Assembly (NCBI RefSeq): GCF_006345805.1
Contig: NC_043007.1
Span: 18,166,001 to 18,230,000, forward strand
Direction of reading: 5' to 3'
DNA from: Octopus sinensis
Taxonomy: Eukaryota
DNA length: 64,000 bases
The notes below the pieces were generated by a model. It saw nothing but the letters and a program-made list of their open reading frames with translations. It did not search any database and was not told the DNA's origin. This document shows, piece by piece, positions 1-64,000 of the stretch (positions are counted from its first letter, which is position 1; each line of letters opens with the position of its first letter). Both the position numbers and the translations under genes were made by a program.

Positions 1-229
1 TTAGATATGATTTCGTTACATTCTTTATCATCTCCAATCTTTGTTGTGATGTCATCTTGGGAAAAATGTAAGACTAACCCTATTCCAACAGTCTGTGGTT
101 TCACAACTGCTTCTGTCCCACCGACATCTCTTTTTGATACTCTCAGAGCTGATTGCAAACACATAACTGTAAAATCAAAACGACTTTCTCTGGACAGCCA
201 GAGATCTATAAATTCTAAGGTTACATGTT

Positions 230-467
230 AGTTAGTTAATTTTTGGCTCAAAAAGCAAAAAGCAAGGCCATGTAGGGGGACATGGAGTTATGTACAGGGT
301 GGTGTTCATGTAAAGAGTTCAGGCCACTTGTGGTCAAGGGAGACTTTGAACCGAGCGGTCGTCGGCATCTTCACCATCTCGTCTGGCAGCTTATTCCACG
401 GATCCGCAACCTGGACGGAGAAAGCCCCTCTCCTTCGATTGAGATGAAATCGTCGCAGATAGAGCTT
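230..467 (-). mobile_element. CR1/L2-group LINE 3' end inserted in the Gypsy RT
   Basis: Minus strand reads KLYLRRFHLNRRRGAFSVQVADPWNKLPDEMVKMPTTARFKVSLDHKWPELFT* (typical CR1 C-terminus), then a (TAAC)n tail. 9-bp TSD ttacatgtt at 221-229 and 468-476. Confidence 0.85.
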
Positions 468-928
468 TTACATGTTTGTTAAAGGAGGATATTAGTGAAG
501 CAAGTCTCCTTGGAGGGCTCAGGTGTTGATTACATCCAGTGATAAACACAAGCACCATACGGCCATTGATTATACAGACAATAAATCACTATACTTTGTT
601 AGATGCCTACACTGTATCAAAGATTGAGGAAACAGTCAGAAAAGTAACACAATGTCTTCAGTACACTTGACTCATAAAGTGGAGTGGAGATATAAAAAAA
701 AAAAGAGAGAGGCTTTACACTGCATTTGCAGCTGGTCATTGTGTGTACCAATTCAGACGGATTCTTAGCTTTCAATGTATAATTGATAACATAATTGATA
801 AAGGAGGAGTCACAGTCACCTTTGCATACATTGACAATGTAAATGTTTGTGGTCAGAACCAGAGTGCCCATGATCACAACATGAAGACATTCTTAGACGC
901 AGTGAGCAAGACACAACCTTAAATGTAT

Positions 929-1169
929 TAATCCATTTGGCTGCAGGATCAAGAATGGATTAACTAAACCAAATCCAAAATGAGGAATATGCCAAATCCA
1001 AAATATGCCAAATCCAAAATGCCGCTGGAATAAGGAGTGGTTGGAGATCACGCAGTCGTTAGCCTCAAATCGCCAGGCCTGGTTGGCGTTTGTGAGAGAT
1101 GCAGCACTGAGGATGAATGAAGGCAGCTCAACCCACCCCGGGTGAATGCTGTCTCAAGACAAGAAGACA
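929..1169 (+). mobile_element. RTE-like LINE 3' fragment
   Basis: RWNKEWLEITQSLASNRQAWLAFVRDA..* followed by a caagacaagaagac tail. TSD aaatgtat at 921-928 and 1170-1177. Gypsy-like sequence resumes after it. Confidence 0.65.
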
Positions 1170-1531
1170 AAATGTATACAACAACTACTCGATCTTCCTC
1201 AACACAAACACACGACATCTATGAAACATGCAATGCGCATGTTTGCTTACTACTCACACTGGATTCTGGAATTTGCCGAGAAACTCCACCCTTTGATTAC
1301 TGCCAGATGCTTTCAGCACTGACTGTTTTTGAACATCTAAAGCAAGACATTGTCAACTCTGGTGCAAAAGCTGTTGATCCCACTGTACTACAGGTGGTTG
1401 AGACCGATGCCTCAGATCATGCCATTGCTGCCACCCTATATCAATCAGGACACCCAGTTGTTTTCTGGTAAAGAACACCTTCAGCTTGTGAGCAGAGACA
1501 ATTTTCTGTGGAAAAGGAAGCCTATTCTATT

Positions 1532-1935
1532 ACTCTTTTACTTGTTTCAGTCATGTGACTGTGGCCATGCTGGAGCACAGCCTTTAGTCGAGCAAATCAA
1601 CCCCACGACTTATTCTTTGTAAACCTAGTACTTATTCTATCGGTCTCTTTTGCCGAACTGCTAAGTTACAGGGACGTAAACACACCACCATTGGTTGTCA
1701 AGCAATGTCGGGGGGGGGGGACAAACACAGACACACAAACATATATAAATATATATATACACACATATATATATGACAGGGATCTTTCAGTTTCCGTCTA
1801 CCAAATCCACTCACAAGGCTTTGGTTGGCCCGAAGCTATAGTAGAAGACACTTGCCCAGGGTGCCATGCAGTGGGACTGAACCTGGAACCATGTGGTTGG
1901 TAAGCAAGCTACTTACCACACAGCCACTCCTACAC
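1532..1935 (-). mobile_element. tRNA-derived SINE, family A (internal (TA)n/(TG)n tract, gagtaaaa tail)
   Basis: Head with A box gtggctgtgtggt and B box ggttcagtccc; conserved 3' half ending gactgaaacaagtaaaagagta; TSD ctatt; many near-identical copies in the window. Confidence 0.9.
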
Positions 1936-2026
1936 CTATTGTAGAATCTTTAAAGAAGTAGGGACACAACTCAACTCTACTACCAATTCCTGTTGGTAAC
2001 AAATCAGAAATCAGATGCCTTCAGGT

Positions 2027-2252
2027 TTAACCCTTTCGTTACCAACCCGGCTGAAACCGGCTCTGGTTCTGTAGAACAAAAGTCTTGTTTTCAAAAATCC
2101 TAAATTAAAATCTTCCACCAAACTTTAGTCACAATTAATGTTGCTAACACTAGCTTAATAATAACTAAATTATTTTACTAAATTCGTTATATTTGAAGTA
2201 ATTGAAAGAAACACAGAGCATCTCAAAATAAATATGGTAACGAAAGGGTTAA
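2027..2252. mobile_element. piggyBac-type MITE, family 1
   Basis: TTAA|ccctttcgttac ... gtaacgaaaggg|TTAA; same family at 61385-61612 and 61826-62053. Confidence 0.88.
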
Positions 2253-2286
2253 TAATAGACAGAACAGCAAAATAAATCTTTGGCAT

Positions 2287-2664
2287 ACTCTTTACTCTCT
2301 TACTTGTTTCAGTCATTTGACTGTGGCCATGCTGGAGCACCGCCTTTAGTCAAGCAAATCGACCCCGGGACTTATTCTTTCTAAGCCCAGTACTTATTCT
2401 ATCAGTCTCTTTTATCGAACCGCTAAGTGACGAGGATGTAAACACACCAGCATCGGTTGTCAAGCAATGCTAGGGGGACAAACAAACACACACATATATA
2501 CGACGGGCTTCTTTCAGTTTCCGTCTACCAAATCCACTCACAAGGCTTTGGTCGGCCCGAGGCTATAGTAGAAGACACTTGCCCAAGATGCCACGCAGTG
2601 GGACTGAACCTGGAACCATGTGGTTGGTAAGCAAGCTACTTACCACACAGCCACTCCTGCGCCT
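2287..2664 (-). mobile_element. SINE family A
   Basis: Full-length copy matching 1532-1935. Confidence 0.9.
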
Positions 2665-2919
2665 ATAGACCTCTCCTGTTTTTAGTATGATATTATTTAT
2701 AGGCCAATGCTGTTGCTGACAATCTGCCTCAGATCTGTGCTGTGAAGTGAGATATAGATGTACTATAGACAGACTACATAAGGATTTGTGTCATCCTTAT
2801 GATGCTTCATTTTGTGCATGCCAGACATCTATATTCTGTAGAGGAAATCAAAAGATTGATCTCTCTATGTTCTACATGCACTAAGATAAAGACCAAGATT
2901 TTATAATACAATACATTGA

Positions 2920-3060
2920 CGTTAGGAAGGGCATCCAACCGTAGAAACCAAGCCAAAACAGACTGGAGCCTGGTGCAGCTCTTCAACTTACCAGTTCCAG
3001 TGAAACTGTCTAACCCATGCCAGCATGGAAAGCAGAAGCTAAAGGATGATGATGATGATG
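2920..3060 (+). mobile_element. 3' fragment of the (GAT)n-tailed retroposon (family D)
   Basis: gttaggaagggcatcc...ccatgccagcatggaaa...(gat)n, matching the 3' end of 44165-44575. Confidence 0.75.
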
Positions 3061-3132
3061 AATATCTGCTCAAGTGATAAAAGGTACTTAGATTTTTGAG
3101 AGACTAGGTCTTGATTTTAAGGGATCTCTCAA

Positions 3133-3539
3133 CTCTCTTACTCTTTACTCTATCTTACTTGTTTCAGTCATTTGACTGTGGCCATGCTGGAGCACCGCCT
3201 TTAGTCAAGCAAATCGACCCCAGGACTTATTCTTTGTGAGCCTAGTACTTATTCTATTGGTCTCTTTTGCTGAACTGCTAAGTTATGGGGACGTAAACGC
3301 ACCACCATTGGTTGTCAAGTAAGGTGGGGGGGGACAAACACAGACACACAAACATATACACACTCATACATATATACGACGGGCTTCTTTCAGTTTCCGT
3401 CTACTAAATCCACTCACAAGGCTTTGGTCGACCCAAGGCTATAATAGAAGACACTTGCCCAAGGTGCCACACAGTGGGAATGAACCCGGAACCATGTGGT
3501 TGGTAAGCAAGCTACTTACCACCCAGCCACTCCTGCGCC
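3133..3539 (-). mobile_element. SINE family A
   Basis: Full-length copy inside the Gypsy integrase. Confidence 0.9.
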
Positions 3540-3957
3540 TGTATATATAAAAAAAAACTAAATATAAAAAAAGATATTGTGGATGAATTCTTGAGGTTCC
3601 CTTTTGCTTTCCACAATGTAGATTTGACTAACAAAACTATTATGAAAGTGTTTATCAAAACTCTTCTCAATTTTTGGAATGTCATTGTATATTTATTCAG
3701 ATCGTGGTACATCTTTTAAGTGAGAGGATTTACAACAATTCTAGCACCGATGAGGTATATCTACTAGCAGACCAACTCTTACAATCTACAAAAGAATGGA
3801 CAAACAGAACGATATAATGGAATCCTTTGGAGAACAATAACACAGGCCCTAAAATTACAACAATTGTAATTTTTAGAATGGGAACTAGTTCTTCCTAATG
3901 CATTCCATTCAAACTGTTCTCTACCCTCAGCTTCAATAAACTGTACCCCACATGAAT

Positions 3958-4135
3958 GTCCGTTTTCCATGCTCGCATGGGTTGGACAGTTCGACTGGGA
4001 TCTGGGAAGCCAGGAGGCTACACCAAGCTCCAGTCTGATCTGGCAGTGTCTCTACAGCTGGATGCCCTTTCTAATGCCAACCACTCCGTGAGTGTAGTGG
4101 GTGCTTTTTACGTGCCACCAGCATGGAAGTCAGTC
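3958..4135 (-). mobile_element. Family D retroposon 3' fragment
   Basis: Reverse complement of the family D 3' end, including one ggtggcacgtaaaaagcacc unit. Confidence 0.8.
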
Positions 4136-4260
4136 ATTGTACAATAAATATTTTGTGTCTGTATCATTGTTTTTAAGTGTTTGTTTAATTTTGCTATGTT
4201 GGCTGACATGTGAAAATCTGAAAGGTGGAAAGAATGAGCCATAAACCTGTTATTATAGAA

Positions 4261-4480
4261 TTAACCCTTTAGTATTTAAACCGGCCATATCCGGCCAAAA
4301 TATTTAATCTGTTTTATGTTCAAACTGACCAGATCCAGGCTCTCACACCTACCCTTATTCTACATTAAGTAATTACACCATCAAGATCTTGAAGATATGA
4401 GATAATGCATGATTAATTCAAATCAATGGGAATCAATAAGCATTATGTTTGATAGAATAATCTGAACACTAAAGGGTTAA
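4261..4480. mobile_element. piggyBac-type MITE, family 2
   Basis: TTAA|ccctttagt ... actaaaggg|TTAA; relatives at 56859-57087 and (interrupted) 20450-21210. Confidence 0.85.
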
Positions 4481-4852
4481 ATAACCTCTCTCATTTTGGG
4501 GGGGGGCTATAAAAGATCTCTCATTTTGGGGGCTATAATGGATCAGTCTTTCTTTGAGGTCTTCTTTCAGTTTGTAGCAGACACAATATATGTTTTGTTA
4601 AATGGTGAACAAAACCCAAGAAAAGAAAACTAGTCTTAATTTATGTCAAGTATATAATGTTATTTCAAATATTTATGAACTAAAGATGAATATCTGAGCC
4701 AAACCCAGTCTTATGAATTAGCTTACTCCAATTACACAGTAATTAAAGAGTATGCAGTACAAATAATTAAGATGTAAAGTAAGCAGAAGGAAAAAAAAAA
4801 ATTAGAACTTCTTCACAAAATAGATCTACTTCAGATTTTCTTTTCAACTTCA

Positions 4853-5270
4853 GGTGTGGCTGTTACAGTTAATAAGCTTACTTCTCAACCGTGTAGACTC
4901 CAGTCAGTTCCTCTGCGTGGCACTTTGGCCAAGTGTCTTCTACTACAGCGCAGGGCCAATCAAAGCCTTGTGAGTGGATTTGATAGATGGAAACTGAAAG
5001 AAGGCCATTGTGTGTGTGTGTGTGTGAATGTATGCTCTTGTCCTTACATCATGTGATGGTTGTATATGAAAATCATTGTCACACAAATTATGTTAACAAT
5101 GTTGTTCATTTCTACGCTTCTATGGAAAAACATATCTGGCCATGGGAAATATTACCTTCTTGGAAACAAAGGTTGGGAACAGGAAAGGTCGTAGAAAATC
5201 TGCCTCAACAATTTCTGTCTGACCCATGCAAGCATAGAAAAATGGATGTCAAATGACAATGATGATGATA
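4853..5270 (+). mobile_element. SINE with family A head but alternative 3' half ending in (GAT)n
   Basis: Family A tRNA head, (TG)n, then a different body ending catgcaagcatagaaaaatggatgtcaaatgacaatgatgat; related minus-strand pieces at 15640-15900 and 36320-36540. Confidence 0.7.
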
Positions 5271-5320
5271 AATTTAGATTTTTGAAAAAAAATATAACTG
5301 GAAAAGAAAATGTATATATA

Positions 5321-5670
5321 GGCACAAGAATTACTGTGTGGTTGCTTCCCAATCACATGGTACCAGGTTCAGTCCCACAGTGTGGTACCTTAGGCAAGTG
5401 TCTTCTACTATAGCCTTAAGCCAACCAAAGACTTGTGATTGGATTTGGTAGAAGGAAACTGAAAGAAGCCCATATATATGTATTTGTGTGTGTGTATGTC
5501 CCACCACCATCGCTTGACAACCAATGTTGCTGTGTTTATGTCCTTATGACTTAGCGGTTTGGCAAAACAGACCAATAGAATAAGTACAAAGAATAAGTTC
5601 TGGGGTTGATATGTTCGACTAAAGGTGGTGCTCCAGCATGGCCGCAGTCAAATGACTGAAACAAAAGAGT
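5321..5670 (+). mobile_element. SINE family A (diverged)
   Basis: Head, microsatellite and tail all recognisable. Confidence 0.85.
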
Positions 5671-6732
5671 ATTTCAGAATTAGAAAATTTACTCCAGTTT
5701 TGAAACCCGACATTTGACAGTTTGCAGAATGTATGCATTGAAACAGAAATCAAAAACCTCTCAAATCACACAGCTTAAAAAAAAGGAAGACAGAGACACT
5801 TGAAATAGTGTCATAAACAAAAATAATATGGCTACGGCTGGAATGCTTCTGAATTTGTACTCAACCTGGGTTGACATGGGATTAAATAAGATACAATGGT
5901 AAGACAGATGGCTCAGGTGTCACACTGTCTAGTCAGAGGTTCACTAGTTCAAATCTACTGCATGTATTTCCTTGTGTTGCTACACTCTCTCGGTTCACTA
6001 TACTAGTGAAATGAATGTGGGGGCCCGGAGTCCTCCAGCTGTTTCAGTTTCTTTTAATATTGAATCCAGTTTGAGGATTGTCTTTTTCTCACCAGTATCA
6101 AAGGCCCTACAGGACATGGACACTGCCTTCTTCACTGATTGAAATGCAAATAAAATACGATATGGATATAAACAGATACTCTTGGGAGCTACATTCCAAG
6201 ACTAAACTACACGGGAAAGCGTGTAGATGAGTGAGAAGTAACCAAAGAGGTGTGCAAGATAATCAGAAAGGGGTCTGTAGATGAATATGGAGTATCCAGA
6301 GAAAGGGAGTTGGAGAGATGTATGAAGGAAAAGGTGAGTTAGTTCGATAGAGAGACATGGAAATGGGAGACAAGTGACTACTGAGAGAGACAGACAGACA
6401 GGTGAGCAGAATCAGAAAACTGTACACGATAACTGAAGTTAGACCATACTTTTAGATACAGGTTAACCCGATCGTGTAGACAGTCACATTACCACAGACA
6501 TTGGCGACCTGATTATAACAGGGGGTGGGGTGAGTGAGAGAGAGAGAGAGAGTACATAGTCATCATTTTTTAAGGCGGTACTTAGATTAACCAAATTTTT
6601 TTTGTGAAAGGTAACGGAAGACCGTTTGCACTTCATCATTTCATTGCAATCCATGAAACACCCCCATAACTAAACATTCCAACTACCAGAATATGGATAA
6701 ACGGCAATAATTTTTTTCTAAAGTAATGAGAA

Positions 6733-8610
<1,878 letters not shown>

Positions 8611-11208
8611 TGAGTGAGAGAGAAAGGCGTATTTTGTACTAGATGCAGCGACATAGCAGATGACAGTTCTCTAAGATTAGTAATAATAGTCAATGGCGAA
8701 AGACAAATGGTTCCAATAATATTTATAGATGAAGGGAACTTGAGAATTTGCTGCCACCATTAATGATGACATTAAATGGAACGATCCAAGCATAAGAAAG
8801 GAGACACGCGACGTATGAATGAGCATTAAATAGGCTTTGACTCTATAATAATGGTATATACTGGTGCCAATATTTTGAGCATCTAATGTATGTATATATA
8901 TGCAAGTCAATAATTTAATTTGTCGTTTTGTTCTACATATAATATAAATGATGGTTTGTCTAATTCCTATATTTATACATGAAACTAAGACGTGGTCAGT
9001 CTAAGAACAAAAGTCAATGGATCTTGTGAAAAGTTTTGAAACTTCTGTGATTAAATAAAAAATAATAATATGACTAAGCGGAACCCTGAACGGCACATGT
9101 GACATGTTCGACAGGTACTCTAAAGTAGATGCCATGGGTTATGTTTTTGGTAATTCAAGCAAACTCGTAAATGTGCGCAGACTAGTTCTAATGACGGGCA
9201 AGCTAAACGATGTTCAATCATTTCTATGGTTTCTTGGTCGAAATTATCTGTTTAAGACAACCGGTAAGATGTCTAAGGTTCCTTGAGTTTTGAACCGTAT
9301 ATAGATATTTTTACGTGTTACATATAAAATTTATTAAGTAGGTAATCTATTACAACTATTTCAAGATATTACTGTATTTTTTCCCAAAGGTTAGCATTTG
9401 AAGAAATACAACAATGTGTTGAAAGAATTGTACAGTTGTCAGGCATCGACTAATTAATGAAGGAAATATCGATTCTGCATCAGAAATGCATTGAGTACTT
9501 TCTCGAGTTAGGCCTACCCGATCAATGATTGAGACATGTAATTGATATATATATATATATATAATATATATATATATAATACATACAGGTAATGCTGAAT
9601 ATTAGGCAGCAGCTAGACTGATGTATAGACGAAGAAAGTCATCAGTCTAAGATATTTAGGCAAGCTGGAGACGGGTTTGAGCTACAAGAATCTCTTGTGA
9701 ATCTCCGACAACTCCCAAGTCTCCTTCTCTACCAAAATGAATCTGTCCAAATATAGTAACGTAGATTGTGCAACTAAACTGAGATGTTAAGAGAAGTACT
9801 ACAGAGCTGTCAGAGAAAACACGACAACGGAACAAACCATTACCATTATTATTATTATTATTTTCTGTTTAATAAAAGAAAATGTCATTCTTATTACTGA
9901 ACTGTTGATCTCGACAAGTGATGATGATGACCAAAGGAAAAGCCAAATCATTCAATGGGATTCTCTTGTGACGAAAGAGGATGTAGGAAATACGTCTGTA
10001 GAAAATTGTCGGTTCCTTTTCTCATCATGAAAACATGTGAGACAGAGAGAGAGAGAGAGAGACACACACACACACAGATGGAAAGAGACAGAGAAAGACA
10101 GAGATGGAAAGAGACAGAGCTAGGAAGAGAGAGAAGGAGAGAGTGCGAAAGAGAAAGAGGGGTGATGAAGCTGTGTGTAAATGTGACGTCAAAAGGTGGG
10201 AAGTGGGTTTGAAATGAGGGGAGACCAGACAAATATCGAAGCAGATGGTTTTCATAGAAAGTGAGGGGGGGGGGAGCTGTGTTGCATTTGTGGTTTATCA
10301 TAAAAACAGCTAAAACAGATGGTGGTAATTACATAAACAGAAACATTTTAAATGACAGAGAAAGACAGATGATTAAAGACAAAGATATTAATTATTTATT
10401 GTAGGTGGAGTTTTAGTCTACCTTTTACAAAGTCTGGCGATAAAGATAGGTGTTCGGAGTCCACAGAAATGTATGTAGACAATGTAGGTGTCCTCATGAC
10501 AATATACATACATATGTACGAATGTCCGTGTGATTAATATACATATGCATAGATAATTATGTATGTATATATATACAGATAGGTATGTATAATTATATAA
10601 ATGTCTGTTATATAAATATGAATGCATCTATAAAAGGTACAAAGAGGTATATGCGCAACTGTAGATGGGTAAAAATGATACTAATGTAGAATATGTGAAA
10701 CAACGGTGTGTATAAGATGAAACTATAAACTTGAGTAAATATATATAACATTATACCATTATGCTTGGGTAACATATAGAAACACATATCGGCATGTGAA
10801 ATAGACAGACGGATAGAAATGGCGGGTATTTAAACACACACATATAAACCATTTCCCATACGCAAGAGAAAGTGAAAGAAAAAATTATGGTCTTAAAGCA
10901 ACGAACACACACGTGTGTGTATGTGTATGAGGAACAAAGTCGTAGGTGGGGGGTACGCTTGTGTAGTTATACCTTTACATGAATATTAAAGAGAAAATGT
11001 TTGAGAGATGTACGTTAAAATTGGTAAAATAGTCGTTAACCATTGATGTAGAGTGAAATTATAATGTAAAACTGAGAACCCTGAAGCCATTCGTTTCTTG
11101 AAACTTCAATTCCAAGGAAAAATGTGAACCAATATTTTAAATGTACCCCAAAAAGTGTAGTAGGGGAGGAAGCTCCCCTTGAAAAATAATCATAGCTGGT
11201 CAACTTAC

Positions 11209-11278
11209 TATGTTGTGAGGTATCCAGTATGAGAGCCATTGTACAAAATACGTCATGTTGGAGGCATGTGCGCTCCAT
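11209..11278 (-). other. Candidate first (coding?) exon end of an unidentified host transcript
   Basis: ATG at 11278 opens MERTCLQHDVFCTMALILDTSQH and is followed by a perfect GTAAGT donor (11208-11203), downstream of a long TE-free CT/CAG-rich region. No protein similarity recognised. Confidence 0.3.
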
Positions 11279-11369
11279 AAGAGGAGAGAGAGGAGACGGA
11301 AGAAATCATTTCATCGCTTCATCGTACGTTTGTTGTCTCCGTAAAAACAATGATTTCTAAACACGCGGT

Positions 11370-12747
11370 GCTGCTGCTGCTGATGTTCACCGCTTCCACT
11401 GTCACTCTGACTATTAAGAGAGAGAGAGAGAGGGGAAGCGAGAGAGATGAAGGGAGAGAGAGAGAGAGAGAGAGAGAGAGGAAGGGAGGGAGGGAGAGAA
11501 AGAACAAGGAGGAGAAAGTAATGTAGACTGGGGTTGCTGCTGCTGCTGCTGAGAATGCCTCCACTCTATCTTGGAATAGAAAGGGAGTAAAAACAGAGAG
11601 AGAGAGAGAGAGGAGAGCAAGGGAGGAGAGAAAAAAAAGGAGAAAGAGAGGAGACAGAGAGAGAGGAAGAGGAGGTTGAGATAGTTAGATAGCAGAAGAT
11701 GTGAAGGAGTGGGTAAACTGCAGAGTATTGTTGCTGACACCACTTCCACTGTCACTATCTTGAAATAAGAAAGGAGAGAGAGAGAGAGAGAGAGTGAGAG
11801 GGGAAGGGAGAAAGGGGAGGAGGAGAGACTGACAGAAAAGGATTCAGTTAAATTGTAGAAGAGATGGAGGATGACGAGAAAGAACTGCAGAATGTTATTG
11901 TTGCTGTCATCGGCGCCATCGCCGCCGCCGTCTCTGTTTTAGAATGAAGAGTGAGGGAGAGAGGAACGGAGGGGGGTGAGAAGCAGTAAAAGAACGGGAG
12001 GAGGAGAATTCGGGGTGGGTGAACAGTGCAGTCTGTTGCTGCTGCTATTGAGAGAGAAAAATGTGTGTATGTGCATGAGTGTGTGTGTCTGTGTATGTGT
12101 GAGAGAAAGAGAGAGACTGTCAGAATGCAGGGGGAAAAAAAACGGTGCACACTGCTGTTGTTTTTGCTGCTGTTGTCTCCACTGCTAATAATGGATGAAG
12201 AAGGAGACAGAAAAAGAGGCAAGAATTCTGTGTAGTAGGATTGAAGCTGCTGCTGCTGCTAAGTCTAACTAAAATAAAGAGTAAGGGAGAAGGAGAAGGG
12301 ATAAAGGGAGCAGACGGAGAAGGGCTGTGTCTGTTGCTGCAGCTTGTGAAATGTGAAAGATGACAATGATGGTGATGATAAGAGGAGATAATAGTGGTGA
12401 TGGTGGCGGCGGCGGTGGTGATGGTAGTAGTGGCGGTGGTGGTGGTGGCGATGGTGGTGGTGGGGGTGAAGTAGTATAACAACAAGGAGTGTTGTTATTT
12501 CTGCTGTTGCTGCTGCCGAATCAGGCGGGGTTTTTTTCTGAGAATGAAAGAAGAGGCAAACACGGAAAGAGAGAGAGAAAGAGCGAGAGAGAGAGAGAAG
12601 TTTAACTTTTAGTGATAAGTAGAAGAAGCAAAACAAGTTTAAAGAAAATAAAGAGTTGTAAGTGTAAGATAACGAGAAAAGTTTAAAAAGACGGCAGAAG
12701 GAAGAACTGGGGATAAAAAAAGGCGATTTTAAGAAAATTTAGACAGA

Positions 12748-12783
<36 letters not shown>

Positions 12784-13700
12784 AAAGTAGTGATATGAAA
12801 GAGGAGTAGTAGGAGAAATTATTGGTAGAAAAAGGAGACGAGAATGAGAAAAGCATTGAGAGAGATAGGGTTAGAAAGTAACGTTTGAAAGAGGGCAGCA
12901 GGAGAAAAATTTCGGTGGAAAGAGGAGTGCGAATGAGTGAGAGGGATATGAACAGATACTAACGTTTGAAAGAGAGGTAGTGGAAGAGGGGAAAATTATT
13001 GATAGAAAGTGGAATAGTAATGGGGGGAAAAAAAACCATTGAGAGGGGTAGTGTTAGAAAGTAACGTTTGAAGGAGGAATAGTAGTAGAAATTATTGGTA
13101 GAAAGAATGATGGGGGGATAAGACAAGGAAAAAAAAACGTAGTGAGAGATAGGGATACAAATTAAGGATATGAAGAGAGTTGTAGGAGAGGATGAGGATA
13201 GAAAGAAAAGGTCAAAGTAAGAGTTTAAAAAAATTATAGGGAGAAAGTGAAAGAATGGTATTTTTACTGATGAAAGAGAAAGTGAGAGTAAGAGAGATAG
13301 CCGAGCGAAGAGAAGCTGCTGCCAGTGAGTTCTGATAGTGTTAATAATGCGGTAAACTATGTCTAGCGTAGTCTCGTCTGGCGGCTTTTAAAAAAAAAAG
13401 AGTGAGTGTGTGGCTACAGAAGGAGAGTTCAGGGGGGAAAACGGTAAATTTATTGGTGTCAAGAAGAAGATAGGAGGAAGAAATCTAAAGAAGCATCTCT
13501 CCCGAATTAAGTTATTATGAGTGGGTGGGGGGAGAAAATGTGTTGGGGGGGGGGTAGAGATGAAAAACTTTGGCGAAATAAGAAGAGTAGAAGAAGAAAA
13601 AGAGATTAAGAGGAAAAGGGAAAAAGTTTGCGAAAAAGATTAGAGCGCTTAAAAGACGACGAGAGAGGATACATAAAAAGAACTTTATTGACACACAAAT
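11370..13700. repeat. TE-free low-complexity island: (GA)n, (GCT)n, (GGT)n tracts and degenerate ~90-100-bp repeats containing taacgtttgaa
   Basis: Seen directly; taacgtttgaa recurs at about 12879, 12960 and 13062. Confidence 0.8.
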
Positions 13701-13787
13701 ATAGCTTTATGGACAAACATGTACACATGTGTTGATATATATATATATATATACACACACACATATATGTATATATATATATATATA

Positions 13788-13922
13788 TTCAAATTCCGCC
13801 GAGGTTGACTTTGCCTTTCATCCTTTCGGGGTCGATAAATAAAGTACCAGTTTTGCATTGGGGTCGATGTAATCGACTTAATCCCTTTGTTTGTCCCCTC
13901 TATGTTTTGCCCCTTGTGGGCA

Positions 13923-13925
<3 letters not shown>
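13788..13925 (+). mobile_element. SINE family B, 5'-truncated, between (TA)n and (GATA)n
   Basis: ttcaaattccgccgaggttgactttgcctttcatcctttcggggtcgataaat core and gccccttgtgggcaata tail. Confidence 0.85.
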
Positions 13926-13994
<69 letters not shown>

Positions 13995-13998
13995 ACAC

Positions 13999-14122
13999 AC
14001 TAGCGTAGCGGGGGCGGTCCATCTCCGGGCGGCACTTTTAATGGGGCACCACCTTTGGGTCTGCTATAGGCAATATGTGTTTTTTGTAGGGTCCGGGGTG
14101 GCACACACTCTAGCCACACTAG
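13999..14122. mobile_element. Short GC-rich MITE-like element (hAT-like, tentative)
   Basis: Imperfect TIRs ctagcgtagc / gccacactag; diverged relatives at about 16760-16892 and 18075-18205. Confidence 0.45.
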
Positions 14123-14738
14123 TGTACACACATACACACACACGCATATATATAGCCAGCGACAAAATACATTTCGTGATAATCGCATATATAAACACAT
14201 CTAGTCATTCAACGATATTGATGTCTCGTCACACAACTGTTGTTTCACCTTTCTGATGAGTGGCTAAAACCGTTTGACAGTGATTGATGTGTTGTTCGTA
14301 TAAATGTAGCAGTTGAGTTGGGTTAATGTTGATATTTGGGATTTGGTGCTGTTTTTGCGCTGGTGGCAGTGTTTAGCCCAAGGTTTGCACTGATCCAGTG
14401 GACTTGTAATCAAAGACGTTACCTCGTAGTAGTTGATGATGATGCTGGCGATAAAGTGATTGACGTGGGTGTTGTAGTTAGACCCAGGTCACGACCTACG
14501 GTTCACGGCATTCCAGCTGTGACTGTCCCATTTTTATGTCCCATTCAGTAGGCAGGTGGGCACTCTTCTGCGGTTTCGTTGGTGATGTCGCTGATTCTTG
14601 TAATGTTATTGCTGCTGTGGCTGATGTTGTTGACATTAACCAGTGATGCATTCCTACTCTAACCAACCGGTCTTTTTTAGAGGCATCTGGGACGGGAATT
14701 AGTAAATGTATGTCTTCTCCCCTTTAAAAAAAAAGATA

Positions 14739-14976
14739 GGCGCAGGAGTGGTTGTGTGGTAAGTAGCTTGCTTACCAACCACATGGTTCTGGGTTCTTTC
14801 CCACTGCATGACACCTTGGACAAGTGTCTTCTACTATAGCCTCAGGCCGACCAAAGCCTTGTGAGTGGATTTCGTAGAATGAAACTGAAAGAAGCCCGTC
14901 GTATATATGTGTATATATATATACATGTATGTATGTATGTATGTATGTATGTATGATGTATGTATGTATGTATGTA

Positions 14977-15013
<37 letters not shown>

Positions 15014-15155
15014 ACAAAGGGTAAAATTAATTAATTAAGAAGTAATCAATAATTTCACCAAGTAGAATTCGGCATGAAAAAAGACCATTTCACGGTAAGC
15101 TTAAGTAATACTTTATAATTAGGGTTCAGCAAATCTTTACTGAACCCTTTATAAA

Positions 15156-15223
<68 letters not shown>

Positions 15224-15485
15224 AATATATACGGGCTTCTTTCATACATATATATAAGTATGTGTGTGTGTGTGTATGTCATTGTGTGTCTGTGTTTGAT
15301 CCCCCAGCATCGCTTGACAACCGATGCTTGTTTACGTCTCCGTAACTTAGCGGATCGACAAAAGAGACCGATAGTATAAGTACTAGGCTTACAAAGAATA
15401 AGGCCTGGTGTCGATTTGCTCGACTAAAAGGCGGTGCTCCAGCATGGCCGCAGTCAAATGACTGAAACCAGTAAAAGAGAGAGTA
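14739..15485 (+). mobile_element. SINE family A with expanded microsatellite containing an AT-rich insert (15015-15160)
   Basis: Head at 14739, 3' half from about 15285; the insert is bounded by (TA)n on both sides. Confidence 0.85.
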
Positions 15486-15997
15486 TGATTTGAGGGTGAT
15501 TTGGATCCTATTTCAGAAGCTCGGACGACAGAGCATCAGTTTCGAATCTGGAATCCACAAAACTATTTATTATTGTTGACCTTTTGGCTGTGTTCAAAAT
15601 TTTAAAAGGCTGCAGTATTATGATCGTCATTCATTATTATCAATTTATATCCACTTTTCCATGCTTTCCTGCATCAGATGGAATATAGCGAAGCCGATTT
15701 TCTTCAGCGACATGCCCTTCCCGTCGGCAACCCTCGCCTGTTTCGAAACAGCTATATTTCCTCATGGCTAGATATGGTTTTCCCGAAAGACGATGATGCT
15801 TATTTATATCACATGATGTCTGGACAAGGGCACACACACACACATGAAATGGGCTTCCTCACAGTTTCCATCTACCAAATCCATTTAAAAGACCCAAGAC
15901 TACGTAGTTAATTATACCAAACTATAATTATTCAGTTCCGCATGTCTAAAGCATTGGAGCTGAGGAAACGAATTTCTTGTCAACATAATCAGCTTAT

Positions 15998-16612
15998 AAG
16001 GCGGTGAGCTGGTAGAATTGTCAGAACTACAGGCAAAATGCTTAGCGGCGTTTCGTCCGTCTTAACGTTCTGAGTTAAATTCCGCCGAGGTTGACTTTAC
16101 CTTTCACTCTTTCGAGATCGATAAAATAAGAACCAATTGAGCAGGGTCGATGCAATCAACTATCCCCCAATCCCCCAAAATTTCAATTCTTGTGCCTATA
16201 GTAGAGAGGAATATAATCAGTTTATAAAAGTTGCGAGCTGGCAGAATCGTTAGCATGCCGGGCGAAATGCTTAGCGGTATTTCGTCTGCCGCTATGTTCT
16301 GAGTTCAAATACCGCCGAGGTCGACTTTGCCTTTCATCCTTTCGGGGTCGATAAATTAAGTACCAGTTTACACACTGGGGTCGATGTAATCGGCTTAATC
16401 CGTTTGTCTGTCCTTGTTTGTCCCCTCTGTGTTTAGCTCCTTGTGTGTAGTAAAGAAATAGGTATTTCGTCCGTCTTTATGTTCTGAGTTCAAATTCCGC
16501 CGTGGTCGACTTTTCTGGGATGATAAAATAAGAACTAGTTGGGTACTGGGATTGGTGTAATCGACTTACCACCTCCCCTGAAATTGCTGGCCTTGTGCCA
16601 AAATTTGAAACC
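15998..16612 (+). mobile_element. Cluster of SINE family B copies (tRNA head aggcggcgagctggcagaa, central gcctttcatcctttcggggtcgataaa domain)
   Basis: Copies at about 15998-16215, 16227-16460 and a partial at 16461-16612. From memory, the central domain resembles that of Sauria/Meta-type SINEs. Confidence 0.85.
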
Positions 16613-16933
16613 ACTTATAACCCACTTCGTATTTAGTTAGGAGGTGTCCAGTGCAAAAAATCATTATTTAAATAAAAGGATCCTTGGTAGTAACACAAAG
16701 GCTGTCATTGTTGCTGTTGGTGACGATAGTGGTAATTGTTGTGTGTACTTTGTTGTTGGGTCGGGGCGGCTCGCCCTGAGCGACTTTTTACAGGAGCAGC
16801 ACTTTAGAGTTAAACCCCTCACCACCACCGATGAGAGGTAAGGCGGAAAACACAATGGCTGTGGCGAGCAGTACACACTCTCGCCACGCTGTGCTGTTGG
16901 TGCTGGAGATGGTGACGATTAATCTCAAATTTG

Positions 16934-17212
16934 AAAGGCGGCGAGCTGGCAGAACCGTTAGCACGCCGGGCGAAATACGTACCCGTATTTTGTCTGCCGC
17001 TACGTTCTGAGTTCAAATTCCGCCGAGGTCGACTTTGCCTTTCATCCTTTCGGGGTCGATAAATTAAGCACCAGTTACGCACTGGGGTCGATGTAATCGA
17101 CTTAATACCTATGTCTGTCCTTGTTTGTCCCCTCTATGTTTAGCCCCTAATCCCTTTGTCTGTCCTTGTTTGTCCCCTCTATGTTTAGCCCCTTGTGGGC
17201 AATAAAGAAACA
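16934..17212 (+). mobile_element. SINE family B, full length with duplicated tail segment
   Basis: 17-bp TSD gattaatctcaaatttg at 16917-16933 and 17213-17229. Confidence 0.92.
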
Positions 17213-18599
17213 GATTAATCTCAAATTTGGTGTTGTATATAAGGATTAATGCGAGTTTATGCTTGTCGTGATGATTTACGCATATGTTGTTATAGATGAC
17301 ACTGGCTGAGATATCTAATGCGTGTTGTTGACGTTGTTGTCTGCGGTGATGTTTGATTTATGGTTGTTCCTGTTGATTGATGACTACGTTGATTGGTGTT
17401 GGTGTTGGTGATTGACGCGTGTATTATTTTGATGGTGATAATGGTGGTGGTGGGCTATTTGATATATTGTAGTCAGCGGTGGCGATGGGATGAATGCACG
17501 TCTTGTTGATGGTGGTGGTGGTAGTAATGATTTATATGTTATTTTCTTGCTGGTAAATGATGACTGATGTATTTTTGGTGGTTATGATTGACGTATTAGC
17601 GTTGCTGACGATGGTGATTGATATACATGATGTTGATGTTAGTGGTAATGGTACAGGTGAATGATGTGAATGTTGATGCTGATGCCCGTAGTTGTGACGG
17701 TAGTGATTACGATGACTGATGTGTCCGATGTTAGTGATGGTGGTAGTGGTCACAGTGGTTGACATGTGTTGCTGTTGTTGTTGGTGGTGGTGAGTTATGG
17801 TGGTAGCGAGTGATGTGTTGCTGCTGTTGTTTTCTTTTTGTTGTTGTTGTTAGTAACTCCAAATCACCTTTGATCCAGCAGACTTTGCTAAAAGATATTC
17901 CTTTTATGACCATTCCATCTTTTTTTTTTCTTTCTCTGCATACAGCCTATTCATAACTATGTTATCCAGTCTATCCTTCTTTTATAAGACTGAAGGGCAA
18001 AGGTCAGCAACATGTTGGCCATTGCCCCCAAATAGGCCACTGAGGTTCTCTCTGTAGACCTTGAACTTGTTACCAGTAACATAGCTAGAGGTCCGTGGTT
18101 GGGGCCGTCTGCATTGGACAATATTTTTATGGGGGTGGCACTTTTAGAGTTTGCTGAATAAGACTGAAAAAGTGAACACAAGGGCTGCCCCAACTGGCAC
18201 ATATTCAGGCTCCTCCTTTTTTAGAAAATTTTTAAAATCTAGTGTATTTGCAGGCCAATATTTTTATATCTGAGAGGCACAAGGCCTAAAATTTGGCAGG
18301 AAGAGCTTATGGATTACATCAGCTCAGTGTATAACTGGTACTTATTTCATCAATCCTGAAAAGATGACAGAATTTGAACTCAGATCATAAAGACAAACAA
18401 AATGTTTCCCAACCACAAGGTTTTAGCTTCAGTCCTACTGTATGGTACCTTGGGATAGTGTCTTCTGTAGCCTTGGGCCAACCAAAGCCTTGTGAATGAT
18501 TTGGTAGACAGAAACTGAAAGAAGCCCATCGTGCGTGTGTGTGTGTGTATGCCTGACATGAGTCCCAAGCTCAGCTGGCTCCAGCTGATAGTACCCGGT

Positions 18600-18936
18600 A
18601 TGGGCCCCTACCCAAGGTTACAGACCGGGCATTGTGAGTGTTATTGAGCGTAAACACCTAAAGCTTCACGAGGCTCCGGCAGGGGATGGTGGTGATCCCT
18701 GCTGTATTCTTTCACCACAACTTTCTCTCACTCTTACTTCCTGTTTTTGTTGTACCTGTATTTCAAAGGGCCGGCCTTGTCACTCTGTGTCACGCTGAAT
18801 ATCCCCAAGAACTACGTTAAGGGTACACGTGTCTGTGGAGTGCTCAGCCACTTACACATTAATTTCACGAGCAGGCTGTTCCGTTGATCAGATCAACCGG
18901 AACCCTCGTCGTCGTAACCGACGGAGTGCTTCCATC
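18600..18936 (+). mobile_element. SINE family C variant (body and tail)
   Basis: Shares its 5' body with 40377-40672 and its 3' tail with 40757-41063. Confidence 0.65.
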
Positions 18937-20447
18937 ATGTGTGGCTATTCTTCTGTGTAGTACTGGGAAATTTTTCAGCCAATACCCTTGTACCCCATCT
19001 GGTCCTGGGCATTTCCAGTTTGGAATCTTTGTTGTCTGTTTGGTTATCATATCAGTTGTTATCCTAATATTGCTCTATTTCACTTCATATTTTTCAGACC
19101 TTAATTCCTTCAACCATTCAGCATCTTTGTTATGTTTTCTTCCATTATCCCAGATGTTTCTCCAAAAACCTTTTACTTCTTTCAGCATCTGGTCTCTCGC
19201 TGCTGTTAATCTTTCCATTCAGCTGCTGATAAAACCTTTTTTTGGTCTTGTTGGAACAATCTGTTGATTTTATATTGTTCAATTCTTTGGTCATATCTCT
19301 TGATCTTTGTCACTTTTGCCTGCAATCTTTGTTTCAGCTCCTCAAGAACTACATTTAGCCCCTTTTTCTTTATCCTATATCTAGTTCCTGATATTTCTCC
19401 TCCCTCTTGATTTCCCTTTTTTCTTTCTTTCCAAGATATTGATATGTTTTCATAGTTCATTCATTGACTGTTTCACTCTTCTTTTCCACCATGGTTCTCT
19501 TTCTTCATTCCCACATTTACAATTTGGTTTGAGGTCCACTTTATTTCCTATATAGATGATGCAGGCTTTAATCAACCTATTCATTCCAGTTATATTATTT
19601 TTCTTTTCTTTCAGTATTTTATTCACCTTAAGTGTCCACCTGCTGAGCAAATTTCTATCTACTTTCCTGGAACCATTTATTTCCATATCCAGGTTTTCCT
19701 CAATGATACTTGTAATGTCTGTGATCATTCCTTTGCCTTCATTATTCAGTCCTTCTCTATACTCAAAGCTTGAGACATTATACTTCTCCCAGTTGCTCTC
19801 ATAAAGTGCAGCTTCATCAGCATCCTCTGTATCTACTTCTGTATTGCTTCCCATGTTTTGGTTATCATCCTCCTCCTAACCTCATTGAGCTCTAGTACTG
19901 CGAGCCATTCTTTCTTCCTTATTGCTCTTACCTGGTCACAGAGTCTCTGCTCTGTAATATCTGAGCCCTACTTCTCCCCATGTTATGCATCCTTTTTCTA
20001 TACTCCCTAATGGGTTTCCCTCCATTATCAGTGGGTCTGCTCAAAAAATAACATTCTATGATTGCTAAATTCATCATCCTAGTCCATTTAGTTCTAGCAG
20101 CTGTATAATGATGACCTGGCCTCTGCTGCTCACCCACAGAACACCTGCTGGGCAAAAGTCCATCAGAATCTGTAGTTCCGTCCTCATTGTTTGTATTAAT
20201 TCTATTATTCATTACTCTCATGCAGAGTAAAGTATTGATAAGGTGTCACAACCACCAGTATTTTTATTGAGACACCATTTCTATCGGGGTTTGTCTAAAA
20301 AGACTCAAAGCGGCCCTTCTCTCCTTAGAAGTTTAAGTGAGCTATCCTGCACTGGACACTAAACCCAGTCAGTATTCAGCGCTCTGCAGCTGGTGACTGG
20401 TGAATGAGTTATTTGGATGGCCGTTGACTCTTCAGAGCTCATCTGTC
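18937..20447 (-). mobile_element. Dong/R4-clade LINE, 5' portion up to start of RT, decayed
   Basis: [70 protein letters not shown] and IPNWKCPGPDGVQGYWLK are typical R4/Dong blocks. Confidence 0.85.
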
Positions 20448-20739
20448 TTTAGCCCTTTAGTGTTCAGATTACTCTGTTAAATGTAATACTTTTTCACTCA
20501 AATTGTTTTGAATTAATCATGGATTATCTTACAGCTTTGAGGTTTCAATGACGTGATTGTTTATTTTTAGAATGTCAATGTAGGTTAGATGTGAGAGGCT
20601 AGATATTCCCAGTTTGAATATAACGAAAAGCACCCTCATCACAAAGCAAGCTCTGTGGGGTGGCCGGTTTAGTCACCAACAGCTAGAAAAAAAAGGAGGG
20701 GTTGGGGTGGAGGAAAAGGGGGTAGTTTATTAAAGTAAT

Positions 20740-21166
20740 AGGCGCAGGAGTGGCTGTGTGGTAAGTAGCTTGCTAACCAACCACATGGTTCCGGGTTCAG
20801 TCCCACTGCGTGGCACCTTGGGCAAGTGTCTTCTGCTATAGCCCCGGGCCGACCAATGCCTTGTGAGTGGATTTGGTAGACGGAAACTGAAAGAAGCCTG
20901 TTGTATATATGTATATATATATATATATATGTGTGTGTATGTGTGTTTGTGAGTGTGTGTTTGTCCCCCTAGCATTGCTTGACAACCGATGCTGGTGTGT
21001 TTATGTCCCCGTCACTTAGTGGTTTGGCAAAAGAGACCGATAGAATAAGTACTGGGCTTACAAAGAATAAGTCCCGGGGTCGATTTGCTCAACTAAAGGT
21101 GGTGCTCCAGCATGGCCACAGTCAAATGACTGAAACAAGTAAAAGAGTAAAAGAGAGAGAGAGAGA
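20740..21166 (+). mobile_element. SINE family A nested in a family 2 piggyBac MITE (20450-21210)
   Basis: Full-length copy; MITE halves lie at 20450-20622 and 21167-21210. Confidence 0.88.
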
Positions 21167-22073
21167 GAATATTTGAGCCAGATGTGGCCAGTTTAAACAC
21201 TAAAGGGTTAGACAGGTCTTGTACTTCATCTTGCAGGGTGACCAAATAACAAAAAGCACCCTTCTCACAAAGCAAGCTCTGTGGGGTGGCCGGTTTAGTC
21301 ACCAACAGCTAGAAAAAAAAGGAGGGGTTGGGGTGGGGGGAAAGGGGGTAGTTTACTAAAGTTAATTATTATTGTTATGTTACATGGATGTTCAGTATTT
21401 GCCTTACAAGTTTGGTTAGGTTGCTGGTAATAAGCATATGGGGTGGGGGAAGGAAAGTTTGGGGTAAGGTAGTCTAAGTCTGATTGGTTAGATACACAGG
21501 GTTGAATTGGCCTGGTGGGGGAGGGGCTCGGAGGAAGAAGTGAAACTGTCTGGGTCAAGTAATCTTCACTAATATTGAAGAAAGTGAAAGAGAGAGAGAG
21601 ACAGAGAAAGAGAGACAGACAGACAGAGACAGACAGACAGAGACAGAGAGGAAATACATGTGCTTTTAACAATGGGTTCAGCATGGAAGCAGCCTGTATG
21701 TTTCAGAGCTGATTTCCTATGACTATGTATGAATGAATTAAAGTTTACATTTTAGAAATTTAAGATTTAAGCAAAGGAAGGGGGAAAAAAAAGCGTTTTA
21801 ACTTAATCTAAATCTAACGAAAAACTAGCTTACTGTTTGAATGGGTCTGTGACTGTGAGATTTCGGTTGAGGACTTTTATGATGTCAACAAGTAATCTTC
21901 ACAAGTACTTAAGAAAGTGATAGAGGGGGAGAGAGAGAGGTGGGGTAAAAAGACAGAGGGGCAGAGAAAGAGAGAAAGGAAATACATATGCTTTTAACAA
22001 TAGACTCAACATAGTAGCAGTCTTGGCATTTTAAAGAGCTGTTTCCATATGACTGTGTATTATTATTATTATT

Positions 22074-22626
22074 GAGTGAGAGAGCAGTTCATGCCATCAA
22101 AGTGACACTGGGGTAAAATATACGAAGCCCAATATACCCGTCATGACTACCCGGCTGATAAAGGTACACCAGGCACATGCATCACAACCATATGTGCGCG
22201 ACATGGTGATCTCATATCAAGATAAAACAGCACATGACCTTACAGGTGGGGCCAGTTAGAATTTTCTTCAGGTTGAGTAGCCCATCCCGCTCAAACGGTC
22301 CCTGAATAAGGGTTGTTTAAGGATGTTGAAAAAAACACCCATGTTTCCATAGGTGAATTATTCAAACCCCAAGAAAACCCTCTCAACACATGACTATGAT
22401 GCTCCCCCACTACTTCTGCTCGTGATCAGAGATGCACATATCGTCAGCACTAAGGGACATGCTCAACTGGTTAAGGTCAAGCAACTGACAAACAAATCTG
22501 TGGTATTGAGCAGAATATTTGCTGTAGCCCATCTTTTATACCAAGACAAAACAATGTACATGATAACACTTCCAATCAGTTAAGATCAGAAGCCATGAGA
22601 GCCACTGCCTGGTACTGCATCAGGGC

Positions 22627-22627
<1 letters not shown>
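22074..22627. mobile_element. ~555-bp non-coding element flanked by (ATT)n, copy 1
   Basis: Collinear with 22667-23216; internal fragment at 53541-53707. Confidence 0.8.
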
Positions 22628-22666
<39 letters not shown>

Positions 22667-23216
22667 GAGTGAGTGAGAAAGCAGTACGTGCCATCAAAGT
22701 GACACTGGGGTAAAATATACGAAGCCCAGTGTACTCATCTTGACTAATCCGTCTGATAAGGGTATACCAGGCACATGCATCACAACCATATGTACACAAC
22801 ATGGTGACCTTATATCAAGAAATACAGCACATGACCTTGCAGGTGGGGCCTAGCTACGATTTTTTTTCGGGTCGAGTAACCCATCCTGTCCAAAAGGTCC
22901 CTGAATAAGGTTATTTAAGGATGATGAATGAAACACCCAAGTTTCCAGAGGTGAATTATTCAAACCCCAAAGAATCCCTCTCAACACACGGCTATGATGC
23001 TCCCCCACTACTTCCGATCGTGATCAGAGATGCACATATCGTCAGCCACTAAGGGATATGCTCAACTGGCTAAGGTCAAACAAATGACAAGCAAATTTGT
23101 GGTATTGAGCAGAATATTTGTGGTTGTCCATCTTTTATATTAAGACAAAACAATGTACATGATAACATTTCCAATCAGAAGCCACGAGAGCCACTGTCTG
23201 GTACTGCATCAGGGCA
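22667..23216. mobile_element. ~550-bp non-coding element flanked by (ATT)n, copy 2
   Basis: Same ends as copy 1 (gagtgag...catcagggca), with many substitutions. Confidence 0.8.
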
Positions 23217-23338
23217 TTATTGTTGTTGTTGTTGTTGTTAAGGAGGTAAGCTGGCAGAATTGTTAGCATGCCAGGCAAAATGCTTAGTGGCATTTTGTTC
23301 ATCTTAATGTTCTGAGTTCAAATTCTGCTGAGGTTGAC

Positions 23339-23720
23339 GTTATCAAAGAAGCTTGAGAGGCGGTTGGATGGAACCTACACTCGCCTCCTTATGAGAGCTC
23401 AAAATCTCTCGTGGAAGCGTCATCCAACCAAAATGCAAATATATGGGAAACTACCACCTGTGTCATCTCTTGTGAAAGGTAGGAGAGTCCAGTTTGCTGG
23501 ACATTGTTGTAGAGCTGAAAACGAGGCAATTTCTACCCTTCTCCTCTGGAAGCCATCTACTCGCAACACCAGAGGGCGCACACTCTCCTACCCTGATGTA
23601 ATCTCCAGGGATACAGGCATCCAACAAAAGGACCTCCGTAATGCTATGATGGACCGTGAAGTCTGGTGTAACATAGCAAATTCCATTGTCTCGACCACAG
23701 ACGAACAATGATGATGATGA
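23339..23720 (+). mobile_element. RTE-clade LINE 3' fragment nested in a family B SINE (23240-23850)
   Basis: RLDGTYTRLLMRAQNLSWKRH..RRVQFAGHCCR..AMMDREVW; (TGA)n tail; 10-bp TSD tgaggttgac at 23329-23338 and 23721-23730. Confidence 0.9.
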
Positions 23721-24004
23721 TGAGGTTGACTTTGCCTTTCGTCCTTTCGGGGTTGATGAAATGAGTACCTGTTGAACACTGGGCTCATGTAACTGGCTAT
23801 CCCCAATTCCCCCAAATTTCAGGCCTTGTGCCTATAGTAGAAAGTATTATTATAGTTGTTGTCATCATCATCATAATCATCATCATCATCGTCGTCATCA
23901 TCGTCGTTGTCATCATTGTCCTTTTTGCAATTGTTATTCCTGTTGATGTCTTTCTTCTACTCAGTGTTCTGAGCACAGGGTGAAACAAAATAGTTTTTAA
24001 AAAA

Positions 24005-24395
24005 AGTAGCTTGTTTACCAACCACATGGTTCCGGGTTCAGTCCCACTGTGTGGCACCTTGGGCAAGTGTCTTCTACTATAGCCTTGGGCTGACCAGAGC
24101 CTTGTGAGTGGATTTCGTAGATGGAAACTGAAAGAAGCCCGTCGTATATATGTATATATATATATATATGCGTGTGTGTGTTTGTGTGTCTGTGTTTGTC
24201 CCCCTAGCATTACTTGACAACCGATGCTGGTGTGTTTATGTCCCCGTTACCTAGCGGTTCGGCAAAAGAGATCGATAGAATAAGTACTGGGCTTACAAAA
24301 GAATAAATCCCGGGGGTCGAGTCGCTCGATTAAAGGCGGTGCCTCCAGCATGGCCGCAGTCAAATGACTGAAACAAGTAAAAGAGTAAAAGAGTA
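24005..24395 (+). mobile_element. SINE family A (slightly 5'-truncated)
   Basis: Sequence match to other copies. Confidence 0.9.
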
Positions 24396-24694
24396 AACAA
24401 TACATGTGACTGCTGTCTTATTCTTGTGTTGAAATTAAACCGATTTGAAGTTGACAGGAAGTGGATCCAGATCAGAGGTAATAAAGGTCAGCGAGAGAAG
24501 AAATATTTAACATAGATATAGAATAGATTAAAGCTATCTTTGGAAAATTGTTGGAAGTGTTGTAGTTATTGTTCTGAGGTCAGAATTCAAATTTGTTTCC
24601 TCCTACTAACAAAAAGGAAAGAAAAAAAATAATTCAGTGCTGCTAGAATTAGATGTGGACATATTTTCATTCTTGTCTTCTCATACGTATCTGT

Positions 24695-25400
<706 letters not shown>

Positions 25401-25451
25401 CATGCACACATTAACATAGGGTAACGGATGTAAAATGATTATGAGGACGAT

Positions 25452-25640
25452 CACACACACACACACATACACACACATGCATGCATAGACTGACACACAC
25501 ACATACACACACATGCATGCATAGACTGACACACACACATACACACACATGCATGCATAGACTGACACACACACATACACACACATGCATGCATAGACTG
25601 ACACACACACATACACACATATGCATGCATAGACTCGCTC
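25452..25640. repeat. 36-bp minisatellite, about 5 units
   Basis: Unit cacacacacatacacacacatgcatgcatagactga. Confidence 0.92.
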
Positions 25641-26059
25641 ACACCCACACACCTCACAAATGACTATTTCATTTACATTCTTCATCGCTTCCACTTTCCA
25701 AATTTCCTCTTCTATATGTGAACCTTCTCGTACTATTCTCACAGAACCTCACTACTTGCTTGTTGCATTTTTTTTTTATTTCTTTTTACTGGCAAAAATC
25801 TCTCCTCTCCCTGTCTCCTCTCCTTATCACCACACTCACATCCAACTCTCACCACCACCACCACCACCACCAGTACCACACATTCATCAATATCTGCCAC
25901 CCACACAAACTGAACACCATACATCCCACTCAAACAACTCCAGAATCTGTTCAGTTTGGTTTACAGATATTTTAATTAATTTCTTTTAACTAAACAGTTT
26001 GAAATTTTGTATACTGGTGGAATGTCTCATGTAGAACACGGTTTACTCTCTCTTTCTTT

Positions 26060-26272
26060 TTACTGTTTTACTTGTTTCAGTCATTTGACTGCGGCCATGC
26101 TGGAAACACCGCCTATAGTCGAGCAAATCTACCCCAGGACTTATTCTTTGTAAGCCCAGTACTTATTCTATCGATCTCTTTTGCTGAACCGCTAAGTGAC
26201 AGGGACGTAAACACACCAGCATCGGTTGTCAAGCAATGCTAGGGGGACAAACACAGACACACAAACACACAT

Positions 26273-26304
<32 letters not shown>

Positions 26305-26470
26305 ATATATACGACAGGCTTCTTTCAGTTTCCATCTACGAAATCCACTCACAAGGCATTGGTCAGCCCGGGGTTATAGCAGAAGACACTTGCCCAAGAT
26401 GCCACGCAGTTGGACTGAACCCGGAACCATGTGGTTGGTTAGCAAGCTACTTACCACACAGCCACTCCTA
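26060..26470 (-). mobile_element. SINE family A
   Basis: Full-length reverse copy. Confidence 0.9.
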
Positions 26471-28114
26471 TTTTGACAAAATTTGGTATTTTAGAAGTTA
26501 TTTCATGTTAAGATTGTTAGATCCCAAACACCAATCACACGATTCTCCCCATCATCTCAAAAACACTTCCAATTCTATTCTTTCCCAGTTGCCACATACC
26601 TAAAGAGGGACCACTTGCCTTGGTTTTGGAGAAGGACAAACCTCTCTAAAATATCATTATTGCTTTTTTTTTTCTGCTACAGTAGTGTATTTTCATTTGA
26701 GTGTTATGTAAATGCGTGGTAAAAAGTCTAATGCTCAACTATGTTTACTTATACACATCAGCAAATATCAGATGAATAATTCTTTAGACAGGGAGCTGTG
26801 GGTCACAAGTTTCTTCATTTCCCCTCACTGGTTACGTATTTAGTGTGAAACTAGGTTGGCAGGTTCATTTGGCAGGGTTCCACACAGTTTCTATTTAACC
26901 AGTTTTGCTCCCAATGCTTTGGCCACCTGACAGATTAACTATTAAGTCACTCACAGATGTGTTCCATCCTCTGAAGCCCAGGCATTCTGTGTTCCCCTTT
27001 CTCTGCCATTTTTACTTTTACTATATGGCTTCTGCTCCTTGCAGCTAGCTGAGCTTACCTCACCTCCTCTCAAACATTCCCATCACACTGAGCAAAATGC
27101 TTTACATTCTGAGTTCAAATTCTCCCTAGGTTGATTTTGCCTTTCATCCTTTGAGGGTCGATAAAATAAGCACCATTTGAATGTGTAACCAGAACAGTTG
27201 ATCATACAACTGGAATGATCTTCCTACAAACAGATGAACATCCATTTCCTTTAGTTTTTGCTTACTTATACACATCAGTAAATGAGCCAATGAGGTAGTC
27301 CCTGTGTGGTTGTTCAATTTGCTAAAAATAACAGCCAAATCTCCCTCACATAATGCTCTAACATTTTAAAAATGAAGGACACATTAAATAATGTTGTCCT
27401 AGATTTTCAATAAAAATACAGAATGGCTCATTCTGGCCTGACCTGGGTTTTAAACTGACAGGCATTCATTGCAGCAAATGTAAACATAGAAAAACTTCAT
27501 GAAATATATGTAAAATATGTATGAAAAATATATGAAAAATTTGTAAAATAAAAATGACTGCAATAAAATTGTAATTGATAAATATAAATTTTTATTAAAG
27601 CAAAACATGCAGGTGAAGCGAGTCTTGTGGTGTGAAGAATCAACACAACACAATGTGCAGTTGTCATGGTAACAAGCTGTTAATGCCTCATTGTCTGTTG
27701 ATTGGCTAAAATTACCCACAATTTTCCCAACTTTAATTCCAAATAACATCAGATTTTTTAATTCACGAGATAAAGTAATTAGTTGTGCATAATCAAAATT
27801 CAGAACAGTATCGATACACCAAAATTGAAGACAATCGGAGCAAAATTAAAAAGGGGGCTGATTTTGCAAAGGAAATTAACTAGATCCCAAAATGCTGTTA
27901 AGCACTTTGCCCAATGTGTTAAGGGGTCTGCTAGATCACTGCCTTAATGATAATAATAATAATTTATTTTTGTCATAAAGGCCCATACATTCATATAACA
28001 TGCAACAAAAAATTTATTGTTCACATGAAGTGTGGAGGTGTACACACATATATAATGAGAGGTGGGATATTGGGACATTAAATGTTTAAATAAAAATACA
28101 AATTAGTACAGGAA

Positions 28115-28453
28115 GGCGCATGGCTCAGTGGTTAGAGCGTTGAGCTTACGATTGTGAGGTTGTGAGCTCGAATCCCGGACCAGGCTGCGTGTTGTGTTCT
28201 TGAGCAAGGCACTTTATTTCACGTTGCTCCAGTTCACTCAGCTGTAGAAATGAGTTGCGACGTCTCTGGTGCCAAGCTGTATCGACCTTTGTCTTTCCCT
28301 TGGATAACACTGGTGGTGTGGAGAGGGGAGGCTGGTATGCATGGGCGACTGCTGGTCTTCCATAAACAACCTTGCCCGGACTTGTGTCTAGGAGGGTAAC
28401 TTTCTAGGTGCAATCCCATGGTCACTCATGACCGAAGGAGGTCTTTAATTTAA
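28115..28453 (+). mobile_element. tRNA-derived SINE family C (gtgttcttgagcaaggcactt central domain)
   Basis: A box tggctcagtgg, B box gctcgaatcc; TSD agtacaggaa at 28105-28114 and 28454-28463. Confidence 0.88.
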
Positions 28454-28516
28454 AGTACAGGAAAGTGATACTTCTAGAAGTACCCATGAGAATGTTTAAT
28501 ATTAGATGGTATAAGA

Positions 28517-28757
28517 AAGGCGGTGAGCTGGCAGAAATGTTAGCATGCTGGGCGAAATGTGTAGCAGTATTTCGTCTGCCGTTACGTTCTGAGTTCAAAT
28601 TCCACCGAGGTCGACTTTGCCTTTCATCCTTTTGGGGTCGATTAAATAAGTACCAGTTACACACTGGGGTCGATGTAATCGACTTAATCCGTTTGTCTGT
28701 CCTTGTTTGTCCTCTCTGTGTTTAGCCCCTTGTGGGTAGTAAAGAAATAGAAATAGG
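28517..28757 (+). mobile_element. SINE family B, full length
   Basis: Match to 16934-17212; (AGAAAT)n tail. Confidence 0.9.
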
Positions 28758-28805
28758 TATGAGAAATCTCTTTTGTCCTTTGAGTGGTTTCACTCATACA
28801 ATGTG

Positions 28806-28958
28806 GTTGTTGTTGTTGTTGTTGTTAAGCAACAAGACAGGTAAGGGTGCTCGTCTTGTTGTAGTCGAGGGCTCTTCATTGACACCTGACACCACTGGGA
28901 GGTGGCCCTCGAAGTCGCTGGAAATGGAGATCTCCGGGTCCAAATTCTTGGACGGCCT
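28806..28958 (-). mobile_element. Unclassified retroelement 3' end with (AAC)n tail
   Basis: A second, longer copy lies at 55160-55370. Confidence 0.55.
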
Positions 28959-29257
28959 CAAACAATGTATGAATTATTAATGTGGTTGTTAACAAAAAGC
29001 ATATCATTCAAATATGCTCCCAGATTGAAGCCCATCCCCTTCTCAATCAGTACTCTAGTCCTTTCTCCTTCTTTGAGTTCATCAACATCACCATCAGTCC
29101 ATTTAAAGGACTGTGAATTACATTCAGTACCAGGGAGAGATAGGTTCCTTCTTGTGTATCTTGTCTTTTCTTTGAACTCTCATTTAAAAAAATCTGCTTT
29201 AAAATTTTTGGCAGCACCATTTTCATCACTTTGCCATTCTTCTTTAGCCTCCCTTGT

Positions 29258-29267
29258 CTATCTATCC

Positions 29268-29346
<79 letters not shown>

Positions 29347-29832
29347 CACTCAGTCAAGGTCGACTCTCGGTTACTCAATGGATCAGTGTCCTCCAGCCAG
29401 TTCTATCCTGGGTCGCTTCTTTCAGATTGGCTATGTCCATTCCCATGTCACTTTTGATGGTGTCAAGCCAGCAGGTTCTCGGTCGGCCTCTTCCTCTCTT
29501 GTCACTGACCATTCCGAGCATGATGTCCTTCTCCAGGGATTTTCTCCGCATAATATGACCAAAATATGTCACTCTACGCTTGGTGATCCTAGCTTCTAGC
29601 AACAGTTTCAGCTTGATCTGGTTAAGAACTTCTCCATTGGTGAGCCTTGCTGTCCATGGAATCCGTAAAAGTATTTTCCAAACCAAAGCTTGAATGCATT
29701 AATTCTCTTCTGGTCAGCTTTCTTTAGTGTCCAGGTCTTGCATCCATATGTTGCTATTGGGAAGACGATTGCATTCCCCAATCTGCATTTGGTAGCGAGG
29801 CTGATGTCTCTACTCTTCCAGACCTTGCTCAC
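29258..29832 (-). mobile_element. RTE-BovB-like LINE 3' fragment with (GATA)n tail
   Basis: VWKSRDISLATKCRL..VFPIATYGCKTWTLKK..LLRIPWTARLTN..YFGHIMRRKSLEKDIMLG..GRGRPRTCWLD..QDRTGWRTLIH. Confidence 0.9.
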
Positions 29833-30801
29833 AGGATGATAAAATTGTGGTTCTACAGTTCTTGGGGGAAGGTGTTGCTCAGGTTCCTGGTCATTAACTC
29901 CTGGTTCTAAGTACAAGACAAATGTTTGGATTCTGATCGATGGCACTTTCTAAGCAATAGTTTCTGTTATTTTAATTGCTTTTGTATCTTTTCTGGCTAA
30001 CAATGCTACAATCAACCAATAATTGACTAATAATGCTAATAATATCAACCAACTACTGTAAGTAGACACTCCCTTTACCATTCTCTATTACAGTCAAACT
30101 TGCAGATTTGATTAGTTGTTGAAAGGCATTTTTTAAAGTACATAATGGTCAATACAAGTAGAGGAATATAGAAAACAAGACGGGGTTAAACTTTTTGACA
30201 GAAATTCCAAGTGCTTTTGATAAGAAAGTGTCTAAAACTGCACTTGTTCTTCAACAAATGGAGTTTTCAGCTTGTATCACTTGGGTCAATCAATCAGTCC
30301 AGATGTCTCAGGAAGGTCAATCAGATAACCAACATCTAAGACCTCGTAAACCACCAGACTGAATTGATGGGATTTTTGAATGCATAAAGGCAAAGGATCT
30401 AAAACTATATTCTTAGAGTATCCCTCTCTTGAAGTCTGCCAGCAATGTTTTATCAAGACTGCCATTGAATTGGTAAATGAAAGACATCTGCATCCTGCCC
30501 CTCAGTGTTACCTGAAAACACAATTAATCCTGTAGAGACTCTAGGTTTTGTCTGTTATGCTTGGTGTAGACCAGTCACGAACAAACTGCGTCCTGCAGGA
30601 CTTTCTGAATGGCAAGCTTAACGGAAAACTTACCTTGAATTTTTGGGGACAGTGCCACTTGCCTGATGAGGAGCAATGTCTCATGTGGCCTACTTCTCAT
30701 AAAAGGTTGTCTATGCTTGGTCTGGACCTTATAGATTATCAGCTCCTCATAAGAATCATCTCAGAACACACAGGTATATATATACATACATACATACATA
30801 C

Positions 30802-30856
<55 letters not shown>

Positions 30857-30889
30857 CATATACATATATATCATCATCATCATCATCGT

Positions 30890-30922
<33 letters not shown>

Positions 30923-31021
30923 AAGAATAGAAGTTCTCTGAATAATGAGGTGACTATTATCTGACAAGATGAATCAGTTATATATGTGTGTATGTATGTA
31001 TGTGTGTGTGTGTGTGTGTGT

Positions 31022-31058
<37 letters not shown>

Positions 31059-32187
31059 ATGTAATGAAATAGAGCGTCCGTTATTGCAATGTATCTTCAG
31101 TTATAAAATTGCAAATAAATACAGGTGATGGACTAATTGACTTATTACTGTCACAACATGATTACTGACCAACACATTTGAATAATTACACCACCAGATG
31201 CTCCTCCTTACACTCTGCTCCTCTTCTTCCTCTTCTTCCTCCTCTTTCCACTTGCACTTCCCCTTCATCATGTTGACTCAATGTTTATCATTAAAATATC
31301 TGACCACCTCTTCGTGTGTGTGTGAATGTATGTTTTGCATTGTCTGTCAGCTACCATTATCACAGTGCCAAGATTTCCTAGTCTGACAGTCTCCAATATA
31401 ATCCAAGACTCTGATGCCACTACACTGTGCTACCATTGTTACTGTGTACAACCAAGGAATATCTAGAACAATCAACTTTAGTTATTCATGATGATCTAGT
31501 TTTTATCAGGCTGGTTTGGCTTGCTATGCCATTCAGTATTGAAGGTGTACTTTTACTTTCCGTCCATTTTGTCATCATTCTGTGAAATATGAGATAGCAA
31601 TTGTGGTTTGGTTATTGGTTCGGGTGTTGATCTTCAATGACATAATTACCATTATCATCATCACCATCACTATTGTTGTAATTATCATGATCATGATACT
31701 GATGATGATGATCATCATCGTCATCATCACCACAACCTCCAACACCCCAACAAATCATTGTGCTTGTCGTCATCCTCCTCCTCCTCAACATCATAATTTT
31801 CATCATCATCATAACCAACATCAATACAATTCCAACCACCATCATCATCATCAGCTCAACAAGCAGACCTCCACATTGTTGCCATGATCGCTTGAAATAC
31901 CAAGTAAGCCTCCCTCAAATTAGACGTTACTGTCTTACAAAAAGGGAAGGTAGTTCCACTGGACAAGAGGTGGTTCTAGATATACTAAATGACAGGATGG
32001 ACAGGGCAGGAATGTTTTTGCTTCATCAAGGCAGGTCTGGGCAATCATCATCATCATCGTCGTCATCGTCATCATCATCGTCATCGTTGTCATCGTCGTC
32101 ATCGTCGTCATCATCGTCACCATCATCATTGCCGCCGCCGTCACCACCACCGCCACCACCACCACCACCAGGGAACTGGATTTTCAA

Positions 32188-32924
32188 ATGTAAATATAAC
32201 CATTAACGGTAGGAACTTCTATAAAAGTTCAATATATATTTTGTATATGTCGTATGTGGAGTCTTATTTGTAGAAAATAAAAGTAAACAGTCTTTGACTG
32301 CTCTTTCTAATTTTTTTCAGTATGTGGCTAAGCAACCTGTTGCCTACCTTTTATTTATATACAAATATATATATTGAACTTTTATAAAAGTTCCTACCGT
32401 TAATGGTTATATTTACATGCCGAAATCTACCAGTAAATAATTGTTGGGTTTTTTTAAAACCATTAAAGCTATTTTTTACTCTTATTATATTACTAATTGG
32501 AATTTTCACTCCCTTACGACAGACAACCCATAGTTTCTATCTCGAAGGAACTATTTTTGTAATACGCATAGTAAAATTTTGGAGGGAAAATTTATGGATT
32601 CAATCGTCTAATGCTTGCTTTCTTCCACTATTTTGATTGTTACCTGATCAAGAAGTGGGGGTACGTAGCATTTGATAAATCTATTTTAGCGGAAGTTTAC
32701 ACTGACGAAGGACATGGAATTGATATTTTATTATATTCCTAATCCAGAAACGCGTTCGTAAATAACTGTTAGACTTTGTTTTCGTTATTTCTTCCTTCTG
32801 TTTTGCATATGTGAATTACAGGGATATGTCGTATATGGAGTCTTATTCGTAGAATATAGAAATAGACAGTCTTTGACTGCTATTTCTAATTTTTTCGGTA
32901 TGTGGCTAAGCAACCTGTTGCCTG

Positions 32925-32930
<6 letters not shown>
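32188..32930 (+). mobile_element. Non-coding Penelope-pLTR/retrozyme-like unit with terminal direct repeat and 5' inverted segment
   Basis: Direct repeat 32245-32352 / 32824-32930; inverted repeat 32188-32247 / 32357-32418; internal hammerhead; ends in (TA)n. Confidence 0.65.
32696..32762 (+). ncRNA. Type I hammerhead ribozyme motif
   Basis: tttaca-CTGACGA-a-gga..tcc-a-GAAA-cgcg-TT-cgtaaa: canonical core boxes, helix I, long helix II, palindromic helix III (acgcgt). Confidence 0.7.
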
Positions 32931-33006
<76 letters not shown>

Positions 33007-33047
33007 TATATATATATATATATATTATAATATATATATAATATATA

Positions 33048-33095
<48 letters not shown>

Positions 33096-34817
33096 TATAT
33101 ATATAGATATATATATATATATATACATGTATATATATACATACATACTTACTTTTACATATATATATATATTGGCAGGTCAGAATGTAAAAGATCAGAA
33201 GGAACACTGCAAGGCATATCTTTTTGACACTCTAATGATTCTGTCACTTCTCTGTCTTTGGATAATAGGGAATCATATTTGCTCAGAAGCTCAATAATTA
33301 TCAAAAAATTCTACTTGAACTATTACCAATTTATTCAGAAGAATCATAGAAAGAGAACTATTTCTCTGACAGAAACAGGATAATATCAAGAATGTGATGA
33401 AAAAAAAACCTTTATAGGTTCCTTTCAACTTTGATCTGGTAATCGATTTAATTGGCATCTGATGTTGAAGAATGGCTCATTGCTGTTTTACTTGCTTTGT
33501 TTCATGTAAAACAGTTTTGTTTGTGTAAATGCAAATTTTCATTATTAGAGCCTTTGGTATGTGATCCTTTAATTTTCCCCAACTTTTTTCAAAACACTAT
33601 CCTGAATCTGATTAATGCACTCATATTAGTCAAGGCATCACTCTTGCTAAACAGAAAAAAAAAACGTCTAAGATGCAGAAAACTGATTGCTTCATTTGAC
33701 TCCAAAACAGCCAACCCCATTTACACTTTTCTTTATTTTTAGTGTTGCTATAAAAAAAAGGAAAAGAAAAAAACAAGCTAAATAAATAAAAACAAAAAAG
33801 GAGAATGAAATATAAATAATTGATTATTCATATTCTAGCAGACATCAATGGGTACTTGATCCTGAGTTTCCTTCTTTCCAATAAATCCAGGTGGAGGCTT
33901 TTCCAGTTGTGAACATTTCTTTTATTGACATCAACATCAGATACAGATGGCAATTTTAGTTCTATTGTTGGTTCTATCAGGTTTATAATCAGTTTCTCTG
34001 AGAGTATTAACTTCAGTACTTGTAAAGAGATCTTGTCTGACACTTGTGTCAACAAGACCAGTGTAGTCATTATCTGAATCACATTGCCAGTAATTCCAGA
34101 CAAAAGAAGTCAATCAATTGATTTGCAACTTTTGTCAAGTTCATTGAGTAGTTTGAGACACTTTCTTTTTTTCACTCTTCCAACTAGAATTAATGAGTGT
34201 AAATTTTTGTGCCTTTGCTTTTGATTGAAAATAAAAAGTTAATACCTGGACATAAAAGTAATATTACTTATCTAAACAATTTTTTTGAAAGCATCAAATC
34301 TATGTTCTTCATGAAATAAAATACATTAGCACAAAATCCATTCTCATTGAGTGTGAACAAATTGAAGCAAATGTCTGTCTTTACGTTCTGAGTTCAACTT
34401 TGCCTTTCATCCTTTTGGGGTTGGTAAATTAAGTTCCTGTTGCATACTGGGGTTGATCTAATTGCCTGGACCTCTCCCCCATAATTTTGGGCCTTGTGCC
34501 TAGAGCAGAAAAGAATATAACAATATGTCATATGTGTGTGTGTGTGAGTGTGTATACACACGTGTATACATATACAGGCATACCTCACCCTATGTCCTTA
34601 ATTAGTTCCAGGAGACATAACTTAAGTTAGTTTGAGTCACAAAATGAGCCCCCTTTCAAAAAGATGTAAAAAAATCTGAAAATTTTTCATATTAAACATT
34701 CATTTTTTATTCAGGATCTAATTTGTATCATTCACAAAATATACATCTTTTTAAAAGTAAGAAAAAAAATTAGAAAATTTTATTTGACATTCTTTCCTTG
34801 ACATTTCCATTGCTTGT

Positions 34818-35663
34818 TTAACCCCGTAATGGATTATCCCGAGTTTACTTGTGCATCGCAAATGTATCTTTTTAGAACCAGACGAGTATACTCGGTCAAA
34901 ATTAATTTTAAATTTTAGCATCAAATGAGTTTATTTGTTTTGTGTCGTTTCATTTTTAAGCAATCACGAATTTACTTGCGGTGTTTAAAAAAAATAAGTA
35001 TTTTTTCATTTGATGGATTTGGCTATCTGGAATGCTTATGTTTTGTATAAAGCATCTTTGGAAACTTCAGCTTCTGTTATGAAACTGCTGAAATTTAGAA
35101 TGCAAATAATCACCAAAATTATTGAAAAATATAGGCCCTTATTGCCTCCCACGAAACCAGGAAGACCATCATCGATCCCACATCCAACAAGATTTGCCCC
35201 AGCTGGTCACTTTCCCCATGGAAATGCCACCAAGTGATAAGAAAAAGAACCCTACAAGACAGTGTGCAAAATGTGCAGAGAAGAGAGATGCTAAAGGAAA
35301 GAAGATTCAAAGAGAAAGCAGATACATGCGTGATGTCTGCAAGATAACTTTGTGTGTGTTTTAAAAATTATCATTCTAAAGAAACTATCTCATTTAAAAA
35401 AAAATTTCCTTTGATTTAAAAGCAATACATCTTATAAAATATCAAAGATAGATAATTCTGTATGTATTTTTTCAATGTCTGAGCTAATTCATTTAAATCC
35501 AAATGAATAAAAGTACATTTTAATTTCTATAATAAAAAAATAAAAGAAACAAGATAAAAAACTTTTTTGTAATTAACACAGTGTATATAATTAAAAAAGG
35601 AAAAAATTAAAATGCTCTGAAATGAAACGCCATGTCAAAATAATTGATCCATTAAGGGGTTAA
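34818..35663 (+). mobile_element. Internally deleted piggyBac with transposase C-terminal remnant
   Basis: TTAA|ccccgtaatggat ... atccattaagggg|TTAA; DLAIWNAYVLYK..LKFRMQI..HFP..PTRQCAKC..RESRY..CKITLC (cysteine-rich tail); empty site with a single TTAA at 40300-40303. Confidence 0.9.
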
Positions 35664-36109
35664 TTAGCTTAGCTCCCAGTATCCAATAACTTCTGGGCTC
35701 TAGCAAAGGACATATACTTGTTCATGGATGATAACTGGCTGCAATAAATATATTCCTACTTTATTAAAAGTTTGCTCTTTTGAATTATTTATAATCTCAT
35801 AATATAATAAATGTTGTAGAAAGTGGATCCTTGCCATTTTAAATGGTAAACTTCCATTTCCAATGGGAATTGGATCTTTTCCATTTTTAATGGTCATCTG
35901 TTGCCTTTCTGATTCCACATATAAAAACTTGTCAGACATTATTATCAAAGCTTTAATTCAGTTTTTCAGGAAGGTTGAGGATACATCTGCTCCAGCTTGG
36001 AACTTAGAACTTAGAGGGAGAGGGTGGGAGGAGGGAGTGAGTTCAAAAGTTCATCAGTATAGCAATCATCTTTCTAAATGATCATTATTTAATAATTTAT
36101 CAAATACTG

Positions 36110-36118
<9 letters not shown>
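35664..36118 (-). pseudogene. Helitron Pif1-like helicase C-terminal remnant (left arm of inverted duplication)
   Basis: SLPFKMARIHF..IINNSKEQTFNKVGIYLLQPVIIHEQVYV matches the Helitron block LPF..RRQFP..TINKSQGQT..KVGIYL..PVF.HGQLYV. Confidence 0.75.
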
Positions 36119-36140
<22 letters not shown>

Positions 36141-37131
36141 TTTCATCATTATCATTACCATCGCCCCCTCACCTCCCCCACCATCATCCCCACCCCTACC
36201 ACCACCACCATCGTTGCCACTGCCACCACCACCACACCACCACCACTACCACCACCATCATCATCACCACCGCCGCCGCCACCACCACCACACTGCCGCC
36301 ACCACCACCACCACAACCACTGTTTCAACGTCCACTTTTCCATGCATGCATAAGTTGGACAGAGTCTATTGATTTTTTTTCTACAACTGGGTGTCCTTCG
36401 TGTTGCCAACCCTCACCTGTTTCCAAGCAAGATGGTCTGACATATTTTTGTAGAATATATTGGAAATGAACGACATTCATTTACAACAATCATGAGATGT
36501 CAGGGCAAGGCAACACAAACACAGACACACAAACACATCCAGCCATCCAGTTCTAGAAAAATCAATAAACACTGTCCAACTCATGCATGCAAGGAAAAGT
36601 GGACATTAAAGCAACAATGAAATGATGATGGTGGTGATGGTGGTGATGGTGGTGATGGTGGTGATGGTGATGGTGACAGTGGCAGTGGTGGGGGTGGGGA
36701 TGATGATGATGATGATGATAATGATACTCTTTTACTTATTTCAGTCATTTGACTGTGGCCGTCCTGGAGCACCGCCTTTAGTCTAGCAAATCGACCCTAG
36801 GACTTATTCTTTGGAAGCCTAGTACTTATTCTATCAGTCTCTTTTGCCAAACCACTAAGTTACAGGGACATAAACACACCACCATAGTTGTCAAGTGATG
36901 CTAGGGAGACAAACATATACACACAGATACATATATATATATATATATATATATAGATAAGAAAGTTTGTTTGGTAAAGCACGTGGATGAATATATAAGA
37001 AAATAGTAAAGTGTGTGAAAAAACGACAGAAGGCTTAAATGTTAAAAAATATATATATTTGTGTCAAAATGTCTGGAGAATATTGGAAAAATTTTTCCCT
37101 TTCCTTAAAATGACATAATTTAAAATTTTTA

Positions 37132-37171
37132 AAGAAATTACCGGTTTCGCGTGTAGCTTTTCAAATTTCTT
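37132..37171 (-). ncRNA. Minimal hammerhead ribozyme variant in the inverted pLTR
   Basis: Reverse complement of 39439-39478. Confidence 0.7.
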
Positions 37172-39438
37172 GTGACGTTATGTTTATATTGCATGGAATT
37201 ATCGTTGTTTTTATTTCCAGGAGATTTCTAAATAAGGGGAGGTAGTGAGTGATTTTTTCCGTGTAGGGGAGATAATCGCTTAAAAAATTTTTTTTCCATT
37301 TCCTTGTTAATTTCTCTGTGTCAGTATGTTCGGATGGTTGAGTCTGGGTTTGTACTTTTCAATGAAGAATGTTTCCTTGTTCAGTCTCATTTGTGTTGAT
37401 GATCCGAAAGCACATTGGTAAAATGGGAAGATTAAAAATTGTGGGATACATCATACTACAGAAATCTTGTAATTTCCTTGCTTGATGAAGACCTACATTA
37501 TGAAAAAATTACCAACTACACCCCACAAAAAATAATGAAAACTCTATCTTCACTAATTAAAACCCATGAAAAGGAACTGACAACCAAAGAGATTGATTTC
37601 CTAACAAACTTTAAATGCAAACCTAGCCTTTTCTATGGTCTGCCAAAAATTCATAAAAGTCAAATTATAATGAAACCATTAAAAAATCACCAAAGACATA
37701 CATACACACACCTAATCCGGGGGACCTAAAACTACGACCCATTGTAGCTGGCCCAACCTGTGAAACACACAGACTAAGTCTACTTATGGACATCCTCTTG
37801 AAACCCTTCCTTAAACATATCAATAGCCATATCAGAGATGACTTAGATATGTTAAACCACCTTCCAAAAAAAACCAAGGAAGAAACAATCCTGGTTTCAT
37901 TTGATGTAGTCAACTTGTATACCAGTATACCTCATAATTATGGACTGGAGGCAATACAATTCTGGTTAGACCAATTTCCGGAAGAAATACCAAAAAGGAT
38001 CAGTAAAGAATTCATTACTAAATCAATTGAATTCATCCTACAAATAACCACTTCATGTTTGACAATACATTTTACCGTCAAAAATCCGGAATTGCTATGG
38101 GTACAAGGGCAGCACCAGTCATTGCGAACTTAACAATGGGATACATGGAAATAATCATTTACCAGGAATCTCTATCAATCTTGGAAAACTCCCTCTCTCA
38201 ATACATAAAAGAGAATTGGAAACGATTCCTAGACGATTGTTTCATTCTCTGGAATGAAAACATAGATAAACTCCTAAAATTTAAAAACCTATTGAACAGC
38301 ATAAACCCAAATATACAGTTCACAATGGAATACAACCAAAAGGAGCTCCCGTTCTTGGATATACTAATTAAAAAAATTAACCTTAAAATAGAAACAGACA
38401 TTTTACAAAGCCACAGACGCCAAACAATACCTTCTTTTTAATTCATGCCACCCAAGACACACTAAAACAAACATCCCCTTCAACCTTGCAAGAAGGATAT
38501 GCACAATAGTGTCAGACAAAATACCAGGAACTTTAGACTGCAAGAACTCAAAACACCCTAATTGACAGACATTACCCAGCTCAACTCATAGAGGATGGGA
38601 TCAGACGTGCAACAGAAATCAACATAGAAACTATTAAGAAAAGTTCAACACAACAACACACCTTCCCCGAAAATACTACCTTACATATCTACATACAACC
38701 CCAGAAACAAAGAAGCCTTCACCATCATCACCCAGAATTTACCAATACTTCATAAAAACCCAAAATTAAAGGAAATTCTAAACATACACCAAATCATTAA
38801 AAGCTACAAACAGCCTAAATCACTTAAAAAGATTCTCACAAAGGCAAAATTGTCTTCTAAAATTACGGATGCAAAAGTAAAAAAATGTGGTGTAGATCGA
38901 ACTGTGCAACATGTCCTAACCTATTGGAAGGATCAGAATTCCTCTTTAAAGAGGGACAGAAATTTAAGATCAAATCTAACTTTACTTGTGCCTCTGAAAA
39001 CATAATTTATGTTATTAAATGCTCGGGCTGCCACCAAGACTACGTGGGTTCCACGGGACTATCACTCAGGCGCAGATGCACACTGCATCGACAACAGATT
39101 GCATTCCCAGAATATAGAATGATACCTTTTAGTGAGCACATTGAGAAATGCGCAAAGCAACTACTGCCACAATTTTTAATCTTCCCATTTTACCAATGTG
39201 CTTTCGGATCATCAACACAAATGAGACTGAACAAGGAAACATTCTTCATTGAAAAGTACAAACCCAGACTCAACCATCCGAACATACTGACACAGAGAAA
39301 TTAACAAGGAAATGAAAAAAAATTTTTTAAGCGATTATCTCCCCTACACCGGAAAAAATCACTCACTACCTCCCCTTATTTAGAAATCTCCTGGAATAAA
39401 AAACAACGATATTCCATGCAATATAAACATAACGTCAC

Positions 39439-39478
39439 AAGAAATTTGAAAAGCTACACGCGAAACCGGTAATTTCTT
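39439..39478 (+). ncRNA. Minimal type I hammerhead ribozyme variant (U3-A8 core) in pLTR
   Basis: aagaaat-TTGAAAA-gc tacac gc-GAAA-ccg-GTA-atttctt: perfect 7-bp helix I, 2-bp helix II, palindromic helix III accggt. Confidence 0.72.
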
Positions 39479-39612
39479 TAAAAATTTTTAAATTATGTCA
39501 TTTTAAGGAAAAGAAAAAAATTTTTCCAATATTCTCCAGACATTTTGACACAAATATATATATTTTTTAACATTTAAGCCTTCTGTCGTTTTTTCACACT
39601 TTACTATTTTCT

Positions 39613-39646
<34 letters not shown>

Positions 39647-39835
39647 ATATATATATAATCAAATATACAACAGGCTTCTTTCAGTTTCCATCTACCAAAA
39701 CCACTCACAAGGTTTTGGTCAGCCTGAGGCTATAGTAGAAGACACTTGCCCAAGGTGCCACGCAGTGGGAATGAACCCAGAACCATGTGGTTGGTAAGCA
39801 AGCTACTTACCACACAGCCACATGATGATAATGAT

Positions 39836-40364
39836 GATTTCAGTATTTGATAAATTATTAAATAATGATCATTTAGGAAGAAGATTGCTATACTGATGAA
39901 CTTTTGAACTCACTCTCTCCTCCCACCCTCTCCCTCTGCAGTTCTACAACATGTTCTAAGTTCCAAGCTGGAGCAGATGTATCCTCAACCTTCCTGAAAA
40001 ACTGAATTAAAGCTTTGATAATAATGTCTGACAAGTTTTTATATGTGGAATCAGAAAGGCAACAGATGACCATTAAAAATGGAAAAGATCCAATTTCCAT
40101 TGGAAATGGAAGTTTACCATTTAAAATGGCAAGGATCCACTTTCTACAACATTTATTATATTATGAGATTATAAATAATTCAAAAGAGCAAACTTTTAAT
40201 AAAGTAGGAATATATTTATTGCAGCCAGTTATCATCCATGAACAAGTATATGTCTTCTACTAGAGCCCAGACATTATTGGATACTGGGAGCTAAGCTAAT
40301 TAAACAAGCAATGGAAATATCAAGGAAAGAATGTCAAATAAAATGTTATGTACAGTGAAGTTCC
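39836..40364 (+). pseudogene. Helitron helicase C-terminal remnant (right arm of inverted duplication)
   Basis: Same motifs as 35664-36118, continuing to NVMYSEV (cf. Helitron terminal NVVYKEV). Confidence 0.75.
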
Positions 40365-40376
40365 CAACTAAATGCT

Positions 40377-40672
40377 TGTTCCTTCTCGAGCCATGCCTAG
40401 CTCATAAGGGTCAGTTTCCTGGTTTCCTTGCCGTATAGGTTCCCCACCTGGATGGGACACCGGCCCATCGCAGGTGAGCTGCAAGATGCAGTAGGAAAGA
40501 GTGAGAGAAAGTTATGGTGAAAGAGTCAGCAGAAGTTTCGCCATTACCTTCTGCCAGAGCCACGTGGGGCTTAGGTGTTTCACTCATAAACACACACATA
40601 GCCCAGTCTGAAATTCGAACTCGCGATCCCTCAACTGCGAGTCCGCTGCTCTAACCACTAGGCCATGTGCCT
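40377..40672 (-). mobile_element. tRNA-derived SINE (family C variant with RTE-5'-like gaaggtaatggcgaaac block)
   Basis: A box tggcctagtgg, B box gttcgaattt; 12-bp TSD caactaaatgct at 40365-40376 and 40673-40684. Confidence 0.88.
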
Positions 40673-40756
40673 CAACTAAATGCTGTATGTGTTCAGGCCT
40701 GAAATTTACACCCATTTAGTTATGCTTAATACTCAGTATATATTTACAAACAGTGA

Positions 40757-41063
40757 AGGCACATAGCTTAGTGGTTCGGGGTATTCAGCTTATGGTTGTT
40801 AGGTCTTTAGTTTGATTCTTGGTTGTTCATTTTGTCCTTGAGCAAGACATTTTATTTTACATTGTTCCAGATCATTCAGCTCACAAAAACGAGTTGTACA
40901 TGTAATACAAAGGGCCAGCCTTGTCACATTCTGAATCTCCCTGAGAACTGTATTAATGGTAAGTATGTCTGTGGAGTACTCAGCCACTTGCATGTTAATT
41001 TCATGAGAAGACAGTTCTCTTGATCAGATCAACTGGGACCTTCATCGCAACTGACAGAGTGCC
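40757..41063 (+). mobile_element. Diverged SINE family C
   Basis: Degenerate tRNA head, tgtccttgagcaagacattt domain, tail shared with 18760-18936. Confidence 0.7.
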
Positions 41064-41473
41064 ATTTACTAACAAATATATTTACCTACATCTTAATTTT
41101 TTAATTACCTCAAACTGTTGTCTAGCTCATTACCATAAAAAACACTTTAACCTAATTAAATAATTCTATGAGAATGTATGAATTTGTGAATCAAAGTAAA
41201 AGTAAGAAAATCTGTGAAAGATAAAATTTCCATGAATCCTGCTAGCTGGTAGTATTAAGGTCGTTAGAAAGGCAGTAAACTGGCAGAATTCTTAGAATGC
41301 CAGACAAAATGCCCACTGGCATTTTATCTGACTTTACATTCTGAGATGAAATTCTATTGAGGCCAACTTTGTCTTTCATCCTTTTGGGGTTGATAAATTA
41401 AGTACCTGCCAAGTACAGAAGTCAATGAGATTGACTATCCTCATCCTCCAAAATTACAGGCCTTATGCCTATA

Positions 41474-41508
<35 letters not shown>

Positions 41509-41509
<1 letters not shown>

Positions 41510-41883
41510 TAGCAGTATCGCCCGGCGTTGCTCAGGTTTGTAAGGGAAATAACTATAAAGCATTTTTAGAGAGTTATAGCCAAAAAATAGCAAAAAAATG
41601 GAAAAAACGATGGTAATTTTTTTTTTGACATTTAAAAAAGGTAGAGTTGCGTCCCCTAGACTGTTTGTGGTTCGTATTCCTGATTCTCAACCCCATGTCG
41701 AATTTATCGATTTTTTTCAGAACTGGGGGAACTTTTCAAAATTTTCGCTGCGTTAGTTTTGAATTATGACATTGGGCTATGTGTGTGTCAAGTTTCATCA
41801 GAATCGGTTGAAAGCCGTGGTCAGGGTGAGGGTACAAGCAAACAGACACACAGAAACACGCACAGACAAACTGCCGTTTATAT

Positions 41884-41888
<5 letters not shown>
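41509..41888 (-). mobile_element. Non-autonomous Helitron-type element
   Basis: On the minus strand: 5' TC, GTCT-like microsatellite, subterminal GC hairpin, CTAG 3' end. Confidence 0.75.
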
Positions 41889-41923
<35 letters not shown>

Positions 41924-41926
<3 letters not shown>

Positions 41927-42500
41927 CGCAGGAGTCGCTGTGTGGTAAGTAGCTTGCTTACCAACCTCGTGGTTCAGGGTTCAGTCCCACTGCATGGCAC
42001 CTTGGGCAAGTGTCTTCTACTATAACCTCGGGCCAACCAAAGCCTTGTGAGTGGATTTGGTTGATGGAAACTGAAAGAAGCCTGTCGTATATATGTATAT
42101 GTATAGGCGCAGGAGTGGCTGTGTGGTAAGTAGCTTGCTTACCAACCTCGTGGTTCAGGGTTCAGTCCCACTGCATGGCACCTTGAGCAAGTGTCTTCTA
42201 CTATAACCTCGGGCCGACCAAAGCCTTGTGAGTGGATTTGGTAGACGGAAACTGAAAGAAGCCTGTCGTATATATGTATATGTATACATATGTGTGTGTG
42301 TATATGTTTGTGTGTCTGTGTTTGTCCCCTCAACATCGCTGGTGTGTTTACATCTCCGTAGCTTAGTGGTTCGGCAAAAGAGACCCGCTAGAATAAGTAC
42401 TAGGCTTACAAAGAATAAGTCCTGGGGTCGATTTGCTCGACTAAAGGCAGTACTCCAGCATGGCCACAGTCAAATGACTGAAACAAGTAAAAGAGTAAAA
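41924..42500 (+). mobile_element. SINE family A with tandemly duplicated 5' half
   Basis: Heads at 41924 and 42106 share the private variant accaacctcgtggttcagggttc, implying local duplication. Confidence 0.9.
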
Positions 42501-43424
42501 GATATATATATATTTATATACATATATATAATAATATAAATAATATATATATGCATTTATACATATGTATACATACATACTTACATGTATACGTATATAC
42601 ATATGCATATGTGTGCACAGGATGTCACAAAACAACAAAAAATAATACAAAGTTCAAGGACATGGAATATTACCATTTTTGTGAACAATGAAAGAAACAC
42701 ACATCCTTTTCCAAGTAAGTTTTATCTTAATAATTCTGATGTGACTCTATTCTTCCTATTACCATTTTGTTTTTCTCTTTTCCTTTCTCTTTTGCTTTTA
42801 CCTCCTCTTCTCCCACTATTCTATCCTCTTACTCTTTCGTTTTCTCCCTTCCTTTCTCTTTTTCTTTTACTTCCTCTTTTCCCACTATTCTATCCTTTTA
42901 CTCTTTCGTTTTCTCTCTTCCTTTCTGTTATTCTTTTACCTCCCCTTCTCCATTTTTCTCTTTTTCTCTCTTATCCTATCTCCAAATCTTTTCCTCTCCC
43001 CTTCACAATTCTCTGTCTGTCACTCTCTCTCCCTCCCTCTTTCTTTTTCTTTTGCTCATGTGGCTCCCACGTGGCCATCAGCCATTTTTCTTTCTTCTAA
43101 CTTGTGTTTCATTCTTTCTTCTTGTTGCAGCTGCACAAGGAAGGCATATTCTTGTCTGTCTCCTGTCCAAATTTGTTTCTTTGCATTCGCCACCACAACC
43201 TTGTTTAAGCTTAGCAGCCCTTCCTCTTTGTTTTCACTGTCCTGTTTTTGTCACCAATTTTAACCCTCCACAAAATCCTAAATTTTATTTAATTTGCTTT
43301 GTAGGAGCAACTGTTTTATCAAAGGCACATCTTGTCATGAATTGCTCAAAATACAAATTAGAAAAACAGCCGACAACTGATGAAGGGTCGTTCTTTGTGT
43401 TGTTTGTCTTGTTTCCCTTTGCTC

Positions 43425-43872
43425 GAGTCTACTGTCAGCAATTAGAGTGTTTCAAGCAAGCTTTGAAAAAAAAAAAAGACCCGCTTTAGTGAATCGAAAA
43501 GGAATGATGTTTCATCAGGACAATGCACAACCCCACACTGCAAAGATCACATCACAGAAGATCGAAGAGCTTGGTTGGGAAAAATTCCTCATTCAGCTTA
43601 TTCTCTTGACTTTGCTCCTTCAGACTACCATTTGTTTCATAGTTTACAGAATCATTTGGGGACATAACTTTTGCAAACCAGGAGGAGGTTGAAACTGACA
43701 TGTCAGACTTCTTCGCTTTGAAACCAAAAGAGTTTTACATGGATGGAATTAAAAAGTTTGTTAATAGATGGAAGAAGTCATAGGTAATCAGGGAAAATAC
43801 ATTGATGACTAAATTTCAATTAAATATAACATTTGATCATTTGTTTTCGGACAGAACTTATGGGATGACCTG
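43425..43872 (+). mobile_element. mariner transposon 3' fragment
   Basis: YCQQL..KRPALVNRKGMMFHQDNAQPHTA..ELGWE..YSLDFAPSDYHLF..FYMDGIKK; 3' TIR cggacagaacttatgggatgacctg. Confidence 0.92.
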
Positions 43873-43914
43873 TTTTATATATATATATATGTAAAAAATA
43901 TTTATATATATATA

Positions 43915-44052
43915 TATACAAAATTTAGGGGACTCACCACTAAAAGCAGACAGCGTATATGTTAGATATAGACATCAAAATCGCGATTTTGACGTCTATA
44001 TCTAGCATATAGGCTGTCTTACTTTTAGTGGTCAGTCCCCTTAATTTTGTAT
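43915..44052. repeat. Spacer-less ~138-bp imperfect palindrome
   Basis: Centre aaaatcg|cgatttt at 43983/43984; arms pair for about 68 bp. Confidence 0.92.
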
Positions 44053-44164
44053 GTAAAAAAATTTTTAATCTTTGGATTTTAAAAAAAATATACTAGGCCA
44101 CTGGTTTTAATTGATTAATATCAATTTCTACCCTTATTTAATTTTAAATATATATATATATATA

Positions 44165-44571
44165 GCCAGTGCCACCCCGACTGGCCTCGTGCCAGTGGCA
44201 CGTAAAAAGCACCATCCGTTCATGGCCATTGCCAGCCTTACCTCGCCCCCGTGCCGGTGGCATGTAAAAAGCACCATCCGTTCGTGGCCGTTGCCAGCCT
44301 CGCCTGGCCCCCGTGCCGGTGGCACGTAAAAAGCACCATCCGATCATGGTCGTTTGCCAGACTCGTCTGGCACCTGTGCCGGTGGCATGTAAAAAGCACC
44401 CACTACACTCATGGAGTGGTTGGCGTTAGGAAGGGCATCCAGCTATAGAAACATTGCCAGATCAAACTGGGCCTGGTGCAGCCTTCTGGCTTCCCAGACC
44501 TCGGTCGAACCGTCCAACCCATGCTAGCATGGAAAGCGGATGCTAAACGATGATGATGATGATGATGATGA

Positions 44572-44575
<4 letters not shown>
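44165..44575 (+). mobile_element. Family D retroposon (probably RTE-derived 3' region) with 4 tandem ~60-bp modules and (GAT)n tail
   Basis: Modules gtgcNggtggcacgtaaaaagcacc + gccag..ctggc; common 3' end ggttggcgttaggaagggcatccagc...aaacgatgatg. Confidence 0.8.
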
Positions 44576-44606
<31 letters not shown>

Positions 44607-45401
44607 ATGGGCTTTCAGTTTCTGTCCCTTACAAGGTATTTAGGGATCTATCAACTTAGGGCCACATTAGAAACAAATTGCCCAACAAAGTACCATGCTA
44701 TAGGACTGAATCCAGAATCATGTGATTGGGAAGTAAGCTTCTGAATCACAGTCATACCTGAGAATTATATGGATGGAGCATGAGTAATTCTTCATTGATT
44801 GCAAGACTGTTGATGTATTGAGTCAAGAGAATGACACATGGAGACTTGATTCATCTTTTGTATTACTGAATATATAATTAGCTATTGATCCTTCAACACA
44901 AATCATATCAGGTGTTTTCGCATTGAGAGTGTTAACTGACTGGTTTTTCTAAACAAAAACTTTACATCCAGTTTGAAGTAACCAGTTAGTAAACCTTAGT
45001 CATTCAGAGGCAAATCAAATCCTGGGTTAGTTAACGTCGTTTTAAATATGACCATAGGTGACGGTGTTTAATACTAATGTCAAATATAGCATTTTTTATG
45101 TCCTGTAAATTATATGTAAAACCTGTTAGAAGTTTCCATCAAGTAGGGATATCGTACTTCTTGCAGGCATTTACCATTCTATATTTTATAAATTTTCATA
45201 TTTTATTTTGGTGTAAAAATTTATGTAACTTTGTCACATTGTTTCACTGTATTACATTTTCAAACTTCATTATTTCCAGGGCCCAATGAAAGTAAAAGTA
45301 TTTCTCTGTTTTCTTAGGGAAGGAAATCATTCAGTAAGAAGCTTTTTCTTTCTAGAAAATGACATGAAATAATGAAAATATTCAGTGTTTTCTCTCTTCT
45401 A

Positions 45402-45797
45402 CTAGCAGTATTGCCCGGCGTTGCTCGGGTTTGTTTCGACTCTCTAGAATTGGAATTTTTGAAAAGTAAATATTTTGCATTCTGTAGCTTGTTATTCTCT
45501 TTAAGTGAACATTTTTCTGGTTGAAATACACCGAAAAATGGTGACACAGCAGTCAAAAATTCGTAAAAAATAGGGATTTTCATAGAAAAAAGCACCTTTT
45601 TGATGTTAATAATTTTTGGTGTTAACATGGTCCGATTTGAATTTTTATCTTCTACGGAATAAAGAGCAAGCCTTCTTCTATCATATTTTCAATTTTGGTC
45701 AACTTGCGCCACAGGGTCCCGGAGGAGATAGTTGTAGTTGAAGGTTACCAAACCTGCCACACACAGACAACTTCAGCTTTATACATATATATAAAGA
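45402..45797 (-). mobile_element. Non-autonomous Helitron-type element
   Basis: Same 3' terminus as 41509 (cccgagcaacgccggg hairpin + CTAG) with a different interior. Confidence 0.75.
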
Positions 45798-45799
45798 TT

Positions 45800-46130
45800 T
45801 GCTTCAGTCATTGGATTGTGGTCAAACTAAGGCACCACCTTGAAGGGTTTAGTTAAACAAATCAATCCTAGTACTTATTTTTAAATCTGATATTTATTCT
45901 TTCAATCTCATTTGCTAAAGCTAAGATACGGGGATGCAAACAAACCAACACTGGTTGTCATTTGGGGGTGGAGGTGGTGGCAAATGCAAACACAAACACA
46001 CAGACACACTGACACACACACATACACTCACACACTGGCACACACACATATCCACACACACACACACACAATGGATTTCCATGTAGTTTCCATCTACCAA
46101 ATTCATTCTCAAGGCATTGGTTGGCTTGGA
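45800..46130 (-). mobile_element. Old SINE family A relative
   Basis: Diverged tail, (CA)n tract and partial head. Confidence 0.7.
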
Positions 46131-46834
46131 ACCACTTTTTACTCCTTTACGTGTTTCAGTCATTTGACTGCGGCCATGCTGGAGCACCATCTTTAGTCGA
46201 GCAAATTGTTTTGTTAAAAGAAACAAAAAAAAAATGGAAAAAAGAAAGGGAAAAAAGAAAGGTAAAAGTAAAAGTGTTTCGAAGAAAAAAGAGGAAAACA
46301 AAATGAAACAATTGACAAAATAGCACGATTGTAAAATAGTGTATATAAACGTTCAAATGGTACTGCATGAGGAGTGGGGCCCATGCAGCCATTTCATTTT
46401 TTTTTCCATTTTTTATATAACATTCATCCTCATTCGTTTTATGTTTAATGTCCCCAATGTGGTGTTGTGTCTGTCCTTGTAGTGTGCCCCACTGTGTTAG
46501 TGGCCATGGTGCCAAATAAAGAAAATGAGAGATGAGAAATCACAGCAAGTCAAAATGTGTCGTTCATGAGTTCGTGGAGTCACAGGAAATTGTCGAGATG
46601 TTGTTATAAGTTCATTGAGAGTTGTTTTGGATTGGTTACAGTTGTTGGCAGAGTATTTGGGAATACATCAAGTGGAGACAGTTGGTGTCTACCTTGTTCC
46701 ATGATTCTATATATCACACTGTATTAGTGCATGACACTAAGGTGCCATATAAAAGTTCCAAAGTCTAGCAGTTCAAGGAGTAACAGTTCACTTTCTCTAG
46801 AATCAAAACTCAATATTATCTGCATCAAAAGGGC

Positions 46835-47390
46835 ATTCACCAAATGCTTCAGAAAGCTTCTTGACATAAAATAGCAAGACAAAATCCCAGATGCTGAGGT
46901 ACTCACCCATGCAAGTTCACCCAACATTTACTCTATCCTTATGCAGTCACAGTTTCACAGGGAAGATCAAGTAGTCCATATGTCAGATCTCCAGTTCCTG
47001 AAGAAACTGTTATCTGATAAATTCCAACAAGGCAAATGCTTCCAGAGGGGCCAGATAAAACACTTCAAAACCTACAAAAACATTTTAAAATGCTTCTGTG
47101 AAGGCATACATTAGCAATGGGAGTGGAAAGCTCAGGACAAGGGCAAATGAAGATCAGCTGTCCACAAGGGGATGCTTGCCTGAAAAGCTAACAAGAGCAG
47201 CAGCTGAGCAATACAGGCAGGTCAGGAAAACCAGTGACATCAAATCTCCAACTACCACCACCGCTCCTTGTCCACACTGTAAGAGAACCTTCTGAGGGTG
47301 GCTTGACCTGATCTGTCACCAATGCACTCACCAAGCCCAATCCCAAAGCCAGTCCCAGGATGACTAGATGCTCTTTGTTGCTACAAGAAA
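46835..47390 (+). mobile_element. Decayed RTE LINE 3' fragment with C-terminal C2H2-like motif
   Basis: CFRKLLDIK*QDKIPDAEVLT..ILMQSQF..VVHMSD..QQGKCFQRGQIKHFK and PCPHCKRTF..LICHQCTH. Confidence 0.8.
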
Positions 47391-47748
47391 CAAATATCCT
47401 TTGAGAATAAAATAGCTGCAAATGCTAAACCACTTCTGCACATTTGCAGACATGCCCTTTAAACATTTATTTCAGCCTATGACATCATACCATGGCTGGA
47501 ATGAATTGTTATTTGGCACCCATGACTTCTACTATCCATTTGATTTATGCATTAAAAATTATGTAGGACATTCCAGTAGGTACTTATAAATAGCCTCTTC
47601 AGAGAGTGTCCAAGATGTAGCTTGGCATTACACTCTATAAAGGCATGAAAAAAATAAACCAATTTTCTCACTCTCACACACATACTCTTGGAGGCAGCAG
47701 AAACCATATGTTATGTAGACATACAGTCTCACCCTCCCTCCCTCTCTT

Positions 47749-47826
<78 letters not shown>

Positions 47827-48054
47827 AGGTGAATGAATTATCCTATGTTTACCGTTAACAAGGAAAATTCAACAAACAGTTACCAAGGTAGGAAAATTCA
47901 CACAAGTAACAAGGATGTAACGACCTATTCAAAGGTAGAAACTCCGGGTTAATGTGCAGTAATTTGTGTAGTATAAGTAAATAAAAGGAATTGAATGCAG
48001 ATGCTATTCAAATTCTTTTACTCTCGGCATATGTTTCGAAGACAACATTGGTTT

Positions 48055-48185
48055 TATTCCAAAGGAATAAACGGTGTAAAATGCACAAGCTCCCTTTTCA
48101 GTTTGTAAGATAGAAATTTAAATGTAATAAAATGTTTTAAAAGAAATTTAAAGTGCCTACATGATGACTTTTGGGCCACCCTGTA
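48055..48185 (+). mobile_element. Tc1/mariner-type terminal fragment
   Basis: Ends acttttgggccaccctg|TA. Confidence 0.5.
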
Positions 48186-48629
48186 TACACACACACACAC
48201 ACATATATAAATTATCACATTATCAGAAATAGAAGCACTCATACTCTGTGTACGCACATGAATGACAAATGTTTTCCTCTTTGATAAACATATGTTATTG
48301 TAACTGAGCTTCCCAATTAATCACCCATCTAATCTTCTGATGAATATTGATTAATTTTTATTAACGAGAATGAATTTTCTAATGTCTTAACATAGAGACC
48401 TTCATTTCAAACTGTTGTTTTTCACAACAATACACTTTTTGTTTGTCAAAGTAGGAAGAGATGTAACTGTGATCTTTGAGGACCTTCCAAACTGGTTTGA
48501 TTCATGTAGTTGGTGTTCAATTTGATTATTTATAGGTTAATATCTGTATGAAAGTTTGTGGGTGGAGAAGTATTTAATTTTTTAAAAGACACAAAGACTC
48601 ACACAAATACACACACACACACACACACG

Positions 48630-49013
48630 TATATATGTATGTTTGTGTATCTTTGTTTGTCCCCCCAACATCGCTTGACAACCGATACTGGTGTGTTTAT
48701 GTCCCCGTAACTTAGCAGTTCAGCAAAAGAGACCAATAGAATAAGTACTAGGCTTACAAAGAATAAGTTCTTGGGTCGATTTACTTGACTAAAGGCGGTG
48801 CTCCAGCATGGCTGCAGTCAAATGACTGAAACAAGCAAAAGAGTATATATACGAAGGGCTTCTTTCTGTTTCCGTCTGCTAAATCCACTCACAAGGCTTT
48901 GGTTGGTCCAAGGCTATAGTAGAAGACACTTGCTCAAGGTGCTACACAGTGGGACTTAACCCAGAACCATGTGGTTGGTAAGCAAGCTACTTACCACACA
49001 GCCACTCCTACGC
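48630..49013. mobile_element. SINE family A halves in opposite orientation (3' half on +, 5' half on -)
   Basis: + tail at 48630-48845 abuts - head at 48850-49013. Confidence 0.85.
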
Positions 49014-49433
49014 CCATGAGTTGTTATAGAGGTGGCAGAAAAAAAACTGACAGTAAAAAAAGAAACAGTGCATATATGGGCCTGTAGCTGTAGCATGTCG
49101 GGAGTAAGATGGTTGCCAATCAGCCAATCAAAAGGCTTGGTTTTTTGGGAAATGAAAACAATGGTGGGTCTGGATATTGACAATTGACGGCAAATTGTAG
49201 ATTTGATTTGCTAGGAGATTACACATTATTTTAAAACTCTCACTCCAGATAATCCCAGTATTGATTTCTCAAAGTATTCTTCCGATATTGATTTTTTTGA
49301 AGACATCTTCTATTTCTCTGATATTGATTTGCTCTAAGACACTCCCTCCGCAGAATATTTGTATTGATTTATTTTGAATAAGAACAAAATTGTGATTAAA
49401 CATCTAGTATTTTTGAGATTAGTTGCTGTTGTT

Positions 49434-49464
<31 letters not shown>

Positions 49465-49980
49465 TTTCGATCCGACTAAATTATGATCAAAGATACTCTA
49501 ACCACAGTCATATGTCATTTGTATATACATGTATATATAGGATTTGTATATACATGTATATATAGGATTACTTTGTTGTTCAATGAATCCCTCCATTTTC
49601 AAGATGATATTATATGATTTCTGTGAGGCTTAGCTGATATTTCTTGCAGACTGAGTGACTACATAAACTCAACATTGTGCTGCCATAACAACTTATAGCG
49701 CTGAAAGTACTAACAAACTCATCATTGATTTATCTATCCTTTATACTACATCCCAGTTTGTTCAGTTTTGATCCACATCAGATACTCTGCCTCTGCTTGT
49801 CTCTGGGTTATATATATATATATATATATCATGCTAGCATGGAAAACAGACGCTAAACGATGATGATGATATATATATACACATATATATAGTTAATCCA
49901 AACATGAAAACACAACAACGCGAGGACGTGAATCAAGTATAGTGTTATTGGACGCTCAGAAAAGGAAAGAAAGAAGGAGG

Positions 49981-50016
49981 ATTTAATGTTTCGAGCAGAG
50001 CTCTTCGTCAGAAACA
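49981..50016 (-). ncRNA. Minimal hammerhead ribozyme motif in a Penelope-type pLTR fragment (about 49880-50095)
   Basis: Minus strand: gttt-CTGACGA-a-gagc tct gctc-GAAA-cat-taaat. Confidence 0.65.
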
Positions 50017-50569
50017 TAGGAAAAGGAAAGATCCAAGGAAGGGAAGACGGAGGAAAAAAATCACTAATGATACACACATGGTCACATATTGAATGTATAT
50101 ATATATATATATATATATAAATTAAATTAGAGATAAAACCACTATTGGGCAAATCAAACAGTGAAAAACATAAACCAAAACATAAAAATAAAAATAATTA
50201 ATATAATTTACAAAATGTATAAAAAATATAGAATTTAAAATTTAAATTATTTAAATTTAAAATTATTAATTTATATTTATAAATTTTTATATTTTTAAAA
50301 TATTTTAAAATTTCAATTAATAAATTTTTAAATTTTTAAATATTTAAATATATATAACTATCAAAAAGTATTAAAAAGTTTAATATAAGATAATAAGTAA
50401 TATCACTGTTGATTCATCAGAAGTGATAAATTACAGGACTCAACACAAATACAGAGTATTCTTTAATACATTATAACTGATAGGTTTGGTTTACCAGCGG
50501 AGGATTTGAAATAACTAACTCTGAATACTGGAAATTGGGGCCTTTCCGTTATAATATATATATATATGT

Positions 50570-51415
50570 CGTTTGTTCCTTCTTAATTAATCTGCCCAAC
50601 CAAGTCCGATTTGGGCAGAATTAGTAAATATATTATTGATTGGATTATTCCCATCATTAGGGATGAGGTTCCGCTTCCCCTATGGAACTTTACTGGGGAC
50701 ATTATCTTATGGTTTGACTCTCTTACTGATAAGCCTAATTTATACTTTATCCAATTTGATATCTTAAATTATTACAATTCCTTATCCCCTATATCACTAA
50801 ATAAAGCTTTGATTTTCACTCAGAAATTTGTGAATATCCCTAGTTTGGATATTGATATAATTTTAGCAGCAAGAGTAACTCTCATCTCCTTCAAAGAGCA
50901 TAATTGGCAGAGGGCTGATTCCACTAATTCCTTTGGTATTACTATGAGGTCTTCAGATTCAGCACAAGTAACCGATTTAGTGGGCCTACACCTCCTTTTG
51001 CAGATTAGGGATAGTTTTCCCCTACTTACTAGGGGGTTATATAAGGATGATATACTTCTAACTGTATGTAGCCAGTCTAAAACTGCATTCAATAGATTGA
51101 AGAAATCTCTGAGAGGTTTCTTAGAGGATTTCTTTAATCTTAACATTATTTTTGATCTTCTTGGATGTTACTTTGAATTTGGATATGGGTTTATACTACC
51201 CATTTCATAAGCCAAACAAATCCATCTCATATATCAATGTCTCCTCCAATCATCCAAAATCTACTATTGATAGCATCGTTACTATCAGAATCTCTAATTT
51301 GTCAGCAAATGAAGAGATTTTAGATCAACATGCTCCAGTATATAACAACGCATTAAAGTTAAGTGGCTTCAAAACTAAAATCTCATATATACCTAACACG
51401 AGATTTAGGAACTAG
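50570..51415 (+). mobile_element. Penelope-like element RT fragment (Nematis-type, tentative), decayed
   Basis: LGRISKYIID..FIQFDILNYYNS..FGITMRSSDSAQVTDLVGL..GLYKDDIL..FLDVTLNL..YYPFHKPN..YINVSSNHP. Confidence 0.85.
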
Positions 51416-51683
51416 CTGGCTGGTCTACCATCTGACAACAATACTTCTTGTATTCTTTTATATTTTTTATATTATTTCTTATATTAGGTTTTATACTCTT
51501 TATTTTTTTTTTCTTTCTTTTATTTTTAACTTTCAATTTTTATTTGTATACTTGTAAGAATAAATCTTTATAAATGACAGAATTTCTCAAAAACAAAAAC
51601 TCTAAACTCATTAGAGTAACTGTAAACATTACCATTAAAATAAACATTATCCCCCAAAAGCCATCTCTACTCATTTTTTCATA

Positions 51684-51870
51684 TATCTCTTATATAAAAT
51701 CCATTTTGTCTGTCTGTGTGTGTGGCTTCTAGGATCTCGAGCATCCTCCATCCGATTGCGCTCAAATTTGATATGTAGATACCGAAGGTATCAGGGCATG
51801 TATAAGTCTTGAAAAAATTACAAAAATCAGTTCCAGGTGAGAATGCGATCGATAAAGCCGTAGGAAATCG
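51684..51870 (+). mobile_element. 5' part of a Helitron/DINE-like non-autonomous element
   Basis: atctcttatataaaa, (GTCT)n, ccgattgcgctcaaatttg block. Confidence 0.55.
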
Positions 51871-52206
51871 TTTTCCTTTGGAATAGAAAAAAAATCTATC
51901 TTTATTTCTTCTTTAGCTGGTGTCTCAAATTTAGGTTAAATCAGTGTTTCTCAAAGGGGAGGCCTATGGGACGTCGGACAAGTTGTTTTGAAAAAATTTG
52001 GTTTAAATGTTTGACAACTCAGCACTGTCCATTGGACGGGGGACGTTTTGCTTGTGTATATATATATGTCGTTGTGGGTGAGTGGTGAAGACATTGGACT
52101 AGAAATCTTTTGGGTCTCCCTGCATGCGTACAAATCTTATCGATGACTCTTTTTAACGGCGGTGCATCAGCATGGCTGCAGCTGAAACTATAAATATATA
52201 CTATAA

Positions 52207-52266
<60 letters not shown>

Positions 52267-53714
52267 TAAAGGGCTTCTGCAAAGTTTCCATCTACCAAAT
52301 TTAACCACAAGGTTTTGGTTGGCCTGGGACTATATTAGAAGTTCTATGCAGTGAGATTGAACCAGAAACCACGTGGCAGAACGTGAACTTCTTAACTATA
52401 CAGTCATTCCTGTTTAGAATGCTTAAACATGTTACAGTGCTTTTTGTACAGCAGTTACAATAAATCTGTCTACATATGCTTTTTTTCTCATACATAATAA
52501 TATTGGCTCCAAATTTTGGCACAAGGCACAGGAGTGGCTGTGTAGTAAGAAGCTTGCTTCCTTCTCAACCACATGGCACCTTGGGTAAGTGTCTTCTACT
52601 ATAGCCTTGCACTGACCAAAGCCTTATGAATGGAATTGGTAGGGTAACTCTCATCTCCTTCAACGAGCATAATTGGCAGAGGGCTGATTCCACTAATTCC
52701 TTTGGTATTACTATGAGGTCCTCAGATTCAGCACAAGTAACCGATTTAGTGGGCCTACACCTCATTTTGCAGATTAGGGATAACCAATGCTGGGAAACCA
52801 ATGTAATCGACTTAACTTCTCTCCTTAACTTGCTAAGCTTACTCTTTTTTATTTGTTTCAGTCATTTGACTGCAGCCATGCTGGAGCACCACCTTTAGTT
52901 GAACAAATCAACCTTAGGACTCAGCTACTTGCACGTTAATTTCATGAGCAAGCTGTTCCGTTGATCGTATCTGCTGGGACCCTCATCGTTGTAAAACACA
53001 TGTGCTCCTATCATTTAACACGTATGCTTTTATGTGACACTGTACAGGCACTCTTATGTAGCACTGCATGACCTCTTTTACATGGGACTGCATGATATTA
53101 ATGAAAAGTCAGTATGCATTATACAAGAGATATTTTTTTGCAAGATTTCAGTGTCTTTAACTACTGGTGTACATTATGAACAACTGCATATTTATACACT
53201 AATAAATATGGTAACTTGATCACTTTTCATGAAGTATCAGAAATAGTAATTCCTTTTAAGTACAAAGTCACAAATAATGTGCAAGTATTGTTGAATTCAT
53301 GAGTCACCTTGGTGTACAAGTGGTCTTAATTTTATCCAACAGTAAGAGATTAATGATGACATCAACTGTGGGGGAGTAATTAATTCAGAACATGAATTTT
53401 TCAAACTAATTCATTTTGGTATCATTACACTGTGTAACATGATATTTGTCCTCGGGTAGCAGCTGTTATTTCCTATTTAACTACACCTAAAAGCTATGAA
53501 ATATAGCTAATATTTACTTCAAACTTTTCTTTTGTTATATTTATTCAAACCCCAAAGAATCCCTCTCAACACATGGCTATAATGCTCCCCCACCACTTCT
53601 GCTCATCATCAGAGATGTACATATTGTCAGCCACTAAGGAACATGCTCAAGTGGTTAAAGTTAAGCAACAGACAAGCAAACCTGTGGCTTTGAGCAGAAT
53701 ATTTGCTTTAACAA

Positions 53715-54070
53715 TACAGGGTGTCTCAAAAGTCACTGATGGGTTTCAATTTTTAATAACTTCCTTAACCTTACAAATAAATGCATAAAATTTTGATGCA
53801 ATATAAAAGACAAAATGGAAATTAATAAGCATAAATCAAATTTTGCAACATCACTTCATCATATATGAAAAATGACATTGCTTAATGGTAGCCATTTTTG
53901 GCTTCACACATCTGTGCTTTTTCCAAAACTTGCACCATAACATCCTCAAGAGTTTCAGACCCCACTTCTTTGATTTCTCTATTGGTGTTCTCCTTCAGTT
54001 GCACCAGGGCCTCTGCTCTATTGACATAAACCCTCTCTTTCAGGTTACCCCACAAGAAAAAAATCCGGGC
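53715..54070 (-). mobile_element. Tc1/maT-like transposon 3' fragment
   Basis: FFLWGNLKERVYVN..LKENTNREI..QMCEAKNGYH; TIR TA|cagggtgtctcaaaagt. Confidence 0.8.
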
Positions 54071-54376
54071 TAGATTTTTTAACATTTTTCCTAAGATACT
54101 TTTGTTGATATATTTATTTTAATTAATGTTTAAAATAATGAAGAATTAACATGAAATTATGCTGAAAGGATTTTTTAAAATTTAGATAATTCTGAAACAT
54201 GAATATGTTTTTATCAGAGGCCCAGGGGCCATCTCAATCAGATTGGATCAGAAGTAGGTTTTCTATCATTTCTAACATTGAAGACATTGTGAATTATATC
54301 TTGCATAACTGATCCAGAAAGAGGAGGAAGGGAGAGAAAGAGAGGGGGGAGAGGGAGAGAGGGAGGGAGAGAGAGG

Positions 54377-54410
<34 letters not shown>

Positions 54411-54572
54411 GAGAGAGAGAGAGAGGAAGTCAACCCCAATGTTATCAATTTTAAAGGAATGGCAAATAAAATTGACCTTGGCAGGATTTGAACCCAGGGC
54501 ACAGAGAGCTGGGACAAATACTGCGAAGCATTCATTTCAATGTGCTTATGACTCCACGTAATTGCCATCTAA

Positions 54573-55417
54573 TTGATGATAATGATGATGATGACAACAA
54601 CAATAATGATGAGGATGAAGATGATGATGATGATGATGATGATGACAACAACAACAATATCGATGAGGATGAAGATGATAATGATGATGATGATGATGAC
54701 GACGACGACGACGACGATGATGACGATGAAGATGACACCACCATGTTCCCTCGTTCAACAGCAATGATAAAACATCTATTTCTATGCTGGATGGTGTGTG
54801 GTAGTAATTATCATCTTGTAGTTATTTATTCCTGTTTACTGCACTGTGAGTTCAAATCCTGCAGAAGTCTGACTTTGTTTTTGGCCTTCTGAGAAAGATA
54901 GATAAATGAAGTAATAGTTTATTTAAAAGGAATGGATTGGCAGGAATTGACCAGAATTGCTAGTATGTTCGATGAAAAGACTTACTGGTATCTCTTCTAA
55001 CTCTTTACATTCTTGAGTTCAAATTCTTCCCAGATCCTGCGAATGAGCAGAGATAATAATTCCTTATCCACAGAACCACAATTAATCTTGGAAAAACTGT
55101 AGTGGATGTAGAGGGATTGTGGTCATCTGCTACCACAGTCAAATGCTGCTGCTGCTGCTGTTGTTGTTGTTGTTGTTAAGCAACAAGACAGGTAAGGGTG
55201 ATTAGGTGATGGTCTAGGGCTTAGTGGTGGGAGACCTCTGACCTTGGAAAAAAAAAACTTTGGTCGTCTTGTTGTAGTCGAGGGCTCTTCATTGATGCCC
55301 GACACCACTGGGAGGTGGCCCTCGAAGTCGCTGGAACTGGAGATCTCCAGGTCCAAAGTCTTGGATGGCTGCTGCTGCTGATGGTGGTGGTGGTGATGAT
55401 GATGATGATGGTGATGG

Positions 55418-55450
<33 letters not shown>

Positions 55451-56114
55451 CGATGATGATGGTGGTGGTGGTGGTAATGGTGGCAATGGTGGTGGTGGTG
55501 ATGGTGGCGGTGGTGGTGGTGGTGGTGGTGGTGGTGGTGGTGGTGGTGGTGGTGATAGTTATTGTGATGATGATGGTGATGATGATGATGATGATGATGA
55601 TGTGATGATGGTGGTGATGAAGAAAACAGTGGTGGTGATGACGATGGTAATGGTGGTGGTGGTGATGGTGGCAGTGGTGGCGGTGGTGGCGGTGGTGGTG
55701 GTGGCAGCGACAGTGGTGGTGGTGGTGTAATTTTCGTCACTTGAAATCAAATACACAGTAAATTATGTAAATCTACCATCTGCTACTTGTGATAATTCTC
55801 TACTCTTTTATATAAGTTATTGATTTTCAATTGACTCAGCATAAAATTGATTTTCTTTTGATAAGTAGTCAGAGAGCCAATTTTTGAAGACACGAGGAAG
55901 GAAGACATGCTGACTGAATCTACCTCAACAAGGTGAGGCTGGAGCATGTGGCTCACAGCATCCTCGTCAAACTGTCCAATTTCGGGCCAGCATGGAAAAT
56001 GGACATTCATTGATGATGATGATGATTAGGATGATGATGATGATGATGATGATGGTGATGGTGATGATGGTGGTGGTGGAGGTGGTGGTGGTGGTGGTGG
56101 TGGTGGTGGTGATG

Positions 56115-56156
<42 letters not shown>

Positions 56157-56244
56157 AGGATGATGATGATGATGGTGATGATGATGATGATGATGGTGAT
56201 GATGGTAATGGTGATGGTGATGATGGCGGTGGTGGTGGTGGTGG

Positions 56245-56288
<44 letters not shown>

Positions 56289-56402
56289 TTGATGATGATG
56301 ATGATGATGATGATTAGTATGATGAATATGATGATGATGATGATGAATATGATGATGATGATGACGACGACGATGATGACAATGAAGATGATGATGATGA
56401 TA
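54573..56402. repeat. Three long compound (GAT)n/(GGT)n trinucleotide tracts (54573-54735, 55370-55727, 56011-56402)
   Basis: Seen directly. Confidence 0.95.
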
Positions 56403-56564
56403 TTACCGGTACTAATTAAACCATCCCCCCCCAGCCAGAGGAATAAATGATAAAGGAAGCTCAAACTGGAATTTGAACTGATGAAGTGGATCAGAGACCA
56501 TGCAAGCTATGGCCGAACAGCTAAATCCAGCTTTCAGCCTCATTTCATTCATGTTTTTGCTTCC

Positions 56565-56655
56565 TTATGATAAGTACTGCAATTTTTTCCTATCACTATC
56601 ACTAGTTCCTATCACTGTTTTGTTGTGATAGGAAAAATTGCCGTACTTATCATAA
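56565..56655. repeat. 91-bp hairpin/mini inverted-repeat element
   Basis: ttatgataagtactgcaattttttcctatcac ... gtgataggaaaaattgccgtacttatcataa. Confidence 0.85.
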
Positions 56656-56858
56656 ATAAAAAAAAATATGCTTTGAAAGAATCTGTCGTGAGAAAGATGA
56701 CAGGAAAAATTTTCTTATCTAGTTCCTCAAAATTACTCTATAAAAAGGTTTAGAAAGGTCATGAAGGATGAACAATGCAAGAATGAGTGACAAGGCCCTG
56801 TGTGACAAACCAAGGGTCACTGAATAATTTCCCAAAAATCAGGGTTTTTATAATTGCC

Positions 56859-57087
56859 TTAACTCTTTAGTGTTCAGATTATTCTGTCAAATGTGATGTT
56901 TGTTTATTTAAAATGGTTTGAATTAATCATTCATTATCTTGTGGTTTAGAGATTTCAATGATGTGATTTTTTTAGTTTTAGAATGACATGGCAGGGCTGA
57001 GGTGAGAGGTGAGATCTGGTCAGTTTCAATATAAAACAGGTTAAATATTTTGGCCGGATATGGCCGGTTTGAATGCTAAAGGGTTAA
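56859..57087. mobile_element. piggyBac-type MITE, family 2
   Basis: TTAA TSDs; reverse complement of 4261-4480. Confidence 0.85.
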
Positions 57088-57777
57088 GCCCAATTCTAAG
57101 AACCTTTCTTCATGGAAAAGAAACTTTCCATGAAGATTAAAATCAATGTATGGACAGTAAAATTGACCAATGGAAAACCGTAAGACATTTATAAATAAAA
57201 GACAGCCAACACGACTATGGTGTCATACTGTTGCTAAAGTCTTAACCGTTGCACTCTCTACAAAATTGACCCACTAGCCTGGAGCTAATGTAAAAGATGT
57301 TTGCCCAAAGTGCCCTGCAGTGTAACTGAACCCCAAAACCATGTGGTTAGCAAGCAAATTTCTTCACTACACACCCAGACTTGCACCTAGCACAGTTACA
57401 CCTGTGCCTATAACTTCTTTTTTTAAATATTTAGGCACAAAGCGGGAGAGAAGTTAGTTAATTACATCAACCCCAGAACTAGATAGGTACTTATTTCATT
57501 GGCCTTGGAGGGATAAGCAAAGTTAACTTTGGTGGGATTTGAACTTAGAATGTTAAGTGCCAAAATATATACGATAAAACAAAACAAATATTCTATCATC
57601 TGCCATAGATTATATTGCCCATCACAAATTCTACCATCAGCCACTGATCTAACATTGAAACTACTTTCTACCTCTGATGAGTTTACCATTTAGTACTGGT
57701 ACCACTATAGTGAATATATATTGATTAATTTGCTGTGGAAACAAAAATACATAGTCATTGCATTTATAACTTGTATA

Positions 57778-58280
57778 CCATAAATACTTGAGTATAGTCT
57801 GCCCTTGAGTATAATATGCAGGGGATTTTTAAGGGGCTGTACCTCTGAAAAACCTAAACCCTGTGTATAATACGCACCCATTCTCTAACTTGAGTCGTGC
57901 ACCTGGTTGAACAAACAATTCTGCACATGCATAATACAATAATGGTGATGTTCTTAACTGTTATATGGGAATGTAAATATGTTTGCAAATTGTTTTTGTT
58001 ACATGTTATTCTGAGTTGTGAATACTTTTATTTTAATAAATGTTGCTTACTGCAAGAAATGGATGATTCTTTTATGACTTCATTGCTTTCAGGCTTAGCT
58101 TAGATATTTCCACGCCTGACATCACAAAATGCGTCAGAATAAACATTGCCGGCAGCAAATCGAGACTTAGACATTGCTTAGAAAATATTTTTCATTTTTA
58201 ACCTCGCATATAATATGCACTAGGGATTTTGACCTTTAAATTTTGGGAAAAAAATGCAGATTATACTCGAGGATTTACGG
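57778..58280. mobile_element. pogo/Tc2-like non-autonomous DNA transposon
   Basis: TA|ccataaatacttgagtatagtctgc ... gcagattatactcgaggatttacgg|TA, with subterminal gtataatatgca repeats. Confidence 0.8.
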
Positions 58281-58422
58281 TAAGTCTATTTCTACCTTTT
58301 TGCACCTGAAAACATGGGAATAAGAAACACTGAATAGAGCCCATTTATGAAGCTCTTGCTACGAAGCCCTCTCTCACTTTTGAGGCAACCTGGGTCAATA
58401 TCCCGAGGAAAAAGGAGTTCAG

Positions 58423-58860
58423 TGTAGACAGTGTCCAAATAACAGGGACCACTACTGCAACATCTGTGAATGGAGCTGCAAATCTTGGAGAGACCTGAAT
58501 TCGAAGAAAGAGTCAAGATTTCTGATTAACTTCAACAGTATAAATATTTATTTCTTGATTCGTAATATAAATATTTCCTTCCTCTGGGCTAATTGGCAAC
58601 CTAGGAGCTTATTGGCGGTAGTCAAGTGGAGTGAGTCAGTCCTGCCCGTTCAAGCATAGCGGAAATGCGCCACGAGGTAGCAGCTCAAGAGGGCTGCTGG
58701 AGACACGCCTGTATCGTTCAGCTGCTCGCATCCAAGAGAGAGCTACAAGAGAATTTCGCTGCTGCTAGTTTTCTGCGCATGAGGGAACTTCTGGCAGGCC
58801 TTCCGGAAGACTCCAACCCTGCGCATGCATGCTGGAGATTTCCAAGATGGCGTCACTACA
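58423..58860 (-). promoter_or_regulatory. Possible solo LTR / promoter-like segment
   Basis: TGTAG...CTACA ends, AATAAA on the minus strand, clustered caagatggcg, tgcgcatg (x2) and ttccggaag motifs; no clean TSD. Confidence 0.4.
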
Positions 58861-59304
58861 CACAGGAGACAACATGACATAACATTGAACTAAGAACACA
58901 GTGCAGCTGTGTCCAGCCAAACCCTCGTTTGTCAAAGTGACAAAAAAGTCCAATACAATAATGTGCACTTCTACAGTTTTGCACCTGTAAGTTATGGATC
59001 TGTTCATTCAAATACTGGCAGGAAAATTATTCTACGTAATATAAATCAGTGTCAGATTATTATATTAACAGTTAATTTCACTTTATTTAATTTATAAACT
59101 TCAGTCCGTACATTCAGTGTGAAAGAGCGTTAATGTAGATTTAAATTAGTCATAAATGCATAAGTTATAATTAGTATAAAGATATTTATGAGAGTAAAAC
59201 TTAATTTATGAATATTAATGCTAGCTCGTTTTGAATAGCAAAAAGAATAAATAATTTCATTTTGTGTGATATTCACAACTGAAGTATATTTTGTCATGTG
59301 TATG

Positions 59305-59351
<47 letters not shown>

Positions 59352-59495
59352 CAGATTCATTCAGCTAGACATGTCATATATTTATATCATATTATAATGG
59401 CTAAATGCAAAGATCCTCTAGTAATAATGACTCTGATGCACTGAACAAAGAATGATATAATATAGTACACACACACATGCACTTAAATATTATAT

Positions 59496-59735
59496 ACTCT
59501 TTTACTCTTTTACTTGTTTCAGTCATTTGTCTGTTGCCATGCTGGAGCACCGCCTTTAGTCGAGCAACTCGACCCCAGGACTTATTCTTTGTAAGCCAAG
59601 TACTTATTCTATCGGTCTCTTTTGCCGAACCGCTAAATTACGGGGATGTAAACACACCAGCATCGGTTGTCAAGCAATGTTGGGGGGACAAACACAGACA
59701 CACAAACATATAAACACACATACATATATACATAT
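59496..59735 (-). mobile_element. SINE family A 3' half
   Basis: Sequence match. Confidence 0.88.
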
Positions 59736-60105
59736 ATCATCATCATCATCATCATCGTTTAACGTCCGTTCTCCATGCTAGCATGGGTTGGACGGTTCGA
59801 CCGGGGTTCTGGGAAGCCAGAAGGCTGCACCAGGCTCCAGTCTTATCTGGCAATGTTTCTACAGCTGGATGCCCTTCCTAACGCCAACCACTCCATGAGT
59901 GTAGTGGGTGCTTTTTACGTGCCACCTGCACAGGTGCCAGGCGAGGCTGGCAACGGCCACGGTCAGATTGGTGTATTTTATGTGCCACCGGCACGGAAGC
60001 CAGTCGAGGCGGTGCTGGCATCGGCCACGAGTCGGATAGTGCTTTTTACGTACCACCAGACCAGGGATCCTGGCTGGTTCAATTCGATTTCGATTTCGAT
60101 TTCGA
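59736..60105 (-). mobile_element. Family D retroposon with 3 modules
   Basis: Reverse complement of the family D structure; (GAAATC)n at its 5' side. Confidence 0.82.
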
Positions 60106-60480
60106 TATATATATATATATATATACAGATGCACACACATACATACATACGCATGCACACACATATATACATACATACACATGCAAACACACACACACAT
60201 ACATACGTACATGTATAGGCACACACACACACACACTGACCCACACACATGCGCACAAACAAACAGAAGGGAACGCAGTGTAAATAATGGACAGAGTCAA
60301 AACTTTTGAAAAGGTTGCAAGATGCAAAGAAAATTTTAGGAAAATAAAAAGACAAAATAAGTGGAACTTTAACTGTTGAGTGTGTTAAATAATAAGGTAC
60401 TAAAAGAGAATTTTAGTACATTGGCACTTGATAGCTTGTCCTGGCTTGTCTCTGGATCATGTCAATAGGGTGCAAAGGAT

Positions 60481-60912
60481 CAGTGACACGTAAAAGCACC
60501 ATCCGTTTCGTGGCCGTTTGCCAGCTCTGTCTGGCCCCCGTGTCGGTGGCACGTAAAAGCACCATCCGTTCGTGTCTGTTGCCAGCCTCGCCTGGTCCCC
60601 GTGCCGGTGACACGTAAAAGCACTATCCGTTTCGTGGCCGTTTGCCAGCTCTGTCTGGCCCCCGTGTTGGTGGCACGTAAAAGCACCATCTGTTCGTGTC
60701 CGTTGCCAGCCTCACCTGGCCCCCGTGCCGGTGACACGTAAAAGCACCATCCATTCGTGGCCGTTGCCAGCCTCGCCTGGCCCCCATGCCGGTGACACGT
60801 AAAAGCACCATCCGTTCGTGGCCGTTTGCCAGCTCTGTCTGGCACCTGTGCGGGTGGCATGTAAAAAGCACCCACTACACTCACGGAGTGGTTGGCGTTA
60901 GGAAGGGCATCC
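60481..60912 (+). repeat. Family D tandem array, 7 modules of ~60 bp, 3'-truncated
   Basis: gtgRcacgtaaaagcacc recurs about every 61 bp. Confidence 0.9.
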
Positions 60913-61384
60913 TCAAAATTTTAACTCATAACTCACCACAATTGCTTAATAAACACAACAAACCTTCACACTGTGTAAACACAAATTCTTCTGCACTTTT
61001 AAATTCTTCCATTAATCTAAATGTAAATTCACCCCGCCATGAATAACACCCACATACAAACCTCTATGATCGTTAGCACATACCCCACTATATCTCTTCT
61101 ATCAACCTAACTTCATCACTTTATAAGATAAATATTAATTCTTTAATTTATTCTTAAACCATAACCTAATAAATCCCCTAATATTTCATTCTAACTCCTA
61201 CTCCTCAAAAATTTAACACTCAACTAGTTTCCCCATTCACAACTACCTACACACCCATAACCCCTTTGCTAAAAATAACTCTACAGCCACTGACCTTAGC
61301 CAGAACGGACACAAGTATTTACTACTAGATTTCCTCCCCAAACCCTATAGACTAGGAGAATACCAGTGGCACCTACTACTCTCT

Positions 61385-62053
61385 TTAACCCTTTCGTTAC
61401 TGTATTTATTTTGAGATTCTCTGTGCTTCTTTCAATTACTTTAAATATAACAAAGGATTTAGTAAAATAACTTAGTTATCATTCAGCTAGTGTTAGGAAC
61501 ATAAATTGTGACTAAGGTTTGGTGGAAGATTTTAATTCAAAACTTATGAAAACAAGACATTTGTACTCAGAGCCAGAGCCAGTTTCAGCCGGGTTGGTAA
61601 CAAAAGGGTTAAAGTTATTCTCTGTGTATCCTAGCCATACATGTCCATATTAGTGCTGACATCATCTGCATATATTGGTCGATACCTTTAACTGTCCAGA
61701 GCAAAGGCTGTACCACGTGGACATATAATAACTTCTGTTGTAATGACCTAACAAAGGAGATTCCACATCATCACTCAGCCTGATAGAAATAGCAGTCTAA
61801 TCTCACTCAAATTGCAGTCTTCTGTTTAACCCTTTCGTTACTGTATTTCTGTTGAGATGTTCTGTGCTTCTTTCAATTACTTCAAATATAACAAAGAATT
61901 TAATAAAATAACTTAGTTATCATTCAGCTAGTGTTAGGAACATAAACTGTGACTAAGGTTTGGTGGAAGATTTTAATTCAAAACTTATGAAAACAAGACA
62001 TTTGTACCCAGAGCCACAGCCGGTTTCAGCCGGGTTGGTAATGAAAGGGTTAA
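61385..62053. mobile_element. Two family 1 piggyBac MITEs (61385-61612 and 61826-62053) in the same orientation
   Basis: Each has TTAA TSDs and ccctttcgttac TIRs; an extra TIR remnant lies at 62073-62088. Confidence 0.9.
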
Positions 62054-62618
62054 AAAAGAGGACTTAGATTATGTAATGAAAGGGTTAAATTCCTTTCATT
62101 TTACTTTATTTAGTTTATTTTGTTTTTTTACATTATCTTCTTCCTCCTCCTCCTACTCTCTCCTTATTTACCCTTATATATTTACTTGTTTATCTTCTTG
62201 GCTATTTTTGTACCCTATATTAGACACTATTTGTATATACCTGACTTTACCCTTAACGCCAATCCTTAACCTCCTCCTTCACTGTCTCTACTTCTCTTTC
62301 TATTTATTTATTTTTCTTTCTCTTTACCACATAATATCCACCCCCGCTACCATTTTGTGGTTGAATGTTGATGTTCATGTTTATTCTTGGGTATTTACAC
62401 TGTCAGAACTTTAACCTATAAAGATTTACGCAGAACTGCACCTAAGGACTTAACTTCTACACAATCAGAAAGTTGAATTTTAAAATTTTATGTTTCTTTC
62501 TTCTTCTCTTTCTTCATCTTATTTTTTTACTCCTTACCTCTATGTCATCATTTCATTAATCTATACCCTTCTTATTTTCTCTATTTGTCTCCGATGAGAC
62601 AAATAGAGAAAAAGCGCT

Positions 62619-62970
62619 ATCCGAATCGTGGCCGATGCCAGCGCCGCCTCGACTGGCTTCCGTGTCGGTGGCACGTAAAAAGCACCATCCGAATCATGGC
62701 CGAAACCAGTGCTGCCCCGACTGGCTTCCGTGCAGGTGGCATGTAAAATGCACCAATCCGACCGTGGCCGATGCCAGCCTCGCCTGGCTCCAGTGCAGGT
62801 GGCACGTAAAAAGCACCCACTACACTCACGGAGTGGTTGGCATTAGGAAGGGCATCCAGCTGTAGAAACATTGCCAGATAAGACCGGAGCCTGGTGCAGC
62901 CTTCTGGCTTCCCAGATCCCCGGCCGAACTGTCCAAACGGACGTTAAACGATGATGATGATGATGATGAT
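62619..62970 (+). mobile_element. Family D retroposon with 3 modules and (GAT)n tail
   Basis: As 44165-44575. Confidence 0.85.
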
Positions 62971-63101
62971 GGAATATCCCATACTCTGGGATATCCCAGA
63001 AACAGCTGTATGACTTTTAATGTTTTTTCTTTCCAATAATAACATGAGATGTTTACAACGTTTGTTGTCCTCTTCAACAATTGGCTGTGTGGTAAGTTAC
63101 A

Positions 63102-63497
63102 GGTGCAGGAGTGCTGTGTGGTAAGTAGCTTGCTTACCAACCACATGGTTCTGGGCTCAGTCCCACTGCGTAGCACCTTGGGCAAGTGTCTTCTACTATA
63201 GCCTCAGGCCAACTAAAGCCTTGTGAGTGGATTTGGTAGACAGAAACTCAAAGAAGCCCGTCGTATATATGTATATATATATATATGTATGTGTGTGTTT
63301 GTGTGTCTGTGTTTGTCCCCCAACATCACTTCACAACTGATGCTGGCATGTTTACATCCCCGTAACTTAACGGCTCGGCAAAAGAGACCGATAGAATAAG
63401 TACTAGGCTTCCAAAGAATAAATCCTGGGGTTGATTTGCTTGACTAAAGGCAGTGCTCCAGCATGGCTGCATTCATATGACTGAAATAAGTAAAAGA

Positions 63498-63500
<3 letters not shown>
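63102..63500 (+). mobile_element. SINE family A
   Basis: Full-length copy. Confidence 0.9.
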
Positions 63501-63549
<49 letters not shown>

Positions 63550-63551
<2 letters not shown>

Positions 63552-64000
63552 CACAAAACTCTACTTGTGAAGACCTGTTGAGGCAAGTGAGGATCAGAAT
63601 CGAAATCGATCAATGGAAATTGCAGATGTGTTACCAGTGCCGGTGGCATGTAAGAGAACCTTCCGTTTCGCGACTGTTGCCAGCGCCGCCCCGACTGGCC
63701 TCGTGCCGGTGGCACGTAAAAAGCACCATCCATTCGTGTCCGTTGCCTGGCCCTTGTGCCGGTGGCACATAAAAAGCACCATCCGTTCGTGGCCGTTTGC
63801 TAGCTCTGTCCGGCACCTGTGCGGGTGGCACGTAAAAAGCACCCACTACACTCACGGAGTGGTTGGCGTTAGGAAGGGCATCCAGCCGTAGAAACACTGC
63901 CTTATCTGACTGGGCCTGATGAAGCCTTCTGGCTTCACAGACCCCAGTAGAACCGTCCAACCCATGCTAGCATGGAAAACGGACGCTAAACGATGATGAT
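63550..64000 (+). mobile_element. Family D retroposon, longest copy (4 modules plus upstream segment)
   Basis: Upstream cttgtgaagacctgttgaggcaagtgag...gaatcgaaatcg segment, four modules, common 3' end and (GAT)n. Confidence 0.85.

What the first reader, a model, noticed from the sequence alone, without database searches (positions are those of the whole stretch)
60481..60912. Variable-length tandem arrays of a ~60-nt hairpin + H-type pseudoknot RNA module in a retroposon 3' region
Seen: five copies of family D (44165, 59736, 60481, 62619, 63550) carry 4, 3, 7, 3 and 4 tandem modules. Each has a constant block CGTGC-N-GGTG-GCACG-TAAAA(A)G-CACC and a second block GCCAG-(variable loop)-CTGGC. 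The constant block can fold as a compact H-type pseudoknot: S1 CGUGC/GCACG, 1-nt loop, S2 GGUG/CACC, A-rich loop 3. The single loop position N occurs as C, A, G and T across units while the stems mostly hold, although some units have a C-A mismatch. The GCCAG/CTGGC stem persists while its loop changes in length and sequence (cctcgc, ctctgt, actcgt, cgccgccccga). Established: A-rich loop-3 pseudoknots of this size occur in luteovirus frameshift elements and preQ1-I aptamers, and the pistol ribozyme starts with a similar CGUG..CACG-UAAA stem. I cannot see the rest of the pistol fold here. Inference: a multimerised structured-RNA device (RT docking, exonuclease block, protein-binding array or unknown catalytic RNA) amplified inside a mobile element.
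Basis: partly seen in the sequence, partly recalled or inferred. Interest (0 to 1): 0.72.

Follow-up and report, generated by a model that had tools for sequence, protein, structure and literature searches.

The report
Multiplied RNA knot in retrotransposon tail
The repeats lie in the tail of a very common jumping gene of what is likely an octopus; each holds a short core predicted to fold into a small RNA knot that was likely borrowed from the front end of a related element, likely multiplied by copying slips, and likely acts as a spare handle for the element's own protein rather than as an enzyme.

Summary
The arrays are real: 4, 3, 7, 3 and 4 modules. They lie in the 3' UTR of a single-ORF endonuclease/reverse-transcriptase LINE of RTE type; 114,949 cores match genome-wide. 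Across subfamilies both knot stems, the A-rich loop and the GCCAG/CTGGC stem hardly change while N, loops and linkers do, which favours a conserved pseudoknot over a plain hairpin. Covariation is absent, most stem variation is CpG decay, and 77 of 168 units keep all nine pairs. A close relative lacks the knots but has the same tail hairpin. The motif behind the knots is an RTE 5'-leader piece. Unit number runs from 1 to 32, and 10 of 80 last knots lost their 5' half, apparently repeatedly. Best reading: a captured leader knot, multiplied by slippage, likely a redundant protein-binding handle. Ribozyme, frameshift and riboswitch readings are unsupported. This scan noted the same arrays at least eight times on other DNA.

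The parts
60481..60872 (+). Tandem array of seven ~61-62-nt units (linker, GCCAG/CTGGC hairpin, 3-nt spacer, 25-26-nt knot core); member of a sub-lineage with 4-A loops and long arrays
60481..60500 (+). 5'-truncated first knot (5' arm of S1 missing)
60539..60809 (+). Five inner knots with the fifth S1 pair as U-G (60539, 60663) or C-A (60600, 60724, 60785); adjacent U-G and C-A types are predicted to pair perfectly with each other
60847..60872 (+). Last knot, N=G, 5-A loop, all nine pairs canonical
60873..60912 (+). Small hairpin and start of the second conserved motif (RTE 5'-leader type); this copy is cut here and lacks its tail
44165..44575 (+). 5'-truncated LINE copy: four knots (44188-44400), second motif (44418-44443), tail hairpin, (GAT)n
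59736..60109 (-). LINE 3' UTR copy, other subfamily: degenerate first knot plus two knots, second motif, tail
62609..62975 (+). LINE copy with three knots (62661-62817) and an 18-nt deletion that removes the tail hairpin
63550..64000 (+). LINE 3' UTR copy of the youngest sampled subfamily: degenerate first knot plus three knots (63636-63843), second motif (63861-63886), tail; relatives continue upstream into the ORF
63954..63985 (+). Terminal stem-loop shared with a knot-less relative; likely the core recognition signal for reverse transcription
   Evidence: z -2.35
4057..4125 (-).

Best explanation
The arrays are the 3' untranslated region of a very abundant RTE-type LINE retrotransposon, and each unit carries a 26-base core, predicted to fold as an H-type pseudoknot, that was likely captured from the 5' leader of an RTE-type element, likely multiplied by copying slippage, and likely serves as a redundant handle that helps the element's own protein load its RNA. 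Shown: position after the ORF stop and before the tail; conservation of stems and A-rich loop against free N, loops and linkers; variable copy number; the motif behind the knots is a 5'-leader motif in other animals; the tail hairpin is shared with a knot-less relative. Inferred: folding in vivo; capture through a bipartite (5' piece + tail) RTE derivative; slippage between homologous units by reverse transcriptase or DNA polymerase; protein binding. At least one knot, usually the last, is kept under selection in master elements; the extra copies are largely by-products.
For: ORF of 1054 codons with endonuclease and RT domains upstream; 23 of 30 loci join ORF end and array. Transversions per column: paired 0.007-0.013, L3 0.023, N 0.24, hairpin loop 0.21, spacer 0.15, linker 0.08 (122 units, 62 elements); in the flank-anchored set N 0.163 against 0.000-0.029 for the other 19 columns. 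A knot-like block precedes the terminal region in lineages 17-27% diverged, with different ORF ends and with units of about 26, 62-68 or 102 nt (52 of 73 old copies passed the knot filter). In old lineages the base after GGTG is often C (13 of 28), which moves a pair from S1 to S2 rather than losing it. [quoted passage not shown] By eye, RTE-4_EBu and its SINEs have a same-topology knot (1-nt L1, no L2, A-rich L3) with one two-sided change, one hairpin upstream of that motif. In long arrays the last knot keeps the C-G junction pair in 15 of 15, inner units in 12 of 192. Precedent: A-clade R2 proteins bind a 3' UTR pseudoknot-hinge-stem (PMC12180492, passages).
Against: No covariation: 53 double changes at the T-A pair of S2 with 24 complementary against about 21 expected, and 54 of the first 100 of 283 at a G-C pair against about 51 expected (hand counts); no better than shuffles. 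Knots are absent from a 56%-identical relative (L211) and from all 13 non-octopus stretches with the second motif, so they are not needed by RTE-type machinery in general. The hagfish knot differs in sequence and stem lengths; homology is not shown. [quoted passage not shown] Rough energies put the knot near its hairpin rivals, and neighbouring units are predicted to pair with each other instead. No binding or probing data.
Confidence: 0.5

Rival explanations
1. The module has no function in this element: it hitch-hiked with the captured 5'-leader piece and is an ordinary slippage-prone minisatellite homogenised within master elements.
For: No covariation; CpG decay dominates; 1-32 units; knot-less relative; 2,594 exact matches with the last knot's 5' half deleted against 12,391 intact (the shorter pattern is favoured).
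Against: Paired columns and L3 stay fixed while neighbouring unpaired columns change between subfamilies; a knot persists in old lineages with other ORF ends and unit lengths; last knot kept intact in long arrays.
Confidence: 0.2
2. The knot acts on the RNA's fate, not on the element's protein: it tethers the transcript to ribosomes or stabilises it against decay of a long 3' UTR.
For: Its neighbourhood is a 5'-leader block; bipartite SINEs keep such leader pieces although they encode nothing (PMC5786205 parts 2-3; PMC7245038 passages); A-rich L3 is conserved.
Against: No Rfam IRES, xrRNA or stability family; 5' ends of truncated copies scatter over the unit with no fixed stop just 5' of the knot (by eye).
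Confidence: 0.15
3. In the long-array sub-lineage, which includes 60481, the working fold is a two-unit helix: alternating U-G and C-A units pair in trans and replace the knot.
For: The fifth S1 position is Watson-Crick in 10% of 192 inner units in cis but 67-69% between neighbours (18 arrays; about 47% expected from the marginals, my arithmetic); minimum-energy folds show the 14-bp inter-unit helix.
Against: One ancestral dimer, so one event; arrays of almost pure C-A units exist (L276, 32 units); in the family at large N is free and G8 fixed, which fits the knot and not this helix; DNA hairpin-templated repair could give the same pattern.
Confidence: 0.07
4. The core derives from a Nin/Deu SINE central domain rather than from an RTE leader.
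For: [quoted passage not shown]
Against: The upstream half of the Nin domain is not found with the knots or in 1.79 Mb sampled; the adjoining motif is RTE 5'-leader sequence. The two origins need not exclude each other.
Confidence: 0.15
5. The module is a catalytic RNA, frameshift signal or riboswitch.
For: Size and loop geometry resemble luteoviral and preQ1-I knots and the first stem of pistol (recalled, no call).
Against: No Rfam match at E<=10; 152 nt behind the stop with no slippery heptamer by inspection; self-cleavage would part ORF from tail, yet 23 of 30 loci keep them joined and 5' ends are not fixed.
Confidence: 0.03

Closest known systems
RTE-clade LINEs and their bipartite (5' UTR piece + 3' tail) derivatives and SINEs (Kojima 2018, PMC5786205, parts 2-3 of 5 read; Kojima 2020, PMC7245038, passages and supplement passages)
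   Same: Single ORF with endonuclease and RT, short tandem-repeat tail; a 5'-leader motif joined directly to a 3' tail, as in SINE1-1_EBu, SINE2-1_EBu, SINE2-9/10_EBu; hagfish RTE-4 leader has the order knot-like fold, hairpin, same motif.
   Different: Here the bipartite block is the 3' UTR of the autonomous element itself and one part is tandemly amplified 1-32 times; the passages read mention no pseudoknot in these elements; core sequence differs from hagfish.
A-clade R2 3' UTR pseudoknot-hinge-stem (PMC12180492, passages)
   Same: Pseudoknot in the 3' UTR of a non-LTR retrotransposon upstream of a terminal stem; shown there to be bound by the element's protein and rescued by compensatory changes.
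   Different: R2 has one knot 6 nt from the 3' stem, gripped by N-terminal zinc fingers this protein lacks; here the last knot is about 110 nt from the tail stem, repeated, and absent in a close relative.
Nin-DC/Deu and Snail SINE central domains (PMC4758252, passages and supplement file 4 part 3; PMC4824008, passages)
   Same: Stem ending in GCACG, then a short A-rich loop and G..CC; conserved body module of retroposons.
   Different: Longer stem and loop, upstream half of the domain missing here, single copy in SINEs.
RTE-2_OV and other octopus RTE families (PMC9115989 and PMC13282606, passages)
   Same: RTE-type LINEs abundant and recently active in octopus.
   Different: RTE-2_OV has a C2H2 finger and a microsatellite 3' UTR; this family has a PHD-like insert in the RT region (below Pfam cut-off) and the module array; no passage seen describes the array.
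Compact H-type pseudoknots (luteoviral frameshift knots, preQ1-I, pistol first stem; recalled)
   Same: 5-bp S1, 1-nt L1, 4-bp S2, A-rich L3.
   Different: No ORF context, ligand pocket or catalytic core; no Rfam match.

Membership tests
RTE-clade LINE | Single ORF with AP endonuclease and reverse transcriptase | tested here: met
   1054-codon open frame in L032; Pfam RVT_1 1.6e-31, Exo_endo_phos above cut-off
RTE-clade LINE | Short tandem-repeat 3' tail and 5'-truncated copies | tested here: met
   (GAT)n tails and variable 5' ends
RTE-clade LINE | Placement in the RTE clade by RT phylogeny | not tested
   No reference RTs were on hand; the name rests on architecture, on the shared motif with named RTE elements and on recall
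RTE-clade LINE | Target-site duplications | tested here: inconclusive
   Window copies sit in (TA)n or are cut at the 3' end
Bipartite RTE derivative block | RTE 5' UTR sequence directly joined to an RTE 3' tail | tested here: met
   Second motif in 5' UTR of RTE-2_EBu, RTE-4_EBu and L288; joined to the same tail in L290, L296, L297, L300 and here; absent from three own 5' UTRs
H-type pseudoknot | Two crossing helices possible with compatible loops | tested here: met
   93.9% of cells paired against 14-63% when slid; 77 of 168 units complete
H-type pseudoknot | Paired positions conserved, unpaired N free | tested here: met
   hand count
H-type pseudoknot | Compensatory base changes | tested here: not met
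   low power, since inserted copies decay neutrally and master stems are nearly invariant
H-type pseudoknot | Fold shown by probing or structure | not testable with these tools
   needs DMS/SHAPE or NMR
Pistol or twister ribozyme | Match to the family model with catalytic core | tested here: not met
   No Rfam 15 hit at gathering or E<=10
preQ1-I riboswitch | Match to family model and ligand-binding loop | tested here: not met
-1 frameshift element | Inside an ORF, slippery heptamer 5-8 nt upstream | tested here: not met
   152 nt after the stop; no heptamer by inspection
xrRNA (exonuclease block) | Fixed 5' end just upstream of the fold; Xrn1 resistance | tested here: inconclusive
   5' ends scatter (by eye); resistance not testable here
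Nin-DC/Deu SINE domain | Whole conserved central domain behind a tRNA or 5S head | tested here: not met
   Only the 3' 18 letters resemble it; upstream hallmark not linked to knots; host is a LINE

The most novel reading that the evidence does not exclude
An old RTE leader pseudoknot, shared in topology with hagfish RTE leaders and perhaps with the Nin/Deu SINE domain, was moved behind the ORF and multimerised into an avidity array that captures the element's own protein in cis; reverse transcriptase skipping over it has left a genome-wide footprint (one last knot in eight deleted at the same place), making it a natural probe of RNA structure during retrotransposition.
Probability: 0.2. Interest if true: 0.62.

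Novelty: new variant of a known kind. Interest (0 to 1): 0.33.

Why it matters
If the knot binds the RTE protein, it would explain why RTE 5'-leader pieces are kept in non-coding SINEs, an open point in Kojima 2018, and give a defined template signal for a family with roughly 260,000 tails in this genome (extrapolated from 155 hits in 1.61 Mb). If it does not, this is an ordinary slippage array in a LINE 3' UTR. I found no paper describing it (searches), but Repbase/Dfam entries and most subscription papers were not searchable, and this scan has already reported the arrays at least eight times.

Tried and rejected
Rfam: window at gathering 0 hits; L003 UTR only microsatellite/miRNA noise; array 0 hits at E<=10; seven non-octopus loci no relevant family. 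Viral contigs: 0 hits for the core and for the second motif; 9 hits for a Nin-like pattern have no matching stem and were taken as chance. Metagenome relatives: 38 loci, six reach the ORF end; none shows knots, one (L211) shares the tail hairpin, the others have other tails. RNA evidence: runs X9, X12 (RNA is a guess) and X20 hold the 3' end as contigs only, which shows no strand, level or ends; X23 laid 27 reads: not used. RT-block/xrRNA test: automatic 5'-end mapping stopped falsely in linkers; a by-eye tally gave about 23 of 37 ends inside the knot, which covers 41-50% of an array: no clear excess. First tree of the deletion used faulty labels and was redone; that tree is weakly resolved (1 starred branch), so single origins per subfamily are not excluded. 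One S1 pair showed an excess of double changes (A-T 13, odds ratio 2.8, p 0.011 uncorrected); both changes are CpG transitions and copy age confounds it, so it is not counted as covariation. Supplement searches with no useful hit: (file 1 of PMC4824008 and of PMC4758252 could not be searched and may hold Deu/Nin alignments that bear on the origin). A larger sample of loci for 5'-end mapping could not be obtained, which leaves that test open.

Full report
Observation. The five arrays are present with 4, 3, 7, 3 and 4 modules, plus a one-module copy at 4057-4125 on the minus strand. A unit is a linker of about 17 nt, a GCCAG/CTGGC hairpin with a 6-11-nt loop, a 3-nt spacer and a 25-26-nt core. 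Twelve of 21 window cores, and 3 of 7 in the 60481 array, keep all nine proposed pairs (counted). The geometry arises in 0.4% of shuffles with Watson-Crick pairs only and 12.6% with G-U. No Rfam family matches.

Host element. The 63550 copy has thousands of candidates in G000. Of its 30 best loci all carry four cores and 23 continue upstream into an ORF end, 152 nt before the first core in 18 of them. L032 holds a 1054-codon frame with endonuclease, RT and a weak PHD match. The order is ORF, stop, leader, arrays, small hairpin, second motif, terminal stem-loop, (GAT)n. This is an RTE-type LINE by architecture; no RT tree was built. In 173 stretches of 10 kb plus the window there were 187 terminal hits; 155 hits in the 1.61 Mb away from the window extrapolate to about 260,000 (stretches were chosen by round coordinates, not strictly at random). 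A degenerate core pattern has 114,949 matches, the reversed control none. The animal is likely an octopus (inferred from the repeats and from earlier scan notes).

Is the fold selected? Inserted copies decay neutrally, so only changes between master lineages are informative. In 168 units picked by their flanks alone, variation sits at CpG sites; the G after N turns to A in 33 of 113 units with N=C but 3 of 55 otherwise. Transversions per column, weighted by element, are 0.007 in the hairpin stem, 0.008 in S1, 0.013 in S2 and 0.023 in the A-rich loop, against 0.24 at N, 0.21 in the hairpin loop, 0.15 in the spacer and 0.08 in the linker (122 units, 62 elements; columns are not independent). In the flank-anchored set N has 0.163 and the other 19 columns 0.000-0.029. 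A plain hairpin would pair N=C with G10 and leave GGT free; instead N is free (G 43, A 32, C 19, T 6 among the first 100 listed last modules, hand count) and GGTG and CACC are fixed. That favours the knot. Older lineages, 17-27% from their cluster consensus, keep a core directly before the terminal region (52 of 73 passed my knot filter), some without the GCCAG hairpin and with units of about 26 or 102 nt, some with one core about 45 nt after the stop. In 13 of 28 scorable old copies the base after GGTG is C, which shifts a pair from S1 to S2 (3,729 matches of the C/T form). PMC13282606 (passages) dates a distance of 0.2 to about 56 million years in O. vulgaris; that is only a guide here.

Covariation is absent. 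Window alignment: no better than shuffles. Genome-wide, both partners of the S2 T-A pair are changed in 53 cores, 24 of them complementary against about 21 expected from the marginals; for the neighbouring G-C pair 283 cores, 54 of the first 100 complementary against about 51 (hand counts). So no compensated sub-lineage exists at these two pairs. Only 77 of 168 units keep all nine pairs. Rough energies put the knot near its hairpin rivals, and in arrays neighbouring units are predicted to pair with each other.

Copy number and redundancy. Of 97 younger elements 13 show no chained core (mostly truncated), 81 show 1-4 and three show 5, 6 and 13. One sub-lineage with 4-A loops, which includes 60481, has 7-32 units in patterns that differ between loci, several with the ORF end upstream (loci chosen by likeness to the array). 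Its inner units have the fifth S1 pair as C-A (105) or U-G (64) of 192, while the last unit keeps C-G in 15 of 15. The two inner types complement each other in trans (67-69% Watson-Crick between neighbours), but this is one ancestral event. Ten of 80 last modules have lost S1a, N and S2a between two direct repeats; the label needs 10 changes on a weakly resolved tree, 9.7 when shuffled. Genome-wide there are 2,594 exact deleted against 12,391 intact matches, with many loop types among the deleted. Either reverse transcriptase skips the fold often or masters lacking the last knot were active; both mean slippage and redundancy. 5' ends of truncated copies show no fixed stop (by eye).

Origin. 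L211, a 56%-identical relative from a metagenome, ends in the same terminal stem-loop at its ORF end with no knots and no second motif. The second motif occurs in 13 stretches of apparently animal DNA inside MAG contigs: before an RTE-type ORF in L288, before the same tail in L290, L296, L297 and L300, and in tRNA-headed elements; none has the octopus core upstream. [quoted passage not shown] By eye, RTE-4_EBu starts with a knot of the same topology (4-bp S1, 1-nt L1, 7-bp S2, A-rich L3) that shows one two-sided change in its SINEs, one hairpin upstream of the motif; its sequence differs and homology is not shown. Three own 5' UTRs hold neither motif. The 3' UTR is thus best read as a captured bipartite block of the kind described in PMC5786205 (parts 2-3 read). 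[quoted passage not shown]

Mechanism. Most likely (0.5) the knot is an accessory, redundant handle for the element's own protein, as the single 3' UTR knot of A-clade R2 is (PMC12180492, passages), with the terminal stem-loop as the core signal; extra units come from slippage. Rivals: no function (0.2), RNA stability or ribosome tethering (0.15), a two-unit helix in long arrays (0.07), catalytic, frameshift or riboswitch RNA (0.03). Nothing here shows folding or binding. Resemblances to luteoviral knots, preQ1-I, pistol and twister are recalled, not tested beyond Rfam.

Novelty. Searches of the held library (listings, and passages of PMC9115989 and PMC13282606) found no description of the array; repeat databases were not searchable. 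The scan itself has reported it at least eight times in three or more genomes; those notes gave me the Nin and relocated-leader leads and are not independent support. Added here: genome-wide null for covariation, the recurrent deletion of the last knot, and the contrast between weakened inner and intact last knots. Verdict: real, probably structured, a new variant of a known kind; interest 0.33.

Noticed in passing
L032:2114-5275 minus (P0001 residues 794-837): PHD-like finger inserted in the RT region of the ORF (Pfam E 6e-4, below cut-off); an earlier scan note reports the same.
   Followed up: partly
window 62900-62950; L110 and L056 copies: Internal deletions in the terminal 152 nt (6 of 71 copies) include ones that remove the tail hairpin or the second motif between short repeats, again suggesting skipping of stems.
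   Followed up: partly
L006-L008 (G000:C1:39.71 Mb): Three near-identical element-plus-flank units repeated at 1.1-1.5 kb spacing: a local tandem duplication that carries the LINE end.
   Followed up: no
L005, L028, L029, L030: A recurrent duplication of about 90 nt of the 3' UTR leader ending inside the first knot.
   Followed up: no
L072, L145: Older lineages also amplified the last coding bases in tandem, and the leader of young copies contains a degenerate second copy of the ORF end.
   Followed up: no
L248:1900-2010 minus: Second motif preceded by a structured stretch that recalls a twister ribozyme; no Rfam hit at E<=5.
   Followed up: partly
L288-L300: Contigs filed in bacterial and archaeal MAGs contain animal-type retroposon DNA (RTE ORF, tRNA-headed SINEs), likely contamination.
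   Followed up: partly
L118:2733 minus, L108:1900 plus: Copies whose 5' end abuts an inverted piece of the same element, as in twin priming.
   Followed up: no
window 1908-63129 (12 matches): A second, more frequent tRNA-headed SINE-like family; one copy lies at 63100-63500 directly before the 63550 element.
   Followed up: no
window 61385-61610 and 61830-62055: Two copies of a roughly 220-nt element with inverted ends (MITE-like).
   Followed up: no
searches lists: Deleted last knots are rare in the N=G subfamily (about 3 of 100 listed) though it makes up about 38 of 100 intact ones; the lists cover different parts of C1.
   Followed up: partly
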